64,000 nt of DNA from Dimorphilus gyrociliatus. Lineage: Eukaryota; Animalia; Annelida. Location of the stretch: positions 930,001 to 994,000 of the forward strand of contig CAJFCJ010000008.1 in assembly GCA_904063045.1 (NCBI GenBank), written 5' to 3'. Below the pieces are notes generated by a model that saw nothing but the letters and a program-made list of their open reading frames with translations, was not told where the DNA came from and made no database searches. Positions 1-64,000 of the stretch are shown here, piece after piece (within the stretch, counting starts at the first letter, position 1; the number at the start of each line of letters is the position of its first letter). The translations under genes and the position numbers were made by a program.

Positions 1-1087
1 ATTTACCAGTTGTCAGTTGCCAACGGTATATTTTACATTTTGAAAATTCGCGCCACAAATACAAAAAGATTCTTTTGAATAAAGTTTTCCTATTAATCAA
101 TATTAAACATGTTTAGAGTCGTACTTGATCTTCCTGAAAAAGAGAGAATAACACGATAAATATATTTATATTGATATGAGTTATTTAATTATTGAGAGCT
201 GCAATGCTTTTATACCTTTCGCGGAGCAATTCAGGCAAAAAATAATAATTACCATAGTTGCTTTCCAGTGGATTCTTTGATGATAGCAGATTATAGTATG
301 AATTAACTGAATGGAAAATATTGAAGTGTTATGGAATATGGAATATGAAATATTGATCAAATAGAGAGATACAATAGTCAAAATAATATCTTTTAGACAC
401 TTAATATCTTAAATTCTTGTTTAAATTAGTTTTAAGACTCCTGAATGGCTGATTAAAGCTAATCCAGTATTATTTACAGTCTTGCAGTTACAGTATGAAA
501 TATCTACTTAAAAAACTGTTATTCATTCAAATAGTAGACTATAAACACAACAATTTTAGTATTTACTAACGTGTCTTACTCAAAATCCAAAAGATTTTCA
601 TAATTTGCCTTTCTATTTTCATCCAAATTTTCGACAGCTTAGCACAAACGTTTAAGTAAACTTTAAGCCGATAAGAGCTAGATTAAAGAACGTATACGTA
701 GCCGTCTAAACTTGCCCAAGTTCACACTGAGTTTTCTTCCTCTATTTTTTTTTTTAAAAAAAAAAGTATAAAATTTTTATTTGAGTGCAAAATTTCTTTT
801 ATTGTTTTATAGTAAAAAGATAAATATATATATATATAAGTTTCTATAGCAAATAAATTCTACTTTGGCCGACAGCACAAAAAAGGTGTAAAAAAAAACA
901 AAACAAAGGTAAAAAGGATAAACTCTTGATTATCAACACGCCAAAAAATTGATTTTCATTGAGCAGTCAGCTTTTTTCAACATTCTTTATATATCTTCAC
1001 TTCAGAATCCGATGGCATGCAGAGATAAGACTTTGGCTTTAAATTGTTTATAATTAATTAATTAATTAATCAATCTAATTAATTTAA

Positions 1088-3645
1088 TTAAAAAACTTTT
1101 CCTACTTTATTAAAAGAATATTTATCGCCTTTTAAACTTGATAGTTCATTTTTCAATGAATAAATCTGATCTTGTAATCTTTGCTTATCATTTTGCCAAT
1201 GTGAGGATTCTTGTAAAATTTGCTTTTCCATGTTCGAACGAAAATCATCGTGAAATTTTTGAGCTACAATCTCATTTTGATGTTGATTTATCATTGGAGG
1301 CTGATAGGGTAATTGAGACTTTTCCAGTTGCCTAGGTGATTTTGATAATGTCTGTTGTAATTTATTTATTTGATCAACGTGTTCGGCAATTAATCTTTCT
1401 TTTAAAGCATCGAGAGCAATCATCTGTAAAAAGTGAAGTTTTATAAAAACTGCAAAGAATGTTCAACTCTAACCTTATCCTTATGGAATGATTCTCTTAT
1501 CTTGTCGATTTCACCGCCTCTCTTCCTTTCGTATTGTATAACTAATTGTTTTACATTCTTTAAATCGGATTTAATTGCATTATAAGAACGTTTTAATTCC
1601 ACCATTATACTACGTAAATAGCTGAGAGATGATCCAAAGCTGTTCTTTCTATTTTGTGATCCATTTTCATTAACAGGGATTTGAATAGCAAAGTTTTCAA
1701 TAATTTTTCTGCATTCATCATGCATTTGAGACGTGATATGCTTTTCGAATCTATCGTATTTTCCTATAGCTTCCCTCTCCCTTAAGAGAGCGTCATTTCT
1801 CTCCCGTCTGAGATTGGATAGCTGAATTTCGACATTTTGTAGGAGACGCTGCTGCTTATCGCAGTCCAGTAAAGTCTGATTTTCAGCGCAATTTTTTATT
1901 TGATTAACTTCTTTATGCTTTTTAACTGTTAATTCGTGACGAAGTTCGGCTAAAGCGGACTGTTTTGAGTAGATAGTGTCGTCTAATAGGCTTTGTAGCT
2001 TGTCTAACTCTTGATGAAGACGTTCAATTTCGTCGCTTTGACGCTCGGTTATTGCTCTCTCTCTATGGAGTTCATCTTTGGTTGTGTTAAGAGCCATATT
2101 CAATTCCGAACGAAGGTTATTAATATCGATTTCATGGCTTCGTTTCTTTTCCAATTTCCATTGTTTAAATTCATTAATTACGTTTAAACGACACTCTTCC
2201 TCCTTTAGTTCCATTCTATTTTGCAATTCATTTATTAAATCATTCGATTCGTCCAATTTTCCTTTTAGCATTTGATTTTGTTCAATTTTAGCCTCAATTT
2301 GAGATTGTAAAAGAGAAACTGTCTGCTTATGAGCTTCTTGCGTTTGTTGAAATTGGTCATTAAGAGCCGTAAAACTCTTTTGTCTCTCTTCCTCTAACAA
2401 ATCCCTTTCTGCCTTCATAATCCTTTGACTTTCGCTTAGAGATTCATTTAATGCTTTTTGCGCATCTTCAGCTAAAACAGCCAACTTTCTATCATTACAA
2501 TTTGCATCCTTTTCCAATTCTCTTAATTTTAATTTTAAGCGTTCATTCTCTCTACACTGTTCGGCAAGTTCGGATTTAGTTTTAGCTTGTTCATCGATTA
2601 TCTCGCTTAATTGACGTCTAACTTGATTAGTCTCTGCTTCGGCCATCATCTTTATATCAGATATTTGCGAGTGAAGATTCTCTTTAAAATCATTAGTTTG
2701 TACCGATTTCTTAGTCATAATATCTAAATTCGATTCCTCAAGCTTTCTATATTTTAATTGAAGATTATAATATTTCTTTTGAATACTATTGAAATCTTTG
2801 CTAATTTCTTCGTACTTCTTTTCGGATCTAGATAATTGATGATTTAAATCATCGTTCATACTCTTCCATTTCCTTTTCTCGTCTAAAGTTTCATTACTTA
2901 AATTATTTAATTGCTTCTTAAACTCATCCTTCTCGCAAGCAACCGAATCCAATTGGTCATTTAAAGATTTCTCGAGGGCACAGAATTTTGTCATCCATGA
3001 TTTTCTTTCACTTTCGACAGCTTCTTCAATAGATTTATTGATTCTCGTATTCTCCACCTTAACATCGTCAATTTCTCTTCTACTTTCCAGAATTTGTCTA
3101 CTAAGTGCCTCGTATTCTTTAATTGTCGCATCTCTTTTAAATTCCGCCAATAGTTGTTCAGCTTTTACCTTTTCTAACAGATTACGACATTGTTTAAGCT
3201 CCATTTGGGTCTTACGTAAAATTTTTTTGTAATTTGTTAAGTCTCCGTGGAGTAAGGACACATCTGTACTATTTATCGTATCCGCACTTATAGTTGATAC
3301 CTTAGAACTAATGGAATTCTCCCTTTTCGAAGATCTTCTAATCGTAGGTTTAGTGCGGCTAGGCATTATAGGCTTACCGTACTTTTCCAAAACTGAATCT
3401 CTTTTATTAGAACCATTTAAAGGTCGGCATTCGTTTTCCACAATTGTTTGAAAGCACTTTTCGAAATCCTCTGTTTTAATTGAATCCGTTTCCAATCGAT
3501 TTTCATCGTCAACATCCCGATCCCGTGGGGTGTACATCTCGAATTTACATTCATTGTCCGTTGTAACTTCCGAATAAAAACTAGGAGCAGCGTAAGACTC
3601 ATAGTCCCTAAATTCCGACAAATCAGTACCCTCGGAACAATCCAT
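1088..3645 (-). CDS. Uncharacterised long coiled-coil protein (>830 aa); 3' end uncertain (possible small terminal exon from 1036 to about 1000)
   Basis: 734-codon ORF rich in E/K/L/Q/R after a Ser-rich N-terminus. A 50-nt GT-AG intron (1473-1424) joins it in phase 0 to the 1423-1088 ORF. No family recognised. Confidence 0.8.
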
Positions 3646-4175
3646 TTAGCAATGTCTATATTTAATAAAGGCCGGATTCTATATGCACAAACTATTTCTT
3701 CAATCACTTCGCCATCATGAACACGTTCGAACGCGTCAATTATCGATTATATTATTTCTTTTTGGCTGTTTCTTTTTTTGTAATGTAGCAAAAAACAGGC
3801 ACCTTCTTGGCGCCACTATCGATTTACAATAGTTACTAAGCACCCAAAGACCCAAAACATTTAAGGATTATTATTCTCTTAAAATATCTCCAAATAGCCC
3901 TATAGGCTATTTATACAATAAATTGTCTCTTTTGGTTATATACTGTTCTTGTAAAAATACAAATATTACTTTAAGATTGTCATTGAAACACTATTAATAC
4001 TATAATAAAACAATTGATTAACAATGACATTCAAATAAGTTCTTTTCAATCCCATAAACTTTTCTTTTCGCTCTCTCTCTCTAACACGTATACACACACA
4101 TACTGTATTCATATATATATATATATACAGCCCCATTGACCAGAACCGATTATACGACACCTGTGTATAGTAGTA

Positions 4176-4199
4176 TCACGTGATCAGTTGGCGGGAAAA
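4176..4199. promoter_or_regulatory. E-box (TCACGTGA, 4176-4183) next to an E2F-type site (TTGGCGGGAAAA, 4188-4199)
   Basis: Motifs read directly, about 540 nt upstream of the coiled-coil gene ATG. Function is inferred. Confidence 0.35.
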
Positions 4200-4640
4200 A
4201 TACACTTTAACAATGTATTCATCCTTAACGAGATAGTAATTAATAAAGCTTTTAAAATGGACATATATAATCATCTACAACCAGATAGGAATCTGAAGTA
4301 TTTCTTTAGCTAAGTGAGCGAATGAGAGTTTCTTTTAATAGAAGTGGATGAAGAGGAAAAAGGGGAAAATAAATCATTTAAACTACTTTGTTCCTTGAAA
4401 AGAAAACCTATTTACTATTTGGTATTATCTCCTCGATATTTTATAGCCTTAAAATGATGATATATATATATTGTATGTAAAATAGGATAACTATGGTATT
4501 ATATAACAAAAAAAAGGATAAAGAAAAATTTGATAATATTTACTTAAAAGAATAAAAGGCCAATGAAAAAAAATATTCAAAGTAATCAATTAAATAAAAG
4601 ACATTTGATATGTTTTAAATAGTTTGTTGTTTTTCTCTTT

Positions 4641-4684
<44 letters not shown>
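4641..4684. repeat. Compound (TC)n-(TATC)n microsatellite
   Basis: Seen directly. Confidence 0.9.
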
Positions 4685-6100
4685 GCTCATTCTCTCTTTT
4701 TTAACATGAAAGAAATGGTACACATAGGACTATTTTTAGTTTGTTTTCTTTACTTAATTATTTATAGGAATTCTAGGAATTTATTTTTTTTTTTTAATAC
4801 GATTGACCGGTTTCGTCCCATTATTAGAACATGACCCACAGATGGCTTCCTTTTTTATTATTAAGTGGCTCCCCCTTAAGTTCAAACAGAAAAAGGCGGA
4901 TTAGATATTAAAAAAAAGAGTCATTTATATCTGTTTATTATTTATTGCATAAACATATAGTATATAGGATTGAAATATTTATATAAATAAATAAGAAAAG
5001 GCTAGGAAAAATGATTGTTATGGAGAAAAATAATTATTTATTATTAATTCCGTGTCAAAAATCTATTATATTCCTCCTTTTTTCGTGAAAAGAAAATGTC
5101 GATATAAAACAGCTTTTTAAGCTTAATAGCTTTATAGAATAATGTGTTAGAAAGGTCGTAAAAAAAGGAAAGTGAAATGAAATTTGCAGAGAATGAAAAG
5201 AAAATGTTAAGAAAGAAATACTTACTCTTAACTTAGTGTAAACTTTCTAAATGGAAGGAAAATAGGATAATTATCGGTTTTGCATAAACTTTTACTATTG
5301 AATTATAACGATAACGAATAACGAGTTATTAATGAAACAATGTAAAAAAACATTGAAAGGAGTCAGTTATTTTTGTAGGATAATTGATCTTTTATGATTG
5401 AAGAATAATAAGAAATAGATAGACATTTCCTTCTTCTCCTTCTTCTTCTTCTTCCTATACTCTTTTTGTTAGACAAAATGAAAAGAAATGTAATTAAAAT
5501 GCTAGTTTTCTTTTAACTAGAGGAAGTATTCATCCTCGGGGCGTTGCGCTTTTATATAAAAGAATGTACATAATCCTCGATCTTCCTCAACAGTCGATAT
5601 CCTTTGCGATGATTCTATTAAGAAATAAATACAAAACAAACATTGCTACCCTACAGAACAATCTTTAGATACACCACTCCATTTGCTTATGTTTGCTAAA
5701 CCCTTCTCATATAATTGAAGCCTAATAAAACATTATGTGTTCAATTACTCTTAGTAATCAGTCAAATAGCGAACGGAAATGGCTAAATGGGATGCTGGGA
5801 TTGAAATTGTATGTTGAGATCGAATTTAGTGAAGGGGAAAGCGTTTTCCTTTTTTTTTACACACGCGATGGACTCATCTGAAATTTGTCATATCGATAAG
5901 TGTTTACTTGACGTGACCCTTGTTTATAGAGAATATTGACGTTTATGATGAGTGAGCATAATAGAACATGTCATATGGTTCGGTGACGTTTTACGACGTT
6001 TACTGTGCTTCAATTTTTATAACAACGAGAAATTAGCATACTTTATAAATATATGCACATCCCTTCTTCTTTTTCTTTTTTGTCTCTCTATCCGTCCCTG

Positions 6101-6103
<3 letters not shown>

Positions 6104-6139
<36 letters not shown>
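6104..6139. repeat. (CT)18 microsatellite
   Basis: Seen directly. Confidence 0.95.
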
Positions 6140-6141
<2 letters not shown>

Positions 6142-7965
6142 CATTACATTTTATTTTATTATAAATTTTCAAAAGCACCTGCCTCTTTCCCCCCTTCCGG
6201 AATTTTTAACTACAAGTGCTTGTACTTGAAACTACAAGGCTTTTCTTTTGTCTTACTTTGTTAAACATTTAAAAAAATTCAATATTCATTTTAAAAAATG
6301 AAAAAGATAATAAATTCGCTCTTTTTTCTCTTTCTAAAGAAAAGTCTGTTTTTAGCGGACCAACTGTCATTTTTACTTATTAAATTCAGATTTACGGTCA
6401 GTGGATACGAAAAGGCGGGTCGGAAGGAGGTCATAATGAGACTTTTTATTAAATCGATGAGTTATAATTATAACCACAATATATGTGATTAACGCCTAAA
6501 TATAAGTTTACGACTTAATATATTGTGCAAGTTTATATAGGTGTGCAGTCAACTTATTCTTTATGAAAGAAAAAGGAGAATCGAATTTAGGTGAAAAATA
6601 GGCATTCCGTTCCATACGAAAACGTCTTTAATAAAGTTTATTATGTTATTCTTAACGATTTTCTTGAATTCGTTAAACATTCTCATATGACAAAACAGCT
6701 TTGGGCGCTGTCAATCAGCGGACCACCCACTACCGATACTATTAAAACATTTAACATCTTCTTAATGGCAATTTCAATGTCACTGTCGCTGTATTATTTT
6801 AACCAATTTCAACTTATTTTGCTTGGCTTGCTGTGTGACGAGTGTATGACGTGATGCTCCTTTTTATTTTCGTGACGTCATGTTGACGAAGAGAATTAGT
6901 ATGGTTAAATTGGAATTTTGAAAGGAATTTCGGCCCATTTCTTTTTACCCCGCCCATCGAGCCGGCTAGGCCTAATTTGGCACACGCAAGATTCCCGAAT
7001 TTGGCGGGTAAAGTGATAAATTCTTTAGGAAATGTCCAATGAAAAAAATGCCCTAAGGGCTTGAAATTTAAGGAGACATCATACTCCTTTTTACAGTCGT
7101 AACTACCGGGGGAAATAGGGAATCGTTTAAACAGCTCAATACAAAGTCGACTGACCACAACTGACCATGGGAAGATTTAAATTGACACTGCGCTGACATC
7201 TTTGTGACGTTCAATTAGAGCATTAAACGGCTACCGCCGATATTCTAGAAGAGAGCATTTCTAATGTAAATCTAAACATAATAATGAGAATAAGACTAGA
7301 TATAATTTTTAATTCGTTTATTTATTCGTACGCATGTAATTGAAAGCCGAAGAGAACATAGAGCTTTTGTCTGCGATCATGGATGGTAAATAAATGAAAA
7401 AGATGTGAATTCACTTAACCCCCTTTCATCCGCCGCCATTTAAACAGGCTTGTAAAGAGATTTGTGTATATTTAGATATTTGTAAAGAATATTTGTCAAT
7501 GAATTGTTCATCTCCTTATTATCGGATTTTTAACAATATATAAATATATTTTCCTTATCTATATACATATATGTTTACAAGTACAAAATATACATTTATG
7601 GAATTTTTCTGTATATCATTATATGAATAAATTAAGTTTATTCTTATTAACTTTTAACATAGTTTCATAATTACAGAATATATTTAAATATGTATTTATA
7701 AATATATATATATATATATATATAGATATATATATATATATACATGTATGTATACTATATATATATATATATATATACTTCCGCATGTATACACATATAA
7801 TTCTTGTTTTAATAAATATAGACTCATAAACATGCATACATGAAGAAAATTCTTAATTCTCTCTCTTTTTAGTAAGAACGTAAGTCTATACGCTTAAACT
7901 TTTTATTGCAAAATGGAAAAAAAAAACGAATAATTGCAGAACAAAACGCTAAATTGTTATTCAAC

Positions 7966-10950
7966 TTATTCAACTTGTACAGTATCCCAATCTTCTTCTG
8001 ATTCTTCGTCGTCATTTTTCATCTTTTCAAAATCATCTTCATCTCTTAGATCGTCGTCCATTTTTATTGAATCACTTGAATTATTATTCCCAGACTTATT
8101 TCCAGCTTCTTCGGCTTTCATTCTCTTATATTTCGTACGCCTATTCTGGAACCATACTTTTACCTGTAAAAGCAATGTTCATAAAAGTATTAATAAGTTT
8201 TTCTATAAAAAAAAAATTTCTTTTTTAAAAGTATTTCCGCTTTTCCTAATGATAATCGCAGAGGGGCGAAGGATGAGGAAAGGGGGGAGGTGAAAATCAA
8301 TGAGAGTATCTACGAAATCTATAAATATACTTGGTAATTATCCTAAAACACGCTCCGGCAACGTAAACAGAATAATAGAAGAGAAAATATGAGAAAATGT
8401 TGCTAAATCAAATATTATTTCGGTGAAAATGAGGTGAACGCGATAGAAATTGGCTACAATAAAACACAGGCACGTTCTTTTTGTGAAAAAAGTCACGCTC
8501 TCCAAATATAACATAAAGCCATCAATGTAATAACTTTCAATATGAATCGTTCGTGTGTAATGAATGTAGATTTATGCATAGCAAATTAATCCTATTCCAT
8601 TTCCTGTAGGGTAGACGTTGAAAGGAGTACGCGGTGGTCAGGCGTTTTCAACTCGTTTACTAATTTCTAGTTGATTAAACATTAATGTCTTTTTCATCAA
8701 TTTCGGGTTATGACTCTGAACTCTACGTTTGACCTCTCTGCGAGAGTTTGTCATATTTTAAAAAGGAAACTAACAAATTAATTAAACAAGAAATGGGCTT
8801 TTAGTGTGTGATTTATGATTTATACAGCTGTTGATTTTTTCGACACCCCCTACTTCGATACGTCCCACACTTCCTATATCTCTTTGTAAATATACTGTAT
8901 ATAGATATTGTACAATATCCTTTTCAAAAGAAGTTTTTTTTTGTATAATATATATTTTCAACAGATTTTCCGACTTTACAAGTCAATATATCGTTAACTT
9001 ACTTATAAATTTTCTGACAGGTGTCAATCACTACGCTTATTTATATTTATTATTTAAAAAAGGACTTTTAGAAGATTATCAAGATTCCTCTATCAAATCT
9101 TGGTAATTCCCTTATTCAAAATTTGTTATCTTTTTTCCATGACATCGCGTACATCACAAGTATAAATTTACATTGAGATTAATTTTTTTATTGATTTGTT
9201 GTTCAAATTCCTTTTAACTATTTAGTTCTGTTGTTATTGACCTAGTTAGAATTTTATATCTTGTCTCCGCCTACTTTAGTTTACATAGATAACATATTTC
9301 TTCTGCGAATGGAGCAAATTACATTAACGTGGAAAAAAATCATTATGTAATTTTTTACTTGTTAGGGGCGTCTCGTTTCGGGTCGACCTGTCCGCTCAAT
9401 GTAAAATAAACCCTCACCACCCACTGAGCTCGTGTACACAAAACAATCTGTTACCAAAGTGCGTAACCCAATACATAAGCGATTATGATACGATAACAAG
9501 ACATAATTTTGTATGATTGATACGGCTTTAAAGGCTTATTATGTTCTCTGTAGTTTTTTTTGATTTTCCCTTATTTACAACGTGTTAAAGATACTATTTC
9601 AATCGGCCTGTCCAAGTTTATTTCAGGTGCCATTAATTTAAATACAATTGATACGTTGGTTTTTATATATTATGTTATTATTAATTTTAAAAAGTGCCTA
9701 CTAAACCAATAAATGCCTCGTTTAAGGGAAATCCATTTAAGAATTAATGGAAAGAGTGTCATGATAAATTTGCATACTAGCAGGCCTCACCCCCAGCAGA
9801 GATGCCACAAACAACAATGACCATTGACAATGAGAGAGCGCTAAGCAATTATTCTTTATTGAAGTCATTATATTAATGACGCCACAATTTCGAGCTATTT
9901 AACTATTTTGCCAGTAAAAACTGGGGTATGTAATGAGCAATTTGTTTCCAAGTAGTAAGCCCCTCACACGTCAAATCAATAGAATATGCGACCTAATTAA
10001 ATTTGTGCGACCAACTGACCTGTGTTTCTGTTAAATTTAGACTGGCGGCTAGTTCTTTTCGTTCCTGTCCAACAACGTAGTGGTTCTTTTCGAAAGCGTG
10101 TTCCAGCTGCATTAAATGCGAAGGACTAAAGGCCGTACGTATTCTTTTTGGCTTTCGGAAAGGTTGTAGTAAGAAGCTAAGATCAGGAGCTAAAGAAAAT
10201 GAAAAAAAAATATAAAGTATAAAAGAATGAAATGAAATGAAAAGTGTCAGCGGACTGACTGAGTGAAAGAAATCAGTCAATATCGATTAACGGGCAATTA
10301 TATCAGTAACAGACTAATATTGGAAAATGAAAAGAACACAAACTGAACGCGTTCGTTTCCTAAGCTTTCATGTTGCAAAGAGTAATATCCGTTATTAAGC
10401 TCTCATACAAATTTCCTTATTTAGTTTAAACGCATGTTATGCTCAATAAGCAGTTCGAACAGCGTTTTAATTTGCGTTCTGTATATATTGATATGCGGTT
10501 TGATCTCTCCAAATGAGTATTTAGATTAAGTAATATATGTTTACCTAGTCTATGAGCAGCTGCAGCGGCGTGAAAAGATGGAGAATATCTAAGTCCACCT
10601 CCCGCCAACCAAGGATAGGACGGTAGAACGCCAGGATGTTGAACGAAATCAGCTCTATTCTGATTCTGGAACATGAGAAATCTTTGAAGGCTGTCGTTTT
10701 GACTAGGATTCAATCCCATAGCTAATCCCGGAGCAAAGGCTGGTCGAAATACATTATTAGGATTTTCAGGTCTATTTAATCTGAGACCAGGTAGTGCCGA
10801 TGATGGTAAGGAAGTTGGTGGATGAGGTGAAGGGGTTGATGACGTGGAACTTTTCTTGTCCTCCTCGCATTCTCTTTCTGACTCTTTACCTATCAAAGAA
10901 TCAATTGAAAATCCGGATTTTCTTTTCGGTAAGCCACTAATCTTCATCAT
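7966..10950 (-). CDS. EMX: Empty spiracles/Emx homeobox transcription factor, 3 exons (10950-10545, 10189-10020, 8163-7966)
   Basis: eh1 motif FSIDSLI. Homeodomain [46 protein letters not shown]|[14 protein letters not shown]. Both GT-AG junctions keep frame (phase 1, phase 0). Confidence 0.97.
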
Positions 10951-13900
10951 ATTCGTGCTAATGAAATTCTAATCCGAAAGAAAACTTTAACAAATTTCTT
11001 GCAGCAACTCGTAGATGTTACATAGGAAAGCTCGTCAAACGGACTGAAATAGATCAGCTCTAAGACTCATTATCATTCATTATTGACCGCTTTATGAATG
11101 CACATTTCACGCAGGCATTTCTAGAGAGCTGATTGGCTGGTAGGCGTGGCTATACAAATAACTTTTGCGCGTAAAGTCCAATATACACTTTTACGCCAGT
11201 TAGTTCGATCTGCCTTATATTTAGACTCCTATAAACGAACCAATCAACGTTCGTTCCGCCCTGAAAGACAGTTATTGCTCCTATAAACTTTTGAATTGCT
11301 CTTTTAACGCGATTTTGCTTTTGTCCTATTAATTTCTATTTTGTAATGATAAAAAGCGTTGGAAGTGAATGCATGAGAAAAGAATTTTAATAGGTGCTAC
11401 TATGAGAATCACTGTAACAATATACAAAACTACGAATGAGTTGAATACTTGATATTCACTTATACTTTATTATGTGTATCGAGTGCTTAACATATAAACT
11501 TTGTATATAATAGTTGATAAAAGAGGAGGAAACCACAAAATTTCGCAACGTTTATATTCAACATACTGCAAATATGTTAATCGTTTTTTATAGAATGTTT
11601 AACTAACTTGGTTCTCTTGACGAGCAACAAACGAACTTATATAGATAAACATCTTACACTGACACTTCAATAGCGAAGTGGTGCTTGGTTCAATCTTCAG
11701 ACACTTGGTTGATATACGTATCATTTAGATTGAAATCATTACGCATTATAGTATGTATGATAAATGATCTTTGGAGTGTTTAGAAAGGGAGAAGAGAAGA
11801 AAAAGAAAAATACTAGTTTACGTTTGTACTGCCCTTTACCACTTGAACGCATCTGCTCTTTTGCCAGTTGGATAAAAAATATGAAAAATCTAGATTATAT
11901 ATAATTTAAAACTCTATTTATTATGTGTATTAATGCATACAAAACAGGTAACAAAGAGGATAAATCATTGATCATTGATAAGAATCTGAAATAAAAATTG
12001 CATTAAACGGCTAAATTGTAGAAAATAATATGGTCCCGAAACCCTTGAGAAAATAAGAAAGGGTAAGCAGGTTACAATTTGCTTGAAATCAGCAAATAAC
12101 AGAGCGCCTTTTGTCGTTACGTCATAGATCAGAATTTGTTTGACACGGGGAATAAAAAGTAATTTCGATTTAGCGTGTACGTTGCAATCACCACCTGCCT
12201 TGCAGAGGATGTAATATCAATAATATGCGCATTTAAGTCGGGAATATATATTATTGTATTATAGGCTTAGTAAAGAAATTCCTTTTACAAGGCTATGATA
12301 AATAGAACTTGTCCACGGGGGATGTTTTTGTAAGAAGCAATACAATAGGAACGTTCTGATAGCTTGGCCTGACGCGCACCAGATAGCACCATCATTATTA
12401 CTTTTATTGTCATTTAATGATAAATATCACCATGACACTGGTCTAATACTCGAAAAAAATGTGTTTCTTTTCTCGGTTAATTACTCGGTAAATAAGGAGG
12501 ATGATTAGTATCTAACTATGAATGGGAAGGGGAGTATGGATAGGATGTTAATTTCATTTTATAGGTGTATGCGCCTTCATATAAACGTGATCGGGTATGC
12601 TGCTTATTGACACACGTGTTTGTATTTTGGGGACATTCATTTCTCACCCCTTTTATGTATGTCACGTGTAAGTAATAAAGAGTTTATTGTTGAACAATTT
12701 TACATATATAACACGAGTCAAAAATATATGGGCATATTGCTTTGTCGTTTGACAGCCTGGCAAACAGGTTGTCAGCAAACACGTTAAAACAATATACAAA
12801 TAACGCAAAGAGTTAGTATCTTGACAAACTTCAATGGAACGCCATGTGTCAGGTAAAAACTGGATACGATCTTTTGATCTTTTTTATTAAGTGTTAATGG
12901 CGGATGGGTTGGATTACTTGGCGAGTGTGTTAAGTCGATAAAATTCAAAAAATTCTAACATATAAATGATTATTTGAATATGTTTATTATCTTTATCATT
13001 ATCTGTAAATAGACAGAAGAATGAAGGTAAATTTAGAAGATAATAAAATACGGAATCCGATCGAGCCGCATTATCGGCGGAAAAACAACATTACACAGCC
13101 GATTCGCAAGGAATTACACACCTCGAGCTTTTGTGAACAATAATTGAGCGAGTGAATGTTTGTGAAAGAGCTTAACCAGAATAGAAGGGTAATTTTAACG
13201 TCTAAGCTGTTCATATTTAGAAATAAGTGGATGGTCACGTTTGCCGAATTAAATAAGAGAGTTTATTGTTAAGTGCGACATCTGTGTAAATATATATTCC
13301 TGTATTGTTTGCTACTTTTCGATATCTAAGAAGCTATATAGAATTGTTAATTGACTTATTTCCTTCTTAATAAATTTTAAATACAACTCCTTATGCTTTT
13401 ATTTATCTTCCATTATATTTGAATATTCATAAAAATTAATTTATTTCCTACAAATGTTCATTTATTCAATTTTATTTTCAATTTTTATGTTTAAATTTCT
13501 ATTGAATAAATATTTAATTAAAACAAAATCACTGTAAAAATTATCAATTTTTTTTAAAAAAAAAAAACTAGATGATGAAAAAAAAATTGCAATCGGTTAA
13601 CAACTGTTTGATATATGAGCGTTAAGTGTCAAGGTTGGTAAAAGGTTATATAGAACGCCCTCTAGACGCTTGAGCAGTGATGTGAATATTGTGATAATGT
13701 ATTGAGTCTGATTTATTATTGTGCATGATTACGGAGGTTGTTAAAAATGTCAGATGAGTGAAGTATGAGTATATTTGACATTAATAACCTGTATATTTAA
13801 GGTCAAATAACGTTAAAGAAGCTCTTCATTTTTCTTAATATATCAAGACGAAAATAGAGACGAAGAGCCGTAAAAAATTGAAACTAATTAAATTATCGTT

Positions 13901-15076
13901 TAGAAAAAAGAAGCAGTTAACATTCCTTTCTAAACGTTTTACCATTACGTAACCTATTTATTTAAGGTAAAATGGGAAGAAAGCTTTCTTTCATTTGTCA
14001 AAATTATCTAAAAGTACTTAAAAAACAACCTTTTCCGCGGAATGAACAACTTTAAAAAGAAAAGAAAAAAAAAACTTTGATAACATATGTTTTCATAGGA
14101 GGCGCGCCTTATCACACGAAAGAGCGGTGTCGCCATCTTTAGTAATTAGATATCAATTCGTCTGATACAAATAAATTTGCCCCATTCCATTTGATAGTTT
14201 ACGCCCATTTCCTTTCATATTTTAAATCCAACAAAGACGTCTTAGACATATTTCCTTTTTCGTTATTTTTAATTATAAACATTAGTTCTACATATTTCAA
14301 GATCAAATACGATATGTTTAAATTCTTTATTATTCTGCACTTAGCTAATGAACAGGGTTCTCTTTTTCTCTTTCTATCAGTCTATCTATCTGTCTGTGTA
14401 ACTTGTCTCTCGCTCTTGCCCTTCTCCCATTGCTCTATTTCGCTTTACCTCTCTCTCTCTCTCCTTTATTAGCAAATCAGTTCGTTGTTTATCTATATTT
14501 TTTTTTTATATAGCAAGCAAATGATTATGTTTAATCGCCTTTCACCGCAGTTATTTTAAGCTGTTTATCTACACAGGAAAGTAACGGCTTTTCTAAATTT
14601 ACCATAATTAATTAATGAATGAATTGATAAGGGTAATTTATTAAGCAAAAAAAAAAAATAATCAAACAATCTTAAACGTTACGTTACTTTTGCAAAAGAA
14701 AAGAGTTAAATTATTATTATCCTTTAACGCAATCGTTAACGATCACTTTGGAAAATATAATATTTAATGCATTTTTCCGTCAATACGCTTATTCTCGTAT
14801 TTATTTGGGCTTTCCAATGCTAACAAGTTTTATAGATTTTAATTTTTCACAAATAAAAAGCTAATTGATACAATTCGTTGATAGTTTTGTTTAAAAAAAG
14901 AATTATTCTAGTTCACGCCTAGGCCTATATAGCAAAGTAGTTAACGACAGGTGTTAAAAATATATGAACTTGTTAACAAAAAACAAAAAATAATTAAAAT
15001 AATGGTAGCAAATTTATTATTATTGTTTGTTAGAAAGCGAATGGATGGAAACGGTTAGAAAGTAATAGTAATTATT

Positions 15077-18000
15077 ATGGAATACGACGATTCTGACGAT
15101 GATTCAGTTCAAGATTATGAATATAAGTATGTTAGAAGGAGAGGAAAGAATTTCTGTACTTGTTGGCCGGAAAGGAATTTTTCTTTTCAGAGAATGAATA
15201 TTGACTCTTATTTTTACCTGCAAACAAATCAACCTCTCGATAAACCAAGTGATAATTTAGATGAAGTGCTTAGTCAAGGTAATTTAGATTTTTCATCTCT
15301 TGTTTATCTTCCTTCATTCCTTTGCCCATTTATCTTATTTCGAAATAGCAATATTATAGATACGTAACAGTTGACCAACAAACAGAAATAAATATGATAA
15401 AATTTCTTGAATACGTAGTTGTTATCTCTAATTGATTATAGAGAAGTAATCTTAATAGATTTTTTCTTCCTTAATCAAAGCTTATTCAATTATAAAATAA
15501 CAACTTAAAAAACTATGTAAAGAGGAATGCAACTATCAAGTATATTGATACTAAATAATTGAAAACATGATTAAATTACAATTTATATGTACAGAATGAA
15601 TTTACTTTTATACTTATAGCTTACGTATATTCAATACGATTTATAATCAAGAAAATAGATATTTTGGAGAGTATGCATAAATTGTATTCTAAGAGCAAAT
15701 AAGGCAATTGTTAAAGGGATAGTTGTGGAAGTAAAATGAAAAAAAAGAATTCAATTTTCTCATTTCTAACAATCATTCGACGAATATTTAATATAATTGT
15801 CAATTGTATTTTAATGCCAACTATACTCTATTTACATATATAATAAATAGACTTTATTAAATTAATTCATAAAAAAAATGGGCAATTGTTTACTTTAATA
15901 CACTTTAAATTATTGTATAAAGTATATTCTATTTACATAGGTATAATGCATATAACAATCTTTATTTATTGGACCAATTTAATTAATCTAGTATATATAT
16001 TTCTAATTTTATAGTTGAAACTATTTCGGAAAGAGATGATAAAGATAGTTTGTTGTACGAGGAGGATGAAGATGGTGGACGTTGTGGAAATGGTTGTTGG
16101 GGCGATGAGGACGATTCATTGGAAACTGATTATCTCCTAGGAGAAATATTTAGATATCAATACGGTCCTTTCTCTGCGCTAGCTCCTTCAATGATACCGA
16201 GAAATATGACTTCAAAGTTCAATAATAATGTTGATAAATTTAATTTATAATTCAATATAGAATTAGGTGAATTTAATATTTACTTTTAATTTCATTTCTA
16301 GCACGAATACGATATTTTAAATTTAAACTACGACGAATTCGGCAATAAAATCGAAGGTTACCTTCTACTATTCCTTTTGAATAAATAACGAAATCCAATA
16401 ATTAATCAATTATATCATTTACTTTAAATAGATAGCTATTATAAACATTCGAATAAATTGTTAAATAGTACAACACTTAGAGATGTACAACAACGTAAAC
16501 AATGGATTGGTTTTCTAAAATTATTACAAAAGGAATCTGAGCTTCATTCGTGGAGGATGGTTAGAAATCGTCTACCAAAAACTAAAGAATTATACGATAT
16601 GGTTATCAAAGGCATACCCCATTCTATAAGACCTAAAATTTGGATTAGACTGACAGGTGCATTAAGTAAAAAATCAAAACTAGTAACATCTTATACGGAT
16701 ATGGTTAAAGCGAGCTCTATTGATCAACTACAATCTTCAAAACAGATAGAGAAGGTAATATGTTGTATCTTTATTTGTTCGCTATACAAGATTTACTAAT
16801 AAATAACCTTGTTCAAAATAGGATTTATTGAGAACAATGCCAAATTCTGCTTGTTTTTGCAGTAAAAATAGCATTGGAATTCCGAAATTAAGGCGTTTGC
16901 TAAGAGCAATTGCGTGGCTCTACCCTGATATTGGTTATTGCCAGGGTACAGGAATGGTAATCTTATAGTATAATATACAGCGATGTTGACTAGATTATAT
17001 CAATTCTGTATAATTCGTACGATAGATAGCTGCCTCGATGCTGTTAATTCTAGAGGAGGAAGATGCTTTTTGGATGGTATGTTCAATTATAGAGGATCTT
17101 CAACCGACTTCGTATTACTCGAATTCACTCTTAGGAGCTCAAGTATAAACAATTACTTGTATTATTTAACAAAAGTTTTTCTCTAAAGATTAGCCTCTTC
17201 TCTGTTAATTTTATTATTATTTTTCTATGATTAGGCAGATCAAAGGGTCTTAGCACAATGTATTAAGATTTATCTACCGGAAGTTGATAAATTATTACAG
17301 GAATACGATTTAGGTAAGGAAAAATATATCAAATTAATAAAAAGTATATAATTAGAATCTTTTAAAAAAATTACAATAGATGCTTCCGTAATATTTCTTC
17401 ATTGGTTCTTAACGGCATTTGCTAGTGTTGTAAATATAAAAGTACTCGTTAGAATATGGGATATCTTCTTTTTCGACGGTTCTATATTTTTATTTAGAAT
17501 TACCTTAGCAATACTAACATTAAAGGTAAAAATTGTAACTTTTAAGTACGTCGGATGTAATTAATCGTTAATTATAAATATTCTTTTTTTCTATATTTCC
17601 TTAGGAAAAGGAACTACTCAGTTGTAATAATGCTAATGATTTTGTTTTGACTTTATCCGAAGCGCCAACTTGCATTGATGATATTGAATATTTAATTCAA
17701 ATTTCAACTGGATTTTCGAGTTCTCTTACGGAAAATCTTATTGAAACTTATAGGAGGAAATATCTCGCTTCATTACTAACTTCGAAATGTCCAAATAGTC
17801 AGCTAGATTCAACGAAAGAACGATCGGGACAGGTTATTTATTAAAAGAAAATAATATATAAATAATTTAAATATCCTATTTAGAATCTGGCTAAGAGATT
17901 TTCGTGGGGTTCTTGGCCGGCTATATCAAATGTTTTAAGGGTTACCAACGAAGATGACGAAACGCTTGAATCAAAAAATATTAGACAAACTAATATTATA

Positions 18001-19340
18001 GTTAATCTAAGAGAAGCTATACTGCAAATTGGCAAACATTTCCAGTCTCTTGATACTGAAAATATTAAATTGGTTTAAACTACATTTTTAATATTGTTAA
18101 TAATATTAAATTTATCACTAACGAAATTATATCTACTTTTATAGAATTTAATGGTCGATTATACGATGAACAGTCATGCTAAAGATCTTGAAAATTACGC
18201 ATCAGTAGATAAACACCATAGACGCCGGGCGAAGGCTTTAATTGATTTTGAAAATCATAATGAAGATGAATTAACATTTCATAAAAATGATATTATCACA
18301 GTAATAGAAAAAGCAATACTTATTGCCTTTTTTTTAAATCTCTTCAATATTAGTAGATGCAATAATCCTCTCATTGCTTTTAAATAGATTATTTCGAAGT
18401 GGGATGAACATATTTGGATTGCTGAATTGAACGGTGTCCGAGGGTGGATACCCGCTCAATTCGTTGAACTACTGGATGAGAGGAGTAAGAGTTACTCGTG
18501 TGCAGGAGATGATTCCGTTTCGGAAGCTATTACTGATTTGGTAAAAGGAGTGTTTGTATTAAATTAACGTTTCCTATTAACGCTATAGCTTTTTCTTTAT
18601 TCAGATTATACCCATCTATTAAAGCTGTATTTGACTATGGCCTTAAAACATCGATGCTTTATCAGGCGCATCCATGGTACTTTATAGAAGAGGTAACATT
18701 ATTATTCTAAGTACTAGACTAGATTTTCCACCTATAATATATTATTAAAGGCGACATTAGAAGAAGCTGACAAGCACTTAAAAAGTGTACATTCTCGTCT
18801 TGTTTTATGTAAAACTTATAAGTTAGACGAGGACAGCAAAGTATTAACTCCTGAAGAATTACTATACAAAGCTGTTCGAAGTATTAATACTACACATAGT
18901 TCAGATCGATCTTTGTTGGACAAAAAGTTCTGTAGCTTAATTTATTATGGACTTAAGTGAGTATATTAGCATATTTTTTTATCTAAACTTTTTACTAATA
19001 AGGTATGTTTTTCGTCTCAGCGAACAAATCCTTCATTTATGGCTTGAGAATTTATGTTCTTCAACTAAAATTGTAAATAAGTATTATCATCCATGGTCTT
19101 TCATTATGAGCCCTGGCTGGGTGCAGATAAAATGCGAACTAAGGTTCAAATTTGTGTATATTTTGTCAAACACTTGATTCTTTGTTTTAAAAAAACAGAG
19201 TTTTAGCAAGATTACCATTTTCTTTATCAAAAAATAGTCATTTTTCAAAGAGGAAATGTTTAAGGAAGCATATGAAAGAGATAAAAGCTGCTGTTTGCGA
19301 TATGTTGATAAAACGTCATCTGTTTAGTTGGGATATGTGA
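15077..19340 (+). CDS. SGSM3: Small G protein signalling modulator 3 (TBC-SH3-RUN Rab GAP), multi-exon; first exon less certain
   Basis: GPFSAL, YDEFG, IEKDLLRTMP (Arg finger), YCQGTG (Gln finger), SH3 [11 protein letters not shown]...[23 protein letters not shown]-terminus HLFSWDM*. Same motif order as known SGSM3. Confidence 0.95.
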
Positions 19341-19686
19341 AAACAAAAATACATAGAAATAAAAGAAACAAAGAAAATGTTTTCTATTTATAGACCTCCC
19401 CCCTCCGCTCATCACAAAAAAAGCAATTCCAACTAAATATATTCGATTGTTTTATCTTTCAATAAATAAATAAGAAAAATATTGAATATCTAGTTGCCTG
19501 TTCTTTTTTTAAAGAAAAAACATTAATAGAGCATCCTGTTCATTATTTCTATCTAAAGTATCTAAAGATAGTTTAGAACTACTTAATGAATTAGTATACA
19601 GTATATATTTAGTTTCTAAAGATTTTCCCATTGTATTATATTACTAAAAATGGAAAGGAAAACATGTTACTAATTAATGAATAATG

Positions 19687-19689
<3 letters not shown>

Positions 19690-19731
<42 letters not shown>
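19690..19731. repeat. (TA)21 microsatellite
   Basis: Seen directly. Confidence 0.95.
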
Positions 19732-19733
<2 letters not shown>

Positions 19734-20690
19734 CGTATATTACAACAAAAATGTACAATTAAATGCAATACAATTGATTAGATGCTAGATGTTCGTTTTT
19801 AAACGTAGAGTATTTTCCTAGAATTAATTTTTAATCCTATTTATAGGATGTGCTCTTATGAAAAAGACTATTTCAACATCTTTAAATGGTAACAATTATT
19901 TAAATAACAACATTTTTCATTAATTGAATACGATAGCATCTTGCATTGTAATCTTTTTAAGAATATTAATATTGGTTACATTTGGATGAAGACAATAGGA
20001 TGAGATTATTGAATTTTATTGTTCTTCTAACCTCACTGTAATAAGTTAAATTACATCATTTCGTTCGAAGAGTTTCTTTATCAAACGGGAAAGAGAAATA
20101 TAGTGCCTATCTCTGTCAATAAAGATAATTAGAAGTTGATATATAATAAAAGGAAAATTTTGAACATGTCCTATTTTTTCAATCATTGATCTATATGTAA
20201 ATAGGCCATAATTTGATTATAATGTAATGATAGTGACTCATTGTGTTCTGTATTACAGAAGACTATGTTTGATAGTGCAATCTAATACTAGCTAATATTT
20301 ATACATAGATACTATTGCGTGAACCTATTAATATCTCGCTTTAAAATCATTTCGTATTAATTATAAGAGTACAAAGCATTTGCATATGCTAATGAATTGA
20401 TTATTTGGTATTATCGCTTATCTTTGAACTGATTTCTAGTCTAATGATATAGCATCATGAAACAGTATTCACCTCAAAGAAATACTAAAAAAAATATATT
20501 ATATCTATATAACATATAAATATATGAATTAAATTATCATGGCCTAAAGTACACCTATACACAAAGATTAGATAAAAGAACATTATCACCGTTAAAAGAT
20601 GTTGAACTTATATCTATAGATTCTTTCAGGTCGCTAATTAGACTTCAGCTAGTGCTAGTGAATAGGAGCTTTAACTTTATAATCAGAATC

Positions 20691-22183
20691 ATGGGTGGAT
20701 CATCAGGAAAACTGAGTTGGCCAAGTGTAGCTTTACCAGAAGACCATACGGTTATAGTTACAGGCGGAAATAGCGGTAAAATTATCATTTTTATCTAAAT
20801 TTTACGTTAAACTTTGTGTAAGGACTAGTTACTTTAACTTTGCAAATTATTTTTTCCTATTAAAATAGGACTGGGCTTTGAAACTGCAAAACATTTAGCA
20901 TTAATGGGAGCAAGAGTTATTATAGCTTGTAGATCAGAAATTCGAGCTAGAGCTGTAAGTTATTTGAACAAAAGTATTTTATAGTCAGGAAATTCGATAA
21001 AAATGAAATTTTCATCTTTTCCTTAGGCTATAATGAGAATAAAAGCGGATCACATGGAATTTAACGAATTAAGTGAAGAAGAACGATTATGGGATTATCC
21101 TTTAATCAGTGAACCAAGAGTAGAGTTCATGTACTTGGATTTATCATCTCTAGAATCTGTTCAGAGATTCATACAAGAATTTAAGATGACCGGCTACTCG
21201 GTAATTATACACAAAGCCTTATCGCGCCTAGAGCAGTAATCATTTTATTATATTTGTTTCTTTCATAATTTATCAACTATAGCTTAATACCCTTATCTGT
21301 AACGCTGGAGTTGTCATGGTTCCGTTTGAGAAAACAGTCGATGGCTACGAAAAACATTTTCAGGTCAACTACCTGTCTCATTTTTATTTAACACTTGAGA
21401 TGTTGCCACTTCTCGAAAAAGCAGACGATGCTAGAATTGTCCTTGTTTCAAGTAAATTACACGAATCGGGAAATTTCAGTTTTAAAACTCTACAAGGAAA
21501 GACTAAATACGATAGATCGGCTGCATACGCAAACTCCAAATTATATATGGTAGTATTTCTTCTCTCTCTTTCAATCCGATAAGATACACTAATTTTTTTC
21601 TTATCTATATTTAAAATTAGGTTATGCTCATGTTTTCATTGAAGAGACGTTTGGCAGGTAAAAAAATTAATGTATTTTGTGCCGATCCAGGATTAGTTCA
21701 CACTAATGCATCAAAAAATTTCCGAGACGACAAAACGTTAATGACAAAATATAAGGTAATCTTTTATATAATTCAGTTATAATTACAGTTGATTAACTCT
21801 TTTTTTCGGTAGATGGCTAAAGCCTTTGGTATGCTACAAACCGATATTACTGTTGGCGCTGCAACCATAATTAATGCAGCAATTAACCCTCACCTGGAAG
21901 AGATGAATGCAACGTACTTTAGGGACTGCATTCCTGTCACGCCTGCTATTTCGTCCAGGTAAAGATAAAATATTTCTTCTAACTACATTATTACGCAATC
22001 GATTCATTTTCACATATGTTTAATAGAAACCAAAAGCTTCAAGAAGTCCTTTGGACATATAGCTTAAAATGTCTACTTGGAGAAAATCAGTCGAAAGAGA
22101 AAGTGTTAAATGATGAATCCATCCAGACTTTAAGAACAATATTCCATGACGTTACTATGGAAGATATTTATCCTTCAAAATAG
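20691..22183 (+). CDS. Short-chain dehydrogenase/reductase of the RDH11-14/DHRSX/WWOX-like group, multi-exon
   Basis: TGGNSG|LG Rossmann motif, NAGVM, FQVNYLSHF, catalytic YANSK. N-terminal MG. The GT-AG junctions checked keep frame. Confidence 0.92.
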
Positions 22184-22378
22184 AAACAATAATTTTATAG
22201 ACTATCCTAAATGACTTACCAATAGTACTAAAAATATATTAGGCCTATGTCTATAGAGTATTGTTAATTTACTTAGGCTTTCATTAGAAAACACTGAAAA
22301 AAAAACCGAGTAAAAGGTACTTAATGTATGTATAAAGATAGTATAATAGATGTGTTTATTTTCAATGTCAACAGAATT

Positions 22379-22413
<35 letters not shown>

Positions 22414-22812
22414 CTTTATATATATTTAAATCTATAATATATATAAATTTATATGTATTCGGTCTATTAGAAACATTTGTATACGTACGTATCAAAACCA
22501 GTTTATATAGAAAAAACGAAAGGTTCACTTTTATTTTGAACTATGTTAATATCATGAAAATAAATGAATATGGATGGCATATTTTTCTTGTGAATGGAAT
22601 GATTTACTCTACTTTCTATTCGTAATAAATAATAATAATAATCTGGCATGTCTAGCTGTCATTCTCTGTATCATTCGGCTTTCGGCTAGCAAGCGCTTCT
22701 AACGAAGGAAACCGGTAAACTTACCTAACGAAGTTTAAAAAATAAATTACTTTTTCATTTTTGTCTTAAAGATTAATAGTAGAATTTTAAATTGGAGCTT
22801 TTTAAACAATTT

Positions 22813-23434
22813 ATGGCAGAAGATAATTTAGGTATATATCAGACCGATTTCCTATTATTTAGTCTATTTTATTATTTTAATGAGCGATAATATGCAGACT
22901 ATTCTTCGGAACATTCTAAAGTTCATTTTACGGAGGATTCAGGGAGCAAGACGCATGAACCTGAGATACGCGTACAATGTTTAGAAGATCACGCAGATAT
23001 TCACTTAGGATGGTTGCAGGTTAGGATTAACCAATTAGGAAAATACCTTGTATAATAATATAGGGACTTGGATACCTGATATTTGTTTACAGATGAAACA
23101 CATTTACCGTGTTAACTTCGATATTGACACGGATCTCTGCGAAGATATTGACTCAGATCCATTAGAGAACCTACATGCGAAAGTTATCAGTGTTAAATGG
23201 AAAGATGGTAAACATTCCGTAGAATTGGATTTGGAGCCTCATAAAGAAAAATTGATCAAAGAGAAGTTAACTCTCTACGAGAGAAAGGCAAAGTCAGCTA
23301 AAAAATTCGAACTTATACTTCATGCCCGGGTTTTGGGAGTTGGAAAAGGTACACCATCGCTGAAGAAAGGTATCAAGATCATAAAATCAATGCGTGATGA
23401 AGAGTCCGATCAAAGCGATTGGCAAGGTTTTTAA
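22813..23434 (+). CDS. ADISSP: ADISSP/C20orf27 (UPF0687) homolog, 3 exons
   Basis: KVHF (PP1-binding RVxF type), HARVLG..GTP and the diagnostic C-terminus SDWQGF* (human SDWHGF). Junctions are in frame. Confidence 0.9.
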
Positions 23435-23482
23435 CATGCTATATATTTATACATATTTAATTATTGGATATTTTGCTGTTGA

Positions 23483-24007
23483 TTAAATACTCAAAAACAT
23501 TCTTTCAAGTTCTCGTCTGTTTTGTTTTTTCTCAATAGTTCCTTGTTGCCTATCAGCTATCCGCTTTTTACGTTCCGTTTCCGGTATACTTATGTGACGC
23601 TTTAAGCTTTCGCGTAGGCCTATAAGCGTCATTCTTTTCGAGGTTGGTTCGCGTACCAGACTACCCTGAGTATTTATCTCCGGCAATGATATTCCGTAAC
23701 TTATCGGATTAGACGACGTCTCTCGCGATACCATACCTTTCTTTCTCTTTTTCTCCACTACGCTCCTGTGTCCTATTTGTATAGGCGAGGGAAGGCGTCC
23801 TTGTCTTTCCATTGAGTCCGCCAGTTTACGGTAATCTTGAACAGTCCTCAATAAACGTAAAGATTGTCGGTCATTCCTAGATCTCATATCAGCGCTAAGC
23901 AATCGCCATGACATAAAGCTTTCCTCTTGTTTTTGCAATAGTTTGTGATAATCCGACATCCAAATGGATCGCGGAGTTAAATTGAGTTCTGTGTCTTGCC
24001 TGCGCAT
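23483..24007 (-). CDS. Single-exon 174-aa basic orphan protein
   Basis: ATG-initiated 174-codon ORF, GC-richer than its flanks, not overlapping another gene. No family recognised. Confidence 0.65.
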   Translation of the reverse strand: MRRQDTELNLTPRSIWMSDYHKLLQKQEESFMSWRLLSADMRSRNDRQSLRLLRTVQDYRKLADSMERQGRLPSPIQIGHRSVVEKKRKKGMVSRETSSNPISYGISLPEINTQGSLVREPTSKRMTLIGLRESLKRHISIPETERKKRIADRQQGTIEKKQNRRELERMFLSI

Positions 24008-24150
24008 ATTTTTTATGCTTTATGCTCGGCTAACGCTCTACGCAAAACATATTAATCCGGTATTCAAAAATGAACAATATATCTAAAGATTATTATTTAG
24101 TAATATAAACCAAATGTCGTCTACAGTAGCAAAAAAACACTAAAAAATGG

Positions 24151-27100
24151 TCAATACTTTGTAACCCAGGCGCCTTTTTTATTTAGTAACCGATTAAGGA
24201 CTTTCTGTTTAAATATTTGAGCTCGTAGCTTGTTTCGCTTTGCTTCCGCTCTTCTCCTCTCTTCTAATTGCTTTTCGGTAATTTCTGGGAGTGTTTTATA
24301 CAATTTTGCCGATCTCTCTCTAGCTTCCTTCAATGACACACATCTCTTTCTTGGTCTAAATAAACGATCAAATCTCGGATCAAAGCAAGCATCTCTTTTT
24401 CTATCGCTCTCGGCAGGTTCCCAAAATAGTTCACCCCTTTCACCAGCTCTAACAGTTTCGATTCGTCTCTCTTCGGCTCTAAGCCTTACACATTTTCTCC
24501 TTTCTTCAATATTTGAAATAGTTCGGCGTTTCTGGCGTTCGAACGCATCTTGGAGCGTTCCTTTTTGGTCAATTTTTAAGCTACGCCTTAGCTTGTTTAA
24601 TAAGTCAACATCCTCGAAATTATTCAAATTTGACTTTTTGCTTTCGGAAAGAGTTTTTCTCTTTGAGTATTTAGGGCTTTCAGTAGCTATGAACCAAGCT
24701 TGAGACGTATTTCGTTTGAAAGTTGCTGGCTGATCAATTGTCCATGCCGTTGATGGCCTATGTCTTGTTGAATGATTCGATTTTGTGGAATAATTTACTT
24801 TTGGCTTTGAACTAGAGGTAACTTTTTCCGGGACGGATATAAATGGTCTTTCATTTGACGTTGACGTTGAATACTTCCATATAGAGTCGATTGATGATGG
24901 ATGATTATTAGTGAAATTCTCCTTGTTTTCATCTCTTTTGTTTTTTGTTCTCACAGGAGACGTTTGCACAGATTTTTCCATAACAGTTTGCACGGCTTTT
25001 TCGTTCAACGAAATTGGAGATGGTACATTTACTCCTACGTCTCTTTTTCCCTTAGACGAAGGAACTTTCTTGGCTGTCGGAGATGAATTCTTTCTTGTTG
25101 ACTTTTTCGAATAATCTACTTGCTTTAATCGGAGAGTGGTTGGAGCTGGAACAGCAGGTCTACGAACAGCTGCGGCTGGTCTCTTAGTCATTGTTTTGGT
25201 CGGTGGGTGTCTGGATGGAATGCGTTCATAACTTTCTTTATATTTAGTCTTCTTTTCACTCAGATCAGAGTCTTCTACCATTGTAGAGCTATCAGTTGTT
25301 CTTAAAGCACTGTCGGTTGAGACAGTAGTTGATTCATCTTTTTCAATAGCTTCAGCTGCCAGCTTCTCTAATTTGGAAATCTTTTCTTTACGTTTTTGTT
25401 CCATATATCTACCTCTTAAAAGCTTCTCTTTTTGGCGACGAATTTTAGAGTGTAATTTTAATAATTTAGGATCATCCGGAAGATTTTTCTGTCTATCAGA
25501 TGAATGAGTAACTGAGCTTTCTAAAGTTGAATCTTCTGGTATACTAGTAAGTGTGGAGCCTGAATCTTGGCTTGTTGTTCCATTGCAATATATATCCAAT
25601 CGTCGCTTAGAGTTACGACCAGCAGGGTTTAGGATAATTTCGACATCACTTCGTTCACTTTGTTCGCTACTTTCACTATGTCTTTCTGCTCCTACGTCAG
25701 ATCTCCTTGATGGTTCCATTTGTCTGAGGAGATCTTGCTCATCGAGCGATAGAGTTGTACTCTGATAATTACTTTTATTTACATTTTTCTCTTCGCTCAT
25801 CTTAATTGGATCTCGCTCATTCAATTCCTCAGGCTTAGAATAGGTAAAATGTTTGTTGTTAAATTCTAAAGCTGATCTACTCTGATTTAACAACCGTAAG
25901 AGGCGTTCGGTTGTTGGAGAATACACTTCTTCATCTTCTCCTCTAATTAATATATCATCAACTTTATTACTAGCATCGAGAGCTGTTGCAACTGCTCTTC
26001 TTGCCCTTTGAGTAGTTTCAGAGTCAGGTCTACTAGAAACCGAACGTTGAAAATTTATATTTGAAGGTAAATCACGATATTGATGCCATGATGATTCAGA
26101 TGTAGGTCTGAAAGATGTTAAAATAATTACTCTCTTTTATACAAAAATATACTATATATATATAATAATAACGTTTTCTTATCTATTTCTCCAAAACTTT
26201 TCCGTTCTTTAGGTACGGACCAAGTTCTGTCATCTGATGTAAAATCTTGGCTTGTCGTAGCATACAGTCGACTAAATGTAGGGGTGTCTGTTTTATCGTC
26301 ATTATGTAAGGACTGATAACTTCTAGCTGCTATTCTTTCAATCTCTTCATCTTTCGCTTTACTTTCGTCTGGTAAAGCACTACTCAGCTCATCTTCTACT
26401 ATTGACAGATTTTCGTTCGCATTATTTTCGTTTGTATTGGATTCAAAGTGTCCATTTAACCACTTCTCCGTATCTTTAATAGACCGATTTAAGTCATCAT
26501 TAGCATCTGACTGTTCAAAAATGGTTCCTAATTGCTCTTCGGTCTGAGCTTGAGGTTTAGAGTAGATACCTTCAGACGGTGCAGGATCTCTTCTTGTTCC
26601 ATATGCCCAATGAGGGAGAGATGGCGGTCTAAAGTCGTCGCTTCCCGGATGAGTAGATTCAATCGTTGTATCACTAGGCGCTTTAGCGGTATCGCTGTGG
26701 AAAGAGAAACTCATGAAAATGATTAAATAACGGGCAGCGACAAGGTAGACGAAAGAGCGGGCAACTTAAAATAAGGCTATTTATTCACAATAGGATTATT
26801 AACAATACGAATAAATTATTTAAGGAATGTTTACCTTTTTATCGATCGAGCGGAGGGTCTATCTTGGTGTTCACTGTGCGGACTCCTAGCTGATATTTGA
26901 CGGGAAGGAGAGCTACTCGGGCTGTAAAAATAACTTTCTTAAACCATCAGTCATTATGGTTATAGCTTAGTGCATACCTAGGGCTTAAAGTATGTTCCGA
27001 AAGCGTATCACCTTTCCTTTCTCCATCTTCCACTCTTTTGTGTCTTAAATTATCAGCTTCCAAATCCAGTTTTAATGACAATTCATTTTCTTTCATTTCC

Positions 27101-29202
27101 AATTCTCTTCGTTTCTTTTCTGCGTATTCTCTTTCTTTTTCTCGCGCAATTAAAATTGCAGAACTACTTGCTGACTTTTCATAAGATGAATTTGAGTGTT
27201 TATCAGATTTTTCCGATCTAAAACTATTTGAGCAATTAGACTTCTTTTCGAATGAATCTCTCTCTTCTAACGTAGAATCTTCCTCTATTTGTCTTTCTAT
27301 TTCTAACTTTTTTCGATATGCTTCATCCCTCTCTCTGTCTAAGGTTTCTTGTAAATTTCTCATTTCAATAGCATCTTTTTCTTTCTGCTTTCTTAACATT
27401 TCTTCTTGTTCTCTCAACTGTCTTTCGCGCTCTGTCAAAAACCTAACCCTCTCTGAGAGTAGTGTAGGATCACTGAAAGCATGGCTCAAGTTATACTCTC
27501 TGGAAGGGGAGTAAACTTCGGAGCTCTTAGAGTTTCGCATAGGACTCTCGTATCGCATTCTGTCAAGTTGACGAGTTAGTACCGAGTGAGCAGTTCCGAA
27601 TGCAGAAAAAGGTTCTCGTGATAGAGGCGTCAAATGTATAGAAGATAATTCTGAAGGTGGTGGTGATTTTCTGGTACTTCGTTCAACTATTTCAGCCTCT
27701 TGCAAATATCCGTAAGCTTGCCTTGGAGGAGACTCTTTCTTTATCAAGTCGCTCAAAGTTTCTGATACAGAAGTTTGATTTAAATAGTTTGAAGAGAAAC
27801 TATCGCTATATCTAGGGGATTGGAAAGCTGCTAAGCCATTTTCAATATCATGCAAATCTTTTTCAAGAGAGCTATAACGACTGTTTCGAAGTTGGTTCGG
27901 TGACGTTGGAAGTGTTGTCCTAGTTGTATTAGAGGAGCCCATGGGTACAGATACAGAATAACTAGAATCTGTTGATTTATTACCAAATTTGCGTAATATT
28001 CTTTTTACATCTTCGCTAACAATCTCATCTGAAATAGATGTTCGATCAGAATCTGAATCCAGCATTGTTGAATTTTTCAGCTGATTTGGAAGATCCTTGT
28101 AAGATGTACTTGTTTCACTCCGGTTTGTTGCATGCATTGGAGAAGAAAGTTGGCTGCTGTTATTGCTTATATTCGAGACTGAAATGAACAAATCATCTGT
28201 ATAACGAGTTCTTGGTGGTGTCTTTTCAGACGACATGTCTTCATATTGTAGACCAGAATCATTTAAAACAGTTCCACTTTTGGAACTTTCCGAAGACTGT
28301 TTCTTCTCAGAATTTGTGCTACACAAACCAGAATCAGCCTTATATTGCGCATCATTTGTCACACGCGAAAGTGGTAAATCATTCATGCCATCAAAATTAA
28401 TTAGATCTGGTTCATCCTTTGTTGAAAAATATGATGAAGGATTTTTCTTTTCATAATTCTCAAAATTTTTCTCTTTCTGGTACGAGTACTGGGATCTCTC
28501 TTGGGGTGGTATATAATCTACATGTGAGGCAAATGGAGAAGATCCAGCTCCCGAGAGTCGTTCAAAGGCAGAAGAATCGGAGGTTTTTATTTTCCAAGCG
28601 TTTTCCATCTCTCCTGTATTAGATTTATCGTCAGTGTCTCTTTCAAAAGGAGTAGATCTCCTTGATGTAGATGACGAAGATGTTGTTACAACAAAGCCTA
28701 CAAAAGTTGAAAGGCTAAATTTATTTTCAACATAAAAAAATGCTAACCTGTTTCTACACGAATATCTTCAGCGGCCGTTTTAAGAGCATCAATAGATAGA
28801 TCTTGAGCAGCTTTTTGAATTTCTTAGATGTGAAATAAAATAAATTCAAAAATAATCATCTAACAATTAGTGAAAAACTAACCATCTCTTTGGTACTTTG
28901 AACTAGTTTGAGCAATGCCCTGCAGATAATGAGAAAGTTTTGAATTTGTTTAATACTTTAAACATTGAGAACAATTACCAAATCTTCGCTTGGTAACTCA
29001 TATTCATTTTTTGACGTCATTATATTTTCTTTTGATTTGTTTGTGAAGCAATCCTGAAAGATCAAAATAATTTAGTTAACCCGCAAAATATATTCGACAA
29101 GCCAAAACATGTCTCAAGTTAATAAATCTGCACAACTATAAAATCAAAAATATTTTAATATTAAGAATGACATCTTAAAATGCGAACATCTTTGGAATCC
29201 AT
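24151..29202 (-). CDS. ALMS1: ALMS1-like centrosomal protein (about 1,500 aa, C-terminal ALMS motif); start exon tentative
   Basis: ORFs 28608-26947, 26714-26127 and 25926-24151 join in frame through GT-AG introns. C-terminus TLQDAF...IEERRK...LYKTLPEI...RRRAEAKRNKLRAQIFKQKVL matches the ALMS motif. Orthology versus C10orf90/CEP295 not tested. Confidence 0.8.
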
Positions 29203-29436
29203 CTTTCAAAGTTTCTTATAGTCGAATATGTTGTTAATATAGACCTTTCCCAGTATTTATGTTTGAAATCTGTGCTCAGCCATGTTTGTTTCGAGCGAAA
29301 AATATTATTCGTGTTTACCGGTTTATTTTACAGTGACCGGTTCGTTTCGACGGGAACCGATGAACGTTATTCGGAAACGGAAATGTTAAGTTATCATCCA
29401 TCTCGTGAAATAGACAGTGATAGTACTTCATAAAAT

Positions 29437-32400
29437 ATGTCAGAAAACGGCCCAGGAAAAATAAGAAGAGACAAGGCCAGGACAATAGGAAAGCCTTACT
29501 CTTCTGAAAAGGTACTAAATAATCAGTTAAAAATTTATCAATAATTCGACATTAGTTACGCGCACATGTTGATCCGCCATTTTTTCTGCTTTATTTTAAA
29601 TCTTAATTGAAATTTCGTCGTTCATCCAATGGTTTAACTATGACTTGTATATGCAGTGTTAATCTAATTTAGAAAATAACTTCCAGGTTTTCTATATTTT
29701 TTGTATATTGGATGTTTAAGCTTAGTTATAGATCATCATTGATGAATTGTATACTACACATAGAAACGTCCTTTTATATTTTACATTCGCAGTGAAACCA
29801 AATAATTTAATGCATATTCCAGAGTCTAATTGGAAGGGTGAAAGATCGTGTAAAAAACATGTTCTCTTCGAGTATATGGGGACAAGGTCAGGATATTTTA
29901 AAACCATCGTTCCTTGGCGCTCTCAATACTAATTCACAAGGATCTAGCGATTCTGTAGAGAGAAAGTCCGATGACCACATTGTTATCAGTGATTCCATTC
30001 CGACTGCTTCGGAGATATCTCTGCCATTAAAATCTAATAATGTACTATCAATGGCATCAGTTTCCTCTCAAGCTCAGAATATTGCAGCAACGCCAATTTT
30101 TCCTCGAGGTAAATATAACAAATCCACTCTTTTTGATTGCAGATTTAAATAATGAAATATTTCAGAAGCTGTTTCGGTATTTCCAAGAAAGCTGAATTCT
30201 ATCTCACCTCTGGATAATTTGCGAGCAGTTGATAACAACAAGAGAAGCTTCGATCCACAATCGACGCTTCAATTGACGAAACCTCAGCTTAACTCGTCAT
30301 TGTTCTCTGAAGTAAGATAGCTAAATTTATCGTCCTCCTGAAAATAAACAAGAATTTTTACAGGGTGCAGGAAAGCAAGCTGATTTGGCTCCAAAGTCAC
30401 CTTTTTATCCCGGAAATACAACGTTTGGAGGTGCAAGCTCCGTTATCGGTTCGTATTATCCTGCACCATATTCGGTAAGTTATAAGATAAGTCTTTTTAG
30501 TCTAGACTAAATAAAATTATTTATAATAGAAAACTCCTATTCGGCGGAAAGTACAAGCGAAGCATATGTCATCTGTTGCAAAGAATAACTCGAAAAGCTT
30601 AGTTACAAGTTCGACTGCAAAAAGAATATTAGAGACACTGGAAAATATGTCCAGCCCGGTGACTGTAAGTTTTATGCTCTATAATATCTATCATTATTGG
30701 ATTTGTTATACTTTCTACACAGAATGCTAAGAAAATCCCCGTATACAATGACCCTGGTAGCTTGACTTTCACGGTTTGTAATAATTTAATTCATTTGAAC
30801 ACTCAAAAACTTGTACAAAAAATATTCTTTTAGCCGGCTGCCTACAGTCGCAGAGCCAGATCAAGATACAGTTTAGATGTAAGGCCTAATTTCGATAATA
30901 TATTTGATAAAATATTCCAATAATGATTGATTTTAACAGAACGGTCCGCCTGTATCAAGTAGAATTTCATCCAAGTTAAATACGACAACTGATGGCACGT
31001 TATCCATTGATAATTTGAGTGATAAACCTATGACATCGAATAAAGTTTTATCCTCTGAACATACAACATTGACAACAAAGCCCTTTTCTATGGATGAGTC
31101 TGCTTTAAAAAATATTGATAAAACGGAAACAGTATGTATTAGAAATTAGCAACCATTCTTTGTTGTACTCTAAAGTCTTTACTTTTTTGAAGATTGTTCA
31201 AGAGCCACCCTCAAATAGCCTCAAGATGAAAACAAAAATATCCGCACACGCTCATTATTCTGCTAAACCTGCAGATAGCAATCCAGACTATAGCTTATCA
31301 ACTGCAGTTACATTGGATATTAAAGCATTACCAAAATTTGATTTTAAGAATTCAACTGCTCCTTTATCCGAAGCTGAACAGCAGCCCAAAAGGAAACAAG
31401 ACGAAAGCTCGGGTAATGATACAGACAGTAAAAAACCAAAAATCTTACCTGAAGTTTGTGAACAAAAACCGGTACCTTCATTTGAGTCTATATTTAAAGA
31501 CTGTCAAAAAACAACTGTTGTTAAGAAACCATTACCTACTCCTGAACCAAGTGCAACAAAGGATAATACAAAGTTTTCTTTTGCTCCTGGAGTAAAACCA
31601 TCAAATTCTTTAACTAATGCTGTTGATGTGTCTCTGAAAGAAGTAGGTGATTTCCAGTTTAATCGTGGAATAAGTCCGATTAGAGCATCACTAAGCTCCA
31701 GTCTTCGGATCCGTTCGGTTACGAAAAGAAAAAGTGATGACGCAAATGAAAAAAGCACACACAGCAGTGACAATTTATCAAATTCATCTAACATTAAATC
31801 TCCTTATATAACATCGATTGAATATATTGTATCTGAGGTAAGGAATTAATCTTATTGACTTTCAATTTTGTTAATTACACGTTTTTTCAAAGGTACCCTC
31901 AAAACCCGTAAGTTCTCCGTCTGTTTTACCTTCCAAAAAGAGTGAAAGTACCTTAGAGTCACACCAGTCGCTCTCAGTTCCAACAGGCAAAACACAAACT
32001 AGCTCTATTAATTTTGGCTCCAAAGAATCATCTAACACTGAAAAAAGCTCACTGAATAAGGATACCGAAACTTCCTGCAATACCTCTATATTTTCGAAAG
32101 ACAGTAATGCATCTAGTACAGAACCTGTTCCTCTGTCAGCTTTATTTAAGAAGAAAGAGAACACTTGGAACTGCTCTGTTTGTATGGTGAATAATCAGGA
32201 TGATTTGTTGAATTGTGCGTCATGTAGTGAACCTAAACCAGGAACAAGCAAGGAATCGTCTGGTTTTAATCCAAACACATCCATTAAATTTTCTTCCTTT
32301 TTACAATCTGATGATAAAAAAGTATCTAAAACAGACGAAAAAACACCCTCAGTGGTCGTTAATCAAGCTGGGGGTTTCAAAATAGCCCCATTCAAACCCG

Positions 32401-34376
32401 AAGAAAAGAAAGAGAAGTCTGTAGAAGAGAGAAGTGAAGAAACATCTAAAGAGAAGCCAACAGAAGAAAAACCTTCAAATACCCCCGCTGCAGACACCTC
32501 TTTAGCAACCTTATTTAAAAAAACTGACGTTTGGAGGTGTCCCAGTTGTGACATTGAAAATAAAAATGACGTTACAAGCTGTGTTTGTTGTGGTGATTCT
32601 AAGCCGGGATCTAAAAATACTGACTCGAATTTGAAGAGTGATTCAGGGTTAAAATTTTCATTTCTTGAATCATCAAATAAGACTGATAACTCAAATACAC
32701 CCGCTAAATCTGCTTCTACACTGGTATTGAACGAAACTGGTGGTTTTAAATTTTCCGCTTCATTGCCATCTACTGAATCCTCATCATTGGAAACAAGCAA
32801 AAAACCAGAGGCTCCTGGTAAGTTTTGTCTCAAACCTTGTTTATGAATAAAGTTTGCATAATGATATTTTATCTAGCATCAAATGCCATCTCAACTGCGT
32901 TTGGTGAATCATCGGCAAAGAAATCTTCAAGCCCATTTGTTTTTGGTCAAACATCGACAGCCACTGCAACACCACCGACCTTTGTATTTGGTCAACAATC
33001 AACTAAGCCATCAGAGTCGTCTGGTATAGCCTTCGGCCAACCAATCACTTCTGTGTCAACATCAGCTTTTGGTCAGCCCTCATCCGCTACTACTTCCTCT
33101 TCTGTACCGTTTCTACAATCACCAATTTCAGCTGCAAGTTCCTCAACCTTTCAGTTTAATGTTGGTGGTTTGAAATCAACTAGTAGTTCCAGTAAGTTCA
33201 AAAGAATGACAATAAAGAATTCTACATATGATTTTACTAACAGGCCCAGCCTTAGCTACAATTTCAGCTACGTCCTCAGCTCCAAAGGTTACTTCAACTT
33301 TTTCTTTTGGAAAACCTCCAGCAGCCTCAACAAGTGAGTCCGAAATAAGTGGAGGAAAAAAAGTCGATTTATTTCAATTCACAGGTTCTGGAGATTCGTC
33401 AACTAAAAGTACATGTAAGTTGCAGTCTTTCTAAAATAAGCGTTGACTAATCTGAATTCCTGTAGCTGGATTTACATTTGGAAAGAGCCCAGCACCTGTA
33501 AATAGCTCAAGTACAACAAAGAGCGAGCCTTTTCAATTTAACACATTACCAACAAGTTCGCTGTCTTCAGGCCCATCATTTACTCCTCCCACCTTTGGTA
33601 CTCCCAAAGCAGGAGGATTTGAAGCCCCAAAATCAACAACTGCAAGCGGTAAAAGTTAATTTACTTCAGAGTTTATAATTTTTAAATGCCAACATTGATA
33701 GTTTCAGCATCTGCTCCATTTACATTTGGACAAACAACATCATTTGGTTCTGATTCAAATAAATTTGGAGGTTTTAATAAAGGTAAAAAGAATTATAAAA
33801 ATTTGCTCAACACTAATTCAATATTTGTCAGGAGCCACCACTTCGGCGTCATCGAACAGTTTTACATTCGGCTCACCAGCGACTTCCGCCTCAACATTTG
33901 GCGGTAGTAATAATCCACCTGCGAATCAGTTTAACTTTGGCGCGCAACAACCTTTAAATCAAAATAATGGAGGGGCAGGAGTTTTCCAATTTTCAGCTGT
34001 AAGTGCAACCTTAAGTTAAGTAAATTGTAAGACATTTTATTTTACTATTAGCAAACAAACAACGTTAATGGAGTGCAACAACCGTCGGCACCTAGCAACA
34101 ATCAAGGTTTCAACTTCCAAGCAGCCCCTTCTACCCCGAGTTTTAACTTTGGACAACAAGCTCCTCAAAATACATCAAACTTTCAATTTTCGTAAGTTTA
34201 AAAGTAACTACACTGAACTTTAATCTTATAAATATATTTTTTACAGTGGCAACGCCCCGCCATCAAATAATAATATGAATAATTTACCTTCGACACTGAA
34301 TCCGTTTAGTGCAAGTCCCTCAGTTGGTGGAAAACGACAAATTAAGAAAGCAACGAGAAAATTACCGAGAAAATAA
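29437..34376 (+). CDS. NUP153: Nucleoporin Nup153, multi-exon
   Basis: GKIRR..KPY N-terminus, FYPGNTTFGGA, STAKRILETLENMSSP, two RanBP2 zinc fingers (WNC..C, WRC..C), FG/FxFG repeats, basic tail KRQIKKATRK. Confidence 0.95.
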
Positions 34377-35404
34377 GCTTTGGTATATTGAAGTTATACT
34401 TGTATCTAATGAATATGCTCTCCCTCATCTCTATTGTTTGGTGAGCAGTCTCAAAGTTTCAATGATTATGATTATGTAAATTTTATGTACACTAATTGAC
34501 TGAATCAACTGACTTCGATTTATATCTCAATCACTGCAACTTTGAGTCTACGTATATATATAGCTACTAGCAAGTGCAACCAACGTTTAAAATATGTTAT
34601 CATTTGACTATTACTATAAAAAAAAGCATGTGACTGGAATACTTAACAAGAGTTCATAAAAAAAATATGGTGCGTTCCAGACAGATGCTTCGGCCAACTT
34701 ATGCATTTCGGTCCTGTGTGCATTTCTACGTTTTTAGCCAATGAAAGTAGGTTTTTTGTACACTTTTTTGTAAATAGAAACGTTTTACTTGTGAAAAATT
34801 AATGTACTGTGAAAAAAACTGTGATGAACATGCAGCCAGGACCCGATAATATAAAATATCATGCAATACATTGTGTCAGTAAAGAAGTTTAGGAAGACTT
34901 TTTTGACCTTAAGATTCTTATTAAAATTTTTTAAACTAAAAATTAAACAGAGTATTTGAAAATAATAATAACCAGCGCAACACTTGAACAGTTAATTAAT
35001 GTGTTACAAAATAAAAATGTATTGTTTTCCTTCACAGGCATTCCATCTAAACTTTCACACAATTACAATCAGGATATGATTTTAAAAAATAAAAAAACTC
35101 ATTTCAGTATCGCGCGTCATATACGTAACGTCATAAGGCAAAAAAATCACACGTACACAGAAAAAGAATTGTCTACGGAGAAGATTTAAATTGTCCGACG
35201 TGAAAATAAACTTGATTAGATCCCCGTCCTTCTTATGCGTCTCCAATTTACGTATAAAGTGACACGGCAGAAAAAATGATAAGCATGTATACATATCATA
35301 TACGTTCTTAATAATTATATACACCTAATAGATAATAAATGTATGAAGAAACGGCGGAAAATGTTGATGAGTTATGACGCGTCCAAAAATCGCCGTCCAT
35401 TCGT

Positions 35405-37439
35405 TTATCGAGCGACTGTAAATGAAAAAAAAATTCATTGTAAAAGATTGTTTTCTTATGCGTAATTAAAAAAAGACCTTGACATATAAAAATTTGCTAA
35501 ACTTTTTTCATTTTGTTACTATATGTATAATTCATAACCTCAACGTAATGATCTAGTAAGACATCTAATACTCTAAAATTCTTACCCGGTGTTCCCACGG
35601 CCTGACTACTGGCGTTGGCTGCTGCCTGTGCTGCTTTCTGCTTGAGCATCGTCCAGTCGAATGTGTAATCGTACTGGTGATTCAGTGTGCGGAAAAGAAT
35701 TCTAAACAGCTGCCGTAGATACATATAATCAGGGGCCTCCTCAAATCTCAAACCCCTGCAGTAGTTTAGGTACATGGCGAATTCTGCTGGAAATCCTTTG
35801 CACAAAACCTCAACAGGCGTTGACATTTTCTTTTCGCTGATTTTCTCGTACTTTTGCTTCTTTGTTCCGGCTTTAAGGCCTTGCCACGGAAGAGATCCGC
35901 GATTGAAATACATCAATACGTAACCTAATGATTCCATATCATCACGTCGGGATTGTTCGATGCCTAGATGGGCATTTATAGACGCGTATCTCGCTGTTCC
36001 AGTCAGATTTTTGTCTTCCCTATAAGGAATGTGTTGCCTGGTACGACTATCCCGATATTTTTTCGCCAGACCGAAGTCGATAAGAAACACTTTATTACAG
36101 TGTCGTCCTATTCCCATTAGGAAGTTATCCGGTTTGATGTCTCGGTGAATAAAATTTTTATTGTGCACGTATTCAATACGGCCTATCATCTATCGGTGAA
36201 AACAAAACGCTTTAATCAATACCTCTTCTAACGCTTCGATTTAATTCATTACCTGATCGGCTAACATCAAAACCGTTTTCATAGTAAATCGTCTGGAGCA
36301 GAAATTGAATAGGTCTTCTAAACTAGGACCTAATAAATCCATAACCAATACGTTATAATCCCTTTCTTGCCCATACCATCTGTTTAACAATAGCAAATTT
36401 TTAAAATTTAACCACGCCCTTTCATACAGAGAAAAACGCTTCTACAATTATTTACGCAAGGGAAATAAAAGATAAGCTCGGCGCCGCTCTATATTCGGAA
36501 ATTAAAATCAATAAATGAACAATTGTGAAATTTACAAAACTCGACAAATTATAGTATTGTAATAATCTAAATAGAAAAATTACTAATATCTAAACTTAAC
36601 TACCCCACCCATAACAGATCAATTCAGACACGCAACAATTAAACTGAAGAAAAAAGTAGGCGATAAATTCAATCGAGCTCTTACTATTACAACGCAAACA
36701 GTAACCAGTCTACGTTGTTGGGTAGAATAACCAGAACAGTAATAATATAATCGCTTGTTTATTTGCCAATGAATGAATTTTTTTAGGCATGAAGCGCCTG
36801 TACCGAAGTCTTGAATTCAGTGCAAAATATCAAAATCAAAATTACATCACTTTTTATCTCTAATCCTAATCTGCTTATTGGAAAGGAACCATGAATCATT
36901 CGACTAAGTGGATTCTCATCTTAAAGAAAGTGAAAGTATGAAGCCCAACTGTGCTATAGATTCATTCAAGAAAAACAGCTGCTACGCGGGTAGCAAAAAG
37001 CAACGTAACGTTAAATATATGAAATACGCAAAAAAAAAGTGATAACATAAAAAGGAAAAAATACGAACCTGATGTGCGGAATCCCAACTCCTCCTTGTAA
37101 AATTTTATACAACTTACTTTCGTAGAGTAGTTGAGGATGCCTGGCTTTGTGCGATTCCAATTTGACCGCCACTTCCTGTTCAGTGAGAGAGAACAAAGGC
37201 TTGTCACAAACAATGTTTATGGAGGTTCGAAATTATTTAGGCCAAATTACTCATTCTAACTCACGATTATGTTAAAAACGCATATTAAAAAAATATAAAA
37301 TAAAACATACCTCGCCATTTGTAATATTTATAGCTAAATAAATATCTCCAAACGATCCACTACCAATTTTCCGTACTAGTCTGTACTTTCCCCCAACACA
37401 AAACTCTGATTTCGGATTACCGCTAGCACTAGCCATCAT
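35405..37439 (-). CDS. CSNK1A1: Casein kinase I alpha; last exon (35415-35405, ...GTPVAR*) tentative
   Basis: Near identity to CK1-alpha: [29 protein letters not shown]|[44 protein letters not shown]. Confidence 0.98.
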
Positions 37440-37554
37440 AAAAATTAGATATGGGCAGAGGTTTCAGCCCAACTTTGGCAAAGAAAAAAACGCTCTCAAC
37501 AAAGAATTCTTGAAATGTTCAAATTTGTCAGTTCGACATCTTGTCTCGTCGTCA

Positions 37555-37576
37555 AATATGGCGCATGCGCATGCGC
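37555..37576. promoter_or_regulatory. Overlapping YY1-type (AATATGGCG) and tandem NRF1-type (GCGCATGCGCATGCGC) sites in the CK1a/ERI1 divergent promoter
   Basis: Exact consensus matches lying between two head-to-head start codons. Confidence 0.7.
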
Positions 37577-37985
37577 AGAAAGACGTTGCATCGAAAGAGG
37601 CATTTAGAGCCATCTGTCTTTCAAAAGTCAACCCTTTGTATTTTTTTTTTGAAATAAAGAAAAGCCGTTTTAAGGAGAAATAACTTTAAAATATTTTTTC
37701 AGTAGGTTCCAAATAATACTCAATTAGACTATCAACTATTTTTTTATTATCTCGTTGCTAAGTTCAAATCTCTTAAAAATTCAAAGTGGAATTAGAAACC
37801 TGATTAAAACTTCCTGTTTATGCAAAAGCAGACGATAAGGTCGTATAGTATGTAATGAATCATAAAACTTAAAGCGAGTGAATTACGAAATCTTCTTGCG
37901 CTCATCTGTAATAATACATTCGATAATTATTTCTCAGTATTTTACAATTAAGATTGGGTAATTGTAACGTTCAGTTGCACGGATA

Positions 37986-39151
37986 ATGAGTTCTCTAAAA
38001 CCTTCCAAAGTGCGAAGGGAAGATGCCGATCCAGATCCATTTATGATAAAAATCAGCCGCAAAAATGGGGAAGTCAACCGAATGAAAATTAGTTCTTTAC
38101 GTAAGAAATTATTTGATAACCACCTAAGTCCCGATGGTGTTGATAAAGTTCTACAAAGACGTCTGAAGAATTACTATAAACGACAGTTGTATGCCGAATC
38201 TCAACGTCAGCTATCTCAACCAACGTTGGATTACATTGTTGTTATAGATTTTGAAGCAACTACAGAAGAAACCAAAGGAAACGATTATCCTCACGAAATA
38301 ATAGAGTTTCCGATTGTCTTAATTGATGTGAAAAGTGCTACTGTTGCTGGTGAATTTCATGAATATGTAAAACCGGTCTTAAATCCGAAATTATCCAAAT
38401 TCTGTAGGACTTTGACTGGAATAAGTCAAAAAAGAATCGACGTTGCTGATGAATTTCCTCAAGTATTTTCCAGAGCAGTAAAATTTTTAGAGGAACGTGT
38501 ATTTGGAACAAGATGGGCAATATTAACGGACGGTAATTAGTTTTGTTTACTAATAAGCTTTATATTAATTGTATCTATGTGACAAAACTATATTTTTTTA
38601 AAATTTTTACAGGTCCATGGGACATGTCAAGGTTCCTATACAAACAGTGTTCGATATCACGTCTTCCATTTCCAAAATGGGCCAGAAAATGGATTAATGT
38701 ACGAAAAGTTCATGCTAACTATTATGCTGTTGGAAAGCCCAAAAAAATAATTTTAATGCTGGAAGATCTAGGAAAGGAATTTGATGGTAGTTTGCATTCT
38801 GGAATAGATGATACTAGAAATATAGCAAGAATAGCCTTAAGTCTTCTAGAAGACGGATGCGATATCGTAACAAATGAGAAACTCCTGGAACCTATAGAAT
38901 ACGATGGACATTGTATAGGAGCCGATTTCAGAAGACAACTCTCCGACGATTTTCAAAGACCTAAAGAAACCAACAGCAAGAATACTATGGAAATTGATCA
39001 CGATACATTATCGAGTTTACATTCCCAAATACAAGGATTAGAAATATCAAAGGATAAAAAGAGAGTAAGAAGAAAAGAAGTTGCACCTGAGAACAATGAC
39101 GATGACGAAGACACTGAAAGTTTGTTGAGATATTTCAGTTTACAAACTTAA
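37986..39151 (+). CDS. ERI1: 3'-5' exoribonuclease ERI1 (SAP-like + DEDDh), 2 exons
   Basis: VIDFEAT, HEIIEFP, TD|GPWD across a short intron, HSGIDD, upstream SAP-like helix LRKKL...KVLQRRLKNYYK. Confidence 0.93.
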
Positions 39152-39461
39152 AGGTGACAGTTTGAACTGTGCTATTTGATTTGATCATGTCAACTTGGAG
39201 TATTTACTAGAAACTTTCGTACATTTAAAAATTAACCATGTTGTAGTTTCTAACAATCGAGCTAAAGATTTATCGATGAAATACAGGTTTCATACATGAC
39301 TTTTGAGAGTATTTCGTTAAAAGAGTATAAAGGGGCGCTTTTAACTTTAGCACACCAGCGCCATCTGTAACTTTGTGCGAACCAAATATTCTATGCGGTG
39401 CTAGTGAGACGCCATATTAGTTTGGCGGCGATTGATCCATAACGGATTTTTTGCAAAGACA

Positions 39462-42400
39462 ATGTTTCAAAGCATTGCAAGAATAATTCCTAAGTTTCTC
39501 AGAAGTGAAGGAAATAACGATAAAGATAAGCAGGGGAAATATTGCAGAGTTTGGTTGCTGGACGACACAGAAGTTAGATTTAATGTTAAGGTATTTCCCT
39601 TTCTTTGAAATTTACCGCCGCGCATAAGACGCTACTCTGTGAGAAAAGTTTTCGTGACTGTATAATTTGATTGCCCGTGGGAAATTTTCAATCTTTGTTA
39701 AATATGAATGTTTAAAACTCTCCGATTATGTATGTTTGTAACTTATTCACTTGTATACGATCATAAATTTAAAAATCGTTAATTAAAAATTTTATGTTTG
39801 TGTTTTTTTTTGTATTTCTAGCCAAATCATAAAGGCCAATCCGTACTATCTAAAGTTTTCAAACACCTTAATCTAGTCGAAAAGGAATATTTTGGTTTGA
39901 GATTCATTGACAATACAAATCAAGCCGTAAGTATTGTAATTACCTACGTGAAAATCTAGATAAGCTTGCTTTTCAATTCAATGCAACAGTTATTATAACC
40001 TTTTGACCTATCTTTATTACAGCAATGGCTAGATACATCCCGTGGCCTAGGTTCCCAATTCAAAGGTAGATATAAAATCAATTCCTCTGTGTTTTGTAGC
40101 AGACAAAGAAGGAATTTAAGAGTGTAGCTCAATTTAAAAGTCCAATTTGCCAAGGATACTTAAACTCCCACTAGATCAAAAGAAGCAATTGTAATTTTAA
40201 AAAAAAGAGCCCTATTCAAACAAATGCCTCTCTGGCTCGCTTTAACAAATAATTGTGTTTAACATGTTACTCTGGATAGTAAAAAAAAAAGGAAAAAATA
40301 ACAATAATATTTGATTATTTTACAGGACCACCGCCCTATACTTTTTATTTTGGTGTAAAATTCTACGCGGTTGATCCGTGTAAATTAAAGCAGGAAATAA
40401 CGAGGTAAGAGCAGTACGAAATTTAATTGAATTTCCTTTATTTGCAACTGCTGCATTAATTACTTTCAATATCAAATTAATTGATAAAGTATAACAATTT
40501 AAATTAACAGATATCAATTCTTCTTACAAGTTAAAAAGGATATTTTCCAAGGTCGTCTACCTGTTACTTTTGAAATGGCTGCAGAATGTTCAGCATTAGC
40601 TGTGCAATGTTTGTTTATTTTAATGATTTATTGGTACATAGATTTTTATAAAATTGATTTTCGACAGCTGAATTAGGAGATTTCGATCCTGCACGACATA
40701 CTCAAGGATACGTTTCCGAATTTCGCTTCGTGCCAAATCAAACTGAACAATTAGAAGCCAGAATAGCCTATTTGCATAAATTTTTAGTGTAAGCTTATCG
40801 AATATTATTCCAAAATACGATAAATTATAAATAATTTATACAATTACTTTTCAGTGGTAAAATACCAGAGGTTGCAGAATGTAAGTTTCTGGATAAAGTT
40901 AAATGGTTAGAAATGTATGGCGTTGACATGCATCATGTTATAGTAAGCTTTACTAATTTGTAAGAATATGATATATATCTTTATAATATTTACCATTGTA
41001 TAGGGCGACAACAAAGTCGATTATCTGTTGGGCTTAACACCCACTGGCATAGTGGTTTATAAAAATAAACAGAAAGTGGGAAATTACTACTGGTTCGTTT
41101 TTTATCTAAGAAATATAAATAAATACTGAAGATTGCTTGTTTTTTTCAGGCCCAGAATATCTAAAATATCGCACAGGAATACAAAATTTATTCTCAAAGT
41201 TCGAGATAAGAATGTAAGTACCACTTATATTTTTTTAAATTTATATATCAATAAACTATATATTTATTTTATTGATAGAATGATGAAAATACTCAAACTT
41301 ACGATTTAAACACAAAATCAGCATGTAAATATTTATATCGATGCAGCGTAGATCACCATGCTTTCTTCAGGTACCGTCTATTATACTGTTATATAAATAT
41401 ATCCCATACAATTTCAATTAAATTCATTAAAATGCTTTAGGCTGACAAGACGAGTGGACTTAGTGAATTCAACAAAAGCATCGAATTCAAAAAGATCCAG
41501 GTATACTTCAGTTTCTCTTTTTTGGAAGAAACTTTTTCGTTATAATTGAATTCCTTTTTTTTAATATTATTTTCATTTCATCAAATAGTCGCCGAGACAA
41601 TAATGATCCTCAAAAAGATAGATCACCGTCCCTTACCAGAACAGAACCCAATTTTGTGAGAACCCCAAGTAAACGACATCGAAGGCGTCGTTCCGATGGT
41701 GCTATGACAGATTGTTAGTTTAATTGTCAAATAATTGTTTTTTTTTATCATTATTTCTTTGCTTTAACAGTTTTAACAAGCTCAGCCCCCAATATAAATG
41801 AAATGTCACGTTCGTTAAAAAACTCAGGTCCATCTGCCGGAAGAATGTAAGTAAGATAATTCGCCGAACGAATTGTATTTAAATGTTTTATCTGTAAATC
41901 AGGGCTAACGGTCAAGCCGGTGATGTAATGTACCTTTCTGATTTGCCTGATTCACCTCGTTCTGGACGAAGTATGAAAAGTGCTAGGTCGTGGTCGGAAG
42001 CAACACAGCGACGGTTTGTTAATTATTTGTAACTGTTACTAACCATCTTTCCTTTATTAATTCTGTTTGGACTAATAACCTTTTGTAACCAAAAACATGC
42101 TTAAATTAACAGTATTGCTGGAGCTTGGCCCATGAGAAAGGATAGGTAAACTTTGCTTTTGTTATGATTGTATAGGTTAAACTCTTATTCAAGCACGCTT
42201 TTAAGGACATACCACATTTGTACTGTGCTAGCAAAGTGTATAGAAAATAAAAATATACTTTTTTCATTTACAGATCATTACAGTCAATACAATCTGAACC
42301 AGCCGGAGCACAGCGAAATCGTAGAAATCGACAAAGAAGTAGGTCTCCCGGTAGGAAACCACCTGAAGAACTGGCACAGCACTTTCGGTAAGTTTATTGA

Positions 42401-43745
42401 AAATTTAATTATAAAAGTGGTTTCATGAGTCTACTTAAAAAAAACCTTTTTTTTATCAGTTATGTTGAAATGGATACTGATGTGGCTAATCTTACCGAAG
42501 AACAAAAGCAAAAAATGATGGATATACCATATATTGAAGTAAAGTAAGTTAAAAAAAAAAATATATGTAAAGCTTGTAGTAGAATAATGAAAAAAACGAA
42601 AAAGAAAACTCAATGCAAGCTTATCCGCTATAAAAAGCGATTATGAAACTTTGAGTAATAGCAGTACTGGACTATCTTTTTTTATGCTGAAGATAATTAC
42701 ACATTTTCATGTTTCTGCCATAAATTACTCCTGATTCATCTGTTTTGGGGATAAAATAAAATTTACCTGAAATTCCTATATTTATTACAGAACAACCCGA
42801 CCTGCTCCAAGAGTTAATAACCGAACACGTCAACGTTATCGATCGCCTATGAGAAGTGAACGACGAGAATGGTAATTGGATTTTTTTTTATTTATTTTAA
42901 TCGAAAAATCTTAAATTTTCTATTTCTAAATTTAGCGACAGAGAATCAGTAAAATCGGGAGGGCGTCTCTACCCGCCGACAGTCGTCCATAACAATATAC
43001 CCGTTGAACCGCCGCCACCATATTCCCCACCCCATTCAGATCAAAGGTACAGCTGTCCACCCGCCTATTTCCCGCCAATACCACCCCCACCGATAATGGC
43101 CAGGTACTTGAATTAATCATCCAACAACCTTACATCCTGTAAATTATAATTTATTTAATTTGCTTTCATAGACCCGAACTGGAAGGTGCTATACATCCTC
43201 AACCTCGTTTACCTCGAGATTTTAGCAATCGACCTCATTCAAGGATCCCTAAATCGACAGGTTACGCTGAACAGGTAAGCCATATACAAATGTTGTTTTT
43301 GTAAACTTTCGCGATCAATTCTCGTAAATACTTTCGCTTTTATAAAGTTATTAAGAAAAACATATCATAATTTTGTAATTATACATGTAAAAAAAGAACA
43401 AAACATACTATAAATATATTTTCGTACGTTCTATACTTTATACAGTTTTTAGGTATGTACGGTGTGAAACATTTCCAACATTCGCGTTGGTTTTTTTTTT
43501 GTTGACACTAACGAGCTAAACGGAATGGATTTTTTTCACTCACAGTTTTTCTTTGTTCTTGTTTTTAAGTGTTATTATTATAATTATTATATATAGGGCT
43601 AAATGATCAATTTCAATAACTATTTAATTCTTTATCCCGCATATAGGTATCATCTAATTATCAAGCTCGCCACTCGAGATCTCGACAAAGAACAACAACG
43701 CCTCTGTCCAGATCGACCCGTAGTTCCCTCACAACACAAATATAG
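39462..43745 (+). CDS. EPB41L4A: Band 4.1-like FERM protein 4A, many short exons
   Basis: [58 protein letters not shown] motif. Last exon 43647-43745 is in frame. Confidence 0.93.
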
Positions 43746-43868
43746 CACGAAACTACTTTTTTTTTCGCAATATTTAATGTCCCTTAGTTCGTTCAGTCTA
43801 TACTGTATACTTTTTGACGACAGTTTTTTATTACGTACAAAAGAAAACAATGCTATTAGTTGAATTTT

Positions 43869-45716
43869 TCATACTTGTTCTTGAATGATCGATTCTGTTT
43901 GTATTATGGCACTTTTACAAGGCATTGGACTGCGCTTTTTAACCCTCATAACTTCGGGTTTACTGACATTCGTTACGTCACTTTCTAAGCCATCTACAAC
44001 CGGAAGTAACCCCTTGAACTCATCTTTTACAAACCAAACACCATTAGCTAACGGAAGTATTGAGAGAAATAAATCTGCTGCCGCGCAAAAACCGCTAACA
44101 TTCGAAGTGTTTATAAGTGACTGATGGGCAATAACCATATCCGGTTGTACATAAGTTGACCACCATCCGTTACAAAAATAATAATCAACTTTTGTTGGCG
44201 GTTTTATGACCCTGAATCGCTCGGGTACGCATTTAGTGACAGCATACATCAATAAAATGACTATAAGCAGTGAAAGACTAAGAAGGCAGTTGGCTGTAAA
44301 GAACCAATGGCTGTGAATTTTTCTGTAAGCGGTTGTAATTAATAATGGCCAGAAGATGACTCCCATATCGTAAGCTAGACTTATTATCCTTACCGCCTTT
44401 TCGTCCATCTGAACATAACGACCAATCCACGTGTTAACTTTGTGATAAGCAGTTGCTATTAATACAGCATTGCCGGTAAATGACAACCATATTGAAAGTC
44501 TAGAATATTGTAGAATTATAGGCAATACAGAGAAAGTCATTCCCAAGATATTGGAAGTAATTAAACGACGCGGTAGATTGTTTTCAGTAAGTGTAAAGGA
44601 GAATAACAATCTTGTTAAACCGTACAATCCATAAACAGTTGATAGTAGATAAAGACTATCGGATAAATCCCAACCTTTCTCACCAACTAAATAGGGAACT
44701 ATAAGGCACGTATGGCCGATTTCCTTACCACACAGGAAAAACACGAAAGCCGTTGAAAGGACTTTTAACGTTTTTCCGTGTATTGTATTATCAGCAAGTG
44801 AAATGCTTTTAAACTTTGGTTTATCTAGTAATTTAGAGAACTTTTTAGATCCAATGAAATATAGTAAAGTACCGATTATAACGACACAGATTATATAGAC
44901 GCTAACCATGCCATGAGTGACTGAAATAGCCGAAATGTATCTATATTCCATTATAGTCTCATTTGTACCATTAATTTCTGTTGTAGATGTGGTAGTTACG
45001 ACAATTGTCTTTGGTTCGACTGGCTTACTTGCCTTATTAACAACCCATGCACTTTCTCCCAAAAGGGGACGAATTAGTTGAATACCAACTGCGGCACTTA
45101 TACAGTATAGAATCTGTATTAATTGTAAATAACGAAAAGAAAATTCTCTCCATAAGTGAATGTGGAATGCTAAACAAATAGAACTTGCCATACTCAATGC
45201 ACTTCCCTGGAAGAAAATGATTAAAACAGCATGGTTTATATTGGATAGCTGAGGAAGTAAAATGGTACAAATTGCTAAAACCAGGAGAGCAGTAACAAAT
45301 ATTTTTTCATTTAACTTTGTATTTCCAATCTGTAGATATTTATTTATAACATAACCTCCGAAAAAAGCTCCTATGGCCCTTAAAATCAGTAAATACGGAA
45401 TGTCATCCCTTGTTGTATGAAATAATTTTTCAAACTCCATCAAAGAGCATAATAACAGAATATTACACAACGATAATCCAATTACCGACGACCATAGTAA
45501 GAACATATATTTAAAACGCCATAATTTTAGATTAAACACTCTCCAATTTCTGCCTTTCGCAGTTTTTAAGTCGTCCTTTTTTGTTTGCAAACAGGATTCA
45601 ATTTCTAATTGTTTATCACAATTTGAAACGTGAACTTGGTCAATAACCTGTGGGATACTATCATCGTTTTCAGTCAATCGGAAACCAGTAGATTTCGTAA
45701 CATTATCAGCAGTCAT
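43869..45716 (-). CDS. Intronless major facilitator superfamily transporter, MFSD4/NaGLT1-like
   Basis: 615-codon ORF with about 12 hydrophobic segments in two blocks. RAIGAFFGG and FQGSAL..HLW..YLQLIQILY..PLL resemble the MFSD4 family. Confidence 0.8.
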   Translation of the reverse strand: MTADNVTKSTGFRLTENDDSIPQVIDQVHVSNCDKQLEIESCLQTKKDDLKTAKGRNWRVFNLKLWRFKYMFLLWSSVIGLSLCNILLLCSLMEFEKLFHTTRDDIPYLLILRAIGAFFGGYVINKYLQIGNTKLNEKIFVTALLVLAICTILLPQLSNINHAVLIIFFQGSALSMASSICLAFHIHLWREFSFRYLQLIQILYCISAAVGIQLIRPLLGESAWVVNKASKPVEPKTIVVTTTSTTEINGTNETIMEYRYISAISVTHGMVSVYIICVVIIGTLLYFIGSKKFSKLLDKPKFKSISLADNTIHGKTLKVLSTAFVFFLCGKEIGHTCLIVPYLVGEKGWDLSDSLYLLSTVYGLYGLTRLLFSFTLTENNLPRRLITSNILGMTFSVLPIILQYSRLSIWLSFTGNAVLIATAYHKVNTWIGRYVQMDEKAVRIISLAYDMGVIFWPLLITTAYRKIHSHWFFTANCLLSLSLLIVILLMYAVTKCVPERFRVIKPPTKVDYYFCNGWWSTYVQPDMVIAHQSLINTSNVSGFCAAADLFLSILPLANGVWFVKDEFKGLLPVVDGLESDVTNVSKPEVMRVKKRSPMPCKSAIIQTESIIQEQV

Positions 45717-45806
45717 GTTTTTATTTAATTCAACTTTTAGTTTGTTTATTAATTTTTTAAAAATTTGAGTTGTTTGTTTGTTAAGAATATACTGTAAATA
45801 CTAATT

Positions 45807-45808
<2 letters not shown>

Positions 45809-45852
<44 letters not shown>
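45809..45852. repeat. (TA)22 microsatellite
   Basis: Seen directly. Confidence 0.95.
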
Positions 45853-45853
<1 letters not shown>

Positions 45854-45880
45854 TCTATATACTATAGAAAGTAGAAAATT

Positions 45881-46551
45881 TTATAAGAGGTATCTTACAA
45901 GAGATGGAATGAAATATAGTAACATAATTGTCTTAAATCTAACTCCACGACAACGCAGAGCATCAGAAGTGTTGTAGGAACAATGTTGAAAAGACGAATA
46001 GAAATTTCCTTTAATCTCGCATATTAAATGTAGACTCTTCTCTCCGCACTGTTTCTTAATGTCTTCAAAGCATTCAGTTAGATTATAAAAATGCATTTTT
46101 GTGAATCTATGTTAGAAAGATGGAAATATATAACTTTTATTTAACAAAAAGTGCATATTTGATTAAACTTACGGGCAATTTGCTTCTTTGTAGGTTGATA
46201 TTGTACGTTTTCTTCTCTTTCCAATATCCTTGTTTAATTGCTTAGTCAGATCATAACCAACCTTCATTAACAATTTATTCCAGCATCCGACAACGGCATC
46301 TTTTCCTCCATCCTCGCATATACTACTAGCTGTAGATGAGAGTTTTATAGGTTCTTGTTTTGCTTTTGGACGAGGTTCTCTACTTTTTGTTTTAATAAGT
46401 GATTATAGGGCTATTTCTAGCCTCTATTTTCTTTTAGGAGAAAGGGTCGAAAAGATAGTGGTAAGATGATATAATAGGGAAAGTTTTACTTACCGTAACA
46501 TGCAATCGAGTAAATGAGGATAGACGGAACTGTCACCGAAACAACATTCAT
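45881..46551 (-). CDS. Putative small secreted, Cys-rich, possibly GPI-anchored protein (about 160-180 aa, 3 exons); first junction unresolved
   Basis: Exon 1 46551-46494 encodes hydrophobic MNVVSVTVPSILIYSIACY and ends at a GTAAGT donor. Exon 2 is open from 46393 to 46173 and ends at GTAAGT. A 66-nt intron joins it in frame to 46106-45881, which ends in a hydrophobic tail. Confidence 0.6.
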
Positions 46552-46620
46552 TGTGTTCTAATTACGCAAACATAGACGTCTGCGCAGAGATTTAGCGAAA
46601 GGGAAATGTCGCGAGTTGGC

Positions 46621-46634
46621 GTCACTATGGAAAC
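46621..46634. promoter_or_regulatory. RFX X-box-like motif GTCACTATGGAAAC
   Basis: Matches GTHNYYATRRNAAC 70 nt upstream of the small gene ATG. About one chance hit per window is expected, so position is the only support. Confidence 0.35.
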
Positions 46635-46766
46635 GCTACGCATTAATTATGTCTTACAGCTTTATTAGGAAAAAATTTCATAACTTTTTTTAAGCAACTA
46701 GATCCATATTTAAATATTTATATAGCTTTATATATAAGTATATACTTTATATATTTTCTGCTTCCT

Positions 46767-49700
46767 TTAAATGATAGTTGATGGAGATATTTCTGATGAA
46801 TAACCGGAACTCAAAGAAGAATATTGACTAGGTGAGGTAACGTTCCGGAAAAATTTCTCCGTTTGCCGCCGTTCACTATCAGCAATAACGGGCAGTGTCA
46901 AATAATTCGGAGGCATAATTAACTTATCGGAGGGTACAACTTTTTCAAGACTATAGGCCCACTTTTCAAAAATATAACTGTCTCTCTCACAATCAATTTC
47001 TAATTCACGTCCATATTGTAATTGGAAGACAAAGGTAGCAGGGTTGCCGTGAGGTCCCAAATTCAAAAAGCATGTTAGTAGATCCTCATTGAACTTGATG
47101 GAACCTTTAAAACGATATTTCCTATCGTCCGGCCTACTTGCGAATATTAAAGCATTATGGAATAGGAACACAGTTCTATAAGTTTTATGAACAACATCGG
47201 GCTGTTTTGAATTCGTTTCTTTCTGGTGGATTTTGAATAGACGAGGTTTAATCAAGCATTTACTGAATAGAAGAATATCCCTGACTTCCCCAATATTTTC
47301 ACGTCTTTTCGAGAAAGGCAACGACACTTTTTTCGTTACTTCTACGACATCGTTCACGCAATCCGAATCATTTATTAGGCTTACTTCGTCGGATAGAGTC
47401 CTAACAGCCAATTTCATAGCTTCAAACTCTTCGCTATCCTTTGGCATGTTATTCAATATACGCTGTAGATGGCGACACTTCTTAACATTTATTTTTTATA
47501 CAAATCAGAGAATAATTAATAATTATACTAAAGGAACAAACTAAATTTTTTATAGCAAATTACGAATGCCACCTAGTGCATAGATTTCAAATTGTACTTA
47601 AACTAACCTCAAAATTCGTTACATATTGACCAAATCGAGAAAAGGGCGAACATAAATAGGCGCTCAAGCTCTTTAATTTACCACCTTTAAGAAAGAATGA
47701 AAAGATTTAGATATTTATCGAGTATCTAGTAGGGATTAGTAAATTATTAATGGCCTACAAAAGAAAGCAATTTGTCCTTACCAGACATAACAAATTCCAT
47801 TTGAGTTGGACCATAGCGATTTCGGCAAAAATCAGTAAAAAACTCATGATCTTCCATTTTTTCAATAAGTTCTCGATTTTTAACGTAATTTCTACAATAA
47901 CGTTGATAAATACCAAAGTTCGAAGCCTAAAAATAGTATAGAAAACACACAATATAAGAAAAGAAATTTTTGGGCGTCTCCATTAAAATAATAAATTTAT
48001 ATATCAAAATATATTAATAAAACGAACTAACGATATTATAAAGGTGAAACGCGAGATTACTCAAATTCAAGCTATTTTCTTCAAAGACTTTTAGAACTTT
48101 GCTAAATTATAAAAGAAAGAACAAATAAGAAGATATAACATATATATATATAATATTTATGTGTCATTAATTAAATAAAGCAATACTAACGTTTCATGAA
48201 ATTCCAATAATTCTTCCCAATTTGAGAATATATTATACTTATTGTTAATTAACTCTTTCGGTACAGATCTTAGTTGAGTTTGTATATTTTCTATATAACG
48301 TTTTTTAACTGTTTGTAACTCGGCAACGTATTTCTTTTCTGATTCTATTAATTCGGTAATAGATTTTTGTAATGTTGTTAATTTATTACCAAATTCATCG
48401 AATTCTTTCAAATGTAATTCTCTTGGTATTAATTCTATTGTTGAAGGTAAAAGATTCCTTATTTTATCTTTCTTATCCCTTTTCCTTTTCCCGTCGTTCG
48501 AATGTCTATTAACTTTCCATTCGGCTTCGATTTTTGCGTGATTAATTAGATTGCCAATATCCATTTTAACTTGCCCTAATTCAGCGTAATATTTCCTCAA
48601 GATCTTTTTAAAATCTTCTAATTTACTGATTAGACCCGAATCAACCGTTAAATCGTTAGATTCCAACACTTTAGAATGTTCTTGGCAGAATTTATCTCGA
48701 CGGCCAATCAGTGATTCGACATCTTGCAGGATGCGGCATAATCCTTTGGTATCCTTCGTTAATAGTTCTGGTACTGTTTTTAAGAAGGCTGCAAATGATT
48801 TTTCTAATGGTTCTGCACTGGCAAGGCATAATTTAACCTGTACAGTCTGCTCGTATCGTTTTGAATAAGTTGAATGCTGAGCAATGACTCGAGACCTTAG
48901 TTCTTGTAAATTTTCGTGTTTAGTCGATTTTTCCTCCAGTTTTTTCGATTCATTTTCGCAGTGTTCAATTTGACTGATGCACTCCTAAACAAATTATAAA
49001 AATAGATAAATATGTTATATATATATATAAAGTAAGCGTGTATAAGAGCCGAATAAGGGAGAGAGAGAAAGAGAAATCATAAAAAAAGACGAAAATTTTA
49101 CATCGATCAACAACTCTTCGAAAAATTACATTATTTATCGCAGAAACAATTCGTTATGGCGACGGCAATAAACAAAAGTTTACTTTCTACTCTATCATAA
49201 ACTGAGTAACAGTAATTTTCTACGGGGGCGTTACTATGCAACGTAAAACGTATCGACGGGGCGTCTTTTTTAAAATTAATTATAGTACAAACGTTAAATT
49301 ATAATAGGCTTCTTTTTTTTGAATAGATTTTGTCCTATGAATAGTCTAGTTTGAATTTGTATATAAAATTCTTTGGGGCAGCTGTTACCCTGTACAACCA
49401 TTGAAAGAATTGGATTGGTTTGGTTCTAAAAAAATGAATATATATTTTTATTATTCTAGTATATAATAATAACAAAGAGAAAAAACTACGCATATATACA
49501 TATTCTAATATATATATATATACTGTATATATATATATATATATATATGTTCCTCTTTTTATGATGTGTCATAAATATTAATAATATAATAGAAAAAGGT
49601 TAACTATTGAAATTTAAAGGTATTTTTCAATCCCCTAAATACTCACCAATGAAATACTAGGTCTTAAAGCTTTTAATCCTTCGTTTTCCGTAGGCCTTTC

Positions 49701-50390
49701 TTCACTTGATTTTACATTGAATAAAGAGCTTCGTCTAACTAACGAAGGCCTAATTGGACAATGAATTTTTTCGACTTTATTTTCCGTCGAAGGAGTTAAT
49801 TTACAAATATCTTCCAAAGGACCATCGAACTCTTTTGGAAGAACCAAAGGTTTCGGTCTCTTTCTAATATCCTCTTTTCTCCAATTATCAACAGGTTTTG
49901 AGGGTAAAATATTATCTAATATATTGGCAACTTTAATGAAAGAAGTCGAATATCGTTTATGATTTGCATTCTTCATTTAAGTCAATTTATTTGCGCGGTT
50001 AATCAGTATATATACACAGTCCGTAATTTTGTATATATAAGTATATATACATAAATACATTATACTGATATAGACATGTATATGTATATATACATTTGAA
50101 TAAAAACGTCTAATCCAAAGGCGTCTCTATCCAATAAATCGTTGCTGCTACTACGATATAAAATGAAAAAATATTCGCGCCGCTTTTAGAAATCTATAAT
50201 TATGCACACCCGCATTCTCCATCGTTCGATAGCCCTATTATCACTCGGTAAAAGAGAATTTTATAACTATAGTAGTTTAGTTAAAAAATAAGAACAAAAC
50301 CTTTAATTAATTACTTAAAATAGTATTATAGATTTAATGAAAGGCCATAAAATTTGGACGATTGTGTACCTTTTAAATTAACCTATCATT

Positions 50391-50432
<42 letters not shown>

Positions 50433-52106
50433 CTCTTTTTCGTTTAGTACTTGTACCAGTAGAAGGGATTTTTTTCATGGTAGATCGATATGAAATCAAT
50501 AATTTTCGGATTAAAAGTATCCGACAAGATGTTCGTATAAAAAAGATATAACTTAATCTTTTGTATAAATTTAAAATGCTCCTCTTTAGACGGTAAAATG
50601 AAGAGAACTATTATTTTCTTGTTCTTTTATTTTACCTTATATTTATCCTTTATCGAATTATATTCTTCTTCAATATTTAGGTCATCGACTTGCAATTGTT
50701 CAAAGTCTTTAATCAGAACGACCACCTGTATAGTAAAAAGAGAGAAAAAAAACAGCAAACGATTAGGCCTATTTAGCAGCAATTTGTAGGCTGGAAAAAA
50801 AGAATTAGGTTTTAAAATAAAGCGCCATCTAATGCGTAAAGTGATAAATAAAGTTTCTTTTTTTTTTTTTATTAGAAATGTTGACTAACTTGTTCGTATA
50901 GAATTATCCATTTCTGACGTTGTAAATTGTTTTGCAAGCTTTTGCGATTTGTGTCGCAAATATTCAGGAATTGTTTGTTATCTTCTCGTATTTTTGCATT
51001 ATAACTGAAAGAGAAACAAAAAATGTACAATGATATAAAATACTAATTAATATTAATAGTTGTTGCGATGAAAGAAGAAGAAGAAGAAGAAGAAAGGCTA
51101 CCTGTCTATATGATTAGAGATAATCGATAAATATGGTGGATTATCTTTACTTTTTTGTATATTTTTAACAAAATTAATTGAATTTCCATCCAATTTTTCA
51201 TATTTCATTTTAATTCTTTCAATAAACTGTTCAAAATCATTTAAACCTTTTTCAATAAAATCAGGATTTATAAGATTCAACCATTTTAGAACGAATTGTT
51301 GATAATTTTTAATTTCCTCTTCAATTTCCGAAATTTCTAATCGAATTTTATTCATAAACTGAATATTTTGAATACTTTTAACAATTTTATCAATAAAACG
51401 TTTATTATTAATTATTTTTTTTAATTATTTACCTTTAAACAATCAATCCAAATGTAGAAATCATATTTTATATTTCCTTTATACTCAATAGTTAAGTTTT
51501 CTTTACAAATGAACTTTTGTAATTGATCCGTATTGTCAAGTTTATGTATATTAATAGCATTTGATCTTTCTAAATTTGAATTTGATAACTTTTGAAAGAA
51601 TCCTATAGGTTTTATAATAAGAACCATATTGATTAATTCTGAATTTGTAATCTGAATTTATAGATAGATATATAGTTAAATAGACAAATAAAATATATAA
51701 ACATTATGGTTAACAATTTAAACCTACAATAGATTCTTTAATAAATTCCCTAACATGCGCCCATTTTGAATTTCTTCGGTCTAATACAATAGTAAATGTT
51801 TCAACATTGCAATTCTCAAAAGAGTATCTACGAGAAATGAATGACGATTGAAACAAAAAATAGAATCTAATATACATATTTATAAAATAACAATGATTTT
51901 ATAACTTACTTTAAAGTTGTTGTCATAAATTTTAACAAGTATTTAAATTCATTACGATTGATTATTTGCTTATTATCGGGGATAACAAGTATAGGTAAGC
52001 CATTTTTTGAAATACCACCGTATAGATAAGCGTACTTATTTGTCTTTAATTTTCTAAGGAAATCTCCATACTCCATCTCATTAATGGGACTTTTAACAGT
52101 TGCCAT
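46767..52106 (-). CDS. Divergent Dbl-family RhoGEF (CRAL-TRIO/SEC14 - spectrin-like - DH - PH; MCF2L/puratrophin-like)
   Basis: GGISKNGLPILVIP, FTIVLDRRNSKW, LIIKP..F (SEC14-like). ELIESEKKYV..NIFSNWEELLEFH (DH). RTVFLFHNALIF (PH). At least 11 exons joined in frame by hand. Confidence 0.85.
49647..49976 (-). CDS. Alternative first exon (110 codons) of the RhoGEF
   Basis: ATG-started ORF ending at TTG|GTGAGT in phase 0, compatible with the phase-0 acceptor at 48984. No good acceptor seen upstream of the ATG. Confidence 0.7.
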
Positions 52107-53496
52107 TTTATTCTATTATCCAATTAAGAAATCATGTGACTATTAAAAAAAATATCGTAATTTATTGACAATGGACTGATAAGAGAAATTATTAGAAGAG
52201 TTTATATAAGAGATAAATGTATAAAAAGATACAAAATACAGAAATATATTTATATATTCATACCTTTTCTTCTTAACGCCATTTTATTTTCATAATAGTT
52301 AACTTCCTGTGAATATTAACAATTTTTCACATAATATAATTTAAACAAGCATATGTTAAATCTATAATAATCTGGAAATTTTTGCACGTAAACAGTTTTT
52401 TTTCTCTCTTTTTCTAAAGTTGTTATTGATTTATAGCATCAGCTGACTTTTTTTTTTTGTTATTTAGTAAAAGATAAAAATCATTATTTTATAAAGATAA
52501 ATATATATTACTATTTACTCATCTTTTTCTGTTTTTATAGTTATGTTTTATGTATTATATGTATGTATTTATGTGTGTATATATGCTTTACGGCGAGTAG
52601 GTAGAGCTGTGGGGTCGGGTGAGGGGGAAATACACCAAGAATGGTGTTGATTTTTTTTATTTATATAAAAAAAAACAACAACAACAACCCTAGAATAAAA
52701 AATGTAGTTTTTTTTCAAAATTGTACTCTTTAACTAGTCGATATAGTTATATTATTTCTTTTTAATAATTAAATAGTTATAATAATTAATAATTACTTTT
52801 AGAACATGTAAAGTTTTAATAAAAATCATTCAAACCTTCTTATTTCTTTCCAGAATAGATAGTTGTAATATACTACTTATGGCCTCTAAAATACAGATAT
52901 TTTTTTATTTTATTTTCTCTGTTTGCATATTCTTTACTAAGGTTCTTAGGCCTATTGGATATTTAAGAAAAGAAACAAGTATTGAAATAACTAATTATTG
53001 TTAAGTGAGTATTTCAAAAATGATGTAATTGTATGTAGGGTTTTGTTGGAGGGGGAAAAAAACTAGTATTGTTATTTATTAACATATCATTTAGTTGTTA
53101 TAGGCGAAATATATATATATATATATATATATTCATATTATATCTACTAGTCTGACTCTATTGCTCTCAATACTCACTTGCAAGCGCATGTTTGGTTGAC
53201 GTGGACTGGATGTACTATTTAACCTCTTACTTTCCTTTTAGTTGACGTGTTTAATCGACAGCTAGAAAATTTTATTTAAGCGGCAGAAAATATGTAATGG
53301 TACACTGACAGCTATCAATACCATATCGGGTTTATTTTTATAGTATATGTATTATAATATAGAGTCAATGAACTCATGCTCTGCTTAACAATTTGCTACC
53401 TTTTCTTCATCTCGTTTTTATATTCCCAATAGCAAAACACATACATTATATCTAACAACAGTTTGACACTTTCCTTGTTATTTTATCTCTGATACA

Positions 53497-53698
53497 ATGG
53501 GTAAGCTTTAAACTTTCTAGAAGGGAAACTTAACATCAGCGATTTGTCAATTTTTTTCTATTTTCTTAATAACTAGATGGCGCCTTTGCGAAGAAAACCT
53601 TACAAAAGGTGTTGGATCAAGCCGTACACAGGATTTTTTCAGTGCTGTACAAGGATTCGAGTATAAAAAAGAAGATGGAAAAGAAGAAGAAAAATTAA
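53497..53698 (+). CDS. Candidate spliced smORF, 41 aa (MDGAFAKKTLQKVLDQAVHRIFSVLYKDSSIKKKMEKKKKN)
   Basis: ATGG|GTAAGC donor at 53501, pyrimidine tract and TAG acceptor at 53576 (76-nt intron), open frame to TAA at 53696-53698. Confidence 0.45.
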
Positions 53699-55270
53699 GA
53701 AAGTAGACAACTCAGTAGAAGAGAAGAAAGAAGATGAGATACACGATATTCTTTACTTATCAATGTAAATTTTGAAAATATTAATTAGATAATTAGAAGA
53801 GTAGACAAATTAATGACATCCTTTAAACGTTTGCTCAAAGAGATTAAAATACTTCTCTTCTATTTATCATCTATCAAAAAATTCCTAACTTTAATTATAA
53901 TTCAGAAAGAGATAAGAAGAAGAAGTGAAGAAAAGATAAATGTAGTTTATGAAATAGAGAACAGGAAAAAGGAAAAGAAAGATGTATAGAAAGGAATTTT
54001 TGTCTCATTATATATAATAATTAATATAGTATTAATCAATTTTGTCCTTTTCCTTTTCACATTATTCTCAATTCTCATCAACATAAGCAAAATTAATGTA
54101 GAAACTACAACGGAACATATGTATATTTCTATATATAGTAATTGGTAAAAATTTCATCTGCAAAGGTATTGGGAAACAGCTTTCCCAATATATTTTTACC
54201 CAAAACATCATTTATATTTTGTAAATACGTTCTGTTTTCAATATCTGGCTTAAAAAAAAAAGATAAAAAGTAAGACAGTTTTATCCATGCTAAAAATCAT
54301 AATAGTATAGGCCTAAATTATATATATATATATATATATGTTTATGATAACTCTCTAAAGAACACAATAATGAAGAAGTTTTTATATTTTTAGAAAAATT
54401 TTCTTTTCAATTTTGCTTATTGAAACTGTAAACAACTGCAAAAAAACGTTATTTAATATTTTTTCCAGTTTTATTACTTACTCTCTCTCTCTCTCCACTT
54501 CTCTTCTACCTCTCTACCTCCTTCTCCCCCTTGCCCCCTCTCCATTTCTCTCTCTCTTTTTTTTTCTCTTACCATCCACCCAACCTTCAATTCAATTTAT
54601 TAAAATTTCATTTACTTTTACATTGTTAGTGTCACTTCCTTACAATCAACCAATTAACTATATGTTTAGGTAAAAGAAAAATAAGGCCTAAGTGTTCCAT
54701 TTATAGTTTCGAAATAAACTTCATTCATAATACTTTGTGATAGTATGGATTTTTAAGATGCTTTGCTGTTTAAACCTTCATAGTATAAAAAGTAGAATCG
54801 CTATTTTTGTTGCATTTTAAAGGAAATGAAAGACATTTTTTCTTTCTATTCATAAGGATAAATTATGCTTGTAAAGATATAGATAAATAATATTTGTATA
54901 TAATAATCGTTGTTGGTACAGAGTATCACCACGTATCAGAATAATAAAAGAAATGAACTATTCACCATTGATAGGACCGGTATCCATAACACTCTTACTT
55001 TAAAAGGTCAAACGGGATGTCTTCCTGACCTTATATTGTTTTTTTCTTTAAATGGTAAAGAAGAGACGCTGACTGTGAAATCGTTTGAGACGAGGTCGTT
55101 TCGGTTGGGGGAAAAAAGTGGGAATAAAAAAGTAAAAACTGGGTATAGTTCGATGATAAACTGTTGTAACGGCTGTTTTTACTTGAGTCTACGCCACTTT
55201 TCATTTCATTTCTGGCGGTCGTTTGCTACGTAAGTGCACATTATTTAGAGAAGCATCAATAATTTTCTTT

Positions 55271-55358
55271 TACTGGCGGATGTTCACGTTAACCGTCATT
55301 CTGCTGCCTTAAATTTAAATGGCAGCAATGGCGGATAGCATGGAGATCCGTTTCAGTA
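55271..55358 (+). ncRNA. Candidate pri-miRNA hairpin A (88 nt)
   Basis: Hand pairing gives 33 bp including G-U, three single mismatches, two 2-nt bulges and a 12-nt loop. No match to the conserved miRNA families I recall. Confidence 0.55.
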
Positions 55359-55427
55359 ACTTTGCTTTACTAACATTCTTCCTATAACGACTTTGAGAAA
55401 AGAAAATACCGGAAATGAAGATATAAA

Positions 55428-55513
55428 GGGGGTGGATGACTTCTCTTGATCAATATGGCAACAAAATACTTGTTCGTTTGCTGTCATATTTATCAAATAC
55501 AGTTCCACTTTCC
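55428..55513 (+). ncRNA. Candidate pri-miRNA hairpin B (about 86 nt)
   Basis: Hand pairing gives about 30 bp, two mismatches, one 4x4 internal loop, a 2-nt bulge and an 11-nt loop. Confidence 0.45.
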
Positions 55514-56066
55514 AAGAGCATCTTTATATTTTTTTGTCTTATGAACTGTTTTATTCTCATCTAAAAATATACTTATTGCATATCAGCATATCATTTATAA
55601 ACCTATATAGATCTGTAAAAAAGCAAATTCTGTGGCGCCACTTCGACGACAACGCCATCTGCATATTTTAACGAATATATCGTCTGCTAAGTATCTGCGA
55701 TTTATTTGTTCAGAGCTGGCTATTGACTTTATATCGTTTTTGAAAATCGGACAGTTTAGGTTCAATTAAGGTAAAATACTACTTTATTAGTTATTTAACA
55801 TAAATAATATCTTGAGATAGTATTTTGCTAAAAAGGTAGAATTATGTTAATAGTGAAATGGTGTCACGTGTTTATCAAAAATAGAGAGAAATATGTATAA
55901 TAGCCAATTGGACGTAGATCGAATCTGGATCTTGTATCGAGTTCTATCCACTATTAATCTTCGAAAAAAAGGCTATTGTCAATTGCACTAGAAATCATTT
56001 AAACAACCTATTCAATCCTCTTTCTCAAACAGATATTATAACAACTGTAACTATTGAATAGACCGA

Positions 56067-57160
56067 ATGGAAGAGAATAACAATGAAAACAGAATTAACC
56101 TTGATGCCCCAAGATGGGATCAGTCCTCTTTTAGTGGAAGAGCAAAACATTTTTTCTCTATAACTAACCCTTTAAATCTTTTCGCTTCTCACGATGAACT
56201 AGAAAAAGCAAAGGAGCTTGTTAAGCTCTACAAGTCCAGAAAAGAACCACCTGGTGTCACTGCAGATCAAGTTTGGAAAGCTAAATGGCTTTACGATTCG
56301 GCTTTTCATCCTGACACCGGAGAGAAAATGTTTCTACCAGGAAGAATGTCTGCTCAAGTACCTTTTAATATGGCAATAACTGGATTTATGCTGACTTTCT
56401 ATAAAACTGCACCAGCTGTCATTTTCTGGCAATGGAGTAATCAGACATTTAACGCAGTTGTTAACTATACTAACTCTAATAAAAGTTCGGGAGAGAATGA
56501 CTCCGAACAAATGAAACAACTAGGAAAATCTTATATGATTGCCACGGGTTCGGCAACTGTGACCGCCCTGGCTTTAAATCAGATTATACACAAATTTCCA
56601 GCAATTTTGGCCAGATTCGTACCTTTGGTGGCCGTAGCAGCGGCCAATTGCTTGAATATCCCATTCATGAGAAGTCAAGAACTTGTTAAAGGAATAACGG
56701 TGTTTTCAAAGGATGGTGAAAAGGTCGGAGAATCAAAAAAAGCAGCTAAGAGTGCTATTTCTCAAGTGGTATTTTCGAGAATAGTAATGTCTTGTCCCAG
56801 CATGATTTTATCCCCACTCCTAATGGCTCGTTTAGAGAAAGGAAACCTGTTGAAGGTACATTCAATTTAATTCATAATAAGTTGTTTACTCGTAACTTTT
56901 TATTGAAAACTTAGAAATATCCTCGCCTGAGTGCTCCTATTCAGATTATTTTCGTAGGATTTTTGTAAGTATTAATAAAGTAATGTTGGATAATCCTTAT
57001 AAAGAACCTCTTTCTTAACAGATTGTCTTTTGCAACGCCTTTATGTTGTGCCATATTCCCTCAAAAGAGTTCTATGACAGTGTCTAAGATGGAAGGTGAT
57101 ATTAAGGAAAAGGCAGAAAAAATGGGATTGACCAAAGTCTATTTTAACAAAGGATTATAG
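56067..57160 (+). CDS. SFXN1: Sideroflexin (SFXN1/3 type), 3 coding exons
   Basis: PRWDQSSFSGRAKHF, HPDTGEK, GRMSAQVP, WQWSNQTFNAVVNYTN, VAVAAANCLNIPFMR, terminal YFNKGL*. SFXN1 versus SFXN3 not resolvable. Confidence 0.95.
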
Positions 57161-57329
57161 GAATTAGGTTGTTGTTTTACCATCACCCAAAATTAATAAA
57201 TTTAGACGTTGATGATGAATAAAGTAGTTAATTGATGATAAATCAAATTAAGTTTGTATTGTATTTATTTAAAAAAAATTAATTGATTTTTTATTGGAAT
57301 ATGCCAATCAAAAAAAAAATACTGATATT

Positions 57330-58810
57330 TTAACTTGCAATAAGCATTTCATGAGTTTTTTGACCAGTCTTTGACATCTCTGGTTTCGCTGGTTCAAATT
57401 TCGGAACTTCAGGCATATCTGCAAAAGTGAGAGCAAAGATATTATTTTGATAAAATTGAAAAGTAAATTTCTAACCAGATATGATATCGCAAACATTTTC
57501 ATCTGCTAAAATTTTATCCAATTCGTCCTGTAGTTCTTGCTGATCGATCATATCGTTATGTGAAACATTTACAATCGACCTATTTAAATCGTCTTGAACG
57601 TCGATTGCATCGTTAATTTCGTCAACGACGTCATCTACTTGATTGACAGATAGCGAATTCTTTTTTAATGCAGAGCTTGCAGACTTCATTGCTTCATAAA
57701 CTTCAGCATTGTTCCTACTCTGAGCGATTTTCTCCAGCGTTACATGAAAGTTATCTAATTGATTCTCTAATTGGATTTTTGATGCTTCTAATCTCTTTTT
57801 ACGACGTAGACATTGTTTCGCTGAAGTGTGCTGTTTCTGATTGAGATATATTTTTGCTTGAGTTCGACATTCTTCCATTTGATCTTCTTTCTTTCTTATG
57901 GCATTTTCCAATTTATTACACATTTGTTCTAATCTGAACCATATAGTTTTTAAGTAATATTATCTCTTTTTTATGAAGATGCAATATACAGTATATGACA
58001 ATTAAACTTACCGAAATTTATCTAATTCCTCTGGATTAAAATCAAATAATCTCTCGTTTTCTTCTTTGGCAAATTTAACAAACTAAAATTAAATGTTTTA
58101 ACATATTAAGAGTATGTATCAAATAGTTACAATTATAACTCTAACCTTGCCAAGTTGTGGATCTTTTATCATAATGGCGTGACCTTGGTATTGAAGAGCT
58201 AAGATAACCAGTTCCAATGATTTATCATCACAGACATCTGACATTAGTAAGATGATATCTTGCCATGGAACAATATTACTGCCTTCATTCGGCCGGTTAC
58301 TATAATATCTAGTTAATAACTCTTTAGAAGAGCTCTGTAAGAGAACCAAAATTCAGGTCAAGTTAGCCATTTGCTAATTAGTCAAACCTCTATCAAATTT
58401 AAGTGTACATATTCAGAATCAACTTCAGGCTTTTTTGTACCCCAGACCTTATTAAACGTCCATGCTACAGGCTTATGAACTAACATATTCCAACTCCACT
58501 TTATCCATCCTGTTCTCTGACAATTTCTTCTAAAGTCTTGAACAGTTAAAACTTGTTGATTTTCGTACAAATGCTGTATAACATCCTGCAAACACGCAGG
58601 TATAAGACTTTTACGCAAGAATTGTCGAGCTAATGTCTTCGGTTGAAATTTAAAATTTTTATGGTGACTTAGATGGCTCTCGATTAATTTTATCCAAAAC
58701 TTCAATTTAGCATCATATGATTCTGGATTAAGGCTTCTTCGTTTAAAAGGAGCAAAAAGAAAATTCATACGACTCTCATCTTCCCATTCTGGTGGTAAGT
58801 AATTAGCCAT
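57330..58810 (-). CDS. CHMP7: Charged multivesicular body protein 7
   Basis: LPPEWEDESRMNFLFAPFKR..NPESYDAKLKFW N-terminus, winged-helix region, then Snf7 domain (AKQCLRRKKRLE, ELQDELDKI). Last exon ends at TAA 57330-57332. Confidence 0.95.
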
Positions 58811-59186
58811 TGTGTAATTTGAGCAATTAATTGTCTATGATTTTTTAAAAGATAATTTAAAAACTGGCCGTCATGGCGTCCACATATTGAGACTGAAGAT
58901 TATTTTCGTAAAAAATGAATATATTATTAAAACAAAACTGAATTTACCTGTAATTTAATGTAATTTTATTTTCTTCTTTTATCACATCATTGTTTTGATT
59001 AATTTTCTTGATAATTAAGACGTTTTCTCACTGGTTATGCTAATTACTCTCGACCAATGAGCAACAAGCTTTCAACTCATTATTTCCATACGTCAACAAC
59101 AACCTACTATTTATCTACATCAGTCTGTATTTTCACAGTGCTTTTTAGCGATTAATATAAAACATACTTGATGCAACTATTATAAA

Positions 59187-60128
59187 ATGGATGAATATCG
59201 TTTTAGACAAAGTGACAATTATAAACTTGACAGTGAACCGGTGAGTAACGGCTATTTATTTTTCTATATAATATTTTTAGGTCAATGACACATGCTCATT
59301 GAAGTAAATAACAATAACAATTAAACAGATCCGTGAAAGCCCAAGAAAGACACCCTCAAAACGAGGGCGAAAACCAGCAAAGGTAGATGTTAAGGCAAAA
59401 TTGGAAAGGAGCAGACAAAGTGCCAGGGAATGTAGAGCAAGAAAAAAGTTGAGGTAAGGTCAATGAACTTTGTGGAAATGCTCTGTCATACCATATCTTT
59501 TCTTTTAGATATCAATACCTCGAAGAATTGGTCAGTAGTAGAGAGAGGGCAATCATTCAATTAAGAGACGAACTTGAAAGGGTAAGTTTCACACAATTCT
59601 TATATTCTTACTTTCGCTTGCGCAATGCCAATTACAAAACCTTATTCTATGTTTACAACATTATAATGATGCAATATAAGCCAAATTTAGAAAGACTTAT
59701 TTAGTACTTATTATTAACAATCATAATTTACTATGATAGTTTACATTTGATATAAAATTCTTTGTTTTATATTTATCTCTTGTGGAACCTTGTATATAAT
59801 CAAAAGATACCAATGGCGCCACCTTTCATATATACATTGGTTTGATAATTGAAAAAGTCAATAACACTATGAGATTTAACAGATTGCACACAAATTCCTG
59901 ATTGGTAAAAGTGAAAGTGGATTAAATTTGAAATATATGTACTTATATTTTAACATAAAAAAAACACAATATGTATATATTTAATACGAATATTCCTTCC
60001 TTTTCTTTTGACAGTATAAACTATGGGTTAAACAAATGGATAAAGATTGTGTTCCAAAGGAGGTTTTTCAAATGTTGGAGCGACATAATCGAACACAAAT
60101 AGACAACTCAGACACAGTTTGTCTTTGA
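59187..60128 (+). CDS. CREBL2: CREB-like 2 bZIP protein, 4 exons
   Basis: KRGRKPAKVDVKAKLERSRQSARECRARKKLR|YQYLEELVSSRERAI, near-identical to CREBL2. Missing from the ORF track because the exons are short. Confidence 0.95.
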
Positions 60129-60948
60129 ATATCATATGAATCTTGATATCTGAATGACTGTACCATATACAAAAATTGGCATTTATTTCTAAATCCTGCA
60201 TAAATTTGTGTGAAAAACGCAAGCTGTGAACATTGTAAATAACTGTATATACTTTTACATGAAACCTTCACGTAAACAACGCTTTTTTCTTTACTTAACA
60301 TAATAAAAAGCTGAAGTTTTGGGACAATCGATTAATTATGTTGAATTTGAATATTGTGATTGCCATTCAATCCTTAAATATAAATATATATATATATATA
60401 AATTTCTATGTAACATTTTTTTATTGTTGTTTATTTTTCTATTACTAATCAAGAAATGTTTGAATAGTAAAATAAAATATGATGCAATATTTTTTCAGCG
60501 AACCATTAACTGACTATAAGTTAATGTGTTTTCATTGATACATTTAGTCTATAACAGAATTTAGACAACAGAAAATACTTTAGTTTTGTTTGTTATCAAA
60601 AAGAAAAAGAAAATTTTGAAGTTTTATTAGCCGGTTTGCATGTTCTGAATGTTCAAATCCATCTGATAGGCATTAAAAGTTGATTATAATCACGAAAGGC
60701 AGCTAATTGAGTCATAATCGATAAAGTTTTCTGACGATAAGAAGCGATCGCAATTTTTATCTATGAAGCTGTTCGATGAAAACAATGCGTAAGAGTTATT
60801 GCCTGATACACGTTAAATTCATAGTTATCTCTATGCTAACAATACCACATAAAAAATAAATGATAATTTTAGATAACAAAAAAAATACTTCTGGTATTTT
60901 TCAAATGTAAACAAATCTTTCAAATTCTTTGAGCTTATTTTCAAATAG

Positions 60949-62330
60949 TTACCTTAACAGATTTCCTAGTATTTCGACGGCACGTTTTTGTTTTTCTTCG
61001 CTCATTCTCATTGATGTGAAAACTTGCGGTAGACTTGTAAATATTCTTAGAAAATGGATACAGCCGCATACAGTTGATGGAGCTTTTTTTTTACGTAGTT
61101 CTTCCAAATTTTCAGTGGAAATGAAATTGTGACTTTGAATATCATCTGTAGGAGATTTCTGGAAACGTTTCTTTGCTGATCGACGAGTTTCGCTTTTAAG
61201 AATACATGTCATTAGTCATTGTTGTTTTTCTTAAATAGAACATTCATGTTGATACAAACCGAACTTCTGAAACCGAAGGTGAAGGATCAACCTGATCAGA
61301 TATATAGGCTTCCCAATATGGTCTTTCATGCTTATAAAGTAAAGTATTTGAGAAAGTGTTATCGAAAATTATTCGAATTCCATTTAAAGATTCGAGGATA
61401 ATATCTTCAACCATATTTTTGGAACAGCTTTCCAGAAAAAGTGAAAATATTTGCAAAAGGTTCAGCTTAGCGGGTAGAGAGGCAACCTAAAAGAGAAAAA
61501 AGATAATGAAAACTTAACAATTTATAACTCAATATTTCAAATAGACTTACTTTTTTCTTTCGACTTATATTCGCAGAATCCTCTCTTAATTTTAATTTCA
61601 ATCTGGCAGGCATGTCGAACTTTAAAACTTTTGGAGTGATGGATTCCTTTTTGAAATCTTCAGTTGCTTGTTTTAAAGAAATTTGCTGTAATTAATAAGA
61701 TGATTTTAGAATTTTTGGTTCAATTATCAATTAATAAAATAACACCTGAGATTCCACAAAAGATCGATATAAATCATCAAAATCAACGGTTTCTTTTGAA
61801 GCTTCATTCTCAGAACTTTCACTTCCGCTATCATCTGACTCGAGTTTTGGCTTTTTGCCGAAATAGGTCTTTAAAATTTCATTAATCTTTCTCTTTCGCT
61901 TTCTATTGTTTTTTCTAATTAATAAAATAACTATATGATTCAGGCAATTCTAGGTCAAAAAAATTTTATCCATAATTACATTCGTATGGTCAATTCAAGT
62001 GTTTTTTTAAGCTTTTTGTTGTCTTCGTTAAATGGCAGAAGATGAGTTTCTGGTACTACACGGTCCCAGCTAAATACAAATGTATCTTTCAGAATTATGA
62101 ATATTCAAAATAAATTTTTACCTGTTATTCCAGCCTAGGAAGTGTACTTTATAACATTTTTTTTTCATAATGCTTCCAGCTGTGAAACATGAGAGAATCT
62201 GAAGAAAGCTCGAAATTAAAGTTTCCATTAAAAATTGAATGATCGTTCTAACCCTGGCTTCATAGAGAACCCTTGCTTTTGTGGGGTCAGGCTCAAAACA
62301 AAAAGCTTTTTGACCCTCAGCAAAGTCCAT
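60949..62330 (-). CDS. MSL3: Male-specific lethal 3 homolog (chromo-barrel + MRG); 3' end unresolved
   Basis: CFEPDPTKARVLYEAR, VHFLGWNN|SWDR, MRG segments GIRIIFD..LLY and CGCIHFLRIF. Confidence 0.9.
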
Positions 62331-62635
62331 GACAAACTCATATATAGAGTAGATTATATATAAGCAGAAGTTTAGTAATTTCTTTTACAACTAAAAGAAA
62401 TTATTTGTAAAAAAGAAAAAACGGTATAAATTCGTAACATTTAAGAACTTGATTTATTTTCGTATTATAGTCAATATTTTTAAGCTCATTAAAATGTTTA
62501 ATATAGCAATTTACAGATTTATTTTTCATTAATATAAAAATATTTCTATATTTATACGAAAAGGCTAAAATGTCTGTCCTGTAGTTGAAGTCTATAAACT
62601 TGGTAAAGCTGAACATTCGATTCTAATAAAATACA

Positions 62636-64000
62636 ATGGCTAGCTTAGGAAAAGCCGGAGGTTTAGTGAGAATCCTGACAGGTTAGCGCACTACTTCTAT
62701 GCACGATATGATTACAAACTGTGACGCTAAAGTAATACTTTGAATACTGTTTTTGACCTTCGAAAACTACGTTTACAACATTGATTGTTTGAAATAATTT
62801 TTTGATATAATAGTCTTGCTAAAATCACTTCACAACTGTTTTTCAGGAAGTCTACCAAAATCTTCACCTGTTTTGACTTCTGTTCGATTTAATCAAACCG
62901 ATGCAAAGAAAGAAAAGGTAAATAATTTTAAATAAATCGGCTAAATAATAGATAATCATAATTGCTTACTATAGACCACCTTCGGCAACCTTAAAGATGA
63001 GGATAGAATTTTTACAAATCTTTATGGAAGACATGATTGGAGATTAAAAGGTGCAAAGTCCAGGGTAAGCAAACATTTTAATTAGAATTAACCTTTTTTA
63101 CTGATAATGATGTATTGTTTAATTTTTCAGGGCGACTGGTACAAAACAAGAGAAATTATGGACAAGGGAATTGAGTGGATCCAAAAAGAAATCACTACGT
63201 CTGGCCTAAGAGGAAGAGGAGGTGCCGGTTTCCCAACTGGAATGAAATGGAGTTTTATGAATCGTCCCGACGATGGAAGGTAATTCAGGATTTTCAATAA
63301 GAATTTAACTAGGCTTGCTATCAATAATTATTGAACGTGTTTTCTTAGGCCAAAATACTTAGTAGTGAATGCTGATGAAGGAGAACCAGGAACATGTAAA
63401 GATAGGGAAATAATGAGACATGATCCACATAAACTTATAGAAGGCTGTCTTATTGCTGGCAAAGCAATGGGAGCTAGAGCAGGTTGGTTAAGGAAATAAT
63501 GCTTTTACAATCCATAATTGTTTACGCATTCTAGCATATATTTATATTCGTGGCGAGTTCTATTATGAGGCATCGAACATGAATGCCGCAATTAAAGAGG
63601 CTTATGACGCTGGTCTCATCGGTAAAAATGCTTGTAATTCGGGCTATGACTTTGATGTTTACATGCATCGTGGAGCTGGAGCTTATATTTGTGGTGAAGA
63701 AACCGCCCTCATTGAGTCTTTAGAGGGAAAGCAAGGCAAGCCCCGTCTTAAGCCCCCCTTCCCTGCTGACGTCGGCGTTTTCGGTTGTCCTACCACTGTG
63801 AACAACGTTGAAACCATAGCTGTTGCTCCAACTATTTGCAGAAGAGGTGGAGAGTGGTTTGCTCAGTTTGGAAGGGATAGAAATAGGGGAACTAAGCTTT
63901 TTAATATATCTGGTCATGTGAATAATCCTTGTACCGTAGAAGAAGAAATGAGCGTACCTTTGAAAGACCTTATTGAAAGGCATGCTGGAGGAGTTAGAGG
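62636..64000 (+). CDS. NDUFV1: NADH dehydrogenase flavoprotein 1 (51 kDa), 5' part, runs off the window
   Basis: [72 protein letters not shown]. Confidence 0.98.

Follow-up and report, generated by a model that had tools for sequence, protein, structure and literature searches.

We found that two adjacent hairpins, B and C, in the miniature annelid Dimorphilus gyrociliatus are real and statistically exceptional structures, and that selection keeps both their sequence and their pairing at two loci of the genome. The reading that we prefer, with a probability of roughly 0.6, is that they are neighbouring microRNA precursors of a small polycistronic cluster on the plus strand, and that they belong to a lineage-restricted family with one older duplicate cluster on another contig (C20). 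A first-pass annotation of the region had proposed a lineage-specific microRNA cluster, or another structured RNA, made of three long fold-backs (A, B, and C). The microRNA proposal is supported for B and C, which present the shape of Drosha substrates, z-scores at or above those of control microRNAs, an occurrence at two loci and conserved arms; it is not supported for A. The coordinates of all three fold-backs proved accurate and are given in Table 1 with those of the other features. By the window we refer to the whole 64-kb stretch of DNA that was analysed, which belongs to contig C8.

Table 1. Features at the C8 locus and their counterparts on C20. Positions without a contig name are those of the window.
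Feature	Position	Strand	Observation
Window (D. gyrociliatus, 78-Mb assembly)	G000:C8:930001-994000		
Hairpin A, weak inverted repeat outside the feature	55107-55207	.	z-score −1.79
Hairpin pair B-C at C8	55271-55513 (C8:985271-985513)	+	
Hairpin B, candidate pri-miRNA stem-loop	55271-55358	+	12-nt loop at 55309-55320
Predicted B-5p arm	55284-55305	+	two differences from the C20 copy (positions 1 and 13)
Predicted B-3p arm	55324-55345	+	21 of 22 positions identical to the C20 copy, entire seed included
Hairpin C, candidate pri-miRNA stem-loop	55428-55513	+	11-nt loop at 55466-55476
Predicted C-5p arm	55442-55463	+	positions 1-11 identical to the C20 copy; 12 and 20 differ
Predicted C-3p arm	55481-55502	+	one seed difference from the C20 copy (position 6)
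Putative SFXN 5'-UTR intron (would hold B and C)	55230-56032	+	GTAAGT...CAG motifs only
SFXN (sideroflexin), first coding exon	56067-56870	+	ORF with read-through at its end; Pfam PF03820
B paralogue	G000:C20:1124023-1124115		upper arms 47/48 and loop 7/12 identical
C paralogue	G000:C20:1124156-1124245		upper arms 44/54 and loop 2/13 identical

The pair lies in 4 kb of AT-rich intergenic sequence (28% GC), with a minus-strand gene starting at position 52106 on one side and the plus-strand SFXN gene on the other. The hairpin region had been described as relatively GC-rich, which is correct but mild: its GC-content is 37%, where the window as a whole has 32% and the intergenic stretch has 28%. 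The ORFs across the hairpin region yielded no match to any Pfam family. The first coding exon of SFXN matches the D. gyrociliatus sideroflexin DgyrCDS7017 with 99% identity, and the exon of a related species (P0003), carried by a 15.7-kb Logan contig, is 81% identical. Dimorphilus gyrociliatus is a model of genome compaction and has one of the two shortest genomes of MirGeneDB 3.0.

We folded each fold-back on both strands and compared it with 200 dinucleotide shuffles apiece. Hairpin B reaches −44.1 kcal/mol on the plus strand, relative to a shuffle mean of −20.4 kcal/mol (z-score −7.36; none of the 200 shuffles folded as well). It is paired from its first to its last base, with 38-nt arms and about 33 bp, and its stem is interrupted by three single mismatches and one 2-nt bulge per arm. 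When folds of 90 nt were computed along the 64 kb and on both strands, B ranked first of 12,782 (−44.9 kcal/mol; the runner-up was at −37.5 and the 0.1 percentile at −29.5 kcal/mol). Hairpin C, which contains about 30 bp and also has 38-nt arms, folds at −25.8 kcal/mol (z-score −4.59), again with 0 of 200 shuffles as good, and it falls within the top 1% of the 90-nt folds of the window. The stems of roughly 30 to 35 bp and the loops longer than 10 nt that had been claimed for two of the hairpins were recovered in B and C; both combine a stem of about 35 bp and a loop of at least 8 nt with a single-stranded basal junction.

To calibrate these values we used conserved microRNAs that D. gyrociliatus itself encodes, namely let-7 and mir-124, each at two loci, and mir-1. 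Their presence indicates that the microRNA pathway exists in this species. Four of these five loci were folded with their flanks included and yielded energies of −30.6 to −38.5 kcal/mol (z-scores of −3.7 to −5.4). Relative to these controls, B lies above the range and C equals them by z-score, although its energy of −25.8 kcal/mol is weaker than that of any control.

Hairpin A reaches neither level. B, C, and both of their C20 copies fold clearly better than their shuffles; A folds at −21.4 kcal/mol with 10 of 200 shuffles as good, and its z-score is −1.05 when it is placed in a context of 146 nt. Its structure is broken by two large internal loops and is irregular towards the top, and its two strands are nearly equal (−21.4 kcal/mol on the plus strand and −20.4 kcal/mol on the minus strand). 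We observed no counterpart of A upstream of B on C20, where the folds present z-scores of +0.6 and +0.1, and no sequence shared with that locus. On these grounds A was rejected as a third member of the cluster. AT-rich DNA yields many weak fold-backs, and A is one of them.

A DNA search of the whole assembly identified one further B-C pair (G000:C20:1124041-1124201), with order and orientation unchanged. Both C20 copies keep the stem and loop geometry of the C8 copies and each folds as a single hairpin: B at −40.5 kcal/mol (z-score −6.57; −37.1 kcal/mol on the minus strand) and C at −26.8 kcal/mol (z-score −6.08; −24.6 kcal/mol on the minus strand). Covariance models, one per hairpin and each built from its two copies, matched at C8 and C20 only. 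With up to three mismatches allowed, the 3' arm of B (24 nt) was recovered at the same two loci only, and the 5' arm of C (22 nt) yielded these loci plus one chance match with three mismatches on contig C35, which was rejected as a third copy since it is without a homologous hairpin. Neither arm returned a match in scans of metagenomes. A sensitive BLAST comparison of positions 52100-56100 with 10 kb around the C20 site revealed the segment from B to C alone in common, and neither shared flanks nor terminal duplications were seen between the two loci. An occurrence at two loci only excludes a dispersed repeat: the many dispersed copies with target-site duplications that would have marked a MITE-like element were not recovered by BLAST, covariance model, or pattern search. 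An element of that kind, or an introner-like repeat with hairpin ends, is rejected both by a copy number of two and by conservation that is proximal to the loop and not at the termini.

The two copies of each hairpin are unevenly conserved. This comparison relies on two sequences per hairpin, which are paralogues rather than orthologues from different species. The upper arms are identical at 47 of 48 positions in B and 44 of 54 in C, relative to 7 of 12 and 2 of 13 positions, respectively, for the loops. The lower stems have diverged in sequence (6 of 19 positions identical in B and 8 of 18 in C) but pairing is kept. The spacer between B and C is identical at 28 of 69 positions and differs in length (69 nt at C8 and 52 nt on C20), and the outer flanks are about 25-40% identical. 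RNAalifold identified two fully compensatory pairs in B, where these changes re-pair the lower stem, and two in C, with six additional one-sided changes that keep the pair in the latter. Several exchanges of G-U for A-U or G-C were also found, and one G-U pair per hairpin is kept in both copies. Uniform neutral decay is unable to leave arms 98% identical beside saturated loops, which indicates that both copies have been selected for arm sequence and for pairing. Conservation of the arms over loops and flanks is the usual profile of a microRNA gene; here arms and seeds exceed loops and flanks in a comparison of two paralogous loci only.

We then placed the predicted arms by rule on the folded structures, some 13 bp away from the basal junction and some 22 bp away from the apical one. 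The predicted duplex of B has 18 of 22 positions paired and that of C, which carries a 4×4 internal loop at its base, has 18-19 (both counted by hand); at least 16 are expected of a microRNA duplex. The arm comparisons (Table 1) suggest that B-3p is likely the guide strand of B and that C-5p is likely the guide strand of C, C-3p being less conserved than C-5p. A CNNC motif begins 17 nt downstream of the predicted C-3p arm. Overall, CNNC was found within the interval of 16-18 nt past the predicted 3p cut, namely at +16 or +17, in three of the four hairpins when read on the plus strand and in none of the four on the minus strand (background of 0.031 per position). These offsets hang on predicted cut sites, and their support for the plus strand is therefore modest. 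Relative to the same predicted sites, the basal UG is absent at −14 (one is present at −15) and no apical UGU occurs in the loops.

Could the hairpins be hosted by introns of their neighbouring genes? At C8, the first-pass annotation had combined a donor (AC/GTAAGT at 55230) with an acceptor AG (56031-56032) into an intron in the 5'-UTR of SFXN. Both motifs are present, the CAG acceptor-like site being 35 nt ahead of the start codon, but GTAAGT occurs 23 times on the plus strand of the window and the motif alone therefore carries little weight. The annotation had assigned A and B to this intron; its own coordinates would instead enclose B and C. Such an intron, at 803 nt, would be 12 times as long as the median intron of this species (66 bp; PMC7854359). 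The model of an SFXN 5'-UTR intron is, at present, a guess at the level of motifs.

On C20, the pair lies between a gene for a GPN-type GTPase and the mismatch-repair gene MSH2, both on the minus strand. For SFXN as for MSH2, the searches used single exons. An MSH2 exon that ends in NFPERVLE aligns to residues 819-849 of human MSH2, and it ends at a GT that lies just 7 nt away from the base of this copy of hairpin C. Two putative MSH2 exons were recognized by eye about 700 nt further along the minus strand; searched singly, these two returned no significant match. From this arrangement we infer that the C20 pair lies antisense within a putative MSH2 intron of 704 nt. The two loci are without a common host gene, and residence in an SFXN intron is therefore not a trait of the family.

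The strand from which the hairpins would be read deserves particular attention. All three fold-backs had been described as more stable on the plus strand. This is clear for B at C8 (−44.1 relative to −31.4 kcal/mol on the minus strand), narrow for C (an advantage of just 1.6 kcal/mol) and not clear for A. The advantage of the plus strand extends to the C20 copies (12.7 kcal/mol for B at C8 and 3.4 at C20; 1.6 for C at C8 and 2.2 at C20). In the basal stem of C at C8, three G-U pairs correspond to A-C mismatches on the minus strand. G-U pairs, folding energies, and predicted CNNC offsets thus favour the plus strand.

The main alternative keeps B and C as microRNA precursors and has them read from the minus strand or from both strands, such that the C20 pair would be sense-intronic in a long MSH2 intron and the C8 pair would be an upstream antisense unit. 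We consider this reading unlikely, although several observations are consistent with it. The minus-strand folds are significant (at C8, −31.4 kcal/mol and z-score −5.06 for B, and −24.2 kcal/mol and z-score −5.01 for C; at C20, −37.1 and −24.6 kcal/mol), the C20 pair adjoins the exon aligned to human MSH2 residues 819-849 and is apparently enclosed by an intron of some 704 nt (median intron of the species, 66 bp), and the lone U-to-C substitution in the arms of the C20 copy of B gives better pairing on the minus strand. However, all four hairpins energetically favour the plus strand, B at C8 by as much as 12.7 kcal/mol, and the minus strand loses the three G-U pairs in the basal stem of C at C8 as A-C mismatches. 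In addition, three of the four hairpins present CNNC at its expected offset when read on the plus strand and none of the four does so on the minus strand, and the terminal MSH2 exons that would close the intron past the hairpins were read by eye and are without significant match.

We searched both loci against known RNA families (Rfam 15, cmscan with E-values up to 10) and no family reached its gathering threshold; this check returned sub-threshold and inconsistent matches only. The best match of B at C8 was mir-4446 (RF03251; 33 bits for a threshold of 79), and that of B at C20 was mir-4433 on the other strand (26.9 bits for a threshold of 77). These are two different primate-specific families and none was common to both copies of B. 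Membership of B in mir-4446 was rejected, its score being far below 79 and its 82-nt alignment reflecting a generic hairpin shape. Dimorphilus is annotated in MirGeneDB 3.0 from the genome only, starting from MirMachine predictions and with no small-RNA reads (PMC11701709), so that a lineage-specific family would probably be missing from current catalogues. No small-RNA work is reported in the genome paper of D. gyrociliatus, and searching published text for the sequences of arm fragments returned no microRNA paper. It should be noted that B or C may be a diverged member of an annelid family.

The same data bear on a second alternative, according to which B and C are conserved structured RNA or DNA elements and not substrates of Drosha and Dicer (e.g., cis-regulatory stem-loops, protein-binding palindromes, or substrates of other dsRNA pathways). 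The observed selection on arms and pairing is consistent with such elements, as is the lack of a match to a known microRNA family and of the basal UG and apical UGU motifs. This explanation is nevertheless improbable: stem length, loop size, tandem layout, and conservation of arms over loops all resemble pri-miRNAs, the G-U pairs, together with the compensatory changes, speak for an RNA rather than a DNA element, and C8 and C20 share no host gene or gene position. Specific candidates of this kind were also rejected. Three were excluded on anatomy alone: H/ACA snoRNAs, which would need an H box and a 3' ACA as well as internal pockets, whereas the spacer here varies between 69 and 52 nt; iron-responsive elements, which require a CAGUGN loop; and transcription-factor palindromes, for which the 24-nt arms are too long.

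A further scenario would have the two clusters read in opposite directions, each in the sense of its host (C8 on the plus strand with the putative SFXN 5'-UTR intron, and C20 on the minus strand with the putative MSH2 intron), such that one ancestral pair would have given rise to two different guide sets. In another version, transcription of the C20 cluster would run antisense across the 3' end of MSH2 and the cluster would regulate this gene in cis. We give little credence to either version. Finally, it is very unlikely that the hairpins are without function, as remnants of a small mobile element with inverted repeats or of an intron with hairpin ends, or as chance palindromes that a segmental duplication has copied, since, even though weak fold-backs such as A are frequent in AT-rich DNA, there are two copies only, the conserved part is the loop-proximal upper stem and not the ends, no shared flanks or terminal duplications were seen, and a neutral duplicate would present even divergence instead of arms 98% identical beside loops and spacer at 15-58%.

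Under the preferred reading of a plus-strand microRNA cluster, we propose the following processing, arm choice, strand, and host transcript. A Pol II transcript would run over positions 55271-55513, either as SFXN pre-mRNA (within its first intron) or as an independent non-coding transcript. The Microprocessor would crop each stem of about 35 bp some 13 bp above its base, Dicer would take off the loop, and guides of about 22 nt would be loaded into Argonaute. The guides would most likely be B-3p (55324-55345) and C-5p (55442-55463), both of which have an unchanged seed in the C20 copy, and they would repress mRNAs with matches to these seeds.

The lineage-specific microRNAs of D. gyrociliatus appear to be uncharted, and this two-locus candidate family constitutes a concrete target for a first small-RNA experiment. 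Our results suggest that this worm keeps new microRNAs, and the long non-coding stretches that come with them, in a streamlined genome. The kind of gene is an ordinary one, and the gain is therefore in annotation and not in concept.

These hairpins can be compared with three known systems. In Drosophila, mir-iab-4 and mir-iab-8 are sense and antisense microRNA loci. As in that system, both strands of B and C fold significantly and the sense hosts would be on opposite strands, but here the folding energies and the CNNC motifs at their predicted offsets favour one strand only. Compared with the intronic microRNAs of long introns, the C20 pair differs in that its favoured strand is antisense to its host, and the two hosts are unrelated with the C8 intron being putative. 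The likeness is that the C8 pair lies between a donor-like GTAAGT and a CAG acceptor-like site, that the C20 pair is apparently contained in a 704-nt MSH2 intron, and that both putative host introns exceed 10 times the median intron length. The third comparison is with the canonical bilaterian pri-miRNA clusters of MirGeneDB, which are polycistronic and processed by Drosha/DGCR8 and Dicer. Although the present pair is known from the genome alone, belongs to no Rfam 15 family, and is devoid of the UG and UGU motifs, it shares with these clusters imperfect stems of about 35 bp, loops of 11-12 nt, two hairpins within 250 nt, z-scores near those of let-7, mir-1, and mir-124, a CNNC motif 16-18 nt past the predicted 3p cut in three of four hairpins, and arms that are kept while the loops are free to change.

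The second genomic copy of the hairpin pair B and C, in the same order and orientation, lies antisense to MSH2 on contig C20. One MSH2 exon at this locus matches residues 819–849 of the human protein; its donor site and the base of hairpin C are only 7 nt apart, and an intron of ~704 nt appears to enclose the pair. This apparent intron is more than 10 times as long as the median intron of the species.

Features located in the window and elsewhere in the assembly (G000; L002 and L004 are stretches of C20)
Feature	Location	Strand	Remarks
Long, nearly perfect AT-only palindrome	window 7681-7800	both	GC 7-14%
Single hairpin, rank 2 in window	window 33545-33645	-	-38.8 kcal/mol, z -4.6
CHMP7-like gene	window 57471-58810	-	Snf7 domain, PF03357
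NDUFV1-like ORF	window 63107-63283	+	judged by eye
Paralogous B+C pair	G000:C20:1124023-1124245 (L002:1483-1705; L004:8023-8245)	antisense to MSH2
let-7	G000:C2:1227293-1227372
let-7	G000:C24:1041236-1041307
mir-124	G000:C25:1062298-1062366
mir-124	G000:C12:1636059-1636133

Among the other fold-backs of the window, the second-ranked hairpin is much less stable on the + strand (-21.2 kcal/mol) than on the - strand, where it lies antisense within an FG-repeat-rich, apparently nucleoporin-like gene of the + strand. The palindrome folds at about -33 kcal/mol on either strand; it is regarded as low-complexity sequence rather than a candidate for a structured RNA.

SFXN and the CHMP7-like gene are convergent neighbors, and the ORF further downstream resembles, by eye, the gene of NADH dehydrogenase flavoprotein 1 (NDUFV1). 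In a related species, an SFXN exon 81% identical to that of the window was found (Logan; P0003, on a genomic-size contig of 15.7 kb; also P0002).

The let-7 matches score 47.8 and 45.8 bits, both slightly below the Rfam cut-off of 53.5 bits; both loci nevertheless fold into good hairpins and contain the let-7 guide sequence. The compact genome of D. gyrociliatus presents two loci each for let-7 and mir-124.
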